Source: a virus. From it: a stretch of DNA of 39,456 bases. Below the pieces are notes generated by a model, which saw nothing but the letters and a program-made list of their open reading frames with translations, was not told the origin of the DNA and did not search any database. How positions within the stretch are numbered: the first letter of the stretch is position 1; every line of letters begins with the position of its first letter. The stretch is taken from IMG/VR virus record IMGVR_UViG_3300045988_107369; one strand, given 5' to 3'. The translations under genes and the position numbers were made by a program. Of this stretch, positions 1 to 39,456 are shown in pieces.

Positions 1-50
1 TGCGGATGGGGGGACTTGAACCCCCACGTCCTTGCGAACACTAGCACCTG
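1..50. repeat. attL core: left copy of the 50-bp direct repeat, a truncated 3' remnant of tRNA-Leu (minus strand)
   Basis: Identical to 39407..39456. The reverse complement reads anticodon loop, long variable arm, T-arm GGGGGTTCAAGTCCCCC and acceptor ATCCGCA. Positions 57..100 contain no D-arm or 5' acceptor sequence. Confidence 0.9.
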
Positions 51-217
51 AAGCTTATATAGTTGTTTTGAAATCTGTAAACCTTGGTGTGTGGTTTTGA
101 CGCATAAAAGTGATGGTTTATCTGCGTTTTGCACGTAATTTGAGATGAAATGCAGAAAATAGTTCGGAGTGCTGAGGATGGGAAATCTGCGATTTCTTTC
201 AATCCGTTACACCTTGG

Positions 218-236
218 TGTCGTCAATTTGTCGTCA
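218..236 (+). promoter_or_regulatory. Two direct copies of TGTCGTCA spaced 11 bp apart; candidate integrase arm-type binding sites (attL arm)
   Basis: TGTCGTCA at 218..225 and 229..236. The same octamer recurs three times in the same orientation in the attR arm (39301, 39320, 39331). Confidence 0.5.
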
Positions 237-1352
237 GGAAGATTCGGCGGTTTTTGCTTGATTTTCGCCTGTCGGATTGATCGAAGTCAGCACGTTGCGC
301 AGCGTGTCGATTTCGTTGTGAACGTAGATTTCAGCGGTGACGTTGATGTCCTTATGACCAAGTAATTTTTGGATGGTGTAGATGTCTGCACCATGCCGCC
401 GGAGATAAGTACCATAGGTGTGCCGCAGTTCGTGTGCTGTCACAACCGGCACTTCGTTATGCTCATTGTGCAGCTTTCGCATAAGGCGTTTGAGCTTCTG
501 CGACCATGTGTTCGGGCAATAGGGCTTGCCGTCCTCGTTCGGAAACAGATACAGAGATTCCTTCGGCAGCGAGCGGATCAGCTGGACAGCCTCCTCGCTC
601 AACGGCAGGGTACGGTAGCTTTTCCACTTTGGCGGATTGGCAACGACCGTCCCGTTCCGCACGATCATAGAGCGCTGCACGCGGAGTGTCTTTTCGTTCA
701 AATCAATATCCGACCACATAAGGCCAACCAGTTCACCACGGCGCAGGCCGGTTTCCAGCAGGAGCACGACCTCGGGCATACGATCTGCGGTATAGGCTTT
801 GACCGTTTCTATCTGCTCATCACTGAGAACGTGCTTGATATGCTGCTGGGCGGTGCTGCGGTAGGTGCAATGCTTGGCAGGATTCTTATAGCAGAGGTCG
901 TTCTCTATCGCACATTCAAAGATTGCGTTGAGAATTGACCGCATTTTCTTTAATCGACTTTCCGAGCACGCTGTCTTAGTGGCGAAATACGCCTGTATGT
1001 CTACCGGACGAATATCGGATAGGAGGGCATTTCCAAAGTAGGGGATTAGGTGGCCCTCGACGAGGCTGACATAGGTCAGCTTGTATGTATCTTCCTCAAC
1101 AAACGGCTGCTTATAGGACAGCAGCCATTTCCGCGCCCAGGGAGCAAAGCGGCCGGTGGAGGGCACAAAGGCCTCTCCGGTACGCGCCGACACCTCGGAG
1201 GCTACGCGGTATTCCTCGGCTTTCTTCTTCGCATCGGACAGACTCACGGTGCTGTAAAAGGATTTGCGCAGCGGCTTGCCGTGGATATTGCGGCTGATGG
1301 TGATCTTGTACTCGAACCGTTTGTCCTTGCGTGTTGGCTTTTTTCTTGGCAT
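234..1352 (-). CDS. int: Tyrosine recombinase / phage integrase
   Basis: 372 aa. C-terminal catalytic region contains LRRGEL, HELRHTYGTYL and LLGHKDINVTAEIYVH (R..HxxR..H..Y pattern). Adjacent to the att repeat. Confidence 0.95.
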   Translation of the reverse strand: MPRKKPTRKDKRFEYKITISRNIHGKPLRKSFYSTVSLSDAKKKAEEYRVASEVSARTGEAFVPSTGRFAPWARKWLLSYKQPFVEEDTYKLTYVSLVEGHLIPYFGNALLSDIRPVDIQAYFATKTACSESRLKKMRSILNAIFECAIENDLCYKNPAKHCTYRSTAQQHIKHVLSDEQIETVKAYTADRMPEVVLLLETGLRRGELVGLMWSDIDLNEKTLRVQRSMIVRNGTVVANPPKWKSYRTLPLSEEAVQLIRSLPKESLYLFPNEDGKPYCPNTWSQKLKRLMRKLHNEHNEVPVVTAHELRHTYGTYLRRHGADIYTIQKLLGHKDINVTAEIYVHNEIDTLRNVLTSINPTGENQAKTAESS

Positions 1353-1396
1353 AACAATAAAACCCCTTTCTTATCGCATGAAGGTGTGATAAAATA

Positions 1397-1432
1397 GAGG
1401 TACTGATGGATGTGGTAATTTGTCAGTACCTC
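1397..1432 (-). terminator. Perfect 10-bp inverted repeat (GAGGTACTGA/TCAGTACCTC); possible minus-strand terminator or insulator upstream of int
   Basis: 10-bp stem with 16-nt loop, followed on the minus strand by TATTTTAT. Confidence 0.35.
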
Positions 1433-1435
1433 ATG

Positions 1436-1475
1436 TCCCGCTCTGGTGTTGGTAGCACCGGAGCGGGATTTTTTT
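1436..1475 (+). terminator. Strong intrinsic terminator on the plus strand
   Basis: 13-bp stem TCCCGCTCTGGTG/CACCGGAGCGGGA (one G-U pair), 7-nt loop, then TTTTTTT. Confidence 0.6.
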
Positions 1476-1805
1476 ATAAAATTTAAAAAGTTTTTTGACA
1501 CTTTTATATACCCAAAAAGCAATGGTAAAATGTGGCGTCGTGGCTTAGGAGGCTCGATTACGCACGATCCTATTTTTGGAAGTATATTAAAAAGTTTGAA
1601 CAATGTGAAATTGGAAAAGTTAGTCGGTCATATTGCCAATTTACAAATATGAAAAAATGAATTACTATTATTTGCATAAAAGGCGAACATGCGTTCTTGG
1701 AACACATTATAGAGAAAGGCAGGAAACTGTATGGCAGATAATCTACGGCGGGTCGCCCAATGCATTGCTCGCTGCCGTAATAAGGAAAAAGTGAAAGTAG
1801 CGCTT

Positions 1806-2201
1806 TCATTCTTTCTCGAACCATGCGTCCAACAATCCAATCCAGTGGATCAGGAAATCGGCATCGCGGTTGCTGATGTCCTCGCCGTTGCGGATATAAC
1901 CGCGCTCAACGAGTAAATCGGTGAGCCATTTTTCAATCTCCTCTACTTCAGCTGCGGCTGGAGCAGGGGAGTTTTCTTTTTTGAAAAACTCGTTAAATCC
2001 ATCAACGCGCCCTAACAAATAGTCCACTGTACACCCAGTTATGTTAGATACAGCGATGAGTATTTCTGAATCTGGCTTGTGATTTCCTTTTTCGTAACCG
2101 TTTAATGTGCTGGCTGCAATCCCGAGTTTTTCAGCCAGTGCCTTTTGAGTCATGCCGATATTTTTGCGAGCATCGGCTATTCGTGTACTCATATCATTCA
2201 C
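1806..2201 (-). CDS. XRE-family HTH repressor (CI-like)
   Basis: 131 aa. N-terminal HTH is IGMTQKALAEKLGIAASTLNGYEKGNHKPDSEILIAVSNITGCTVDYLLG. Divergent from a Cro-like gene. SD GAGGTG precedes the ATG. Confidence 0.9.
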   Translation of the reverse strand: MNDMSTRIADARKNIGMTQKALAEKLGIAASTLNGYEKGNHKPDSEILIAVSNITGCTVDYLLGRVDGFNEFFKKENSPAPAAAEVEEIEKWLTDLLVERGYIRNGEDISNRDADFLIHWIGLLDAWFEKE

Positions 2202-2218
2202 CTCGTTCTGTTGTTTTT

Positions 2219-2247
2219 ATAGTAAACCATAGGAGAACGCAAGTCAA
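2219..2247 (-). promoter_or_regulatory. Sigma70-type promoter for the repressor gene
   Basis: The minus strand reads TTGACT, a 17-nt spacer, then TACTAT, just upstream of the repressor SD and ATG. Confidence 0.55.
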
Positions 2248-2262
2248 TACCAAAAATTCTAT

Positions 2263-2339
2263 ATTCTCGAATTTTCGTTCCCCAAAAAGGTTGACAAATT
2301 CGAGTAATTAGAATATTATATAGTTAGAGATTCGAGAAT
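2263..2339. promoter_or_regulatory. Three operator-like palindromes ATTCnnGAAT in the divergent switch region
   Basis: ATTCTCGAAT at 2263..2272 and ATTCGAGAAT at 2330..2339. An imperfect copy ATTCGAGTAAT at 2298..2308 lies between the -35 and -10 of the rightward promoter. Confidence 0.6.
2291..2319 (+). promoter_or_regulatory. Near-consensus sigma70 early rightward promoter
   Basis: TTGACA (2291..2296), exactly 17 nt of spacer, TATTAT (2314..2319). Confidence 0.7.
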
Positions 2340-2354
2340 CTCAAATTATAGGAG

Positions 2355-2564
2355 GTGAATACAGTGAGAATGAATATCGAAGCCGAACGCGCTAGACTGG
2401 GTTTGAGCAAAGAAGAACTTTCGAGAAAATTGGGAATCAGCTCCAAGACGTATAGTAAGTACGTTGGAGGTTCTCCAATTTCTTCGGACATTCTTGTTAA
2501 AATGGCGGATTTGTTTGACTGCTCCATCGATTATTTGCTCGGGCGCAACGAAGTAACCGCATAA
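2355..2564 (+). CDS. XRE-family HTH regulator (Cro-like)
   Basis: HTH is LGLSKEELSRKLGISSKTYSKYVGGSPISSDILVKMADLFDCSIDYLLG. SD AGGAGG at 2350..2355 favours a start at GTG 2364 or ATG 2370 rather than 2355. Confidence 0.88.
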   Translation: MNTVRMNIEAERARLGLSKEELSRKLGISSKTYSKYVGGSPISSDILVKMADLFDCSIDYLLGRNEVTA

Positions 2565-2586
2565 ACGAAGAAGGAAGTGAGCACCA

Positions 2587-2682
2587 ATGTTTTGGAATTG
2601 GTTAAAGAAAAACCACCCCGTTATCAACGAAGCGGTATGGTGGCTAGTCATTCTGATGTGCGTCGCTGTATTACTTAATTAA
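2587..2682 (+). CDS. Possible 31-aa membrane peptide (not in the ORF track)
   Basis: ATG 2587 is preceded by GAAGGAAG. The product MFWNWLKKNHPVINEAVWWLVILMCVAVLLN has a hydrophobic C-terminus. Its end overlaps the converging gene by 12 nt. Confidence 0.3.
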   Translation: MFWNWLKKNHPVINEAVWWLVILMCVAVLLN

Positions 2683-3015
2683 GAAAAAAGATTTGATGAA
2701 TGCTGCTAATGCGATGATAAGGGTTGCCCAAGCACGAAATTCCTTGAATTTAATAGTGTGACGGGCCTTGGTTTCATCTTCCAAAGCAGCACGCCCCTCG
2801 AAGGTGATATAAAAGGGCATATCAGGGGTTAATGCCCTTTGATCTTCTGATTCTGGGTAATTTGGATCAGTATGATCACCGTCGATAAATCCTTTTTCCC
2901 ATAGGGAACACAACACATCCATTGTGTTGGTGTTCATAACGGCGTCAAGCTGCAAAAGCGACATTCTGGATCGCACAGAAAACGCTTTGAGCGTATTAAA
3001 TGATAAGTTGTCCAT
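2671..3015 (-). CDS. Hypothetical protein with a winged-helix-like N-terminus and a C-terminal TM anchor
   Basis: Start assigned to internal ATG 3015 because AGGAGG (reverse complement of 3023..3028) precedes it. 114 aa. C-terminal WATLIIALAAFIKSFFLI is hydrophobic. Oriented like int and the repressor. Confidence 0.65.
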   Translation of the reverse strand: MDNLSFNTLKAFSVRSRMSLLQLDAVMNTNTMDVLCSLWEKGFIDGDHTDPNYPESEDQRALTPDMPFYITFEGRAALEDETKARHTIKFKEFRAWATLIIALAAFIKSFFLIK

Positions 3016-3020
3016 CAGTA

Positions 3021-3092
3021 TTCCTCCTTTCAGTTCCCAGTATATCACACTGACCGAGGAGAGGCAACGACGACACACAGGAAAGCGAGGTG
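3021..3092. repeat. Copy A of the duplicated bidirectional intergenic cassette
   Basis: Aligns with 3773..3838 at roughly 75% identity by eye. Shares the leftward SD TTCCTCCT, the extended -10, and an 18-nt perfect block ACACAGGAAAGCGAGGTG (3075..3092 = 3821..3838). Confidence 0.8.
3039..3047 (-). promoter_or_regulatory. Extended -10 promoter element (TGATATACT) for gene 2671..3015
   Basis: The minus strand reads TG-A-TATACT about 10 nt upstream of the SD. Conserved in copy B. Confidence 0.5.
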
Positions 3093-3097
3093 AGAAC

Positions 3098-3379
3098 ATG
3101 ACCGAAACCGAAAAGTTGAAACAGGAAAACGAAACCCTGCTGCTGTGCCTCGAACTTACGTTTGCAGTCGTGGAGCTTTGGGCAAAGCAGCAGGGGTTCA
3201 TCCAGTCAACGTCGGGAGACGTACTCGAAAAGGAACTTGCCGATCGGAAGAACGAGGTCAGAACTCTTTTTTACAAGCTTGTAAAAACGAGCGAGCCGGG
3301 ATTTCTCGACGGGCTTCTCGGAGCGTTGAATATCCCGGAGGATGTCAAGCATCTCGTTAAGCTCCGCTTGATCGGCTGA
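3098..3379 (+). CDS. Hypothetical 93-aa protein (uncertain)
   Basis: ATG lies 5 nt after the conserved GAGGTG of the repeat block. The product MTETEKLKQENETLL... looks protein-like. It overlaps the 3' end of minus-strand gene 3206..3766 by 174 nt, so one of the two may be a shadow ORF. Confidence 0.35.
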   Translation: MTETEKLKQENETLLLCLELTFAVVELWAKQQGFIQSTSGDVLEKELADRKNEVRTLFYKLVKTSEPGFLDGLLGALNIPEDVKHLVKLRLIG

Positions 3380-3766
3380 TGGCTGGCGAGAGATAACCTC
3401 TTGGATCTCATCAAGAGCAGCCGAACTGTTGTAGTTCATCGAGCCAACAGTATTGTTGTTGCCGATCGTCGCGTTGTTGATCGTCGCGCCGCTGAAATTA
3501 AAGTTGGCCGATGGCTGTTCTGTGACAGCAACAAAACCGTTGCGTACATATGTCTCGCCTTTTTCAGTAAGAGCAAGACAGTAACCACCTAATATAGGCA
3601 TAACAGTCCTTGCATAGCCTCGGTCAGTGATTGTCTGTACTGCGGTTCTGAGAGCAGCAGTGTCTGGAATTTGTTCACACTTGTCCGCACTGATCTGGAA
3701 AGGGCCTGCGTGGTTCTGCTCATGGTCGTAGATGAGCTTCAACAGTATGTTACAAACAGTATTCAT
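3206..3766 (-). CDS. Hypothetical protein: winged-helix-like N-terminus, Asn/Gly-rich linker, helical C-terminus
   Basis: Start at ATG 3766 is preceded by AGGAGG. 186 aa. Contains LALTEKGETYVRNG (MarR-like wing), NFNFSGATINNATIGNNNTVGSMNYNSS, then amphipathic helices. Confidence 0.65.
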   Translation of the reverse strand: MNTVCNILLKLIYDHEQNHAGPFQISADKCEQIPDTAALRTAVQTITDRGYARTVMPILGGYCLALTEKGETYVRNGFVAVTEQPSANFNFSGATINNATIGNNNTVGSMNYNSSAALDEIQEVISRQPSADQAELNEMLDILRDIQRSEKPVEKSRLARFYKLVKKSSDLVLPIGKFLFEYVSRR

Positions 3767-3772
3767 TCTAAT

Positions 3773-3838
3773 TTCCTCCTTTTCTTCCAGTATAGCACGC
3801 TGGACAGGGAGGAGCAACATACACAGGAAAGCGAGGTG
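3773..3838. repeat. Copy B of the duplicated bidirectional intergenic cassette
   Basis: See copy A. Contains TGCTATACT (minus strand, 3789..3797) and the 18-nt perfect block 3821..3838. Confidence 0.8.
3789..3797 (-). promoter_or_regulatory. Extended -10 promoter element (TGCTATACT) for gene 3206..3766
   Basis: The minus strand reads TG-C-TATACT at the same position relative to the SD as in copy A. Confidence 0.5.
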
Positions 3839-3844
3839 GTTGCA

Positions 3845-4018
3845 ATGAACTATATTTCATCCGAAGTCGCCGGTTGGGCGCTGCTCATTCTGGGACAGGT
3901 GTACCTGCTCAAATACAAGCTGTTCCGTGAACGGCTTGACAAAATTGGTGCAGCGCTTACGACCTCAATGGCCGGCTTGCTCTTTGCGGCTCGGCTGGCC
4001 ACATACCTTATTGCATAA
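3845..4018 (+). CDS. Small membrane protein (57 aa, two hydrophobic helices)
   Basis: ATG lies 6 nt after the conserved GAGGTG. The product contains VAGWALLILGQVYLL and SMAGLLFAARLATYLIA. Confidence 0.5.
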   Translation: MNYISSEVAGWALLILGQVYLLKYKLFRERLDKIGAALTTSMAGLLFAARLATYLIA

Positions 4019-4036
4019 ACAGGGAGGTGACCACTT

Positions 4037-4306
4037 ATGACCGTACCTACGACAATCACTAGCAAGCTGGCAGAGCTGGAACAGCTTTGCGAGAAGTACC
4101 CCAGGAAAATCCCGATTGAGGAGTGTGCCGCGTTCCTCGGTATGGCGCCTGCAAGCCTGCGGGCGAGCGTAGAGCATGGCAACTGTCCGTTCGGCTTAGG
4201 GTGGCTCAAGAAAAATTCGATGAACCGGGCATTTTTTGTACCGACATTAACATTTTACCTGTGGGTAACGCAGGGAAGTGGATTTCGAGAGGAGATGAGA
4301 ACGTGA
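4037..4306 (+). CDS. Putative small HTH DNA-binding protein (excisionase-like or regulatory)
   Basis: SD GGGAGGTG. The product contains IPIEECAAFLGMAPASLRASVEHGNCPFG, which resembles Xis/AlpA-type HTH. Function inferred. Confidence 0.45.
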   Translation: MTVPTTITSKLAELEQLCEKYPRKIPIEECAAFLGMAPASLRASVEHGNCPFGLGWLKKNSMNRAFFVPTLTFYLWVTQGSGFREEMRT

Positions 4307-4482
4307 AACGCATCAATGAAGCAATCGTCGGCCTGTCATTCCTCGGTCTGCTGTCTGCCAGCGGCTACGCTGAAATGGACAAGCTGCCGATGGGCGGTTA
4401 CACAGTTCTGGCGGCACTGCTGTTGGGCGTTATGCTTATCAGCGTACGCAGCGCTGTCAAGCACTACTATGAGGGCGACTGA
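4303..4482 (+). CDS. Small membrane protein (59 aa)
   Basis: GTG start overlaps the upstream stop (GTGA) and is preceded by GGAGA. Two hydrophobic segments. Confidence 0.5.
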   Translation: MKRINEAIVGLSFLGLLSASGYAEMDKLPMGGYTVLAALLLGVMLISVRSAVKHYYEGD

Positions 4483-4701
4483 ATGTGGACGAAGAAGAAA
4501 GAATCCGATATTCTGTCGCAGATGGCATCGGACGCTCGTGTGTCAGATGCAGCAAAATGCGAAATCAAGCCGGTTTTGCAGCCGCAAGCACGCAAAATCG
4601 GTGTGAAACAGAAAAACGCCGCTGAGGAACGGCAATTCCAACAGCGGCAAAGTAAAACATTACACTTACATAATACCCGCAAGGAGGCGGGAAGTCAATG
4701 A
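4483..4701 (+). CDS. Hypothetical basic protein (72 aa)
   Basis: ATG directly abuts the upstream stop, and its stop overlaps the next ATG (ATGA). No recognisable motif. Confidence 0.4.
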   Translation: MWTKKKESDILSQMASDARVSDAAKCEIKPVLQPQARKIGVKQKNAAEERQFQQRQSKTLHLHNTRKEAGSQ

Positions 4702-6611
4702 AAATTGAACTGAAATCTTTGGACTTGGTGCACTTCAAGTGTTTTCCCAAGCTGCACCTCGACTTTCACGAGGGCGTGAACAGCCTGTTCGGTGCCAATG
4801 CCGCAGGCAAAACCAGCGTTTATGATGCGCTGACGTGGCTGCTTTTCGACAAGGACAGCGCAGGCCACAGCCGCCCGGCCGTCAAGCCGACTGGTGCACC
4901 GGCAGGCGCGATGCCCGAGGTGACCGCCATTCTAGAGGTGGACGGTGAGCCGATCAAGCTCCGCAAGGTGCTCCGCGAGAAGTGGGAGAAGCCGCGCGGT
5001 TCGTCCATCGAGCGCTACGCCGGTGACACCCGTGACTATTACATCGACGATGTGCCGCTTACCGAAAACGCATACAAGCGCCGCATTGCAGAGCTGATCG
5101 ACGAGAGACAGTTTAAGTTGCTCACCGATGTCTGGGCGGTAACGAAAGGAATGCACTGGAAAGACCGCCGCACGCTGCTCGCTGAGATCTGCGGTCTGCC
5201 GGAGGACAAGCAGCTGCTTGCGACTGCACCGCAGTTTGCTGAGCTGACCGAGAAAGTCGGCCGCCGGACAGTGGATGAATACAGGTCCGTGCTGATGAAG
5301 CAGCGCAAGGACATGAACGCAAACCTCAACACCTTGCCGGTTCGCGTGGACGAGTGCAGCCGCATGGTGACGGAGCTCGAAAGCCTTGATTTCGCGGCGG
5401 CGCACAGCGAAAGCGACCGTTTGCAGGCCGAGCGCGAGCGGGTGCAGGGCGAGCTGGTGAAGCTCACGAACAACACCCTTGCCGCACAGGCACGCAACGA
5501 GCTGGGCGCACTGCAAAATCAGCTCCGTGAGCTGGAAACCGAAAACAACGCCCATCTTGCCAGCCAGCGCGTGCCGGTCGAGGACAAGACCGACGAGCTG
5601 CGCCGTGCGCTTTCCGAACGCAAGCAGGACGTTGATCGCTTGCAGAGAACCATTGACCATGAAAAGCGGTACATCGCGGACGGCGAAACCCGCCTGAACG
5701 ATTACCGCGCCCGCTGGCGTGCAATTGACGCAGAGGAGTTCACGGAAACCGTCTGCCCGACCTGCCACCAGTCGTTACCGGCAGAGCAGGTTGCCGAGGC
5801 GCGCGAAGCCTTTGCCGCCTATCAGCAGCAGCGCAAGGACGAGCTCCTTGAGGACAGCAAGCTGGTCAAGCAGGGCATTGCAGCCGCACAGGAACGCCTT
5901 GCGAATGCGGAAACGGCGCTGAAATCCGCACAGGACGAGGTGCAGAAAGCGCAGATTGCCCTTGACGGATATACGCCGCCGGTCATCATCGAGCCGGAAA
6001 ACCTGCCGGACTACGACCGCCGCAAGAGTGTCATCCAGACGCTCGCCGCAGACGCGGAAAAGCGGCTTGGCCGATTGAACAGTGACACCGCAGTGGAAAA
6101 GAGCCGTCTGGAAACCGAGCACGCCGAGCTGACGCGCCGCAAGCTGGAAAGCGATGCCGTTCTTGCCAAGGAGCAGACGCTCGCTGATACGCGCCGCCGC
6201 ATTGCCGAATTGCAGGCCGAACAGCGCACGGCCGCCGCCGAGGTCGAGCAGATGGACAGGCTCATTGCCATGTGCGAGGAGTTCACGCGCTACCGCGTGC
6301 AGGCTATCACCGAGAGTGTCAACAGCAAGTTCCGTCTGACACGCTGGCGGCTGTTCACTGAGCAGGTCAACGGCGGTCTGGCAGACTGCTGTGAGCCGAT
6401 GGATATGAACGGCTCGACGTTCGAGGGCACGAACAACGCCATGCAAATCAACATCGGCATGGACATTATTGACACGCTTTCCGCACATTTCGGCCGCCGT
6501 GTACCGCTTTTCGTGGACAACGCCGAGAGTGTTACACATTTGCAGCCTATCGGCTCGCAGGTCGTGCGGCTGGTGGTTTCGGAGCAGGATAAGGAGTTGA
6601 GGATCGAATGA
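4698..6611 (+). CDS. Rad50/SbcC-like AAA ATPase (recombination/repair)
   Basis: Walker A is GANAAGKTS. A very long Q/E/R/L-rich coiled coil carries a central CPTCHQ (CxxC zinc-hook-like) motif. C-terminal PLFVDNAE is Walker B-like. Confidence 0.85.
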   Translation: MKIELKSLDLVHFKCFPKLHLDFHEGVNSLFGANAAGKTSVYDALTWLLFDKDSAGHSRPAVKPTGAPAGAMPEVTAILEVDGEPIKLRKVLREKWEKPRGSSIERYAGDTRDYYIDDVPLTENAYKRRIAELIDERQFKLLTDVWAVTKGMHWKDRRTLLAEICGLPEDKQLLATAPQFAELTEKVGRRTVDEYRSVLMKQRKDMNANLNTLPVRVDECSRMVTELESLDFAAAHSESDRLQAERERVQGELVKLTNNTLAAQARNELGALQNQLRELETENNAHLASQRVPVEDKTDELRRALSERKQDVDRLQRTIDHEKRYIADGETRLNDYRARWRAIDAEEFTETVCPTCHQSLPAEQVAEAREAFAAYQQQRKDELLEDSKLVKQGIAAAQERLANAETALKSAQDEVQKAQIALDGYTPPVIIEPENLPDYDRRKSVIQTLAADAEKRLGRLNSDTAVEKSRLETEHAELTRRKLESDAVLAKEQTLADTRRRIAELQAEQRTAAAEVEQMDRLIAMCEEFTRYRVQAITESVNSKFRLTRWRLFTEQVNGGLADCCEPMDMNGSTFEGTNNAMQINIGMDIIDTLSAHFGRRVPLFVDNAESVTHLQPIGSQVVRLVVSEQDKELRIE

Positions 6612-7258
6612 GCCTGAAAGCAAAACGCAAGGTCGTGAGCAGCATTCCGCCGATGGACGGCGGCACCTACATGGGTGTTTGCGTTGCGGTCGTTGACCTC
6701 GGTCAGCAGTACAAGCAGTTCGAGAAGCAGAAGCAGGGCAAGTACGCCGAGGAATGTATGTTCATCTTTGAGATACCGGATGAGCGTGTCGAGGTGGACG
6801 GCGAGGACAAGCCGCGCTGGCTGTCGTCCCGCCGGTTTACGGTGTCGCTGCATGAGCGTGCGGCGCTGTTCCAGATGCTGACCGCATGGCGCGGCAAGGC
6901 GCTGACCGATGCAGAATTGGATCCGGCCGGTGATGGCTTTGATCTGATGCAGATGGCAGGCGTACCGGCCATGCTGAGCGTGACCGTCGTTGAAAAGGAT
7001 GACGGTAGCAAGTACAACCGCATCGAGGCGGTCACCGGTTTCCCTAAAGGCCTTCCCGCACCGAAGCCGGAGAGCGAAATCCTCGTATTTGATGCGGATG
7101 AGCCGGACATGGAAGTGTTCGGCAAACTGCCCGAGTGGGTGCAGGACATCATCCGCAAGTCTACGCAGTTCGCGGACAACGCACCCGAGGAAAAGGTCGA
7201 TATTCCGCCCGAAGAACCGGAAACGCCGCCTGACAGCAAAGGAGCGTGCCCGATTTGA
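6608..7258 (+). CDS. DUF669-like phage protein (putative ssDNA-binding or recombination accessory)
   Basis: 216 aa. The IPPMDGGTYMGVCVAVVDLG N-terminus and acidic C-terminal tail resemble DUF669 proteins found beside phage ATPases. Assigned from memory of the family. Confidence 0.5.
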   Translation: MSLKAKRKVVSSIPPMDGGTYMGVCVAVVDLGQQYKQFEKQKQGKYAEECMFIFEIPDERVEVDGEDKPRWLSSRRFTVSLHERAALFQMLTAWRGKALTDAELDPAGDGFDLMQMAGVPAMLSVTVVEKDDGSKYNRIEAVTGFPKGLPAPKPESEILVFDADEPDMEVFGKLPEWVQDIIRKSTQFADNAPEEKVDIPPEEPETPPDSKGACPI

Positions 7259-7956
7259 CGTTTACATCACTGGCGAGCAGCTCCCGCGGCAACGCCTACG
7301 TCGTGTCGGACGGGGAAACGACCCTGCTGCTGGAGTGCGGCCTGTCGTTCAAGGAGCTGCAAAAGCGGCTCGGCTATGGTGTGGCGGACATTACCGCCTG
7401 CCTTGTCAGCCATGAGCATCAGGACCACGCCAAGGCGGCAGCACAAATGCTGAAAGCTGGCGTGCCGGTATACATGAGCGAGGGCACGGCCGCCGCCCAC
7501 AAGGATGCAATGGACGCGGCGCACCTCATCCGGGCAGGAGAGGTGCTGCGGTTCGGACACCTGACCGTTGTTCCGTTCCGCACCTATCACAATGTAGAGG
7601 AGCCACTCGGCTTTCTCATTGAGGACGGCCGCACGAAGGAGCGGCTGCTCTGGGCGGTCGATACTGCCAATCTGGGTGTCACCGCTGACCGGCTGACTTA
7701 TATCGCCGTAGAGTGCAACTACGAGGAAAGCCTGCTGGACCGCAGCGACCGCATTCCCTCGTTGCTCAAGGAGCGCATTCGGCACAGTCATTTCGAGGTG
7801 AATGACGTTATCAAATGGCTGCACAAGCAGGATCTCAGCGGCGTGCTCACCATCTGGCTGCTGCACCTGTCCGCTGGCAACAGCAGGGCAGAGGCATGGC
7901 AGCGGCGGTTTGAACGGGAGTTTCCGGGGATTGAGATTCGGATTTGTCCGGAATAA
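7246..7956 (+). CDS. MBL-fold metallo-hydrolase (putative nuclease)
   Basis: Contains the SHEHQDH (HxHxDH) motif with downstream conserved His and Asp. Confidence 0.85.
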   Translation: MPDLTFTSLASSSRGNAYVVSDGETTLLLECGLSFKELQKRLGYGVADITACLVSHEHQDHAKAAAQMLKAGVPVYMSEGTAAAHKDAMDAAHLIRAGEVLRFGHLTVVPFRTYHNVEEPLGFLIEDGRTKERLLWAVDTANLGVTADRLTYIAVECNYEESLLDRSDRIPSLLKERIRHSHFEVNDVIKWLHKQDLSGVLTIWLLHLSAGNSRAEAWQRRFEREFPGIEIRICPE

Positions 7957-7968
7957 GAGGAGAATTTC

Positions 7969-8115
7969 ATGAAGATTACATTTGATGTAGACCCGCGTAC
8001 CGCATCGGCACTGCTGAAGTACGCCGCTCGTTGGAGCATGACACCTGGCGAGATCATAGACGGTCTGATGAGATTCTACAAACGTGAGATGAAGGAGAGG
8101 TACAACCATGAGTAA
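7969..8115 (+). CDS. Ribbon-helix-helix-like small protein (48 aa, not in the ORF track)
   Basis: SD AGAGGAG. The product MKITFDVDPRTASALLKYAARWSMTPGEIIDGLMRFYKREMKERYNHE fits a beta-strand plus two helices. Overlaps the next start by 8 nt. Confidence 0.55.
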   Translation: MKITFDVDPRTASALLKYAARWSMTPGEIIDGLMRFYKREMKERYNHE

Positions 8116-8482
8116 CTTTAATAACACCGGTGAAGTTAAGGAGATCAGCATTCTGGACATGATGAACGGCGCGATCGGCGAGCGTGTGGCCTACGAGTTG
8201 ACGCGCATCATGAAAAACTGCCGCGACTTCAACACCGAGGCGAAAAAGGCGCGGACGCTGACCATCAAGCTGTCCATCGTGCCGACCGAGAACCGCGACA
8301 GCGTGGCTGTCCGTGCAGAGGTCAGCAGCAAGCTGATTCCGGTCAAGCCGATCGACGGCGCACTGCTGCTCGGCGGCACGGACGCGGAACCCATCGTTAT
8401 GGAGTACACGCCGCAGGTGCCCGGCCAGCAGTCGTTTGACCCGACGATCGACACCGAACCCAAGGTCGTCAAGCTGGCGTAA
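8108..8482 (+). CDS. Hypothetical phage early protein
   Basis: 124-aa ORF in an operon with translational coupling. No motif recognised. Confidence 0.6.
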   Translation: MSNFNNTGEVKEISILDMMNGAIGERVAYELTRIMKNCRDFNTEAKKARTLTIKLSIVPTENRDSVAVRAEVSSKLIPVKPIDGALLLGGTDAEPIVMEYTPQVPGQQSFDPTIDTEPKVVKLA

Positions 8483-8503
8483 ATCAATAGGAGGATATTC
8501 AAA

Positions 8504-9298
8504 ATGATCAAGGAAGCACTGGAATATATCGTAAACCTTTCGACTCCGCATCTGGAGTTCCGCAATGGCAGTCACTATGCAGACCGCACGCTGCACCGTA
8601 TCCCGAACGAGCTGACGGCATCGCCGCTGGCGGTACATACGCTTTCGGCGGTGCGCGACTACATTGAGAGCGGCGCAGATGAATGTGCCGAGGATGAGGA
8701 CAGCATCGGCCGCCGCTTCGTTATCCATGTTGCGGATTACGACCGCGTGTACCTGTACCGCGAGCTGAACAGCGACAAGGCGCGTGAGTGCCTGCTGGAA
8801 GCCGAGCTGTCCGCACCGACGTTCCCGTTTGGCCGCTGGCTGGGCGTGGAGGAGTTCATCATCAATATGCAGACGCATTTCGTGCCGACCGAAGTCCGCG
8901 ACACGTTGGTGCAGCTCATTAGCACGGTAACGACCGAGAACGGCGTATCGCTGGCGGATGACGGCATGACGCAGCGCGTGACGGCCCGTAGCGGTATTTC
9001 TCTTGTGAAACAGGTGAGCGTGCCGAACCCGGTTGTACTGGCGCCGTACCGCACCTTTACCGAGGTTGAGCAGCCGAAAAGTCCGTTCGTGTTTCGTATT
9101 CGCCAGACCGGCGATGAGGTGCAGGCGGCGCTCTTTGCGGCTGATGCGGATGCATGGAAGCGTGAGGCTATCGCAAATATCCGCGACTGGTTCGAGCAGC
9201 ACATTCCGCAGGAGCTCCGCGAGGACGTTATCATTGGCGTAAGCAGGCAAGGCACAGGGCGGCAACCCCGCCCTTCCTGCCCTGAAAACCGGAGGTGA
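8504..9298 (+). CDS. Hypothetical phage early protein (264 aa)
   Basis: SD AGGAGG. Long ORF with normal composition. The last ~20 codons (SRQGTGRQPRPSCPENRR) look like read-on past a likely ancestral end. Confidence 0.6.
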   Translation: MIKEALEYIVNLSTPHLEFRNGSHYADRTLHRIPNELTASPLAVHTLSAVRDYIESGADECAEDEDSIGRRFVIHVADYDRVYLYRELNSDKARECLLEAELSAPTFPFGRWLGVEEFIINMQTHFVPTEVRDTLVQLISTVTTENGVSLADDGMTQRVTARSGISLVKQVSVPNPVVLAPYRTFTEVEQPKSPFVFRIRQTGDEVQAALFAADADAWKREAIANIRDWFEQHIPQELREDVIIGVSRQGTGRQPRPSCPENRR

Positions 9299-9356
9299 TA
9301 CTACGGGCAGACCGACTAAGGACGGACTGGATTATTTCCGTCACGACATTGGACTG

Positions 9357-10274
9357 ATGAGCGACCCGAAGCTGATTACCGCACGGCGCAAGTACGGCGC
9401 AGCAGCGATCGTGGTGTACTTACAGCTGCTGGTGATGGCGTACCGCGACAAAGGCTATTATTTAGCCTACGGCGATAGCGACCGTGACGGCGTGATCTGG
9501 TCCATTAAAAGCGAAGTATTGTCCGGACGCTATGAGCCGGACGCAGAAAAAATTGCAGAGATGATAGACTGTCTGGCGGCGCACGGGCTTTTCGACGGCG
9601 ACCTGTTCCAGCAGGGCATTATCACCTCGCACAGAATCCAGGAGCACTACTATTTTGCGACTGCCGGACGAACCAATCCGGAGGTAAAGTGGGAATTGTG
9701 GCTTCTGACCGAGCAGGAAATGCGGGAGATCAGCTCTCGCAGTGTTTTGCTGCAAAAATTCATTTCCCGCGAGGGAAACCCCGGTTTCACAAGCGAGAAA
9801 CCCCAGTTTCCCTCTGACGAAAGTACACATAGTAAAGTAAAAGAAAAAGATAGGAATATAGATAGTAATTCTACTCTACTACACAGTGACGTGGAGGGAA
9901 TTTTAGGTGAACGGCTGAACAAGGCCAACCGCTCTGCTATCGCCAAGATGAGGTCATTAGGAATGACCGATGAGGTGATAACCGCCACTGCGCATTATGC
10001 AGTCGGCCACGCCAAGAACGACAGCCGCGGTTATGTGCCGTACTTTATGACGGTCCTGCGGGAGCGCCTGAAAAACGGCGTGCTGACGGCAGCGGACCTG
10101 ACCAGGCCGAAGGAGCAGAGCAGACCCAAGCAGGCGGACGACGGCGGCTATCTCAGCCCGACGAACATCGGTGGTACTGAACGGCAGCAGGACGATTCGC
10201 AGCTTTCGGACTGGGAGCGGGAATGGAAAAATCGGGTTATGAACCGCAGTAAGGAGAACAATGGCGAAGTGTAA
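9357..10274 (+). CDS. Replisome organiser: DUF4373 (Lin1244-like) N-terminal domain plus DnaD-like C-terminal domain. The annotated ATG truncates the conserved N-terminus
   Basis: In-frame upstream codons 9306..9356 encode GRPTKDGLDYFRHDIGL, the family-typical N-terminus. SD GGAGGTG at 9291..9297 is followed at correct spacing by ACG (9303), not ATG. C-terminus contains YVPYFMTVLRERLKNGVLTAADL. Confidence 0.75.
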   Translation: MSDPKLITARRKYGAAAIVVYLQLLVMAYRDKGYYLAYGDSDRDGVIWSIKSEVLSGRYEPDAEKIAEMIDCLAAHGLFDGDLFQQGIITSHRIQEHYYFATAGRTNPEVKWELWLLTEQEMREISSRSVLLQKFISREGNPGFTSEKPQFPSDESTHSKVKEKDRNIDSNSTLLHSDVEGILGERLNKANRSAIAKMRSLGMTDEVITATAHYAVGHAKNDSRGYVPYFMTVLRERLKNGVLTAADLTRPKEQSRPKQADDGGYLSPTNIGGTERQQDDSQLSDWEREWKNRVMNRSKENNGEV

Positions 10275-10467
10275 ATTCTGCGGACAGGGTGTGCGGATCG
10301 CGCCGGTGTTCCATCCGGCCTGCTGGGTGCAGGCAGTAGGCAAGGCGGCGGAGGTGTTCTGCGATGACTATTGCAGATACCCGCGTGAACTGGATCAGGA
10401 AAAGCTGCTGGAGCAGTGCATGGAGTGTCCGCTAGTGCGCCTGACAGAGCTGGGAGGGGAAGTATGA
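10261..10467 (+). CDS. Small Cys-rich protein (putative zinc-binding)
   Basis: SD AAGGAG. The product starts MAKCKFCGQ and contains HPAC, CDDYC and CMEC. Confidence 0.55.
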   Translation: MAKCKFCGQGVRIAPVFHPACWVQAVGKAAEVFCDDYCRYPRELDQEKLLEQCMECPLVRLTELGGEV

Positions 10468-10805
10468 TGCTGGAACTGACAAAGCAGGACATTCTCGCCC
10501 TGACGAACGAGAGCAAGTGCAAGGCCGTGCTGTCTGACTGGCGTAACTGGGGCATCTGGCACAAGGCGCCCGAGATCGGGCTTAGCGTGTACCGGCTCGA
10601 CCTGCCGGACGGCAGCTTTTTCACCGCCAGCTGGTATGAGGGCGACGACTTCTTTCCGGGCGGCAGCATGGGCAACGTCAATCGTCCGCGTTTCAATCTC
10701 TGCAACAAGGGCGGCAAGCTGAAAGCCGGGAGCAAGGCCGAGAGCCTGCTGACGGACAAGCTCAAAGAGCTGCGGAAGGAGGTGATTAGGGGTGGGAACG
10801 CCTGA
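10464..10805 (+). CDS. Hypothetical protein (113 aa)
   Basis: ATGATG overlaps the upstream stop. Normal composition. Confidence 0.55.
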   Translation: MMLELTKQDILALTNESKCKAVLSDWRNWGIWHKAPEIGLSVYRLDLPDGSFFTASWYEGDDFFPGGSMGNVNRPRFNLCNKGGKLKAGSKAESLLTDKLKELRKEVIRGGNA

Positions 10806-11028
10806 GTGCTATTACTGCAAAGCAAAGGAACACTGCATCGCCGCTGCTCTGCCGGGTTCCGTGGTGTGCATGGTCAACCGCATGAGATACGGCGGAACAC
10901 ACGCGGATGACGCTCCACCGAGAACAGGAGCGGTGTATTGCCAGTTTTGCGGACAGCCGTTAAAGGTAATCGGTCAGAAACGGTTTTGCCATAATACTCG
11001 TTGCCTGAACCGCTATAACGATGTCTGA
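10792..11028 (+). CDS. Small Cys-rich protein
   Basis: GTG start 8 nt after AAGGAGG. Contains CYYC and CQFCG..C..C pairs. Confidence 0.5.
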   Translation: MGTPECYYCKAKEHCIAAALPGSVVCMVNRMRYGGTHADDAPPRTGAVYCQFCGQPLKVIGQKRFCHNTRCLNRYNDV

Positions 11029-11041
11029 TAGGAGGATAAGC

Positions 11042-11380
11042 ATGAATACAAAAGAACTTATCGAAGCCCTCGGACAGCTGAAAGTGCAGACCGGCTCTCT
11101 GGCCTGCCTCGGCTGCGGGCATGAGCATAACTGCGGTGTGCTTGGCTGCGCCCTGATCCGCGAGGCGGTGAACCAGCTGATCGAACAGAACGGCTGGATC
11201 AACCCAAAGGAGCGCCTGCCGGAACGCGGCGTGCCGGTGCTGACGTACAACAAGTGGGGACGTGCAAGAGTGGAAACGCTGCGTACCTGGGACGAGCAGC
11301 CATATTTTGTCGGCGGGCTGAAAGCCGGAACAGATGTGCTGTTCTGGCGACCGCTGCCGCAGCTGCCGGAGGTGCAATGA
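11042..11380 (+). CDS. DUF551-like phage protein
   Basis: SD AGGAGG. C-terminal GWINPKERLPERGVPVLTY matches the W-I-x-x-x-D/E-R-L-P signature of DUF551. Confidence 0.6.
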   Translation: MNTKELIEALGQLKVQTGSLACLGCGHEHNCGVLGCALIREAVNQLIEQNGWINPKERLPERGVPVLTYNKWGRARVETLRTWDEQPYFVGGLKAGTDVLFWRPLPQLPEVQ

Positions 11381-11670
11381 TGTACATTCTGAGCGGTGAC
11401 AAGAAGCAGATCATCAACTCGGATTTCGTGGAGCGCTTTTGCATCTCGGAAAAGCCGGATGCGGCGCTCATCGTCGCAAGCTATGACAAGAACGCCAAGG
11501 TAGTAACTGTGGCGCGGTATCGTGATCTGCGGGAAGCGCAAAAGGTGCTGGGTGAATTACTCTGCGCCATCGCAGGCGGACAGGCATATTACACCATGCC
11601 GGAAAGCCTGCTGTATGCGGAGCAGCGTATCAGCAAAGATGCACGCATCAAGCGGAAAGGCGGCAGCTGA
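11377..11670 (+). CDS. Hypothetical protein (97 aa)
   Basis: Start overlaps the upstream stop (ATGATG). Coding-like composition. Confidence 0.5.
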   Translation: MMYILSGDKKQIINSDFVERFCISEKPDAALIVASYDKNAKVVTVARYRDLREAQKVLGELLCAIAGGQAYYTMPESLLYAEQRISKDARIKRKGGS

Positions 11671-11672
11671 TT

Positions 11673-11912
11673 ATGACCGACAAATCACTGGAAATGCTGA
11701 AATGGCTGCTGGAAGATCTGGAAACGGACGAGGGTGTGTGCTACAAGACCCGCAGCAGCACCTGCGCCACGGCCTGCCCGCTGTGGTACGCCGGTGCCTT
11801 TGGTGATAATATCTGTCTGCCGTCTGTGCTCGGTCACAGGGTAACACGGCTGATCCGGGACAAGCAGCTACGTGAACGAGAAAAAGGAGGAGTAACTCAT
11901 GGCAAAGACTAA
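11673..11912 (+). CDS. Hypothetical protein (79 aa)
   Basis: ORF packed tightly in the operon. Weak SD. Confidence 0.4.
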   Translation: MTDKSLEMLKWLLEDLETDEGVCYKTRSSTCATACPLWYAGAFGDNICLPSVLGHRVTRLIRDKQLREREKGGVTHGKD

Positions 11913-12276
11913 GAAAAAGCACTCCGGCAAGCCGCGGGGCATGAACTACGCGGATATGTTGGCGCGCAAGCGCATGATCCGCGAGGCGGTACAGGAGGCG
12001 GCAGACGATGCCACTGTGCGGCTGCGTACTGACGTGGCAACGCAGAAAGCACTCTGGCTGGCGGTCTGCTCGGTGGCCGATGCCTACGGGTTCGGTCCGG
12101 AGCGTATGAAGAAATTCTTCGTGGCATTCCAGGAGAACCATGACGAGATCACGCGCATGGAGAAAGAGGTCGATGCCGACTATGCCTACGAGAAGCTGCG
12201 GCTTAAAGCTGAGCGTGTAACCGGTATGAAGATTGAGTATCTGTATGAGCATGAAGCACAGGAGAATGAGGCATGA
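11899..12276 (+). CDS. Hypothetical protein (125 aa)
   Basis: SD AAGGAGG. Basic N-terminus and helical composition. Confidence 0.55.
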   Translation: MAKTKKKHSGKPRGMNYADMLARKRMIREAVQEAADDATVRLRTDVATQKALWLAVCSVADAYGFGPERMKKFFVAFQENHDEITRMEKEVDADYAYEKLRLKAERVTGMKIEYLYEHEAQENEA

Positions 12277-12467
12277 AGAAAAAGAAGATTAAAAATCTGC
12301 ACGTCCGTGTCAGCGGAGGCGTGAACATATCGGGATCGCCGTTTCTGGCGCCGAAGGTGTTCGACTGCATCATCACTAACGACGAAATCGGCAAGACGCT
12401 GAGCATCAACGACGGCAATGTGCAGTTTACCATTCCGTTTGAGCCGATTGAGCGGTTTTTGAAGTAG
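12273..12467 (+). CDS. Hypothetical protein (64 aa)
   Basis: SD AGGAG. Overlapping stop/start. Confidence 0.45.
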   Translation: MKKKKIKNLHVRVSGGVNISGSPFLAPKVFDCIITNDEIGKTLSINDGNVQFTIPFEPIERFLK

Positions 12468-12477
12468 GAGGGACGTC

Positions 12478-12780
12478 ATGAAAGCAATCCGTAAAAAGCC
12501 CGGCTGTGCGCCGGAGCTGATCGACATCGACAACACGCTGAAAGCCCTGCAGGCCGAGGTCGGCGGTTATATCGAAACCGTAACGATTACATCGGACGCC
12601 GTCATCATCTGCAACGAGGAGGGACGCATTCTCGGTCTGCCGTACAACTGCCGGTTCGTCGGCGTGGATTTCGTCGGCACGATTCTTGTGGTCGGTCGCG
12701 ACCGAGACGAGTTCTGCGATGTGCCGGAGGCTGACTTCCTGATGTATCATCTGCGAGAGGAGGACACCCATGACGATTAA
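12478..12780 (+). CDS. DUF3846-like protein
   Basis: Contains LKALQAEVGGYIETV...ICNEEGRILGLPYN...GTILVVG, which matches my recollection of the DUF3846 pattern. Confidence 0.6.
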   Translation: MKAIRKKPGCAPELIDIDNTLKALQAEVGGYIETVTITSDAVIICNEEGRILGLPYNCRFVGVDFVGTILVVGRDRDEFCDVPEADFLMYHLREEDTHDD

Positions 12781-12952
12781 CCAGGCAATCCGCATCCTCG
12801 ACCCGGAAACGACAGCCGAGGAGCTGGCAACGATCGAATACTACGGCGGTCTGCACGGCCGCGAAAAGATGGTGGCTGCGTGTGACGAGGCGTGCCACGT
12901 GGCGGTCGGCATCATGCGGAAATATCAGGAGGAGCATAAGAATATTGACTAA
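12770..12952 (+). CDS. Hypothetical protein (60 aa)
   Basis: SD GAGGAGG. Overlaps the upstream end. Confidence 0.45.
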   Translation: MTINQAIRILDPETTAEELATIEYYGGLHGREKMVAACDEACHVAVGIMRKYQEEHKNID

Positions 12953-13018
12953 ATACAGCGATAAAGTTCGGCGCTACCTCGTGTGGCGCTACGGCATTAC
13001 GGACAGGGAGGGGAAATA

Positions 13019-13417
13019 TTGAACAAGCGTGAGGACTGGTGGGAGTACACAAAGCGCATCATTCGGTCATACCCGGCGCTGCGCCGCAAGGCGGAGAGCG
13101 TAGGCGACATGCCCTGCACACCGACCTACGGCGCGTCCGGCGGCCACAGCGGCGGCGGCAGTCCGGTTGAGCGTGCGGTCGTTGACCGACTGACAGATAA
13201 GGAGCAGCGGCGGTATGATGCGGTGCGGGCTGCCATCTCGGAAACCGAGGTGATGAAGCACGGCCGCCAGCGCATGGAACTGATCGACCGCGTGTACTGG
13301 AAGCGCAGCCATACGCTGTACGGCGCGGCGATGTGCGTGCCGGTGAGCGAGAGGACAGCGCATACATGGAATGCGGAGTTTATCCGGATAGTTGAAAAAT
13401 ATTTAGATCTTCCGTGA
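13019..13417 (+). CDS. RinA/ArpU-like late-gene transcriptional activator (sigma region-4-like)
   Basis: Last gene before the packaging module. Contains WWEYTKRIIRSYPALRRK and ELIDRVYWKRSHTLYGAAMCVPVSERTAHTWNAEFIRIV. TTG 13019 follows GGGAGGGG; the ORF-track GTG at 12983 is an alternative start. Confidence 0.6.
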   Translation: MNKREDWWEYTKRIIRSYPALRRKAESVGDMPCTPTYGASGGHSGGGSPVERAVVDRLTDKEQRRYDAVRAAISETEVMKHGRQRMELIDRVYWKRSHTLYGAAMCVPVSERTAHTWNAEFIRIVEKYLDLP

Positions 13418-13459
13418 AAATTTGCCTAACGTGCACCTAAATCTGTGTTTTAATAGTAT

Positions 13460-13509
13460 CATGAAGTTGACAGGGGTGAAACGCAGACCCTGTGACCTCC
13501 TGCTTCATG
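13460..13509 (+). other. Nested imperfect palindrome or RNA stem-loop of unknown role
   Basis: CATGAAG..ACAGGG-12 nt-CCCTGT..CTTCATG. Confidence 0.4.
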
Positions 13510-13533
13510 CCATTGGAGTACATCTCTGAAAGA

Positions 13534-13558
13534 GCACTCTCGTTCGAGGGTGCTTTTT
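13534..13558 (+). terminator. Intrinsic terminator after the early/middle operon
   Basis: Stem GCACTCTCG/CGAGGGTGC followed by TTTTT. Confidence 0.6.
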
Positions 13559-13561
13559 CCA

Positions 13562-13591
13562 TTGACAATGTAATTGACCATATTGTATTGT
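13562..13591 (+). promoter_or_regulatory. Candidate sigma70 promoter upstream of the DUF2971-like gene
   Basis: TTGACA, an 18-nt spacer, then TATTGT. The leader would be very short. Confidence 0.4.
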
Positions 13592-13607
13592 AGAACCATG
13601 GAGGTGT

Positions 13608-14372
13608 ATGTTTATGTCGAGTTTGTTTAAGTATTTTCCGGCGACCTACATAAAAGATGAGAACGGAAAAGAAAGAAATTATGCTCTGGAGAGCATCAAA
13701 AATAATACTTTGTGGGCATCTATTCCTGATGAGTTTAACGACTTGTTTGAATGTGCATTTTATTACACAGAAGACGATATTTTTGATTTTATTTTATTAC
13801 AATATCCTGAAATGATAGATTGGATTGATAAAGCAAGGAATAATTGGATTGAACGGAACAAAATTCAGTCGGATTATGCTAATATGCAAGACACTATGGA
13901 GTGTATTAAGAAAAGATTTGGAATAACTTGTTTTTCGCAGACTGATATAGAATTACTCATGTGGGGACATTATGCTAATTCACATAAAGGCATATGTATC
14001 GAATATGATGAAGAAAAAATCAATAAATGCAAGATTGTCAAAGGCTATGTGTCCTATGTAGAATCGCTTCTACGAATAAAAGTTTTCACAAAAGAAGCGT
14101 TAGAGAAAGCTGGGATAGCCATGATGTTTATGAAATCGAAAAGGTGGGAATATGAACAAGAGGTTCGAGCGATAGCAACTCCTGTTAAAGTGGGTGACTT
14201 GGGTACTACTTGGGAAGCACCAATACCCAAATCAATCCGCCTTGGTGTAAAAGCAGACGAGCGCTTGAAAGCTGAAATCAAAGACTTGTGCAAAGAAAAA
14301 GGCATTGAGTTATACCAAATGGAAAGAGTGCCCGGACAATACGCAATCGAAAAAATAAAAATAGAACTGTAA
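13608..14372 (+). CDS. DUF2971-family protein; AT-rich accessory (moron) gene
   Basis: Contains SLFKYF, LWASIPDEFNDLFE, ITCFSQ..LMWGHYANSHKGICIEYD and KSKRWEYEQEVR, matching conserved DUF2971 blocks. About 37% GC in a sampled stretch versus about 63% in terL. SD spacing favours ATG 13614. Confidence 0.8.
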   Translation: MFMSSLFKYFPATYIKDENGKERNYALESIKNNTLWASIPDEFNDLFECAFYYTEDDIFDFILLQYPEMIDWIDKARNNWIERNKIQSDYANMQDTMECIKKRFGITCFSQTDIELLMWGHYANSHKGICIEYDEEKINKCKIVKGYVSYVESLLRIKVFTKEALEKAGIAMMFMKSKRWEYEQEVRAIATPVKVGDLGTTWEAPIPKSIRLGVKADERLKAEIKDLCKEKGIELYQMERVPGQYAIEKIKIEL

Positions 14373-14381
14373 CCCAGCATA

Positions 14382-14410
14382 ACCGTCTACCTCGTAGGCG
14401 GTTTTCTTTT
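14382..14410 (+). terminator. Intrinsic terminator after the DUF2971-like gene
   Basis: Stem ACCGTCTAC/GTAGGCGGT, loop CTC, then TTTCTTTT. Confidence 0.65.
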
Positions 14411-14439
14411 GCCCAGAATTCAGAAAGGACGGTGAGCGC

Positions 14440-14844
14440 GTGAGCAAACTGACAGCCAAGCAGCAGGCTTGGGTAGATTATTACAAGCAGGGCAAGACGG
14501 CGGCAGAAGCGGCGCGGCTTGCCGGATACAAGGCGAGGGATGACAACGGATTTCAGTCCATCGGCAGTGAAAACTTGCGGAAACTTGCTGTTTTCATCGC
14601 AGACCGCGACAAGCTGCTTGAAACGCCGCGCATTGCCGACATGGAGGAGATCAACGCCTTCTGGACGAACGTCATGCGCGACAAGGGCGAGGAAACCAAG
14701 GACCGGCTCAAGGCGTCCGAGCTGAGAGCGAAAGCGGCGGGCGCGTTTGTACAGCAGATCGAGCACTCCGGCACCCTTGAGGTAGACAACCCGCTTGCCG
14801 GTCTGACCACCGAGGAGCTGCGAAAGCTGGCTGACGATGGTTGA
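14440..14844 (+). CDS. terS: Terminase small subunit
   Basis: Starts LTAKQQAWVDYYKQGKTAAEAARLAGY (HTH) and contains ASELRAKAAGAF. Directly upstream of the large subunit. Confidence 0.88.
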   Translation: MSKLTAKQQAWVDYYKQGKTAAEAARLAGYKARDDNGFQSIGSENLRKLAVFIADRDKLLETPRIADMEEINAFWTNVMRDKGEETKDRLKASELRAKAAGAFVQQIEHSGTLEVDNPLAGLTTEELRKLADDG

Positions 14845-16225
14845 CGAGCGTATCCGCAGAGCGGCACGCATTGAGCTTGCGCGGCGCGACTTCTGGGCGT
14901 TCTGCAAGCTGATGGCGCCGGACTTCTACCGCGAGGACAGGCCGTACCTCAAAACACTGTGTCGGCGCTTACAGGCGTTCTGTGAGAGCGACCGCAAGGT
15001 GTTGGTGGTCAATATGCCGCCGCGACACGGCAAGAGCCGCACGGCGGTGCTGCTGAGCCAATGGTTGTTTGGGCGCGATCCGTCCGAGCAGATCATGACC
15101 GGCAGCTACAACGAAACGCTGTCCACGACGTTCGCACGGGCGGTCCGCGACGGCATTGCGGAGGAACGGTTTGACCCGAGCCGCATTGTGTTTTCGGACA
15201 TTTTCCCGCAGACCCGCATCAAGTACGGCGAGGCCGCCGCAGGCAAGTGGGCGCTTGAGGGACAGTACGCGAGTTACCTCGCTACCTCTCCGGGCGGCAC
15301 GGCGACCGGCTTCGGCGCACGCAAGCTGATTCTCGATGACCTGATCAAGAAAGCCGAGGAGGCGTTCAACGAGGGCGCACTCGACAAGCAGTGGCAGTGG
15401 TTCACGGACACGATGCTGTCCCGAACCGAAACCGGCTACAAGATCGTTATTATCATGACGCGCTGGGCGACCGGCGACCTCGCAGGCCGTGCGCTGGAGC
15501 ACTGGCCGGATGCGGAACTCATCACGATGAAAGCCTTGCAGGACGACGGCACCATGCTGTGCGACGCGGTTCTCACCCGCGAGGACTACGAGGACAAGGT
15601 TCGCACGATGAGCGAGGAAATCGCCAGCGCGAACTATCAGCAGCAGCCGATTGACCTCAAAGGCCGTCTGTACAGCAGCTTCAAGACCTATACGGACATT
15701 CCGAGGGACGAGCACGGCAATCCACTGTTTACGCATATCCGCAGCTACACGGACACGGCGGACACCGGCGCGGACTATTTGTGCAGCATCATTTACGGCG
15801 AGTACGCGCACGAAGCCTATGTGCTCGACATCTACTACACCAAAGCCCCGATGGAAGTGACCGAGCCGGAAACCGCACGGCGGCTGCTGGCGCACGGCGT
15901 GAACCTCGCCAAAATCGAGAGCAACAACGGCGGCCGCGGCTTTGCCCGCAACGTGCAGGAGCAGCTTCGGCGGCTCGGCTCCAACCGCTGCCGTGTGGAG
16001 TGGTTCCACCAGAGCGAGAACAAGGTCGCGCGTATCCTGACGGGCTCGACGTGGGTGCAGGATCACATTTATTTTCCGGTGAACTGGCGCGACCGCTGGC
16101 CGGAGTACGCAAAAGCAATGTTACATTACCAGAAAGAGGGCAAGAATGCCCATGATGACGCTCCCGACGCCACGACCGGCGTTGCGGAGCAGTTCAACAG
16201 GAAAGGAGGGGTCAGCGTATGGTGA
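14837..16225 (+). CDS. terL: Terminase large subunit
   Basis: Walker A is NMPPRHGKS, with LILDD-type Walker B and C-terminal nuclease-region Asp residues. 462 aa. Confidence 0.93.
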   Translation: MVDERIRRAARIELARRDFWAFCKLMAPDFYREDRPYLKTLCRRLQAFCESDRKVLVVNMPPRHGKSRTAVLLSQWLFGRDPSEQIMTGSYNETLSTTFARAVRDGIAEERFDPSRIVFSDIFPQTRIKYGEAAAGKWALEGQYASYLATSPGGTATGFGARKLILDDLIKKAEEAFNEGALDKQWQWFTDTMLSRTETGYKIVIIMTRWATGDLAGRALEHWPDAELITMKALQDDGTMLCDAVLTREDYEDKVRTMSEEIASANYQQQPIDLKGRLYSSFKTYTDIPRDEHGNPLFTHIRSYTDTADTGADYLCSIIYGEYAHEAYVLDIYYTKAPMEVTEPETARRLLAHGVNLAKIESNNGGRGFARNVQEQLRRLGSNRCRVEWFHQSENKVARILTGSTWVQDHIYFPVNWRDRWPEYAKAMLHYQKEGKNAHDDAPDATTGVAEQFNRKGGVSVW

Positions 16226-17583
16226 AAGTGAACAGCCGCACGATTCAGCGGCTTTTACAGGGGCACGGGCAGTTTATCCGCGAGGCGGACGAGGCGCGGC
16301 GCTATTACAGCAACGTCAACCGCATCAAGCAGGACAACAGCGTTTTGCAGCGGCAGGCAGAGACCGAACAGACACTCGGCAATCCGCTGCACCTCGCGGA
16401 CAACCGTATTTCGCATTCGTGGCATAACCTGCTCGTGACGCAAAAGGTTTCCTACGCGCTGAGCTATCCGCCGGTGTTTGACGTGGGGAACAAGACCGCC
16501 AACGAGCGGATCGCAGAGATTCTCGGAGATCAGTACACCGCAACGGCCATGCAGCTGGGCATTGACGCGAGCAACACCTCGGTCGGCTGGCTGCATTACT
16601 GGCGCGGCGCAGACGACAGGTTCCGCTACCACACCGTAGATCCGGAACAGATCGTGCCGGTGTTCTCCGGTACGCTGGAGAGCGATCTCGTCGGCGTGCT
16701 GCGCTGCTACACCATGCTCGACCCGCAGAGCGGACAGACCGTGCAGGTGTGCGAATACTGGGACGACACGACCTGCCGGTTCTACCGTCAGAACGGCGTG
16801 TCCGGCAACTACACCTACTTCGAGTATCCGAAAGTCGGACAGGAGCTGCGGCACGGCCTCGGCGCGGTGCCGTTCATCCCGTTCTACAACAACGCCGACC
16901 GGCGGGGCGATCTGCCGCTGTACCGCGACCTGATCGACGCCTACGACAAGGTGGTTTCCGGCTTCGCCAACGATATGGAGGACGTGCAGGAGGTCATCTT
17001 CGTCATCAAGAACTACGGCGGCACGGACAAGACCGAGTTCATGAGCGACCTCAAAAAGAGCAAGCTCATCAAGGTCGAGGGGGACGGTGGCGTGGACACC
17101 ATTCGCGCGGAGATCCCGTTTGAGGCGCGGAACGCTTTCCTCGAAAGAACCCGCCGTCAGATCTTCGTCAGCGGCATGGGCGTTGACCCGAACCCTGAGA
17201 ATTTCGGCAACTCGTCCGGCGTGGCGCTCAAGTACCTGTACAGCCTGCTGGAGCTGAAGGCCGGCATGATGGAAACGCAGTTCCGCTCCGGCTTTGCCGA
17301 GCTGGTGCGTGCTATCTGCCGCTTGGAGGGTATCGCGCAGCCGAAGCGCATTCTCCAGACCTGGACGCGCAACATGGTCCAGAACGACCTTGAAACCGCA
17401 CAGATCGCACAGCAGTCGGTCGGCATTATTTCGGACAGAACGATACTTGCAAACCATCCGTGGGTAGACGATGCCGAGAGCGAGCAAAAGCAGTTGGAAA
17501 AGGAACAGCAGGCAGCAGCCGAGAAGCAGCCGCAGTTTCAGTTTCCACCAAAGGACGGTGTAGGCGATGGCAGCAGCGGATAA
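16219..17583 (+). CDS. Portal protein (SPP1 gp6-like)
   Basis: 454 aa, directly after terL. Contains NRISHSWHNLLVTQKVSYAL and the typical acidic C-terminus. Confidence 0.9.
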   Translation: MVKVNSRTIQRLLQGHGQFIREADEARRYYSNVNRIKQDNSVLQRQAETEQTLGNPLHLADNRISHSWHNLLVTQKVSYALSYPPVFDVGNKTANERIAEILGDQYTATAMQLGIDASNTSVGWLHYWRGADDRFRYHTVDPEQIVPVFSGTLESDLVGVLRCYTMLDPQSGQTVQVCEYWDDTTCRFYRQNGVSGNYTYFEYPKVGQELRHGLGAVPFIPFYNNADRRGDLPLYRDLIDAYDKVVSGFANDMEDVQEVIFVIKNYGGTDKTEFMSDLKKSKLIKVEGDGGVDTIRAEIPFEARNAFLERTRRQIFVSGMGVDPNPENFGNSSGVALKYLYSLLELKAGMMETQFRSGFAELVRAICRLEGIAQPKRILQTWTRNMVQNDLETAQIAQQSVGIISDRTILANHPWVDDAESEQKQLEKEQQAAAEKQPQFQFPPKDGVGDGSSG

Positions 17584-19054
17584 GCTGAACGGCGCGTACT
17601 GGCGCAAACGTGCCATCGAGCTCGCCGAAAAGCAGAAACGAGAGGATGACGACTTGTGCTTGCGCTTTCATCGGGAGTATGAGCGCATTCTGCACGAACT
17701 GGACAAGGAAATCTCGATTTTCTACGCCAGATACGCCGAGAACGAAAGCGTCAGCATGGCAGATGCACGCAGGCTGCTGCGGGATGCCGAGCTGGAGGAC
17801 TTCCAGATGTCGCTGGACGAGTTCCGCGACAAGGCGCTTGCCGGCGGCTTTGACAAGGAATTGGAGGAGGTTTATCTCCGGTCGCGTATCTCGCGCTTAC
17901 AGGCGTTGCAGACGCAGGTGGAGCTGCGGATGAGGGAACTGTTCGGCTCTCAGCGCGATGTGCTGCGCGACCATTTGCAGGAGCGCTACACCGACACCTA
18001 CTACCGCACGGTGTACGCTGTCAGTCAGCAGATGAATGTTGCAAGCACATTCGCTCGCATTGACCCGCAGACGGTCGAGAAGATACTAGCCGTGCCGTGG
18101 CTCGGCAGTGAGTTTTCCTCCCGCATCTGGGCGGACAAGGACAAGCTGACCCGTGAGCTGATGCAGACGCTCTCGCGCGGCTTTGTCCGCGGCGACTCGC
18201 TCGATCGCATGACGAAAGAGTTCACCCAGCGCATGGGCGTGTCCGAGAGCAGGGCGGCAACGCTCATTCACACCGAGAGCGCCCATATGGCGGCTGAGGC
18301 CGCCGAACAGGGATACCGGGAAACCGGTGTCCAGTCCTATCGGTTCGAGGCGGCGCTCGACCTCAAGACCTGCACGGTGTGCGGCGCTCTGGATCAGCGC
18401 GAGTTTCCGCTCGCGGAGCGTGAAACCGGCATTAACTATCCGCCGCTGCACCCACGCTGCCGGTGTACCACCGTTCCGGTGACGGAGTTCCAGATCGGCA
18501 GTAAGCGTGCCGCCAGAAATCCCGCGACCGGCAAGACCGAGTATGTCGAGAAAGGTATGACATATGAGGAATGGCATAAGAAATATGTTGAAAACGACCC
18601 GGAAAGTGCTATACTGGAATTGAACAAGCGCGAAACAAGCGCACTGCAGAAGTATGTCAGTGTGGCCAGCTATTCGCTAAACGATAAGCTGCGCCGAGGT
18701 GAATCACTCAGCGAAGCGGAACAGCGCTGGACGAAACGGCTTGACAAGGCGCTGGATAAACTTCCAGTGTACGAGGGAACGGTATATCGTTCTCTGTCCA
18801 GTGACATGATACCAGATAAAGCTGCTTTTCTGGCAGCGCATGAGGTTGACGCGATCGTTACATACGACGCATACACGTCTACTTCTACGGAGGTATATGA
18901 CTCGGATATGGATATTCAGCTGGTTATTCAGAGTAAGACCGGCAGAGATATGCGTGGTATCAACACAATCGAAAAGGAAATCCTTTTCAAGAGAGAATCG
19001 CGTTTCATTGTTGACAGAAAGGAGGGCAACACCATATGGATGACAGAAATTTAA
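17567..19054 (+). CDS. Minor head protein (SPP1 gp7 / Mu F-like) fused to a C-terminal ADP-ribosyltransferase domain
   Basis: The N-terminal two-thirds has the gp7/MuF pattern including CTVCGALD...HPRCRC. The C-terminus has the R-S-E ART triad: VYRS, YTSTST and EKEILF, preceded by LQKYVS..SYSLNDKLRRG. Confidence 0.85.
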   Translation: MAAADKLNGAYWRKRAIELAEKQKREDDDLCLRFHREYERILHELDKEISIFYARYAENESVSMADARRLLRDAELEDFQMSLDEFRDKALAGGFDKELEEVYLRSRISRLQALQTQVELRMRELFGSQRDVLRDHLQERYTDTYYRTVYAVSQQMNVASTFARIDPQTVEKILAVPWLGSEFSSRIWADKDKLTRELMQTLSRGFVRGDSLDRMTKEFTQRMGVSESRAATLIHTESAHMAAEAAEQGYRETGVQSYRFEAALDLKTCTVCGALDQREFPLAERETGINYPPLHPRCRCTTVPVTEFQIGSKRAARNPATGKTEYVEKGMTYEEWHKKYVENDPESAILELNKRETSALQKYVSVASYSLNDKLRRGESLSEAEQRWTKRLDKALDKLPVYEGTVYRSLSSDMIPDKAAFLAAHEVDAIVTYDAYTSTSTEVYDSDMDIQLVIQSKTGRDMRGINTIEKEILFKRESRFIVDRKEGNTIWMTEI

Positions 19055-19311
19055 CCTTTGAGGACTTCAAAAGGCTGTCACCCGAGGAACGCAACAGGCG
19101 ATATGAAGAACTGTCCGATCATGACAAGTTTCTGGCACGCTGTTCGCAGCCGTCTGGCGTTCATGGTGTGCTGTGCAATACCTGTATCCACCGAAAGCGG
19201 GTATGCTGCAAGGCGTTTCCGGATGGTATCCCGGGCGAGCATATGAATAAGCTGGAGGAAAACCCGGCAATCGAATGTGCACCGGGCGTTCACTATCAAC
19301 CAAAGACTTAG
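19036..19311 (+). CDS. Cys-rich hypothetical protein (91 aa)
   Basis: SD AAAGGAGG. Several Cys residues (CNTCIHRKRVCC). Confidence 0.5.
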   Translation: MDDRNLTFEDFKRLSPEERNRRYEELSDHDKFLARCSQPSGVHGVLCNTCIHRKRVCCKAFPDGIPGEHMNKLEENPAIECAPGVHYQPKT

Positions 19312-19341
19312 TCATCAAGACCGTACATTGGAAAGATAACA

Positions 19342-19578
19342 ATGGATCTCATTCAGCACATGAAAAAGCTGCTCGGCACCGAGCGCCCATACGACAAAGC
19401 GCATCGCCTCAAGGTGGAATGCACGGACGGCATTGTGCTGACCGGCAAATTCGTCACCGTGGTAGGTGCGTTGGACAATGAACCGGAAATTGCAGAGCTG
19501 ATTATCCGGCGCGACGACAACGGCGTTCTGACCGGAATGCTGGAAACCGAAATCAAAACAGTAGAACTGATGGACTAA
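19342..19578 (+). CDS. Hypothetical protein (78 aa)
   Basis: ORF followed directly by a terminator. Confidence 0.45.
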   Translation: MDLIQHMKKLLGTERPYDKAHRLKVECTDGIVLTGKFVTVVGALDNEPEIAELIIRRDDNGVLTGMLETEIKTVELMD

Positions 19579-19610
19579 ACCACCAAGGATTCAATCCAAG
19601 GTGGTTTTTT
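19578..19610 (+). terminator. Intrinsic terminator
   Basis: AACCACC..GGA-TTCAA-TCC..GGTGGTT followed by TTTT. Confidence 0.55.
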
Positions 19611-19643
19611 CATACTCATTTTTCGATGAAAGGAGCAAAAACA

Positions 19644-20249
19644 ATGGAATTTCTCAAATCCCTTTTTGAAAAGGGCGCACTGACCTGGGAGCAGTTCCAG
19701 CAGGCCGCAAAGGACGCAAAGTTTGAGGTGGTCAACGCCGCCGGCGGCGCTTACGTTCCCAAGGCCGATCTGGACACCAAGACGCAGGAGCTGACCACGG
19801 CGAACAACACCATCAAGGACCTGCGTGCCGCCGCCAAGGCGTGGGACGGCAAGGACCCGAAGAAGCTGGAGGACGACCTCAAGACCCTCCAGAGCAAGTA
19901 CGACACCGACACCGCGAACATCCGCCGCGACGCTGCCATTGACCTGGCGCTGACCCGTGCCCACGCACGCGATCCGCAGCTGACCCGCGCGGCGCTCTCG
20001 ATGGATGACATCAAGATCGGCGCAGACGGCAAGATCACCGGCCTTGACGCGCAGGTCGAAAGTCTGAAAAAGGACAAGGCATGGCTGTTCGAGGAGGACG
20101 GCGCAGGTCAGTCCGGCAAGCAGGGCGACAAGGGCGGAAACCCGAACGGCGGTCAGGGCGGCGGCTACAATCCGCAGTCCGGCGGCAAGCCGAACACGGT
20201 AAACGACCTCGGTTCCGCTCTCGCAGAAGTATACAACACCAAAGGATAA
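19644..20249 (+). CDS. Scaffolding protein (phage GP20-like)
   Basis: Contains YVPKADLDTKTQELTTANNTIKDL and LKKDKAWLFEE. Gly-rich tail. Directly upstream of the capsid gene. ATG 19644 follows AAAGGAG. Confidence 0.8.
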   Translation: MEFLKSLFEKGALTWEQFQQAAKDAKFEVVNAAGGAYVPKADLDTKTQELTTANNTIKDLRAAAKAWDGKDPKKLEDDLKTLQSKYDTDTANIRRDAAIDLALTRAHARDPQLTRAALSMDDIKIGADGKITGLDAQVESLKKDKAWLFEEDGAGQSGKQGDKGGNPNGGQGGGYNPQSGGKPNTVNDLGSALAEVYNTKG

Positions 20250-20266
20250 AGAAAGGAAGATGAAAA

Positions 20267-21271
20267 ATGCCTATCACTCTCGCACAGGCAAAGGTCGGCA
20301 TGGCAAACCATGTGGACCAGCAGGTTATTGACCAGTTCCGCCGCGGCTCCATGCTGCTGAACGCACTGACGTTTGACAACTCGGTTTCCCCCGGCACGGG
20401 CGGCTCGACCCTGACCTATGGCTACACCCAGCTCAAGACCCCGGCAGGTGCGGACTTCCGCGACATCAACGCCGACTACATCGAGACCGTTGCCGACCGC
20501 GAAACCAAGTCGGTTGACCTCAAGATTTTCGGCGGCACGTTCAAGATCGACCGCGTTCTCGCGAATACCGCAAACGGTCAGATCAACGAGGTGCAGTTCC
20601 AGCTGGAGGAGCACATCAAGGCGACCACCAACCTGTTCCACTACACCGCCATCAACGGAGACAAGGGCACCAAGGGCTTTGACGGTCTGGACACGCTGCT
20701 TGTCGGCACCTCGACCGAAATCAACGCCGACGCCTCCAAGGCGATCGACCTGTCCACCTCGGCGGCGATCGACACCAACTACAAGACCGTGCTCGATATG
20801 CTCGACGAGTTCCTCTCCGAGCTGGACGGTGTGCCGACTATGCTCATCGGCAACGCGGCGCTGCTGACCAAGATCCGTTCCTGCGCCCGCCGTGCGGGTT
20901 ATCTGACCCACTCTGAGGACGCTTTCGGCCGTCAGATGAGCGGTTACAACGGCATTCCGTTCATGGATATGCAGTATTACTACGACACCGCCGAGAAGAA
21001 GGAAAAGCCGGTCGTGCCGATCACGTCGCGTGAATACGGCGCGTCCTCGTCCAAGACCACCGTTACCGGTCTGACCGACCTGTACGCTGTCCGTCTGGGC
21101 TTGGACGGTTTCCACGCCGTCTCTCCGATGGGCGGCAAGGTGATCTCGACCACGCTGCCGGATTTCAGCACCGCAGGCCCGGTCAAGGCCGGTGATGTCG
21201 AGATGGTAGCCGCAACCGTGCTCAAGAAGTCCCGCGCTGCCGGCGTGCTGCGTAACTTCAAGGTAAAGTGA
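20267..21271 (+). CDS. Major capsid protein
   Basis: 334 aa directly after the scaffold gene. Strong SD and highly expressed-looking composition. Confidence 0.85.
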   Translation: MPITLAQAKVGMANHVDQQVIDQFRRGSMLLNALTFDNSVSPGTGGSTLTYGYTQLKTPAGADFRDINADYIETVADRETKSVDLKIFGGTFKIDRVLANTANGQINEVQFQLEEHIKATTNLFHYTAINGDKGTKGFDGLDTLLVGTSTEINADASKAIDLSTSAAIDTNYKTVLDMLDEFLSELDGVPTMLIGNAALLTKIRSCARRAGYLTHSEDAFGRQMSGYNGIPFMDMQYYYDTAEKKEKPVVPITSREYGASSSKTTVTGLTDLYAVRLGLDGFHAVSPMGGKVISTTLPDFSTAGPVKAGDVEMVAATVLKKSRAAGVLRNFKVK

Positions 21272-21281
21272 GGGAACTGAC

Positions 21282-21545
21282 ATGTACAAGATCAAGGCAC
21301 CGAACGAGGAGTACGACCGCAAGATCGGCGGCGTGCAGTTCGTCAGTGGTGAGGCACAGACGGATAACGAGTGGCTTGCAAGCTGGTTCTCCGGCCGTCC
21401 GGGCTTTACCGTAGAAACCGTGACCGCCGAGGAGGAAACCGAGCCGACCGAGGACAAACCGAGGGGGAAGCGCAGAAATGACAAGGGAAACGCTGATGCT
21501 GCGGGCGCAAAGTCTGCTGCCGAACCTGCCGCAGGAAACGCTTGA
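21282..21545 (+). CDS. Hypothetical head-associated protein (87 aa)
   Basis: Compact N-terminal domain plus a disordered acidic/basic tail. Its 3' end overlaps the next gene by 68 nt. Confidence 0.45.
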   Translation: MYKIKAPNEEYDRKIGGVQFVSGEAQTDNEWLASWFSGRPGFTVETVTAEEETEPTEDKPRGKRRNDKGNADAAGAKSAAEPAAGNA

Positions 21546-21828
21546 GTTCGCCTGCGATCTGGTGCTCGAGCAGATCTGTAACTACTGCAATCTGACCGAG
21601 GCGCCGGACGGCCTGACGAACACCGCAGCGCTTATGGTGCGCGGCCTGGTAAACAGCGTTCAGCTCCAGAACGAGAATATGCAGCCTGCCGCAAAGGGCG
21701 TGTCCAGAGGGGATACGTCCTTTTCCTTTGCAACGGCGGCGGAGCAGCTGGCGGCGCTGGCAGGCTCGGGCGACTTCCTCACCGACTACAAGGCGCAGCT
21801 GAACGCCTATCGAAAGATGAGGTGGTAG
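21478..21828 (+). CDS. Head-tail connector (gp6-like)
   Basis: Position and size fit. SD GAGGGGGA. ATG 21496 is an alternative start. Confidence 0.6.
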   Translation: MTRETLMLRAQSLLPNLPQETLEFACDLVLEQICNYCNLTEAPDGLTNTAALMVRGLVNSVQLQNENMQPAAKGVSRGDTSFSFATAAEQLAALAGSGDFLTDYKAQLNAYRKMRW

Positions 21829-21829
21829 T

Positions 21830-22195
21830 ATGCTCGGCAATCCGGAGCTGGAGCGTGCGCTGCTCGAGCAGACCTATGACGGCGTGATGACCGTCACCGG
21901 CACAAGTAAACAGGAAGTGGGCGGCGAAACCGTTGTTACACCGGACGCGGTGCTGCACGAGAATATCCCGTGTGCGTTGTCGTTTTCCGGCACACCGGAC
22001 AGCAAAACGGACGCAAACAGCGGTCAGATCAGCTATCAGGCGACGATCTACTGTGCGCCGGAGCTGACGATTCCGGCAGGCTGCCGCCTTGCGGTTCAGC
22101 AGTACGGCGCGACCTATCGGCTGAAATACAGCGGCGAAAGCGTGGTCTATCCGACCCATCAGCAGCTTTCTGCCGTCCGAGAGGAGCGAGCGTAA
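21830..22195 (+). CDS. Putative head closure / head-tail adaptor protein
   Basis: Assigned by position and size (121 aa) in the connector block. Confidence 0.45.
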   Translation: MLGNPELERALLEQTYDGVMTVTGTSKQEVGGETVVTPDAVLHENIPCALSFSGTPDSKTDANSGQISYQATIYCAPELTIPAGCRLAVQQYGATYRLKYSGESVVYPTHQQLSAVREERA

Positions 22196-22644
22196 TGGCA
22201 AGCTGGGGAAGCTGTGATTTTCACGAGCTGCGCGACTTGAACGAACGCATTAAGGCCGCCGCCAGCGAACCGGAGATGGACAAGTTCTATACAGAGCTGC
22301 TCGATAAGATGATGAATGATTTGTTGGCTGATGTTATTGAACTGACACCGCCCGGTCCAAGCGGACACCTGCACCGTAACTGGTTTACGACGAAAGCACG
22401 GCGCAGTGGCAAGCATTATCGTGCAGAAATCTACAACAACATTGAGTACGCGCCGTTCGTCGAGAACGGCCACCGGCAGGAGGTCGGACGGTATGTTCCG
22501 GCTATTGGCAAACGTCTGGTTCGCAGTTTCGTTGAAGGAAAGCACATGCTGCGCAATGGCATGTTCGATCTCCAGAAAGCTGCGCCCGATATTATCAAGA
22601 CCAAGAGTGAGGAATTTCTCAGCCGCATGATGGAGGGCAAATGA
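22195..22644 (+). CDS. HK97 gp10-like head-tail joining protein
   Basis: Contains PPGPSGHLHRNWF and NNIEYAPFVENGH, typical of the gp10 family. TAATG start overlap. Confidence 0.7.
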   Translation: MASWGSCDFHELRDLNERIKAAASEPEMDKFYTELLDKMMNDLLADVIELTPPGPSGHLHRNWFTTKARRSGKHYRAEIYNNIEYAPFVENGHRQEVGRYVPAIGKRLVRSFVEGKHMLRNGMFDLQKAAPDIIKTKSEEFLSRMMEGK

Positions 22645-23051
22645 TTAACGTAGTACAGGAAATCGTCGATAAGCTGCGCACGGTCTATCCATCGGCGCAG
22701 TACGACATTTACACCGAGCGTATCGAGCAGGGCTTCTCTGCGCCGTGCTTCTCCATTCGGCAGCTTCGTGCGGACGTCACGCCGTACCCGTCCGGTCTGC
22801 ATGAGATCGTGCAGCACATGGACGTGCGGTTCTTCCCGTCGGACGGCCGTCCGCAGGAGCAGTGCCGGGAAGTTGCACAGACGCTCACGCTGTTGCTGCG
22901 GCGCACAGAAAGCCTGCGCGGGAGCAATCTCTCGTGGGAAATTACAGACGAGGTACTGCATTTCTTTGCGGACTACCGGCAGTTTGTCCGGGAAGTCCCG
23001 GAAGATATTCCGATGGAGAATTTGCAGACCACCGTAGGAACGGAGACTTAA
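22641..23051 (+). CDS. Putative tail completion / sheath-terminator protein
   Basis: Assigned by position only, upstream of the sheath gene. Confidence 0.4.
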   Translation: MINVVQEIVDKLRTVYPSAQYDIYTERIEQGFSAPCFSIRQLRADVTPYPSGLHEIVQHMDVRFFPSDGRPQEQCREVAQTLTLLLRRTESLRGSNLSWEITDEVLHFFADYRQFVREVPEDIPMENLQTTVGTET

Positions 23052-23052
23052 C

Positions 23053-23235
23053 ATGGCAGTCAAACGCAAAACAGAGGCAGGAGCACCGGCGTTTACCGGC
23101 GCACAGCTCCTGACCTTCGACAGATACCGCGAGCGGCGCGACCTGCTGGGTGTGCTGCTCGACAAGGATCAGCGCTACACCTTTTCCGAGGTGGACGCGC
23201 TCATTGATAACTTTATGAAAGGCAAGGTGAATTAA
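23053..23235 (+). CDS. Hypothetical protein (60 aa)
   Basis: Tightly packed ORF with an SD. Confidence 0.45.
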   Translation: MAVKRKTEAGAPAFTGAQLLTFDRYRERRDLLGVLLDKDQRYTFSEVDALIDNFMKGKVN

Positions 23236-24558
23236 ATGGCTTTAGGCGGCGGTATGTATACCGTACAGAACAAGGTGCTGCCCGGTGCATACATCAACTT
23301 TGTGTCGGCGGCGCGTGCGTCTGCGACCCTGGGCGACCGCGGCACGGCGGCTTTCCCGCTGTCCCTCGACTGGGGACCGGAGAACGAGGTCGTGACCATC
23401 GAGAACAGCGAGTTCCAGAAGGGCTCACTTGCGCTGACCGGCTACGCCTACACGGCGGACGAGCTGCGTCCGCTGCGCGAGATCTTTGCAAACGCCAAGA
23501 CGCTGCACCTGTTCCGTCTGAACAGCGGCGGTGCAAAGGCAGCATGCAAGTACGCAGAGGCGAAGTATCCGGGCAAGATCGGCAACGAACTGAAAATCGT
23601 CATTCAGCAGAACGAGGGTTTCACGGCATCGACAAACGAGGTCTACGATGTTTCGACCTACCTCGGCACGACCCTTGTAGACACGCAGAAGGCGGTGAAG
23701 GCGGTTTCCGACCTCGAGGACAACGACTATCTGCACTGGAAGGGCAGTGAGGCGCTGACCGAGAACGCAGGCCTGCTGCTCACCGGCGGCACGACCGGCG
23801 CGGTGCAGGATGCGGCGTACCAGACGTTCCTCGACAAGATCGAGCCGTACAGCTTCAACGCGGTCGGCTGCGACACGAAGAACAGCACGGTCAAGGGCCT
23901 GTTCGCCAACTGGACGCGCCGCCTGCGTGATGAGCAGGGCGTGAAGTTCCAGTGCGTGCTGCATGGTTATCCCTCGGCAGACTATGAGGGCGTGATTTCC
24001 GTCAAGAACGGTCTGGTCGGTGCATCTGACGACCCGTCGGCTGTCTACTGGACGACCGGCGCGGAATCTGCGTGCGCGGTCAACCGCTCGATGACCAACT
24101 CGACCTACACCGGCGAGTACAACATCGACACGAACTACACGCAGACCCAGCTTGAAAAGGCGATCAAGGCCGGTGAGTTCACGTTCCACCGTGTGGGCGA
24201 CCAGACGCGCGTGCTGACCGACATCAACACCTTTGTGTCCGTCACGGACGAAAAGAGCGCGGATTTCTCGTCCAATCAGGTCATGCGCGTGCTCGACCAG
24301 ATTGCGAATGACATTGCATCGCTGTTTAACTCGAAGTACCTCGGCAAAGTCCAGAACGACGCCTCCGGCCGCGTGAGCCTGTGGAGCGACATTGTAGCGC
24401 ATCACAACCAGCTCCAGACCATCCGCGCCATTGAGAACTTTGACAGCAGCAGCGTCACCGTGTCGCAGGGCGACATGAAGAAGTCCGTTGCGGTCGAGGA
24501 CCATGTACAGCCGGTTTCCGCGATGGAACAGCTTTACATGAAGGTAATCGTTGAATAA
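23236..24558 (+). CDS. Contractile tail sheath protein (XkdK-like)
   Basis: 440 aa. N-terminus VLPGAYINFVSA..GDRGTAAFPL is typical of PBSX-type sheaths. Confidence 0.9.
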   Translation: MALGGGMYTVQNKVLPGAYINFVSAARASATLGDRGTAAFPLSLDWGPENEVVTIENSEFQKGSLALTGYAYTADELRPLREIFANAKTLHLFRLNSGGAKAACKYAEAKYPGKIGNELKIVIQQNEGFTASTNEVYDVSTYLGTTLVDTQKAVKAVSDLEDNDYLHWKGSEALTENAGLLLTGGTTGAVQDAAYQTFLDKIEPYSFNAVGCDTKNSTVKGLFANWTRRLRDEQGVKFQCVLHGYPSADYEGVISVKNGLVGASDDPSAVYWTTGAESACAVNRSMTNSTYTGEYNIDTNYTQTQLEKAIKAGEFTFHRVGDQTRVLTDINTFVSVTDEKSADFSSNQVMRVLDQIANDIASLFNSKYLGKVQNDASGRVSLWSDIVAHHNQLQTIRAIENFDSSSVTVSQGDMKKSVAVEDHVQPVSAMEQLYMKVIVE

Positions 24559-24572
24559 AGGAGGGAAAAGTC

Positions 24573-25049
24573 ATGCTGAACGCTCCTGTTATGGAAGCAA
24601 ATGATGCGGTATCCGGCTCGATGGCCGAGTGCTACGTCACTATTGACGGCAACCGCTACAATATGATGCAGCTGTACAGCTTTGAGTCGTCCGCGAAGGT
24701 CAATTCGCAGGACGTGAAAATCCTCGGCCGTACCGGCATCGGTAAGAAGCCGACCGGCTGGTCCGGTTCGTGGAAGGGCACGGCGCACTTTAACCAGAGC
24801 GTGTTCCGCCGCTGGTTCCTGACCTACTGCAAGACCGGCAGGATGACGCCGTTTGAGATTCAGGTGTCCAACGAGGACCCGTCCTCGTCCGCCGGCCGTC
24901 AGACCATCACGCATACCGGCTGCCTGATCGACAGCTCGATTCTGGCGAAGTTCGACGCGGGCGATACCCTGCTCGATGAGGAGCTTTCCGGTACATTTGA
25001 TAACTGGGATATGCCGGAGGAATTTAACACGCTGTCCGGTATGGAATAA
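24573..25049 (+). CDS. Tail tube protein (XkdM-like)
   Basis: 158 aa. Contains GSMAECYVTIDGNRYNMMQL and GSWKGTAHFN. Follows the sheath gene. Confidence 0.85.
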   Translation: MLNAPVMEANDAVSGSMAECYVTIDGNRYNMMQLYSFESSAKVNSQDVKILGRTGIGKKPTGWSGSWKGTAHFNQSVFRRWFLTYCKTGRMTPFEIQVSNEDPSSSAGRQTITHTGCLIDSSILAKFDAGDTLLDEELSGTFDNWDMPEEFNTLSGME

Positions 25050-25064
25050 GGAGGAATTTGTGCA

Positions 25065-25490
25065 ATGGGTAATCTTACCGCATTTCTGGCGCAGAACGCC
25101 AAACAGGTTGAAAACGTAAAGCTGGTCGTGTCCGACCGCTTCACCGATGAGGACGGCAAGCCGCTCGAGTGGGAGGTGCGCTGCATTTCCTCGCGCGAGG
25201 ACGAAACGCTGCGCCGCGACTGCCAGTACCGCGTACAGGTGCCGGGTAAGCGCGGCAGCTTCCGTCAGGAATTCGATAACGTGCTGTACCTTGCCAAGCT
25301 GGCAGCCGCCTGCACGGTTTATCCGAACCTCAACGACGCAGAATTGCAGGACAGCTACGGCGTAAAGTGCGCCGAGGAGCTGATCTCGGCCATGCTGACG
25401 CCGGGCGAGTATACGAACTACACGGAAAAGCTGTTCGACATCTGCGGCTTCGGTGACAAGCTCGATCTGGTGGAACAGGCAAAAAACTGA
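25065..25490 (+). CDS. Tail assembly chaperone (XkdN-like), zero-frame product
   Basis: 141 aa between the tube and tape measure genes. Ends in the slippery A_AAA_AAC. Confidence 0.8.
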   Translation: MGNLTAFLAQNAKQVENVKLVVSDRFTDEDGKPLEWEVRCISSREDETLRRDCQYRVQVPGKRGSFRQEFDNVLYLAKLAAACTVYPNLNDAELQDSYGVKCAEELISAMLTPGEYTNYTEKLFDICGFGDKLDLVEQAKN

Positions 25491-25678
25491 TTCGGGACGG
25501 TGAGGGCTCTGATGATTATGAAGCGTATGCAGCGCATTACTGCCTGCAAAAGCTCCATATCCTGCCGTCCGAATATTTAAGTCTGCCAAAGGAAGAACGG
25601 GCATTCATCTGGGCGTCCTGTGTCGTGTACAACGAGGACGAAAAGGCCGCTCTGGATAAAGCGAAACGAGGGAGGTGA
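25481..25678 (+). CDS. -1 frameshift extension of the tail chaperone (G/GT-type)
   Basis: Heptamer A AAA AAC (25481..25487) is in the correct phase. The -1 frame stays open for 63 codons (LIRDGEGSDDYEAYAAHYCLQKLHILPSEYLSLPKEERAFIW...) with no start codon of its own. It ends at 25678, at the tape measure start. Confidence 0.75.
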   Translation, partial: KKLIRDGEGSDDYEAYAAHYCLQKLHILPSEYLSLPKEERAFIWASCVVYNEDEKAALDKAKRGR

Positions 25679-25683
25679 GTTCT

Positions 25684-27537
25684 ATGGCACTGTCGGGCAC
25701 CGTCCAGCTGCGCGACGGCATGAGCAACGTGCTCAGCCGTATTGCGTCCAGCCTGAGTGCGGTCAACGACCGGTTTGAGCGGATGCAGAACCTGACTGAA
25801 CAGGCTGCACCGACCGGTCTGTATGCACAATTTAACAGCGAACTGACAGGTGTGCGTGAAGAGCTCACCCGAACCGTGAGCGAAGTCGAGGAGCTGCGGA
25901 GCAGCATGACCTCGGCGCAGCCGCCGGCAGAAAACCTGACGGCCTCACTTAAAAAGCTGGGCACCGCGTTCCTCGGCTCCAAGCTGGTGAGCGGTATCGT
26001 GAGTATGTCGGACGAGCTGACGCAGACCACCGCCCGTCTCAACCTGATGAACGACGGTCTGCAAAGCACGGCGGATTTGCAGGAGCTGATCTACCAGTCC
26101 GCTATGCGCTCGCGCGGCGCGTACAACGCTACAGCGGATGCGGTCGCGAAGATGGGTCTGCTGGCCGGTGACGCATTCAGCAGCAATCAGGAAACGATCG
26201 CGTTTGTCGAGCAGCTGAACAAGCAGTTCAAGATTGCGGGCACGTCCGCCGAGGGACAGGCTGCCGCCATGCTCCAGATCACGCAGGCGATGGGCTCCGG
26301 CGTGCTGCGTGGTGAGGAACTCAACTCGGTATTCGAGCAGGCGCCGACCATCATTCAGTCGATTGCGGATTACCTCGGCGTGTCGGTCGGTGAGATCCGC
26401 AGCATGGCGCAGGAGGGCGAGCTGACGGCGAGCGTCGTCAAGTCCGCGCTGCTGTCCTCGGCGGAGGAAACCAACCAGAAATTCAACGAGATTCCGCTCA
26501 CCTGGTCGGACGTCTGGACGCAGGCCAGCAACATGGCGATCATGGCCTTGCAGCCGCTGCTCGAAGCCATCAACTGGGTGGCGAACAATATTGAGGTCAT
26601 CGGCCCGCTGGTGCTTGCGGCTGCGGCAGCCTTTGCGCTGTTTGCAGTGGCCGCCAACTGGACGAAGATCTGTGCTGCGGCTACGAAGGCGCTGACAGCC
26701 GCGCAGAAAATGCTCAATGCGGTGATGTCGCTCAACCCGATCGTGCTTATCATCGGCTCGATCATCATTCTCATCGGCGTGATCGCGGCGTACATCAACT
26801 ACACGAACCGGGCAAAGAACGAAACGACGAGCGCCGTCGGCGTGATCTGCGGCCTGTTCGCGATGGCAGGAGCGTTCGTCTACAATATGTTCTATCTGCC
26901 GGTCTACAACGTGATTGCCGATCTTATCAACTTCCTCGGCAACGTGTTCCAGCACCCGATTGCATCGATCGAGATTTTGTTTTTGCAGCTCAGCCAGTAT
27001 GTTGTCGGCGTCATCCGCGGAATGGTGAGGACGATCGAGAAGCTCATCAATCTTATTCCGGGCGTGAAGATCAATATCACCAGCGGTCTGGACACATTCT
27101 ACGACAGCTACACCGACAGAATCCAGAAGATCAAGGATCAGTCCGGGTGGACGGAGTACGTTAAGCACAAGGAGAAGATCGAGTATTCGACGGCTTACGC
27201 CAACGGTTACAACTGGGGCGCAAACCTCCAGAACAGCATCTCTGAAAAGCTGGGTCTTGACCTGCCGGACGATCCGGCAACGGGTTTGCTGTCCAACATC
27301 GCGGACAACACCGCCCAGATTGCGGACGATGTGAGCGTATCCTCGGACGACATCAAGCTGCTGCGCGATATTGCCGAGCGGCAGGTCATTAACAAGTACA
27401 CCACCGCCGAGATCAAGGTGGAAATGGTTAACCACAACAACATCTCGAACGAGATGGATCTGGACGGCGTAGTCAATCTGCTGGAAGCCAAGGTCACCGA
27501 GGCGCTTGTCACCAGCGCGGAAGGAGTGCACATCTAA
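25684..27537 (+). CDS. Tail tape measure protein
   Basis: Contains AMLQITQAMGSGVLRGEELNSVFEQAPTIIQSIADYLGVSVGEIRSMAQEGELT (TP901-type motif) and central hydrophobic helices. ATG 25684 follows GGGAGGTG. Confidence 0.92.
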   Translation: MALSGTVQLRDGMSNVLSRIASSLSAVNDRFERMQNLTEQAAPTGLYAQFNSELTGVREELTRTVSEVEELRSSMTSAQPPAENLTASLKKLGTAFLGSKLVSGIVSMSDELTQTTARLNLMNDGLQSTADLQELIYQSAMRSRGAYNATADAVAKMGLLAGDAFSSNQETIAFVEQLNKQFKIAGTSAEGQAAAMLQITQAMGSGVLRGEELNSVFEQAPTIIQSIADYLGVSVGEIRSMAQEGELTASVVKSALLSSAEETNQKFNEIPLTWSDVWTQASNMAIMALQPLLEAINWVANNIEVIGPLVLAAAAAFALFAVAANWTKICAAATKALTAAQKMLNAVMSLNPIVLIIGSIIILIGVIAAYINYTNRAKNETTSAVGVICGLFAMAGAFVYNMFYLPVYNVIADLINFLGNVFQHPIASIEILFLQLSQYVVGVIRGMVRTIEKLINLIPGVKINITSGLDTFYDSYTDRIQKIKDQSGWTEYVKHKEKIEYSTAYANGYNWGANLQNSISEKLGLDLPDDPATGLLSNIADNTAQIADDVSVSSDDIKLLRDIAERQVINKYTTAEIKVEMVNHNNISNEMDLDGVVNLLEAKVTEALVTSAEGVHI

Positions 27538-27539
27538 AT

Positions 27540-28265
27540 ATGTACGAGTTTTACATGGACGGTGTGCGCCTTCCGGTCACGCCGAGTGCGCTGACCATCA
27601 AGATCAGCAACCAGAACAAGACCATTAACCTCATCAACGAGGGTCAGCGCAACATCATCAAGACACCCGGATTGAGCAAGTACAGCTTCAACGCGCTCCT
27701 GCCGAACAGGGAATACCCGTTTGCGTGTTACCCGAACGGCTACCAGCCGGCACAGTATTATATGTCACTGCTGGAAAAGCTCAAGCGCGAGTGCAAGCCG
27801 TTTGAGTTTTTGGTTATCCGCACGGATGACGCAGGCAATCTGCTGATGACGAACGACCCGGACAAGCCGCTCATGGTATCGTTGGAAAGCTACGAACTGA
27901 GCGAGGATGCCGGTAGCTACGGCGTTGACGTGATGGCGAAAATTGAACTGCTGACTTATGTGGATGTCAAGACCAAGCTGATCGAGTTCAAAAAGAGCGA
28001 GAGTAGCAATTCCACCACCAAGAAAGCGACCGTCACGCAGAAGCGCGACACTACAACCGCACCGGCCGGCAAGACGTACACCGTCAAGCAGGGTGATACC
28101 CTGTGGGACATTGCCCGCGTGAAGTTGGGGAACGGTACTAAGTGGCAGTCTATCTATAATCTGAACAAGGCTGCCATTGAAGCCGCAGCGAAGAAATACG
28201 GTAGATCAAGCAGCAGTAACGGCTGGTGGATCTACCCCGGTACCGTGCTCAAGCTGCCGAGTTAA
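27540..28265 (+). CDS. LysM-domain tail protein (XkdP-like)
   Basis: C-terminal YTVKQGDTLWDIARVKLGNGTKWQSIYNLN...GTVLKLP is a LysM domain. Confidence 0.85.
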   Translation: MYEFYMDGVRLPVTPSALTIKISNQNKTINLINEGQRNIIKTPGLSKYSFNALLPNREYPFACYPNGYQPAQYYMSLLEKLKRECKPFEFLVIRTDDAGNLLMTNDPDKPLMVSLESYELSEDAGSYGVDVMAKIELLTYVDVKTKLIEFKKSESSNSTTKKATVTQKRDTTTAPAGKTYTVKQGDTLWDIARVKLGNGTKWQSIYNLNKAAIEAAAKKYGRSSSSNGWWIYPGTVLKLPS

Positions 28266-28277
28266 GGAGGGGAGAAC

Positions 28278-30152
28278 ATGGGTAAATATGTTTGGCCGTG
28301 TCCGTCCTACTCACGTATGTCGAGCGGCTATGGTAACCGCGTACACCCAATTTACGGCACTGTCAAGTTTCATGATGGTGTTGACTTGGCAGCGGCATCG
28401 GGCGTGCCGATTCTCGCTTTTGGATCGGGCACTGTAACGGTATCCGGTTTGAACGGAGGTTATGGTAACTACATCAGTATTAACCATGGTGGCGGTCTGA
28501 TGAGTTTCTACGGACATTGTTCGAAGCTGTATGTTTCAAAGGGCGCGAAAGTTTCCGCAGGTCAGAAGATTGCAGCCGTTGGTACAACTGGCAACTCGAC
28601 CGGCTGTCACCTGCATTTTGGTATGCACTTGAACGGTTTGTCGGTCAATCCGCTGAACTATGTATCGTCGAAGGACACAGTATCTAACTATACCGGCTCT
28701 AAATCGTCTGGTACTGCTACAAATACGGTTAAGGCACTCTTTACCGCCTATTATCCTGCGAATAATGCTATGGAGGGCGGTTTTCTTGATGCGCTCGGCA
28801 ACAGGTTAGACCCAAGCAAGCACACCTGTGCCGCACCGCCAAGCGTACCGTTTGGTACTAAGGTTACAGTGCAGGGTACAGGTACAGCGCTTGATGGAGT
28901 GACGTACACGGTTAATGACCGTGGCGGCATGATTCAAATCGAAAACGGCGTGTACCACTTCGACCTCTTGATGTCCTCGAACGCCGAATGTAACAACTGG
29001 GGCAGGCGAAAAGGTACCGCCATCATCGGCGGTTCTGGTTCTTCAAGTTCGTCCGGTTCATCCGGTTCGAGTACCGAGAAGAAAAAGAAGGATATCACAA
29101 CCGTTGTTGTTAAGTCTGTCACAGGTGCAGCAGGTACGCGCAAGGAAATCTTGCGTGATGTGCCGTCTTATCAGTTGCCAGGCGCGGAGGTTATCATTCA
29201 GAACAAGAAAGGTCAGTTACAGTCACCTGTTATCGAAGGTGATATTGTATGGGAAACCTCGCGTAGAGATTCCGCTTCTTCGCTGACATTCACTGTGGTT
29301 AAGGATGAAACGCTCAACTTCCATGAGGGTAACCCTGTATCGTTCCGGTTCAACGGTGCAAACGTGTTCTATGGCTATGTGTTCAAGAAAAGCCGCAGTG
29401 ATAGCAGGCTGATTAAGGTCACCTGCTATGATCAGTTGCGCTACTTCAAGAACAAAGACACGATTTCGTACACGAACAAGACCTATACCGAGGTATTGAA
29501 GATGCTTGCTGCTGACTACGGCTTGAAGGTCGGAACAGTAGTAGACACCAAGTATAAAATCCCGCAACGTATTGAAGAAGGAACTCTGTTTGATATGTTG
29601 GGCAATGCATCCGACCTCACGATTATCAATACTGGTAAAATGTACGTTCTGTATGACGATTTCGGCAAACTGTGTTTGAAGCCTTACGAGGATTTACTTT
29701 TACCTCTCTATGTGGATGAAAGCAACACACAGGCATACAGCTATACTTCCTCGATTGATACGGATGTGTACAACAGAATCAAACTGGCATGGGATAATGA
29801 CGAAACAGGCGTGCGTGAAGTACACGTTATGAATAACGCGGCAAGTCAAAGTAAATGGGGCGTTTTGCAGTATTATGAAAAGCTGGACAATGCTTTGAAT
29901 ACTGCTGACCTGCAAACTAAGGCGAAAGCGCTCATGAACTATTACAATGTTATTCACCGTGAGCTGAGCATGCAGAAGGTGTTCGGGGATGTGAGAGCCA
30001 GAGCAGGCGCGTCCGTCTGCGTCGGTATGGGTCTGGGCGACATCAACATCAAGAACTATATGTGCATCGAAAAGGCAAAGCACACGTTCTCACACGGACT
30101 TTACACGATGGATTTGTACCTGAGCGGAATTCGAGGTGAGTTTAGTGCCTAA
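28278..30152 (+). CDS. Baseplate hub (XkdQ / gpD-like) fused to an M23 peptidase and a 3D (MltA-like) domain
   Basis: M23 signature: HDGVDLAA, GYGNYISINHGGG and GCHLHFG. 3D signature: VPFGTKVTVQGTG..YTVNDRGGMI..HFDLL. A Ser/Gly linker follows, then an XkdQ-like C-terminal half. Confidence 0.85.
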   Translation: MGKYVWPCPSYSRMSSGYGNRVHPIYGTVKFHDGVDLAAASGVPILAFGSGTVTVSGLNGGYGNYISINHGGGLMSFYGHCSKLYVSKGAKVSAGQKIAAVGTTGNSTGCHLHFGMHLNGLSVNPLNYVSSKDTVSNYTGSKSSGTATNTVKALFTAYYPANNAMEGGFLDALGNRLDPSKHTCAAPPSVPFGTKVTVQGTGTALDGVTYTVNDRGGMIQIENGVYHFDLLMSSNAECNNWGRRKGTAIIGGSGSSSSSGSSGSSTEKKKKDITTVVVKSVTGAAGTRKEILRDVPSYQLPGAEVIIQNKKGQLQSPVIEGDIVWETSRRDSASSLTFTVVKDETLNFHEGNPVSFRFNGANVFYGYVFKKSRSDSRLIKVTCYDQLRYFKNKDTISYTNKTYTEVLKMLAADYGLKVGTVVDTKYKIPQRIEEGTLFDMLGNASDLTIINTGKMYVLYDDFGKLCLKPYEDLLLPLYVDESNTQAYSYTSSIDTDVYNRIKLAWDNDETGVREVHVMNNAASQSKWGVLQYYEKLDNALNTADLQTKAKALMNYYNVIHRELSMQKVFGDVRARAGASVCVGMGLGDINIKNYMCIEKAKHTFSHGLYTMDLYLSGIRGEFSA

Positions 30153-30417
30153 TACGCAGCGTTTTATCAACACGTTAAAACAGATTGCCGCGAATGAGCG
30201 TCAAGCCGCTTTGCCGATGACAATCTGCTTCGGCAAGGTGATTGCACTCTCGCCGTTCCGTGTGCAGATCGACCAGAAACTTGTACTCACCAAGGAGTTT
30301 TTCATCGTGAAAAGCGGCGTGAGCGCATCCTCATTCAAGGTGGGCGATATGCTCATCCTGTTCCGCAATGAGGGCGGGCAAAAGTACCTGATATTCGACA
30401 AGAAAGGGGCGCTGTAA
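30136..30417 (+). CDS. XkdR-like small baseplate protein (DUF2577-like)
   Basis: Position and size fit. Contains GKVIALSPFRVQIDQKLVL. GTG 30145 is an alternative start. Confidence 0.6.
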   Translation: MSLVPNTQRFINTLKQIAANERQAALPMTICFGKVIALSPFRVQIDQKLVLTKEFFIVKSGVSASSFKVGDMLILFRNEGGQKYLIFDKKGAL

Positions 30418-30836
30418 TGCTGCCGACAGAGTATAATGACGATCTCGTGCAGGATTTCGAGATTGAAACACAGCCTACGCGCACCTATGCGCTGCGGTTT
30501 GACGGCTACCCGTGTTCCGGCGGCAAGCTGGACGGACTGGAAGCCATGAAGCAGGCAATCTTCCTGATTCTTCAGACCGAACGGTTTCAGTATGCCATCT
30601 ATTCATGGAATTACGGTATCGAGCTGAACGCCCTGCTCGGTCAGACCATGACGCCGTATCTGCAGGCCAAGGTTGTCAAGGCGATTGAAGATGCACTCAT
30701 GGCAGACGATCGTGTGCTCTCGGTTGAGCAGTTTTCGTTCACCAAGGGCAAGCGCAGCCTGCTTGTGAAATTTACCGTAACCACGACCGAGGGCGACGTG
30801 GAAAGCGAATTTGAGTTTGGAGGTGAAGCGGCATGA
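30417..30836 (+). CDS. XkdS-like baseplate protein (DUF2634 / gpW-gp25-like)
   Basis: Contains AMKQAIFLILQTERFQYAIYSWNYGIEL and KAIEDALMADDRV. Confidence 0.75.
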   Translation: MLPTEYNDDLVQDFEIETQPTRTYALRFDGYPCSGGKLDGLEAMKQAIFLILQTERFQYAIYSWNYGIELNALLGQTMTPYLQAKVVKAIEDALMADDRVLSVEQFSFTKGKRSLLVKFTVTTTEGDVESEFEFGGEAA

Positions 30837-31912
30837 TCGGACGATACTCGGACGAAATGACGTTTGACTACATTATGAACCGTATGCTGGAATCCGTGCC
30901 GGATACGGTGGACAAGCGCGAGGGCAGCATCATCTATGACGCGCTCGCACCGGCAGCCGCAGAGCTTGTCAAGTGCTACATGGAACTGGACGTCGTGATG
31001 GACGAAACATTTGTTGATACGGCGTCGCTCCAGTACCTTATGCTGCGCTGCAAAGAGCGCGGCGTAGCTATTCAAGGTGAAACGGCTGCTGTTATCGAGG
31101 GCGTGTTTACGCCGTCCTCGGTGGAGCTGACCGCCGGTCTGAGGTTCAACTGCGACGAGGTGAACTACACCATCACAGAAAAGATTTCGGCAGGTCGCTA
31201 TAAGCTGGAAGCTGAAACGTTCGGTACGGTCGGCAACAAGTATACCGGCCTGCTGCTGCCGATCCAGACCGTCAACGGGCTGGAAACCGCCCAGATTGTG
31301 GCGGTGCTCATTCCGGCCGAGGACGGCGACACGACCGACACGCTGCGTGAGAAGTATTACGCCAGTATTGACGGTGAAGCGTTCGGCGGCAATGTGGCCG
31401 ACTACCGCGAGAAGGTCAACGCGATTACAGGTGTTGGCGGTGTTAAGGTCTACCCAGTCTGGAACGGTGGCGGTACGGTCAAGCTGACTGTTATCGCATC
31501 CGACTATACCGCGCCGAGTAGCGAGCTTATCAGCAAGGTACAGACCGCCATTGACCCCGAGGAAAATCAGGGCGAAGGCTTAGGCCTTGCGCCGATCGGG
31601 CACACCGTGACTGTCGCCGGTGCGAGGTACGCCGACATTGCTATCACAACCAATATCACCTTTGCGACCGGCTGGGCGTGGTCGAGCGCACAGTCGCAAG
31701 TGGAGAGCGCGGTCAAGATGTACTTTGCCGAGCTTGCGAAGGTCTGGGCGGACAGTGCGACGACCGTTGTCCGTATCTCGCAGATCGAGACGCATTTGCT
31801 GGCGCTCGACTGCGTGGTGGACGTGGAGGACACGACCATCAACGGCAGTGTGAAGAACATCGAGCTGGCAGCGGACGAAATTCCACGCCTCGGCAGTATC
31901 GGAGGTGCGTAA
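30833..31912 (+). CDS. Baseplate J-like protein (XkdT-like)
   Basis: 359 aa. Contains REGSIIYDALAPAAAEL. Assigned by motif and position. Confidence 0.85.
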   Translation: MIGRYSDEMTFDYIMNRMLESVPDTVDKREGSIIYDALAPAAAELVKCYMELDVVMDETFVDTASLQYLMLRCKERGVAIQGETAAVIEGVFTPSSVELTAGLRFNCDEVNYTITEKISAGRYKLEAETFGTVGNKYTGLLLPIQTVNGLETAQIVAVLIPAEDGDTTDTLREKYYASIDGEAFGGNVADYREKVNAITGVGGVKVYPVWNGGGTVKLTVIASDYTAPSSELISKVQTAIDPEENQGEGLGLAPIGHTVTVAGARYADIAITTNITFATGWAWSSAQSQVESAVKMYFAELAKVWADSATTVVRISQIETHLLALDCVVDVEDTTINGSVKNIELAADEIPRLGSIGGA

Positions 31913-32463
31913 TGCGTAAGAAATTGCAGGACTACTTGCCGCCGGTGCTACTCAAAACCTATGAGTTCCCGTTGTTGTGCAAGACGGAACAGCCGGAATT
32001 TGACCGGCTGAACGCCGCTGCCACTGCGGTTCTGGATGCACAGTTTGTCACTACGGCAGGAGAACGTGGTATCGCTCGGTATGAGAAAATCTTCAAGATT
32101 ACGCCGATGGACACGGACACACTGGACGAGCGCCGGTTCCGCGTGCTGGCGAGAATCAATGCACAGCTGCCGTTCTCGGTGCGCCGCCTGCGGCAGCAGC
32201 TTGAAACGCTCTGCGGTGCGGACGGCTACAAGCTGGAACTGGACGGCAACAGGTACACATTGACGGTCAAAGTCGCGCTGATCGCAAAGCGCAATCAGCA
32301 GGCAGTTGAAGAACTGCTCGCGGACATTGTACCCGCGAATATGGTCTGCACAACATCACTGCTGTACAATCAGCACGCAGACCTGACACGCTTCACGCAC
32401 GCACAGCTTGCCTTGCTTACGCATTTTGAAATTAGAGAGGAAGTGTTGCCGGATGGCGAGTAA
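31912..32463 (+). CDS. XkdU-like tail protein (DUF2313 / P2 gpI-like)
   Basis: ATG 31912 overlaps the upstream stop (TAATG). Contains LQDYLPPVL and RRFRVLARINAQLPFS. Confidence 0.75.
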   Translation: MRKKLQDYLPPVLLKTYEFPLLCKTEQPEFDRLNAAATAVLDAQFVTTAGERGIARYEKIFKITPMDTDTLDERRFRVLARINAQLPFSVRRLRQQLETLCGADGYKLELDGNRYTLTVKVALIAKRNQQAVEELLADIVPANMVCTTSLLYNQHADLTRFTHAQLALLTHFEIREEVLPDGE

Positions 32464-33985
32464 AACGACAAACTACGGACTGAATAAGCACAGTCCGCAG
32501 GATTTCTACAATGTAGAAGCCAGAAATGAGAACTGGGATAAGATTGACACCGAACTGAAGAATAACGTTGATGCTGTTAATGCCCGTGTAAAGACCACTG
32601 AACTTGCAGCAGAAGTGAAGAAGGTTGTCAAGGACGGAAGTCTGACCGCTGCTGACCTCGGTGCAGAAAAAGCCGGAGCGGCAGCAGCGCTTGAAAAGAA
32701 AGTAGATGCGCTGGGTGCCGGTGACGTTGGTGCTGACCCGTCCGGCACGGCTGCAAATGCGGTGTCCACGCATAACACGAGCACAAGCGCACATTCTGCA
32801 CAGTTTGCCAAGAAACAGGACAAAATCAAGGGCAAGAAGGGAAAGTACCTCGGTTTTACGGCAACTGATACCGTGGGCGAGGTAGACGCGCCTGCATCCG
32901 GCGGCAGTCGGATTACGCTGACGTTTGCGGCTGATTTTGTCGGTCAGGCATGGACGCTCAAGGGCGGCGGTGAAACCTACACCGGTACGGTGGACAGCAG
33001 CAAGACGGCTACGGTCAGCGTGCTGGGCATTAACACGACGTACACGTTGAGTGCAGCGCTGTCCGGCACGACGTACACCGCCGAGGTGACGACCAAGGAC
33101 TATTACACGGCGCTGAGTGTCAATCTTGAGAAATTCCAGAGTACGATTACCGTAACCGTAGACAGTGGTTCAACAGTTACGGTGACACTGGGCAGCACGG
33201 TATTGACCAAGACGAGCACCGGTACGGCTGTGTTTACCGTCGGTAAGGCGGGCACATGGGCAATTAAGGCTACCAAGGACGGCAACACGGCAACCGGCAC
33301 GGTGGAGATTACAGTCAGTGGTCAGAGCAAGTCGCTGACGCTGAGTTACGCTAACGTTTTTGGCGTGTGCTGGGATACGAGCAATTCGAGCACGGCGCTG
33401 ACGCGCTTAACACCGAGCACTGACCCTTATGGGTATGTTACCAAGAGTGTTACGACTGAGCCTAAACCGGCAGTCGGCACAGGTTCGGGCAGTTCGCCTT
33501 TTGACAGCTATGCACCGTGGAGCGGGATGAAGGAATGCAACCTCGATAGCTCCGGTAAGGTGACGGCGTGGAAGGGGGATGCAGGATTTTCTCGTTCCAA
33601 TAAGTATACAATGGTATTCGTGCCGGAGTTTTGGTTTGCAACCAAAACTAACGGAGACAAAAGATATTTTTATGTATCGGATAAAGAAAAAGACGGAATG
33701 GCTAAACATCCCGGAAGCGGATGCTATGTAGGCAAATATGTATTTCCTAATGGCGGAGCTGGTAGTCAGAATGGAATCAGTGCTTATGTTAAAATTACTC
33801 GAGCAAAAGCTCGTACACTTGCGAAAGCTATTGGAAGCCGGTATCACCTTTATGACTATGCAACATATTGTGCAATCACATTGTTGTATTTAATTGAATT
33901 TGCTGATTGGAACTCTCAAAAAAAGTTGGAGCAGGTCGCGTGTCTGGCGGAAGAGAAATGTCTTGTGGCTACTCGGATGATATGA
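32456..33985 (+). CDS. Tail fibre protein, zero-frame product (frame breaks inside the distal domain)
   Basis: N-terminus TTNYGLNKHSPQDFYNVEARNENWDKID is typical of phage fibres. After the A7 tract (33918..33924) the frame runs 20 nonsense-looking codons to a stop. Confidence 0.8.
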   Translation, partial: ASKTTNYGLNKHSPQDFYNVEARNENWDKIDTELKNNVDAVNARVKTTELAAEVKKVVKDGSLTAADLGAEKAGAAAALEKKVDALGAGDVGADPSGTAANAVSTHNTSTSAHSAQFAKKQDKIKGKKGKYLGFTATDTVGEVDAPASGGSRITLTFAADFVGQAWTLKGGGETYTGTVDSSKTATVSVLGINTTYTLSAALSGTTYTAEVTTKDYYTALSVNLEKFQSTITVTVDSGSTVTVTLGSTVLTKTSTGTAVFTVGKAGTWAIKATKDGNTATGTVEITVSGQSKSLTLSYANVFGVCWDTSNSSTALTRLTPSTDPYGYVTKSVTTEPKPAVGTGSGSSPFDSYAPWSGMKECNLDSSGKVTAWKGDAGFSRSNKYTMVFVPEFWFATKTNGDKRYFYVSDKEKDGMAKHPGSGCYVGKYVFPNGGAGSQNGISAYVKITRAKARTLAKAIGSRYHLYDYATYCAITLLYLIEFADWNSQKKLEQVACLAEEKCLVATRMI

Positions 33986-34437
33986 TTTGGCATACCGGAA
34001 CGGGAGGTACGAGTGTTACTGACAATACGTACTCAATCCAATATAGGTGGATCGAAAACCTCTGGGGCAACTTGCAGCAGTGGGTGGACGGCTTTAACGC
34101 CGACGGCACGACTGGTTACTACTGTACTGACCCATCGAAGTACGCGGACGATACTGCAACCGGCTACACCAAGATTGGCAATCTACCCACGGTCGCTGGG
34201 TATATAAAAGATTTGACAGTGCTTGATAACGGTTTGTTTATCCCTAAGTCGAATGGTGGCTCGGCTACAACGTATATTCCCGATATTGTGGTTTCTACCA
34301 CCAGTGGCAAGTATGGCTTAATGGTTGGTGGATGCTATGGTGAGAATACTGATGCGGGTTTACTGTACTTTAATGTGTCCAATCCCGGAACGGGTTCATT
34401 TTCAACAACCTCCGCCCGTCTGATGTGCGAGGTCTGA
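33925..34437 (+). CDS. Tail fibre distal (receptor-binding-like) segment in the -1 frame
   Basis: The -1 frame continues the domain seamlessly: ...FADWNSQKK|VGAGRVSGG..DDMIWHTGTGG..YRWIENLWGNLQQWVDGF.... No credible SD or start of its own. Confidence 0.75.
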   Translation, partial: VGAGRVSGGREMSCGYSDDMIWHTGTGGTSVTDNTYSIQYRWIENLWGNLQQWVDGFNADGTTGYYCTDPSKYADDTATGYTKIGNLPTVAGYIKDLTVLDNGLFIPKSNGGSATTYIPDIVVSTTSGKYGLMVGGCYGENTDAGLLYFNVSNPGTGSFSTTSARLMCEV

Positions 34438-34451
34438 AAGGAGTGATCTAA

Positions 34452-35072
34452 ATGAAGGTACACGGCGACAACAAGCCGGAGAAAATCTCCGCAAACAGCC
34501 AGCCAAACAAGCTGGGACGCGCGTGGGTAAGGTTTTGCCTGAATCCGTTTGAAACCACAGACGCAGACGGAAACACGCAGTGGGAGTATGACGAGTATGT
34601 CACCGAGGTTGCAGATGGTTCGGACTTGCAGGCGCGTGTGAATGAGCAGAACGACGCACTGCTTTTACAGGCCGTCGGCGAGGAATACGGCACACCGCTG
34701 ACCTCAGTTGATGATCTGCGTGAGCAGCGTATCGCAGACAGCAAGGCAGACCTCGCTGCATGGCTGTCCGAAAATCCGCTGACATGGACGGATGGTAAGA
34801 AGTATGCTGTAACGTCGGAAAAGCAGGCACAGCTTACATCGGCGCTGGCGGTACAGCAGGTTGCAGAGTCTGCCGGAGTGGAACGTGAGCTGCGTTGGAA
34901 CTCGACCGGCGATGAGTGTACGGTCTGGCAGTATGCCGATCTGTGTGCGCTGGCACTGGCGATTGCAGCCTATGTCGAGCCGCGCGTAAGCATCCAGCAG
35001 GCGGTGGAAGTCGATCTCCGCAATGCTGCGACGGCAGAGGAGGTCTTGAGTGTTGCGTGGAATTACACCTAA
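34452..35072 (+). CDS. Putative tail fibre assembly/accessory protein (DUF4376-like C-terminus)
   Basis: Lies directly after the fibre gene. The C-terminal half (KADLAAWL..YAVTSEKQAQLTSAL..WQYADLCALALAIAAYV) resembles DUF4376. Confidence 0.5.
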   Translation: MKVHGDNKPEKISANSQPNKLGRAWVRFCLNPFETTDADGNTQWEYDEYVTEVADGSDLQARVNEQNDALLLQAVGEEYGTPLTSVDDLREQRIADSKADLAAWLSENPLTWTDGKKYAVTSEKQAQLTSALAVQQVAESAGVERELRWNSTGDECTVWQYADLCALALAIAAYVEPRVSIQQAVEVDLRNAATAEEVLSVAWNYT

Positions 35073-35451
35073 GTCTGTGCTTGAGCACCTGCTGTTCGCG
35101 GCGATCGGCGGCGTGACGTACATGCTGATCGAGATCGCATGGCGCGGCTACACGCACTGGTCGATGGGTGTACTCGGCGGCGTATGCTTTGTGGCAGTTG
35201 GCCTGCTGAATGAGATCCAGCAGCGACCGCCGATCATCTTGCAGATGGCACAGGGTGCTGTGATCTGCACCGTGATGGAGCTGCTAGCCGGTCTGGTGCT
35301 CAATGTCTGGCTCGGTCTGGATGTGTGGGACTACTCTGGCGTGCCCGGCAATATCATGGGGCAGGTGTGCCCGCAGTTTACGCTGGCGTGGGCAGTATTG
35401 TCGGCAGTAGCTGTCTGGATCGAGGACCGACTGCACAAGATCTTCGACTAA
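35050..35451 (+). CDS. Polytopic membrane protein (PF06541/DUF1113-like)
   Basis: Contains IEIAWRGYTHWSM and LDVWDYSGVPGNIMGQVC, with four hydrophobic helices. Confidence 0.6.
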   Translation: MLRGITPKSVLEHLLFAAIGGVTYMLIEIAWRGYTHWSMGVLGGVCFVAVGLLNEIQQRPPIILQMAQGAVICTVMELLAGLVLNVWLGLDVWDYSGVPGNIMGQVCPQFTLAWAVLSAVAVWIEDRLHKIFD

Positions 35452-35514
35452 CAGGAAAAAATCGTAGGAAATTTTACAGTTGAACAGGGCGAATGCCCGG
35501 AAAGGACAAAAGTT

Positions 35515-35721
35515 ATGTATCCGAATAACATTTATGTGAAGAATCATGAAGAGATCAAGAAGCTGACCGGAGATATCGGCGTGCAGTTGGATAAGTTCGA
35601 TCACATCCATCACCTGAAGCATGACGATCTTGCACGCGCCCAGTACAAGCACTGGCGCTCTGTTGAGACCGGCGTGCCGGAGCTGATGAGCCGCCATGAC
35701 CACGAACTGCTGGGTATCTGA
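35515..35721 (+). CDS. Hypothetical His-rich protein (68 aa)
   Basis: ORF with a weak SD, followed by a hairpin. Confidence 0.4.
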   Translation: MYPNNIYVKNHEEIKKLTGDIGVQLDKFDHIHHLKHDDLARAQYKHWRSVETGVPELMSRHDHELLGI

Positions 35722-35738
35722 TCTGAAAATGGTGTGTG

Positions 35739-35762
35739 AAAGGGGCGAGAGATCGCCCTTTT
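35739..35762 (+). terminator. Weak hairpin or terminator
   Basis: AGGGGCGA-GAGA-TCGCCCT followed by TTT. Confidence 0.3.
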
Positions 35763-35786
35763 CGCATATCTGAAGGAGGTATCTGG

Positions 35787-36110
35787 ATGGTAGAGATTTT
35801 ATGCGCGTTCATTGCTGCCGTCGCAGCTATTATCTGTGCAGCTATGGCAGCTCAATCGTCTAAGCGAGAAAAGCGTGAGCAGGCGGAGCAGGAGCGTATC
35901 GACCGACGTGCCGAACAGCGTGCAAAGGAAGGTAGACTCCAGCTCTCTATGCTTGACGCGAATTGTCGTTTGACCGTAGGCGTTGCTATGGCCCTCAAGC
36001 GAGGTCACTGCAATGGTGAAGTTGAGCAAGGTCTGGCGGCGATCAAGAAAACGCAGCACGAGTATGAGCAGTTTCTTGAAGGAATTGCTCTTGATCAAAT
36101 TACACGATAA
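35787..36110 (+). CDS. N-terminally anchored membrane protein with coiled coil (lysis-module accessory)
   Basis: SD GAAGGAGG. The product has the TM segment ILCAFIAAVAAIICAAMAA, then a charged helix. Confidence 0.6.
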   Translation: MVEILCAFIAAVAAIICAAMAAQSSKREKREQAEQERIDRRAEQRAKEGRLQLSMLDANCRLTVGVAMALKRGHCNGEVEQGLAAIKKTQHEYEQFLEGIALDQITR

Positions 36111-36122
36111 GGAGGACTATAC

Positions 36123-36392
36123 ATGAACTGGAAAATTCGTCTGAAGAACCCGGTGTTCTGGGTGCAGGTGCTGACCGGCGCGTTTGCGACCGTTCTGGCG
36201 TACAGCGGTCTGACCGCTGCGGATATGACCACATGGGCGGGACTGTGGGGCGTTATTACCGGCGCGTTCAGCAATCCGTACTGCCTGTTCCTTGTAGCAT
36301 CGAACGTATGGAACGCTATGAACGATCCGACCACCAGCGGCCTGACCGACTCTGATCGAGCCAAGTCGTATGATGTCCCTCTGGAAAAGTGA
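36123..36392 (+). CDS. Holin (phi LC3-family-like)
   Basis: Starts MNWKIRLKNPVFWVQVLTGAFATVLAY. Has a second TM helix and a charged C-terminus. Directly upstream of the lysin. Confidence 0.8.
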   Translation: MNWKIRLKNPVFWVQVLTGAFATVLAYSGLTAADMTTWAGLWGVITGAFSNPYCLFLVASNVWNAMNDPTTSGLTDSDRAKSYDVPLEK

Positions 36393-36401
36393 GGTACAGC
36401 G

Positions 36402-37349
36402 ATGAGCATTCGTTGTGACATTTACGACAGTAAGCAGTATGATATCTGGTTCGCAGCAGCACCCTACGCTGCTGCGTCCAAGCCTGCAAAGAGCCTGAAG
36501 CAGTGGGCGGCAGACGAGAAAGCCGACGTGGTGTACAATCTCGCTCTGTTCAACATGACCGGCAAAGGCTCTGACAAGTACGGCGTGATCAAGGGAAGAA
36601 CCTTGCAGTACCTGAAGGCCAAAGGCAAGGACTGCGGCTACGGTGGCACGTCTGAGCACCTGACACTGGATGCTGACAACGCCGTCGCAGGCTGGAAGCT
36701 GGCGATCAAGGATGGCAAGGTGAATGGATCTCTCGAGAAGTCTGATCGCCGCAGCCGTAACATGTGCGGCCTGCTGACAGATGGCCGATACATCCATGTG
36801 CAGACCTCTGCAAGCCATACGGAGTACGAGGTTGCACAGTACGTCCGGGATCACTATGATGTCAAGCTGCTGCTCGTTCAGGACGCAGGTGGCAGCACCG
36901 GCATGTATCGTGTGTCGGACGGCTACCTGTTCGCTCCTGAGCGCGAGGGCGCGAACGGCAGGCCGGTGTGCAGCGTAGTCTGCATTAAGCGTAAAAATAA
37001 GACAACGACTCCGAAGGAGGAGAACAAGATGAGCAAGAAGGTATTTATCGGTGTCGGCCACGGAGGTTCTGATTCCGGCGCGGTCGGCTACATTGTCGAA
37101 AAGGAAGCAAACCTCGTGATGGCACTTGCGTGCCGTGATTATCTGGTTGCACACGGCGTTGAGGTGCGCATGAGCCGCACCAAGGATGAAGAGGATCCCA
37201 TCAATGAAGAGGTCCGCGAGTGCAATGCGTACAACCCGGATCTTGCTATCGACGTGCATAACAACTCCGGCGGCGGTGATGGCTTTGAAGTATATCACAC
37301 TCTGAACGGCGGCACTGGCAAGGTCCTCGCGCAGAACATTGAGAAGTAG
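36402..37349 (+). CDS. Endolysin: NAGPA-like (phosphodiester glycosidase-like) N-terminal domain plus the first part of an Amidase_3 domain, ended by an in-frame TAG
   Basis: NAGPA-like signature: RNMCGLLTDGRYIHV and LLLVQDAGGSTGMY. Amidase_3 signature: KVFIGVGHGGSDSGAVG and DLAIDVHNNSGGGDGFEVYH. TAG at 37347..37349 interrupts the domain. Confidence 0.85.
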   Translation: MSIRCDIYDSKQYDIWFAAAPYAAASKPAKSLKQWAADEKADVVYNLALFNMTGKGSDKYGVIKGRTLQYLKAKGKDCGYGGTSEHLTLDADNAVAGWKLAIKDGKVNGSLEKSDRRSRNMCGLLTDGRYIHVQTSASHTEYEVAQYVRDHYDVKLLLVQDAGGSTGMYRVSDGYLFAPEREGANGRPVCSVVCIKRKNKTTTPKEENKMSKKVFIGVGHGGSDSGAVGYIVEKEANLVMALACRDYLVAHGVEVRMSRTKDEEDPINEEVRECNAYNPDLAIDVHNNSGGGDGFEVYHTLNGGTGKVLAQNIEK

Positions 37350-37745
37350 GTTATCAAGATCGGCCAGAACAGCCGTGGCTGCAAGACTCGACGGGGCCAG
37401 CGCGGCGACTACTACGCCTTTGTCCGTGACACCAAGTGTCCGGCTGTTATCTGTGAGGGCGTGTTCGTTGACACCAAGGCAGATGCTGCTCAGGCCGACA
37501 CCAAAGCCAAGCAGCAGGCGTTCGGCGTAGCGTATGCCAAGGGAATCCTCGACACACTCGGCATTAAGTACGATACCACGACCGCCAAGCCTGCTGAGGC
37601 GACCAAGCCGCAGGACCCGGAAGTGCAGGCCGCAATCGAAAAAATCCAGACCAAAGCTGGTCTGGAGGAAAAGACGACCGAGTATCTGCTCGCATACGAG
37701 TACGGCGAAAGTCTTGTGAAAAAGCTCGCAAAGGCGATGGAGTAA
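37350..37745 (+). pseudogene. In-frame continuation of the endolysin after the TAG (rest of Amidase_3 plus C-terminal tail)
   Basis: Same frame as 36402. Encodes VIKIGQNSRGCKTRRG..DYYAFVRDTKCPAVICEGVFVDTKADA, the conserved C-terminal part of Amidase_3. Confidence 0.8.
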
Positions 37746-37761
37746 CGCAAGAATAGAAGTA

Positions 37762-37807
37762 AGCCCCGTTGGATAGTTGTTTCTGACATCCAACGGGGCT
37801 TTTTCTT
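37762..37807 (+). terminator. Strong intrinsic terminator ending the late/lysis operon
   Basis: 13-bp stem AGCCCCGTTGGAT/ATCCAACGGGGCT followed by TTTTCTT. Confidence 0.8.
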
Positions 37808-37821
37808 ATGTTTGAGTAGCC

Positions 37822-37850
37822 TTGACAAAAGAGTGAAATTCTCGTATGAT
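37822..37850 (+). promoter_or_regulatory. Near-consensus sigma70 promoter of the terminal cargo operon
   Basis: TTGACA (37822..37827), exactly 17 nt of spacer, TATGAT (37845..37850). Confidence 0.7.
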
Positions 37851-37880
37851 GAACACATCTAACTGAAAGAAGATGGTTTT

Positions 37881-38483
37881 GTGGGCGACGATAATTTTTC
37901 TGTCTGCGCAAGAATAGCTTTAACCGGCATCGTTCTTCTTGCTGTATTTGCACTGCTCTGTTGTGTTTCCTTCTTATGTACAAAAAAATTGCAAAAACAT
38001 TTAGATAATGATTGCGATCGCAAATGTGTGTATTTATTGAAGAAAGACTTCATATACATGAGTATTATCGCAGGAATAGTGATCGTAATATTGCTGACAT
38101 TGACTTTTGCTAAGGACGAAAATGCAATCAATTATTTTTCGTTTGCAGGTACACTTAGCTCGATTATCCTGTCGGTTGTAGCGATTTTTATGACAATCAA
38201 CAGTGAAAACGAGAGTAAAGATGCGAAAACACAGCTAGACAGATCAATAGCTAAAATGGAAGAGTCTACTCAAGCAGTTGAAAAAGCCTCTGACGATTGG
38301 AAAAATACAGTTACCGAACTTCAAGGAAGATTGGATACTGTGCGTGTAGAGATCGAAGATGTTCTGGAGCGCATTCAAAAAGTGGCTGATCAAAACGATC
38401 AAATCCTTGTCCATTCAAAAGAACGAAACTTCAAAGGTGAGGATTTGGAATGGGTGCCTCAAAGGAGGAACAATAATGGATAA
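37881..38483 (+). CDS. Cargo protein 1: three-TM membrane protein with a cytoplasmic coiled-coil tail
   Basis: 200 aa with GTG start. Hydrophobic helices IALTGIVLLAVFALLCCVSFL, MSIIAGIVIVILLTLTF and FAGTLSSIILSVVAIFMTI. About 90 aa of heptad-like charged sequence follows. AT-rich. Confidence 0.65.
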   Translation: MGDDNFSVCARIALTGIVLLAVFALLCCVSFLCTKKLQKHLDNDCDRKCVYLLKKDFIYMSIIAGIVIVILLTLTFAKDENAINYFSFAGTLSSIILSVVAIFMTINSENESKDAKTQLDRSIAKMEESTQAVEKASDDWKNTVTELQGRLDTVRVEIEDVLERIQKVADQNDQILVHSKERNFKGEDLEWVPQRRNNNG

Positions 38484-38928
38484 GCCAACAGCATTATCTA
38501 TGTTAAAAGTCACAATCATCGGATCAGAAGTCATAAAAGACACAAGATCAGTCCAACTGATTGATACTGTAAAAAAAGATGAAGAGGGTAGATTTGATAT
38601 TTCTGCTTTCGTAAGAATACAACAGACGCAAGAAATAGATGATAAGCTATATTTGTTTGTATGTCAGCGCCATGATGATGAATATCGAATATTTTCGCTT
38701 ACAGAAATACATCTTAACCCGAGTAAACAGGCGAATGCCGAAGGGCAAGATCACATGGTTGATGATACCAACAGAATCATTACAGATGAGTATCATATCA
38801 TTCAAAATTGTAAGTTTAACTTTCTTGCAATACCTCCGACACCGTCTGGAGTTTATGCTTTAGTAGTATCGACTAAAGAAAATGACCCTTCTGGAATGCT
38901 TGATGCGTACTACTTTCGCGTTGAATAA
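38476..38928 (+). CDS. Cargo protein 2: 150-aa soluble protein of unknown function
   Basis: SD AAAGGAGG lies 6 nt before ATG 38476. Overlaps cargo protein 1 by 8 nt (translational coupling). No motif recognised. Confidence 0.7.
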   Translation: MDKPTALSMLKVTIIGSEVIKDTRSVQLIDTVKKDEEGRFDISAFVRIQQTQEIDDKLYLFVCQRHDDEYRIFSLTEIHLNPSKQANAEGQDHMVDDTNRIITDEYHIIQNCKFNFLAIPPTPSGVYALVVSTKENDPSGMLDAYYFRVE

Positions 38929-38941
38929 ATGAAGAATGCAA

Positions 38942-39005
38942 AGCCCCGTCTACCGGGCGATCTCGAAACGAGGTCGCAAGCTGGTAGACGGGGCTTTTTC
39001 GTTTT
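38942..39005 (+). terminator. Two-tier intrinsic terminator of the cargo operon
   Basis: Outer 13-bp stem AGCCCCGTCTACC/GGTAGACGGGGCT encloses inner stem GCGATCTCG/CGAGGTCGC, followed by TTTTTCGTTTT. Confidence 0.75.
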
Positions 39006-39150
39006 GCCTGCGGAACAACGCAGATAGAAAAATCAATTATCATAATAGCCAAAACGGTAAGCGGTAATTTGACAAACCGACTCCCAGTAACGCCTCAGCT
39101 CTTCTGAATACACTTTTATTCGAAAAGAATAATCAAAACCAGACAGATTT

Positions 39151-39168
39151 CAGAGGAAAACAGAGGAA
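39151..39168 (+). repeat. Tandem CAGAGGAA repeat in the attR arm (possible accessory-factor site)
   Basis: CAGAGGAA at 39151..39158 and 39161..39168, 10-bp phasing. Confidence 0.3.
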
Positions 39169-39300
39169 TTTGTCAACCGTTCAGCGGAAAAATAGCGTAT
39201 TTGTAAGTTCTCATATCTTCTCCAATCTTTATAGCATATCGGCAGAAAACTTTCCAATGGGGAGGCGGCTGCCCTAAGCGCTTTCGAGGGCAGGGAACAC

Positions 39301-39338
39301 TGTCGTAAAAAGTTCCTTTTGTCGTCAAAGTGTCGTCA
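39301..39338 (+). promoter_or_regulatory. Three direct copies of TGTCGT(A/C)A; candidate integrase arm-type sites (attR arm)
   Basis: TGTCGTAA at 39301 and TGTCGTCA at 39320 and 39331 (11-bp spacing). Same motif and orientation as 218 and 229. Confidence 0.5.
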
Positions 39339-39356
39339 GTTAAAAACTGGAACAAC

Positions 39357-39397
39357 AAAGATAAAGAAAAAGTGCTGAAATTCAATGATTTCAGCAC
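39357..39397 (-). terminator. Intrinsic terminator downstream of the tRNA, supplied by the phage arm
   Basis: The minus strand reads GTGCTGAAA-8 nt-TTTCAGCAC followed by TTTTTCTTTATCTTT. Confidence 0.7.
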
Positions 39398-39403
39398 AAT
39401 TCT

Positions 39404-39456
39404 TGGTGCGGATGGGGGGACTTGAACCCCCACGTCCTTGCGAACACTAGCACCTG
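39404..39456 (-). tRNA. tRNA-Leu(CAG), 3' portion only (anticodon to CCA); the 5' half lies beyond the window end
   Basis: Reverse complement is CAGGTGCTAG TGTTCGCAAGGACG TGGGGGTTCAAGTCCCCCC ATCCGCA CCA. This gives anticodon CAG, a long class-II variable arm, a T-arm, an acceptor and an encoded CCA. Confidence 0.8.
39407..39456. repeat. attR core: right copy of the 50-bp direct repeat
   Basis: Identical to 1..50. Identity may extend past the window edge. Confidence 0.9.

Follow-up and report, generated by a model that had tools for sequence, protein, structure and literature searches.

Positions 2587-3844 of the DNA analysed here (IMG/VR record IMGVR_UViG_3300045988_107369; 39,456 nt, hereafter the window) probably constitute an array of morons joined by PeSL-like regulatory cassettes. 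Two moron modules appear to be inserted directly after cro, each made up of two convergent genes: a short ORF on the forward strand (ORF31 or ORF93) would be translated from the rightward early transcript, and the reverse gene facing it (gene A or gene B) would have a compact sigma-A promoter, an SD and a terminator-like hairpin of its own. The cassette would pack the promoter and SD of the reverse gene together with the SD of the next forward ORF. As copies of it stand between the modules and related phages have it in common, it may also act as a homologous-recombination junction for the gain, loss and exchange of modules. By analogy the cassette resembles PeSL, but it belongs to a temperate Firmicutes phage and serves both strands. 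The main features are as follows.

234..1352: phage tyrosine integrase of ordinary type, the sole integrase in the window
2291..2319, plus strand: PR-like early promoter, TTGACA-17-TATTAT, 11/12 consensus match, in the immunity intergenic region
2355..2564, plus strand: cro-like HTH_3 gene, 69 aa (PF01381, E 1.9e-12), left edge of the variable array
2587..2682, plus strand: ORF31, 31-aa single-TM peptide, forward member of module 1
2604..2636, minus strand: weak candidate intrinsic terminator of gene A, a hairpin and TTTTTCTTT, inside ORF31 (promoter/terminator scan)
2671..3015, minus strand: gene A, 114 aa, MarR-like winged helix at the N-terminus, long helix, hydrophobic C-terminal tail
3016..3097, both strands used: cassette A, between gene A and ORF93
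3098..3379, plus strand: ORF93, 93-aa small acidic helical protein, forward member of module 2
3100..3199, minus strand: candidate gene B terminator, a long hairpin (arms 3131-3149 and 3181-3199) and then a U-rich tract
3206..3766, minus strand: gene B, 186 aa, phrog_21028, PadR/YjcQ-like winged helix, linker, four-helix C-domain
3767..3844, both strands used: cassette B, between gene B and ORF57
3845..4018, plus strand: ORF57, 57 aa, small, moderately hydrophobic early ORF with the cassette B SD

The phage and its immunity region

The source is probably a temperate phage whose hosts are gut Butyricicoccaceae or other Clostridia. The window carries an integrase and a CI/Cro module, and DNA and protein searches of the INPHARED phage collection gave no match. 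The minus-strand genes had been described as lying in the path of the early transcript, which agrees with the PR-like promoter found upstream of cro; this promoter is presumed to be the source of a rightward transcript crossing the whole 2587-4018 array. Beside it in the immunity region are ATTCTCGAAT-type inverted repeats (2263-2272 and 2330-2339), and a one-mismatch copy occurs far off at 37838-37847. The GC content of the modules is 42-52%, compared with 59-64% for the replication genes downstream. A search of 2300-4400 against Rfam gave no match. The genes, ORFs and repeat words all lie where the earlier note had placed them.

Structure of the cassette

The paralogy of the two intergenic segments, which the earlier note had proposed to check by alignment, was confirmed. 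In a local alignment of 3016-3097 with 3767-3844, 57 of the 66 aligned bases are identical, with a score of 36 (2000 shuffles: mean 7.7, sd 1.5, maximum 15) that no other tile of the window reaches. The perfect 18-nt block ACACAGGAAAGCGAGGTG is present in both copies and ends 5 nt (cassette A) or 6 nt (cassette B) ahead of a plus-strand ATG; at up to three mismatches, it matches the window at these two sites only, against 0.04 matches expected. Another shared word, TTCCTCCT, is found at 3021-3028 and 3773-3780. The cassette unit is about 75 bp long, and the two copies in the window are 746 nt apart. A scan of IMG/VR with the exact 18-mer was discarded, all 12 matches being in unrelated SD-like contexts. 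The elements of the two cassettes are listed below.

3067..3062, minus strand: cassette A -35, TTGCCT, 17 nt from the -10
3044..3039, minus strand: cassette A TG-extended -10, TATACT, in the word GTGATATACTGG (3048..3037), which contains TGnTATACT
Complement of about 3021-3030, minus strand: cassette A reverse SD, AAAGGAGGAA, with the gene A ATG at 3015
3075-3092, plus strand: cassette A forward SD block, ACACAGGAAAGCGAGGTG, serving ORF93
3817..3812, minus strand: cassette B -35, TTGCTC, 17 nt from the -10
3794..3789, minus strand: cassette B TG-extended -10, TATACT, in the word GTGCTATACTGG (3798..3787), which contains TGnTATACT
Complement of 3773-3782, minus strand: cassette B reverse SD, with the gene B ATG at 3766
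3821-3838, plus strand: cassette B forward SD block, serving ORF57

On the minus strand, each copy is predicted to carry a compact sigma-A promoter (TTGCnn, 17 nt, TGnTATACT) followed by AAAGGAGG and ATG. The leftward SD and extended -10 noticed earlier are therefore joined by a -35 at 17 nt (TTGCCT or TTGCTC), and the right-hand block was correctly identified as the SD of the rightward ORF. In a scan for consensus promoters, cassette A passes and cassette B fails, with only 3/6 matches in the -35; on a related phage contig, L179, three of the five cassette copies read TTGCCC-17-TATACT with TG. A plus-strand promoter was not detectable in the cassette in either the window or L179. Since each cassette gives the plus strand only an RBS, the description of the segments as a "bidirectional promoter" is unsupported, and the motifs point to a one-way promoter with two divergent RBSs. 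If so, the cassette would be a compact and apparently portable promoter and RBS part for Clostridia.

When 24 distinct copies were aligned, the conserved columns proved to be the -35, the -10 and the two SDs. Near-invariant are CAGTATAnCAC (the -10 with a TRTG-type extension), GC-AAC (the -35) and GAAAGCGAGGTG (the forward SD); so is the reverse SD (CTCCTTT on the plus strand), which can be recognised by eye although register shifts blur it. The word GAAAGCGAGGTG stands 5-8 nt ahead of the ATG in at least 12 different forward ORFs, and also ahead of ORF31, where the reverse promoter is absent. The cassette forms no significant hairpin (z -0.3 to -2.2), and its sole symmetry is that of the two divergent SDs. 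A plus-strand RNA fold sequestering the SD was considered and dropped, because no fold reached significance and the anti-SD was paired with an internal GGAGG. Terminator-like hairpins are located 100-400 nt from the cassette, within the forward ORFs.

The left half-motif (an extended -10 at 4-8 nt from the SD) is common ahead of Oscillospiraceae chromosomal genes, so that part of the similarity between cassettes may come from a promoter design general in the clade and not from shared ancestry. A search of GTDB genomes with the half-motif CTCCTTT-N-CCAGTATAnCAC was rejected as unspecific: the matches listed were mostly ordinary Oscillospiraceae chromosomal promoters, and about 100 chance matches are expected for such a collection by a back-of-envelope estimate.

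Cassettes and probable cargo exchange in related phages

At least 24 distinct copies of the cassette, up to five per contig, were found in related gut Clostridia phages (two in the window and 2-5 in the relatives), where they precede at least ten unrelated reverse-oriented genes. Judged from the sequences, the cassette is a lineage-wide junction element common to unrelated cargo genes, and not the local duplication as which it had been described. In addition, the divergent pair had been taken as the unit, whereas the unit that is conserved and exchanged is the convergent pair of a forward ORF followed by a reverse gene. Among ten other cargo proteins compared with Pfam and PADLOC, the only match was to DUF6173, in one protein, and the cargo genes matched none of the known exclusion or defence families. 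The cassette would offer a simple sequence handle on an accessory-gene hot spot of temperate gut-anaerobe phages, one that is rich in membrane-associated and wHTH ORFans outside every defence or exclusion catalogue.

Homology breakpoints between the phages coincide with the cassette edges. Compared with contigs L179, L019, L025, L027 and L055, the breakpoints at cassette A are at 3020, 3072 and 3092-3096; the HSPs span 3020-3838 (L179), 3072-3838 (L019) and 2569-3096 (L025) of the window, and those of L179 and L019 both stop exactly at 3838, in cassette B. L019 and L179 lack gene A, genes A and B are found separately in other phages, and L032 is 95% identical from 4304 onward yet carries other cargo. 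The similarity between cassettes does not track cargo and partly tracks the genome: cassette A of the window has a similarity of 0.88 to an L179 copy with other cargo, compared with 0.78 and 0.74 to copies that bear gene A. From the breakpoints and this incongruent similarity, we infer that recombination has taken place at the cassettes.

A simple local tandem duplication of a promoter-plus-gene unit, from which A and B would descend as diverged paralogues and which would mean little beyond this phage, would account for two copies only 746 nt apart and for the winged helix with which both proteins begin, the wHTH domains being set in register by hhalign. The hhalign probability is only 14%, however, and paralogy of genes A and B was rejected on this ground. 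With the two genes separate in other phages, at least ten unrelated cargos behind the cassette and cassette similarity that does not track cargo, such a duplication is extremely unlikely.

The repeats could also be binding sites of a phage regulator (stoperator- or operator-like) in which the promoter-like words are incidental. The copies are indeed repeated, oriented and intergenic within an early operon, and the stretch of 12-20 nt that separates the -35 from the forward SD is specific to each genome, its copies there being homogenised. However, conservation falls on exactly the -35, -10 and SD positions, and the cassettes are common to phages with unrelated repressors: the contigs that bear them have between them three or more different repressor/cro modules, the repressors including a 131-aa HTH_3 protein, an S24 LexA-like protein and a DUF739/HTH pair. 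Cassettes A and B contain none of the CI/Cro operator words of their own immunity region (the ATTCTCGAAT type), and no dyad symmetry is conserved across the copies. A role as regulator sites is therefore quite improbable, and a promoter and RBS cassette remains the preferred reading.

Module 1: ORF31 and gene A

The product of gene A, which had been described as wHTH-like with a TM anchor, does model as a winged helix; its C-terminal tail is hydrophobic and carries the invariant motif EFRAWxTLxIALAAFIKSFF. It resembles MarR structures in Foldseek (E 1e-3, prob 1.0, TMq 0.5-0.6) and matches nothing in Pfam, PHROG, PADLOC or NCBIfam. ORF31 shares 12 nt with the 3' end of gene A and has a hydropathy of 2.85 across residues 16-30. 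The two are co-conserved in L025, L027 and L055, and substitutions in ORF31 fall mainly at third codon positions (e.g. 3/2/11 at positions 1/2/3). The sequence of the candidate gene A terminator is largely conserved in the same three contigs; its hairpin differs from the MFE structure, and a fold z-score of only -0.65 was obtained.

Module 2: ORF93 and gene B

The gene B product had likewise been read as wHTH-like, with an N/G-rich linker and a helical domain, and this architecture is recovered in the model: residues 1-80 form a winged helix and residues 84-112 a disordered linker rich in N and G, and the C-domain, which is conserved, has four helices. The protein resembles PadR in Foldseek (E 4e-3, prob 0.96) and the YjcQ chain 2hgc in a profile comparison (E 0.0014). 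A profile search of 1.8 billion representatives shows that its family numbers at least 369 clusters (50% identity, E up to 0.001), which are unannotated and, among those listed, mostly about 180-200 aa long. Single members among 65 distant relatives match YjcQ, DUF2513 and other wHTH models. The remote-homology and structure searches proposed in the earlier note thus gave winged-helix folds for both minus-strand proteins (modelled as MarR-type for gene A, and PadR- and YjcQ-type for gene B) and no Pfam, PADLOC or NCBIfam family; neither protein reaches the Pfam cut-offs, including those of MarR, PadR and YjcQ.

ORF93 and gene B overlap by 174 nt on opposite strands (3206..3379), codon in register, so that the overlap comprises the last 58 codon positions of both (57 sense codons and the stop of each). 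The earlier note regarded both translations as protein-like and suggested that synonymous constraint in homologues be used to decide between the strands; selection for coding was seen on both. ORF93 accompanies gene B, antisense and in register, in every homologue locus complete enough to assess. In most of these its frame is open over a similar length, even where protein identity has fallen to 32%, and most lineages have a strong SD 5-8 nt ahead of it. Longer versions of ORF93 are read in L209/L210 and L230/L232, and the pair of L229 looks anomalous (233 aa and 67 aa). In the part of ORF93 that does not overlap gene B, substitutions number 17/9/47 at codon positions 1/2/3; its N-terminal 36 codons are conserved as an amphipathic-helix protein pattern, amino acid differences there amounting to 3% and 21% and synonymous ones to 13% and 48%. 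Synonymous differences in gene B are fewer inside the overlap than outside it (0.11 vs 0.27; 0.32 vs 0.64). Within the overlap, ORF93 has substitutions of 62/12/33, mostly at its own first codon positions, and its C-terminal half is therefore weakly constrained as protein. Taken together, the substitution patterns indicate that both overlapping ORFs are under coding selection. As a long antisense overlap, the pair is unusually well supported; it covers about 58 codons, and its conservation reaches down to about 32% protein identity.

If ORF93 were no gene, 3098-3379 would be the 3' UTR and terminator of gene B, with an antisense frame open by chance. The candidate terminator (-41 kcal/mol, z -3.2) sits in the non-overlapping part of ORF93, where the hairpin and U-tract take up codons 12-34, and it is kept in L019, L179, L212, L214 and L215. 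Synonymous resampling of gene B leaves the in-register antisense frame open with a frequency of 0.06-0.13 per lineage, and the substitution pattern of the overlapped half is dominated by gene B. We nevertheless regard this explanation as very improbable, given an upstream SD in most lineages, a frame that stays open and in register at similar length in most assessable loci, and 36 N-terminal codons outside gene B that vary as a protein does.

Gene callers are inconsistent on the ORF93/gene B pair, giving 93 or 149 aa for the former and 186, 204 or 131 aa for the latter. As for ORF57, which follows cassette B, a homologue with 60% identity stands after a cassette in L027.

Possible functions of the modules

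The reverse promoters would fire in lysogens independently of CI, and after induction the rightward early transcription would collide with them. The reverse proteins, one a membrane-tethered wHTH protein and the other a soluble one, may be prophage accessory, exclusion or regulatory factors, among which a rex/sie-like exclusion role is conceivable, and the forward partners could counter them. Further than this, the cassette array might be a dedicated exchange system for "lysogen versus lytic" pairs, each consisting of a prophage-expressed effector and an early lytic partner that neutralises it. Neutralisation would come from the partner protein and also from head-on transcription with partly dual coding, allowing induction to escape the prophage's own exclusion or regulatory factor; in ORF93/gene B, this coupling would be hard-wired by the 174 nt of conserved antisense dual coding. 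This extension is possible, and we put it forward as doubtful.

Antisense RNA control might instead be the main role, the leftward cassette transcripts silencing early, possibly toxic ORF31 and ORF93 in lysogens, in the manner of lambda OOP against cII or of type I toxin-antitoxin pairs such as bsrG/SR4. The convergent overlaps (12 nt plus UTR in module 1, 174 nt in module 2) would suit this, as would the terminator-like hairpins of the reverse genes inside the forward ORFs, a layout that is alike in L179. Besides, forward and reverse partners are always co-inherited, and ORF31 is a 31-aa hydrophobic peptide of a kind typical of type I toxins. However, neither ORF31 nor ORF93 has its own promoter, so that with PR repressed silencing would be unneeded, and co-inheritance is trivially explained by the physical overlap and by the lack of a recombination junction between the partners. 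The reverse ORFs represent conserved protein families with confident folds and are therefore not merely RNA. On these grounds, antisense control as the main role is unlikely; ORF31 differs from type I toxins in having no detectable promoter of its own and in being opposed by a transcript that encodes a conserved protein, and the array of protein-coding morons is still preferred.

Comparison with known systems

Leftward transcripts oppose or overlap rightward early transcripts near cro in lambda (OOP/cII and paQ) and in coliphage 186 (pR-pL). In those switches the antisense RNA is non-coding or a repressor transcript, whereas here the opposing transcripts would encode variable accessory proteins and might interfere with early transcription. 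Sie2009 and Ltp are small membrane-anchored exclusion proteins encoded near the immunity region of Gram-positive prophages, and Ltp uses HTH-like domains. Gene A has no sequence or profile similarity to exclusion proteins of this type, and its product, in contrast to them, is modelled as tail-anchored, with the wHTH domain probably cytoplasmic. The array is also not one of integron gene cassettes, as it has no attC-like hairpin and the only integrase is an ordinary phage tyrosine integrase.

Morons are promoter-gene-terminator units located between phage genes and spread horizontally (Juhala/Hendrix concept; "The moron comes of age", PMC3594210). The modules are like the morons of temperate phages in their atypical base composition relative to the backbone and in their presumed expression from the prophage. 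A promoter of their own is predicted in both cassettes (TTGCCT-17-TG-TATACT in A, TTGCTC-17-TG-TATACT in B), and candidate terminators follow both genes: a strong hairpin with a U-rich tract for gene B, and a weak hairpin with a T-run for gene A. The modules are present or absent between homologous genomes, as seen with L019, L179 and L032, and differ in GC content. Unlike usual morons, they lie antisense inside the early operon directly after cro, in arrays of up to five, with one homologous promoter/RBS cassette and a convergent forward ORF for each.

PeSLs of T4-type phages (Arbiol et al. 2010, PMC2839356; Comeau et al. 2014, PMC4122927) combine a sigma-70 promoter and a terminator stem-loop on the same strand as the early genes, and the phages that carry them are virulent myoviruses infecting Gram-negative bacteria. 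Both systems have short conserved regulatory cassettes repeated between small ORFan genes in hyperplastic regions, and in both the places where relatives differ can be traced to cassette-bounded exchanges, which here are inferred. In the present phages a promoter motif recurs between the ORFans of a hypervariable region (at least 24 copies, at least ten cargo families), and the HSP ends at 3020, 3072, 3092-3096 and 3838 show indels and replacements bounded by cassettes. In contrast to PeSL, the cassette contains no stem-loop terminator, has two divergent SDs and a predicted promoter directed against the early operon, and belongs to a temperate Clostridia phage with an integrase and CI/Cro, a phage type other than the T4-like myoviruses and one without a match in INPHARED. 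The relation to PeSL is accordingly one of analogy, not membership. If the cassette reading is true, cassette-mediated modular shuffling would extend from virulent T4-type phages to temperate phages of abundant gut anaerobes.

The forward half of the cassette may be compared with the SAS/ESAS of Cluster K mycobacteriophages (Pope et al. 2011, PMC3203893). SAS is an asymmetric conserved repeat of 13 bp, with about 10-19 copies per genome, whose SD core lies 3-7 bp upstream of unrelated non-structural gene starts, and no divergent promoter is linked to it (PMC3203893). Similarly, GAAAGCGAGGTG precedes unrelated starts in one orientation, and in both repeats conservation exceeds the needs of rRNA pairing. 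Unlike SAS, GAAAGCGAGGTG forms half of a promoter cassette and occurs in 2-5 copies per genome.

Organization of the locus

Between the cro-like gene and the early operon, 1.4 kb of the window holds two reverse genes, A and B, each preceded by an intergenic cassette, together with small forward ORFs. The coordinates in the earlier note were all correct. Members of the 90%-identity clusters of the integrase and of gene A include Agathobaculum and Butyricicoccus entries, and no sequence similar to the window phage was found among deposited phage genomes.

Features at and around the locus (window position, strand, content)
234..1352, minus: tyrosine integrase, first gene in the window
1806..2201, minus: CI-like HTH_3 repressor
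between the repressor and the cro-like gene: intergenic region in which promoters face each other, with inverted repeats of the ATTCTCGAAT type
2355..2564, plus: cro-like HTH_3 gene
2587..2682, plus: ORF31
2612-2636: weak candidate terminator of gene A, followed by a T-run
2671..3015, minus: gene A, 114 aa
3016..3097: cassette A
3098..3379, plus: ORF93
3131-3199: strong terminator-like hairpin of gene B, followed by a U-rich tract on the minus strand (-41 kcal/mol, z -3.2)
3206..3766, minus: gene B, 186 aa
3767..3844: cassette B
3845..4018, plus: ORF57
from ~4300, rightward: early operon, including an SMC/AAA_23 ATPase and an MBL-fold protein

The proposed paralogy of the two intergenic segments was borne out by alignment: 57 of 66 ungapped positions of 3016-3097 and 3767-3844 are identical, and their local score is 36, against 7.7 +/- 1.5 (maximum 15) for 2000 shuffles, with no other part of the window near that value. 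The 18-nt block ACACAGGAAAGCGAGGTG occurs in the window only at 3075 and 3821 with up to three mismatches allowed (0.04 expected). On the minus strand, copy A, whose predicted promoter was picked up by a consensus scan, reads TTGCCT, 17 nt, TG-A-TATACT, about 8 nt, AAAGGAGGAA, 6 nt and the gene A ATG; copy B reads TTGCTC, 17 nt, TG-C-TATACT, a Shine-Dalgarno (SD) sequence and the gene B ATG. On the plus strand, no promoter-like site is present in either window copy or in any of the five copies of L179 (L numbers denote comparison loci from related phages or genomes), and the cassette contributes only GAAAGCGAGGTG, 5-8 nt upstream of an ATG. This argues against the bidirectional promoter of the earlier note and for a predicted one-way, minus-strand promoter with two divergent ribosome-binding sites.

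When 24 distinct copies taken from related contigs are aligned, near-invariance is seen at CAGTATAnCAC (the -10 with its TRTG-type extension), at GC-AAC (the -35) and across the forward SD block. A reverse SD (CTCCTTT) can also be made out in the copies, its columns blurred by shifts in alignment register. A reading of the cassettes as stoperators is contradicted, since they contain no immunity-region operator words and are common to different immunity modules.

Two further repeats were also seen. GTGCTATACTGG, the 12-nt extended -10 word of cassette B, recurs at 18606-18617 (plus strand) inside ORF 17567..19054, which could reflect an internal promoter or chance; the word is found three times in the window, where 0.27 occurrences would be expected. 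Positions 3048-3071, in the spacer and -35 region of cassette A, form a 24-nt inverted repeat with 3606-3629 in the interior of gene B, at 83% complementarity.

The cassette in related phages

Context look-ups of gene A and gene B homologues, combined with pattern scans, recovered the same cassette from related gut-metagenome and IMG/VR contigs, whose immunity modules differ (S24 LexA-like repressor, DUF739-type cro and others). L019 has one full cassette and one right half, L027, L032, L037, L055, L060 and L062 have two each, L025 has two full cassettes and two shortened variants, and L179 has five within 2.6 kb. The promoter-side (cargo) genes are mutually unrelated, forming at least ten families whose members measure 56-284 aa. 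TM segments occur in several; apart from one DUF6173, none was recognized by Pfam or PADLOC.

In blastn comparisons of the window with these loci, homology blocks start and stop at the cassettes. On the gene B side they span 3020-3838 with L179 and 3072-3838 with L019, and on the gene A side 2569-3096 with L025, 2574-3094 with L027 and 2588-3092 with L055 (window coordinates). L032 is 95% identical to the window from 4304 onward, yet carries different cargo. A local duplication is contradicted by the presence of the cassette in related contigs before these unrelated cargo families, and by the hhalign probability of 14% between genes A and B, at which paralogy is not demonstrable.

Cassette similarity does not track cargo. 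The window copy before gene A reaches 0.88 identity with an L179 copy whose cargo is 58 aa long, against 0.78 and 0.74 with the gene A copies of L025 and L027, and copies within a genome tend to be alike (0.83 between the two of L027; 0.82-0.90 among L179 copies 1-3). Homologous exchange or gene conversion in the cassettes would be expected to produce such a pattern, and it matches that described for the PeSL regulatory cassettes of T4-type phages (PMC2839356, PMC4122927). On these comparisons, the cassette appears to be a lineage-wide junction element. Its left half alone (the extended -10, 4-8 nt from the SD) is common upstream of Oscillospiraceae chromosomal genes among the matches listed; only the full cassette is diagnostic.

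In the genome-collection loci (L084-L203), CTCCTTT-N3-8-CCAGTATAnCAC places the extended -10 just 4-8 nt from the SD, which implies a very short leader. Among the matches listed, this arrangement lies upstream of many chromosomal genes of Oscillospiraceae and other Clostridia, and in most of them, by eye, a start codon (read as CAT in the strand displayed) apparently follows within a few nt; the arrangement resembles a promoter and leader design typical of the clade. Upstream of 1124-1738 in L025, a shortened cassette lacks the GAAAGCGAGGTG block, and the forward ORF takes its SD from an internal GGAGG in the promoter spacer (…AAGGAGGAGCAATG); the variant may represent the ancestral minimal form.

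Convergent pairs

The unit of exchange is the convergent pair of forward ORF and reverse gene. ORF31 and gene A occur together in the window, L025, L027 and L055 despite differing immunity modules, and in L055 a cassette also precedes ORF31; ORF93 and gene B occur together in all gene B loci complete enough to assess. ORF31 is under coding selection: comparison of the window with L027 gives 3/2/11 changes at first/second/third codon positions. Each reverse gene has its terminator-like hairpin within a forward ORF, a layout shared by L179, and that of gene B is retained in closer relatives.

The most distant gene B homologues (L209/L210, ~3480-4040; L230/L232, ~2980-3540) are divergent from a cro-like XRE gene, with an apparent XRE repressor and an ImmA/IrrE-type peptidase further on along the same strand, by a look at the sequence; the pair therefore lies inside the immunity region itself. 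The antisense ORF reads 141-192 aa in these loci.

Proteins of the reverse genes

The suggestion that both minus-strand proteins are wHTH-like was supported by AlphaFold2 models built from family alignments. The gene A model (pLDDT 82) has a wHTH domain (residues 1-70) and a long helix running into a hydrophobic tail with the invariant motif EFRAWxTLxIALAAFIKSFF. In that of gene B, a disordered N/G-rich linker joins a wHTH domain (1-80, pLDDT ~90) to a C-domain of four helices. The nearest Foldseek matches are MarR proteins for gene A and PadR proteins for gene B, with marginal E-values and high probabilities. With its profile, gene B gives a weak match to YjcQ (2hgc; E 0.0014), and single distant members of the family hit the Pfam models for YjcQ and DUF2513. 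Neither protein is matched by any model for defence, exclusion or toxin-antitoxin systems.

Antisense overlap of ORF93 and gene B

Codon-position and synonymous analysis of the overlapping ORFs found both to be coding. Gene B has 51 full-length homologues in a word-indexed search, and an exhaustive profile search finds at least 369 representative clusters for it (E up to 0.001); its most conserved region, the C-terminal domain, is the overlapped part. By tblastn, ORF93 lies antisense to gene B homologues in all loci complete enough to assess, down to 32% identity, always codon-in-register and with a typical overlap of 150-204 nt; the antisense frame would stay open by chance in only 6-13% of synonymous resamplings per lineage. 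Nearly all ORF93 homologues found by protein search cover 92-100% of the query and so are close to complete; the exception is a 72-aa fragment with 40% coverage. Public gene calls disagree (93 or 149 aa for ORF93; 186, 204 or 131 aa for gene B).

The first ~36 codons of ORF93, outside gene B, show a conserved protein pattern (…LKQENETLLLCLELTFAVVELWAKQQGF…). In this non-overlapping part, amino-acid versus synonymous differences are 3% versus 13% in close pairs and 21% versus 48% in mid-distance pairs, and substitutions at codon positions 1/2/3 number 17/9/47 and 23/17/70. A reading of ORF93 as non-coding is contradicted by the 17/9/47 pattern, by the conserved N-terminal codons and by its antisense presence at gene B homologues. 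At codons of gene B with identical amino acids, synonymous differences within the overlap occur at about half the rate seen elsewhere in the gene (0.11 vs 0.27, 0.32 vs 0.64, 0.48 vs 0.63). Substitutions in the overlap follow the gene B frame (34/12/65 for gene B, 62/12/33 for ORF93); therefore gene B dominates, leaving ORF93 under weak constraint in its C-terminal half. The conserved antisense gene overlap is a well-supported additional result.

Interpretation of the locus

The best-supported reading of the locus is an array of two morons (PMC3594210) with PeSL-like, SAS-like regulatory cassettes (SAS, PMC3203893) as joints; each moron comprises one gene with its predicted promoter and its terminator-like hairpin. 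The morons face against the early operon, and the regulatory cassette would double as a recombination junction. We infer that the predicted leftward promoters are active in lysogens, that early transcripts running rightward would collide with them once the prophage is induced, and that exclusion, immunity or regulation may be the role of the wHTH proteins. An antisense-RNA or type I toxin-antitoxin-like reading is a minor rival to the moron array. The observation of the earlier note is confirmed and its interpretation partly supported; morons and regulatory-cassette shuffling are the known kinds here, and the locus is a variant of both.

Other features of the window

A strong terminator-like hairpin (16 bp and a T-run, 1435-1469, within 1361-1477, plus strand) lies just past the integrase gene and before the repressor gene, at the position of a PyrR-like Rfam match that falls below threshold (34.6 bits vs a gathering score of 54). 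About 400 nt past the phage integrase, a second tyrosine integrase gene is present in L013 (7934-8561) and in L016 and L017 (4111-4737), contigs identical to the window, which points to elements integrated in tandem or to a hot spot of integration. The MBL-fold protein of the early operon (7246-7956, plus strand) matches Lactamase_B_2 (E 1e-10). For the identical gene in L013, a precomputed table shows a weak Anti-Pycsar_Apyc1 match, which was not reproduced at E <= 0.001; the protein is possibly an anti-defence nuclease or a recombination-module nuclease.

Follow-up and report, generated by a model that had tools for sequence, protein, structure and literature searches.

A remotely SLATT-like membrane protein and an Ig-like partner form a cargo gene pair in gut Clostridia phages: a candidate anti-phage module

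Lambda RexAB is a prophage-encoded abortive-infection pair consisting of a membrane channel, RexB, and a cytoplasmic sensor, RexA. SLATT proteins, which carry two or three transmembrane (TM) helices, are predicted to be pore-forming effectors of bacterial defence systems (PMC9226505). In DRT10, the stop and start codons of the SLATT gene and its partner gene overlap (bioRxiv 10.64898/2026.04.29.721553), and in type I CBASS an Ig-like domain, AGS-C, has been proposed to adjust how phages are sensed (bioRxiv 10.1101/2023.05.21.541620; PMC11381338). Here we describe a two-gene cassette in a 39,456-nt stretch of DNA (the window), which is a complete prophage with 50-bp perfect direct repeats in tRNA-Leu at its ends (1-50 and 39407-39456). 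The cassette lies just inside attR and encodes a membrane protein, P1, followed by a soluble protein, P2 (Table 1). Judging from its context and from remote similarity, it may well be a sensor-effector anti-phage module expressed in the lysogen, a reading that we put forward tentatively and weigh below against the alternatives.

Table 1. Coordinates of the cassette, its signals and the adjoining attachment site in the window.
Feature	Position	Strand	Details
Intrinsic terminator, end of the holin-endolysin (late) operon	37761..37805	+	14-bp stem and U-run
Predicted sigma-70-type promoter, TTGACA-17-TATGAT	37822..37850	+	11/12 consensus matches
P1	37881..38483	+	ORF, GTG start, 200 aa
Shine-Dalgarno AAAGGAGG for P2	38461..38468	+	inside the P1 3' end, 7 nt before ATG 38476
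P2	38476..38928	+	ORF, ATG start, 150 aa
Two-tier intrinsic terminator, cassette end	38940..39000	+	U-run after hairpin
Non-coding att arm	39006..39456	.	holds the attR core and TGTCGTCA octamers
attR core, 50 bp	39407..39456		3' part of tRNA-Leu; perfect repeat of 1-50

The original prediction, made from the DNA letters, placed the cassette at the junction between the lysis genes and the attachment site. Its position is as described, but the cassette does not abut the att core: some 400 bp of the att arm, all non-coding, lie between them. Paired TGTCGTCA octamers lie in this arm at 39320..39338, and all four copies in the window adjoin the two att cores. A tRNA-Leu occupies the equivalent place in a related locus (L003); tRNA and Rfam scans of the 39,456-nt window return no match. 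The cassette is compositionally foreign to the prophage. Specifically, its GC content is 0.381 versus 0.549 in the remaining window, of which it is the lowest-GC 1.2-kb stretch, and GC3 is 0.36 in P1 and 0.29 in P2 versus 0.68 in the endolysin gene and 0.71 in the holin gene. The AT-rich character that had been noticed is thus real (38% GC), whereas the backbone, taken to be ~60% GC, actually lies at about 55-56%. The endolysin gene contains an in-frame TAG, which is treated here as a lone nonsense mutation; stop-codon recoding was considered and rejected, as reading TAG, TGA or TAA as sense restores no gene beyond endolysin.

Every structural element of the predicted unit is found where it had been placed or a few bases away. 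The terminator that closes the late operon to the left of the cassette, for instance, is displaced by a few bases at most; it has a folding energy of -30.5 kcal/mol and a z-score of -7.3, and 0 of 200 shuffled sequences are equally stable. The near-consensus promoter is the best-scoring promoter site of the region. Across four diverged cassette lineages, its -35 element (TTGACAAA), its -10 element (TAnnAT) and the GTG start do not change at all, whereas the flanking bases vary. The two ORFs overlap by 8 nt as described, and the strong signal expected ahead of the second is the Shine-Dalgarno element listed in Table 1, read from the sequence. The unit ends in the long two-tier terminator that had been anticipated (dG -48.4 kcal/mol, z -8.6). 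Its outer stem and the upstream terminator have the same ends, starting with AAGCCCCGT and finishing with ACGGGGCTTTTT; these shared ends, also part of the original prediction, have been kept on both sides of the cassette in two lineages. Taken together, the conserved promoter and the two flanking terminators support the cassette as a putative autonomous transcription unit. In an independent lineage, the cassette again sits between two copies of a terminator, and the empty site has a single copy. This arrangement lends circumstantial support to the suggested entry by recombination at a terminator, a mechanism that may be considered possible.

Hydropathy and the positive-inside rule predict that P1 spans the membrane three times in an N-out, C-in orientation, in line with the three TM helices and charged heptad-like tail first ascribed to it. 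After TM1 (approximately residues 11-33) come a cytoplasmic loop rich in Cys and Lys (residues 34-57, K/R-rich with 7 K/R) and the TM2-TM3 hairpin (approximately residues 58-106), the core of which, NYFSFAGTLSSIILSVVAIFMTINSE, is near-invariant in the family alignment and is the most conserved part of P1. The predicted external loop comprises only ~8 residues. The remaining ~90 aa form a cytoplasmic amphipathic or coiled-coil tail with a periodicity of 3.5-3.6 residues and a Trp motif, conserved in the family, at the C-terminus. AlphaFold models residues 82-183 as a single long helix with low overall confidence (pTM 0.23), a model too poor for a fold search.

In agreement with the original view that P2 belongs to no assignable family, neither P1 nor P2 has a curated-threshold match in Pfam, NCBIfam, PHROGs or PADLOC. 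Against PADLOC-DB v2.0, P2 gives no match and P1 gives only coiled-coil noise (LmuB, JetC) and Csx23 at an E-value of 0.07; against PDB sequences, P1 likewise gives coiled-coil noise only. For P1, no family but SLATT turns up repeatedly; it does so in three independent libraries, with all matches below curated thresholds. The window P1 scores 16.5 bits with SLATT_fungal (cut-off 26.5) and 15.7 bits with SLATT_5 (cut-off 60), and none of the curated SLATT profiles (Pfam PF18142/PF18160/PF18186, NCBIfam NF03363x) matches it above cut-off. Among its relatives, Pfam SLATT_fungal matches 15 of 23 close members and SLATT_5 matches 7 of 134 distant ones; in the same 134, NCBIfam detects SLATT_4 in 15 (best E 7.8e-7), SLATT_5 in 14 and SLATT_1 in 2, and PADLOC RTasSLATT is found in 27 (best E 7.5e-7), scores to which low-complexity membrane and coiled-coil segments, prone to spurious matches, may contribute. 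By hydropathy and positive-inside analysis, P1 has the SLATT-type architecture: its core is a two-TM hairpin (SLATT proteins have two or three TM helices overall) with both ends in the cytoplasm, and a helical region follows on the cytoplasmic side. These similarities suggest that P1 is remotely SLATT-like. Genes for SMODS/CD-NTase, SLOG, TIR or UG/Abi RT proteins, the usual partners of SLATT, adjoin the pair neither in the window nor in ~100 related loci, a finding that speaks against the SLATT link. In L001-L006, an RVT_1 gene lies 2.8 kb upstream, past the holin and endolysin genes, and it is missing from the window.

P2 is acidic and without a hydrophobic segment, and is predicted to be cytoplasmic, which by predicted topology puts it in the same compartment as the P1 tail. 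AlphaFold2 predicts that P2 is a seven-strand Ig-like β-sandwich (pLDDT 83.4, pTM 0.79). A Foldseek search with this model retrieves generic Ig-fold matches only, with TM-scores of 0.44-0.52 for the best PDB entries, and comparison with PDB sequences yields Ig, pilin or protease-inhibitor matches, none of them significant. In two P2 family alignments, G125 is invariant in both and Y127 is present in at least 90% of the sequences. The sole recurring Pfam match among P2 relatives is DUF6941 (5 of 32, best E 0.004), of which no mention was found in the literature. The original description of P2 as soluble and without a family match therefore stands, but its verdict that nothing could be assigned gives way to the predicted Ig-like fold. 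As a separate matter, AGS-C was tried as an identity for P2 and rejected: the Pfam AGS-C model (PF18134) matches neither P2 nor its 32 relatives, and the Pycsar structure 9ard ranks 49th in the structural comparison with a TM-score of 0.40-0.44, no better than nanobodies.

The pair recurs far beyond this prophage. P1 relatives form ~1,500 clusters at 50% identity, and nearly all inspected short ones (~160-260 aa) have a P2-type gene directly downstream. Every close relative has a P2 homologue encoded immediately after the P1 homologue, and the same order is seen in distant relatives (hhalign probabilities 98.9%, 96.5% and 95.8%). In a clade of 160-180-aa P1 proteins, the next gene always belongs to a 150-170-aa family with remote homology to P2 (hhalign 76.9%, E 2e-5, with motifs in common). 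Distant P1 relatives retain only the TM2-TM3 hairpin and the tail. The pair is thus the conserved unit of a large unnamed two-gene family. An undescribed system had been proposed, and the lack of a match to any named family agrees with this; the cassette is, however, a member of a large conserved family and not an isolated oddity. The cassette itself has no match among GenBank phages at either the DNA or the protein level, plasmids give three weak P1-like matches, none with a P2 partner, and in Prevotella the neighbour of a long P1-like protein is not homologous to P2. Between L003 and L007, identity falls from 90% in the endolysin (dN 0.07) to 72% in P1 (dN 0.21) and 55% in P2 (dN 0.35, dS saturated). 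Wherever measurable in cassette comparisons, dN/dS is below 1 (~0.32 for P1). The cassette is under purifying selection and diverges rapidly, faster than the neighbouring endolysin, a pattern that may be described as arms-race-like.

In gut Firmicutes phages, the pair fills two variable cargo slots, one after the endolysin gene and the other in the interval between a small late regulator and terminase. As had been suspected of the lysis-att junction, the post-endolysin slot holds variable cargo: in related phages whose endolysins are 77-94% identical, it is taken by other ORFs or an integrase, or is empty, and L044 lacks exactly the 1.34 kb found in L017. Similarly, among phages with a 64-88% identical regulator, the cargo of the second slot is varied and the pair is present in one of eight. 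The cassette has its own promoter and terminator, a deviant composition and presence/absence variation among related phages. By these features of a moron, it is phage cargo and does not belong to the core programme of lysis or virion structure.

In phages, where the pair is very common, it is always found on the late-gene strand beside lysis or packaging genes, an observation that tells against an anti-phage role and with which a lytic-cycle role would also fit. P1 could act as a holin-like or lysis-timing protein, or as a late membrane anchor, with P2 as an antiholin-like cytoplasmic regulator. In line with this, P1 shares with class I holins three TM helices, an N-out, C-in topology, a charged cytoplasmic C-terminus and a gene beside endolysin; throughout the window's phage group, the pair comes after holin-endolysin on one and the same strand, distant pairs lie immediately upstream of terS/terL, and the P1 family is widespread in phages. 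However, a canonical holin is already encoded at 36123..36392 (Phage_holin_1-type, read from the ORF translation), the 89-aa equivalent of which in relatives has a precomputed PF04531 match, and the terminator and independent promoter set the pair apart from the late operon as a separate unit downstream of endolysin. P1, which includes a 90-aa coiled coil, is moreover roughly double the size of a typical holin; the window P1 has no holin family match, and Phage_holin_3_6 is detected weakly in 2 of 134 distant relatives (E ~1e-4). Unlike holin/antiholin pairs, the P1-P2 pair is missing from closely related phages and occurs in non-phage loci, and we regard the lytic-cycle role as decidedly improbable.

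Those non-phage loci have a recurrent setting, within or bordering polysaccharide loci. The pair lies 3' of glycosyltransferase and acyltransferase_3 genes in L021, 7 nt 3' of an NTP_transferase gene within an EpsG/epimerase locus in L050, near a UDP-glucose 6-dehydrogenase gene in L089, and near GalU and a putative sugar epimerase ORF (read by eye) in L100. Four non-phage polysaccharide-synthesis loci with the pair suggest an envelope role instead, in which the pair would interfere with or regulate the membrane stages by which cell-wall or capsular polysaccharide is made or exported, and so change the phage receptor or another surface property of the lysogen without killing; to modify the host surface is a classical form of conversion by prophages. 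This is unlikely in our view, given that neither P1 nor P2 has an enzyme-like fold or motif, that the predicted P1 exposes little outside the cell while its tail and P2 are cytoplasmic, and that phage-borne pairs occur without any glycosyl- or acyl-transferase. Additionally, polysaccharide loci are themselves variable and gather mobile cargo, here IS110 and probable toxin-antitoxin genes by the pair.

Mobile-island settings outside phages count in favour of the anti-phage reading; the neighbours there include Fic in Phascolarctobacterium and, in one locus, IS110. VapC/AbrB-like toxin-antitoxin ORFs (translations read by eye) adjoin the pair in L089, and longer, partner-less P1-like genes adjoin a YafQ toxin gene (Pfam) in L022 and, on a plasmid of B. 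thuringiensis, TerB-N/ATPase and DUF3427 genes. Two tightly coupled genes, one for a membrane protein that could be toxic, in a family with YafQ and VapC/AbrB-like neighbours, could also be an addiction or selfish stabilisation module, P1 serving as membrane toxin and P2 as labile antidote to favour retention of the prophage or island. We consider this highly improbable: the putative toxin gene comes first, the partner is bigger than typical antitoxins, and the predicted P2 fold is not of a DNA-binding type suited to autoregulation. Its mechanism also overlaps with that of abortive infection, which makes the two hard to separate.

On the preferred reading as a lysogen-expressed anti-phage module, we infer that P1 and P2 interact, that the membrane is permeabilised and that phage infection is thereby opposed. 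We propose that the housekeeping-type promoter of the cassette would drive its transcription in the lysogen, with the left terminator insulating it from the late operon and translational coupling fixing the proportion of P1 to P2. P1 would be the SLATT-like membrane effector, whose conserved two-helix hairpin perturbs the membrane and whose cytoplasmic coiled-coil stalk oligomerises and docks P2. P2, as a fast-evolving cytoplasmic Ig-like protein, would restrain P1 and recognise a component of the infecting phage; recognition would release or re-assemble P1, and the resulting permeabilisation or depolarisation of the membrane would stop the incoming phage.

The same cargo status and promoter evidence would also fit superinfection exclusion (Sie) without cell death, with P1 blocking genome entry, for example by tape-measure or channel interference, and P2 as its stabiliser or adaptor. 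In Gram-positive phages, Sie proteins are usually small prophage membrane proteins expressed from constitutive promoters beside att or lysogeny modules, a form that a small membrane protein near att resembles. On the other hand, nearly all of P1 outside the membrane, and P2 entirely, is predicted to be cytoplasmic and would be little exposed to an entering phage; conservation within P1 peaks in the TM hairpin, as it does in pore-forming effectors; and an obligatory soluble partner is atypical of Sie proteins. Such exclusion is, we think, distinctly unlikely.

Extended beyond this locus, the anti-phage reading would make the P1-P2 family a set of phage-borne two-component immune modules, in which a SLATT-like effector is gated by a stand-alone, diversifying Ig-like sensor. 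This would be a signal-less, minimal SLATT-based defence with no second-messenger synthase or RT, widespread in gut Firmicutes temperate phages in the lysin-att and regulator-terminase slots; we consider the generalisation doubtful but conceivable. Gut Clostridia harbour abundant temperate phages whose accessory genes are almost wholly unannotated, and the cassette is one member of a gene pair recurring across many of them. If anti-phage, the pair would be a common, compact (1.2 kb) and experimentally tractable addition to the known defences of Gram-positive bacteria in the gut, with a SLATT-type membrane effector gated by a protein sensor instead of a nucleotide signal, and would account for part of gut phage-phage competition. 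If it serves envelope polysaccharide or lysis, a very frequent phage gene pair annotated without a function gains a role.

Among known systems, RexAB resembles the cassette as a prophage pair of a polytopic membrane protein and a soluble cytoplasmic partner, expressed in the lysogen as is proposed for the cassette. No sequence relationship between the two was found, and they differ in gene order; RexAB lies in the immunity region, RexB crosses the membrane four times and lacks a coiled coil, and RexA is larger than P2 and not Ig-like. SLATT effectors (SLATT_1-6; effectors or accessories in type I CBASS, DRT10/UG17, DRT3, RADAR) share with P1 a length of ~160-230 aa, a core of two to three TM helices whose ends lie in the cytoplasm, a helical extension behind it on the cytoplasmic side, and genes on mobile defence loci and prophages. 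In DRT10, the SLATT-RT order also matches that of P1-P2, with the membrane-protein gene upstream of an overlapping partner gene. P1 and its clade differ from SLATT effectors in an extra N-terminal TM helix and Cys-rich loop, and the partner is a stand-alone Ig-like protein instead of a cyclase, SMODS, SLOG, TIR or RT. Unlike type I CBASS (CD-NTase-AGS-C and SLATT), the cassette has no nucleotidyltransferase ORF and hence can make no second messenger; like it, the cassette sets an ~18-kDa Ig-like domain beside a SLATT-type membrane protein of ~190 aa.

The window is exactly one complete prophage, bounded by a 50-bp perfect direct repeat (1-50 and 39407-39456) matching the 3' part of tRNA-Leu; an intact copy of this gene stands at the corresponding position in the Agathobaculum butyriciproducens genome locus L003. 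Four copies of the TGTCGTCA octamer are present in the window, all beside the att cores and arranged as two tandem pairs 11 bp apart, and these pairs are probably integrase arm-type sites. Because all pairs adjoin att cores, we assign the interval downstream of the cassette to an att arm. The cassette adjoins this arm, as placed by the original prediction, but the att core itself lies approximately 400 bp away. Between the arm and the tRNA-derived core, a perfect hairpin with an 11-bp stem and T-runs on both strands (39372..39397) resembles a bidirectional terminator. Near the integrase end of the prophage, a further low-GC stretch (1200..2300; GC 0.40-0.43) could contain additional cargo or lysogeny genes.

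Features of the cassette and associated regions (window coordinates)
Feature	Coordinates	Details
Small regulator-like ORF	12983..13417	144 aa; resembles regulators upstream of distant P1/P2 pairs
AT-rich ORF with FNDLFE motif	13608..14372	254 aa; just before putative terminase ORFs (by position)
Putative holin ORF	36123..36392	89 aa; homologue in relatives has PF04531 match
Amidase_3 endolysin	36402..37745	upstream of cassette
Upstream terminator	37761..37805	dG -30.5, z -7.3
Promoter TTGACA-17-TATGAT	37822..37850	11/12 matches; predicted
P1	37881..38483	GTG start, 200 aa
AAAGGAGG (P2 Shine-Dalgarno)	38461..38468	
P2	38476..38928	150 aa; 8-nt overlap with P1
Two-tier downstream terminator	38940..39000	dG -48.4, z -8.6
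att arm	39006..39406	
TGTCGTCA tandem pairs	218..236 and 39320..39338	one beside each att core

The anatomy first proposed, an AT-rich two-gene transcription unit, is borne out, with the terminators, promoter, P1/P2 overlap and low GC all found. The GC content of the cassette is 38.1% versus 54.9% for the remaining window, which corrects the backbone value of ~60% to ~55%, and GC3 is 0.36 for P1 and 0.29 for P2 versus ~0.7 for the lysis genes. The promoter hexamers and GTG start codon are unchanged in four diverged cassette lineages. Upstream, the endolysin is broken by a single in-frame TAG (37347..37349) where relatives have CAG/Gln (motif QNIEKQVI). Stop-codon recoding was considered and rejected, and since reading TAG as sense rescues no further gene, we regard it either as an isolated nonsense mutation or as an error of sequencing, and this prophage may be defective in lysis. 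The L001-L006 prophages, which share the att site and carry a 98% identical cassette, carry, upstream of the holin (locus coordinates 2141..3500), an RVT_1 reverse transcriptase together with a 125-aa ORF, an arrangement that looks like a diversity-generating retroelement. Its absence from the window points to mosaicism of the tail-fibre and lysis region.

P1 has the three hydrophobic segments and the charged, heptad-like tail anticipated for it, the tail (residues 107-200) showing a hydrophobic periodicity of 3.5-3.6 residues. By hydropathy, the outer loop spans 8 residues, and the TM1-TM2 loop carries 7 K/R, which argues for an N-out/C-in topology. The AlphaFold model, of low overall confidence (pTM 0.23), contains a single unbroken helix from TM3 to residue 183. 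Across 23 relatives the TM3 region NYFSFAGTLSSIILSVVAIFMTINSE is nearly invariant. The sequences of TM1 and of the tail differ among them, as does the length of the tail. P2 is acidic and without a hydrophobic segment, in agreement with the soluble protein originally described; no family had been assigned to it, yet its fold is recognisable, since AlphaFold confidently models a seven-strand Ig-like sandwich (pLDDT 83, pTM 0.79). Foldseek returned generic Ig folds only, including PA1606 (3n6y; E 6e-4, TM 0.44-0.52), GH3 Fn3-like domains and nanobodies, with the Pycsar AGS-C domain no higher than rank 49; in BFVD it matched uncharacterised phage proteins (best TM 0.64).

In Pfam, NCBIfam, PHROGs and PADLOC both proteins stayed below every curated threshold, no match to the cassette was found in 50,697 GenBank phage records, and no description in the literature searched; it matches no named family or system, in keeping with the candidate undescribed system first proposed. 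A P2 homologue follows every close P1 homologue (45-98% identity). Searching 1.84 billion representatives with a profile yielded 1,534 clusters resembling P1 at E<=1e-3, 300 of them at E<=1e-10, and the distant members whose loci were inspected had a P2 homologue directly downstream (hhalign probabilities 98.9%, 96.5% and 95.8%). In a metagenome scan returning 80 loci, nearly all members of the closer P1 clade had a P2-HMM match downstream, and a 160-180-aa clade, comprising only the two-TM core and tail, was always followed by one coherent 150-170-aa family. This family aligns with P2 (hhalign 76.9%, E 2e-5) and shares its motifs, namely an invariant G125, a nearly invariant Y127 and a terminal YxFxV. 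Longer P1-like proteins (280-340 aa; for example L022 of Prevotella, L053 on B. thuringiensis plasmid pKK1, and P0124, P0130 and P0140) keep the two-TM core and coiled coil and add a C-terminal extension without a P2 neighbour, and the extension may stand in for P2. Neighbours among these examples include a YafQ toxin-antitoxin pair and TerB-N/ATPase plus DUF3427 genes. Both cassette genes diverge much faster than the neighbouring endolysin, P2 fastest, and are under purifying selection where measurable (dN/dS ~0.17-0.4). Taken together, gene order and alignment identify P1 and P2 as a conserved unit.

In the Agathobaculum-type phage group the pair always lies downstream of holin-endolysin, despite differing integration sites (tRNA-Leu, tmRNA and others). 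The same junction in phages with 77-94% identical endolysins holds unrelated ORFs, integrase or nothing. In particular, loci L044 and L017 share the upstream endolysin and are 97% identical downstream, L044 lacking exactly the 1.34-kb cassette. In related phages the junction is a variable cargo slot, in line with the suspected moron hotspot. Both terminators around the L017 cassette are related to the single one of L044, and the two in the window lineage have common ends, which lends circumstantial support to the suggested entry by recombination at terminators. A second slot, with a small sigma-region-4-like regulator on one side and terS/terL on the other, is where distant pairs lie; it too is variable, holding the pair in 1/8 phages with 64-88% identical regulators. 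In the window this slot (13100..14400) is filled by another AT-rich ORF, 254 aa long, which may be DUF2971-like and lies within a second AT-rich island (12983..14372). Outside phages, pairs lie beside Fic in Phascolarctobacterium, IS110 or a split D12 methyltransferase, or adjoin ORFs that by eye resemble a VapC/AbrB toxin-antitoxin pair. By this distribution the pair is best described as cargo. A lysis or late-development accessory would suit the class I holin topology of P1 and the lysis or packaging genes that always neighbour the pair, but close relatives dispense with it, it has its own predicted promoter and terminators, and it occurs outside phages, so we hold this role to be improbable. 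Modulation of the envelope or receptor, in line with four non-phage loci where the pair sits among polysaccharide-synthesis genes, appears unlikely, non-lethal entry exclusion slightly more so, and an addiction module least probable.

Only SLATT recurs as a similarity of the P1 family, and it does so in each of three independent libraries: SLATT_fungal in 15/23 close and SLATT_5 in 7/134 distant members (Pfam); SLATT_4, SLATT_5 and SLATT_1 in 15, 14 and 2 of the 134 (NCBIfam); and RTasSLATT in 27/134 (PADLOC; best E 7.5e-7). Because every match is sub-threshold, we take SLATT as a lead and do not classify P1 by it. Proteins of the SLATT type contain 2-3 TM helices and are predicted to act as pore-forming effectors in CBASS, DRT and RADAR systems (PMC9226505); in DRT10 the SLATT gene lies upstream of and overlaps its partner (bioRxiv 10.64898/2026.04.29.721553). 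The Ig-like AGS-C domain of type I CBASS (~18 kDa) is fused to cyclases and appears to tune phage specificity, and some operons with such cyclases use SLATT effectors (bioRxiv 10.1101/2023.05.21.541620; PMC11381338).

We tentatively favour, at somewhat less than even odds, a lysogen-expressed sensor-effector anti-phage module, since the pair has the SLATT-like and Ig-like kinds of part seen in some type I CBASS operons, in enzyme-less form. P2 would serve as the recognition and regulatory subunit in the cytoplasm and act on P1 at the coiled-coil stalk; when triggered, P1 would perturb the membrane. Although we infer function throughout, the cassette is a tractable lead: a prophage-borne membrane-effector pair that joins a SLATT-like effector to an unprecedented stand-alone Ig-like partner and lacks a signal-generating enzyme. 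Like some type I CBASS operons, the cassette pairs a SLATT-like membrane protein with an Ig-like protein; unlike them, it has no enzyme between the two parts.
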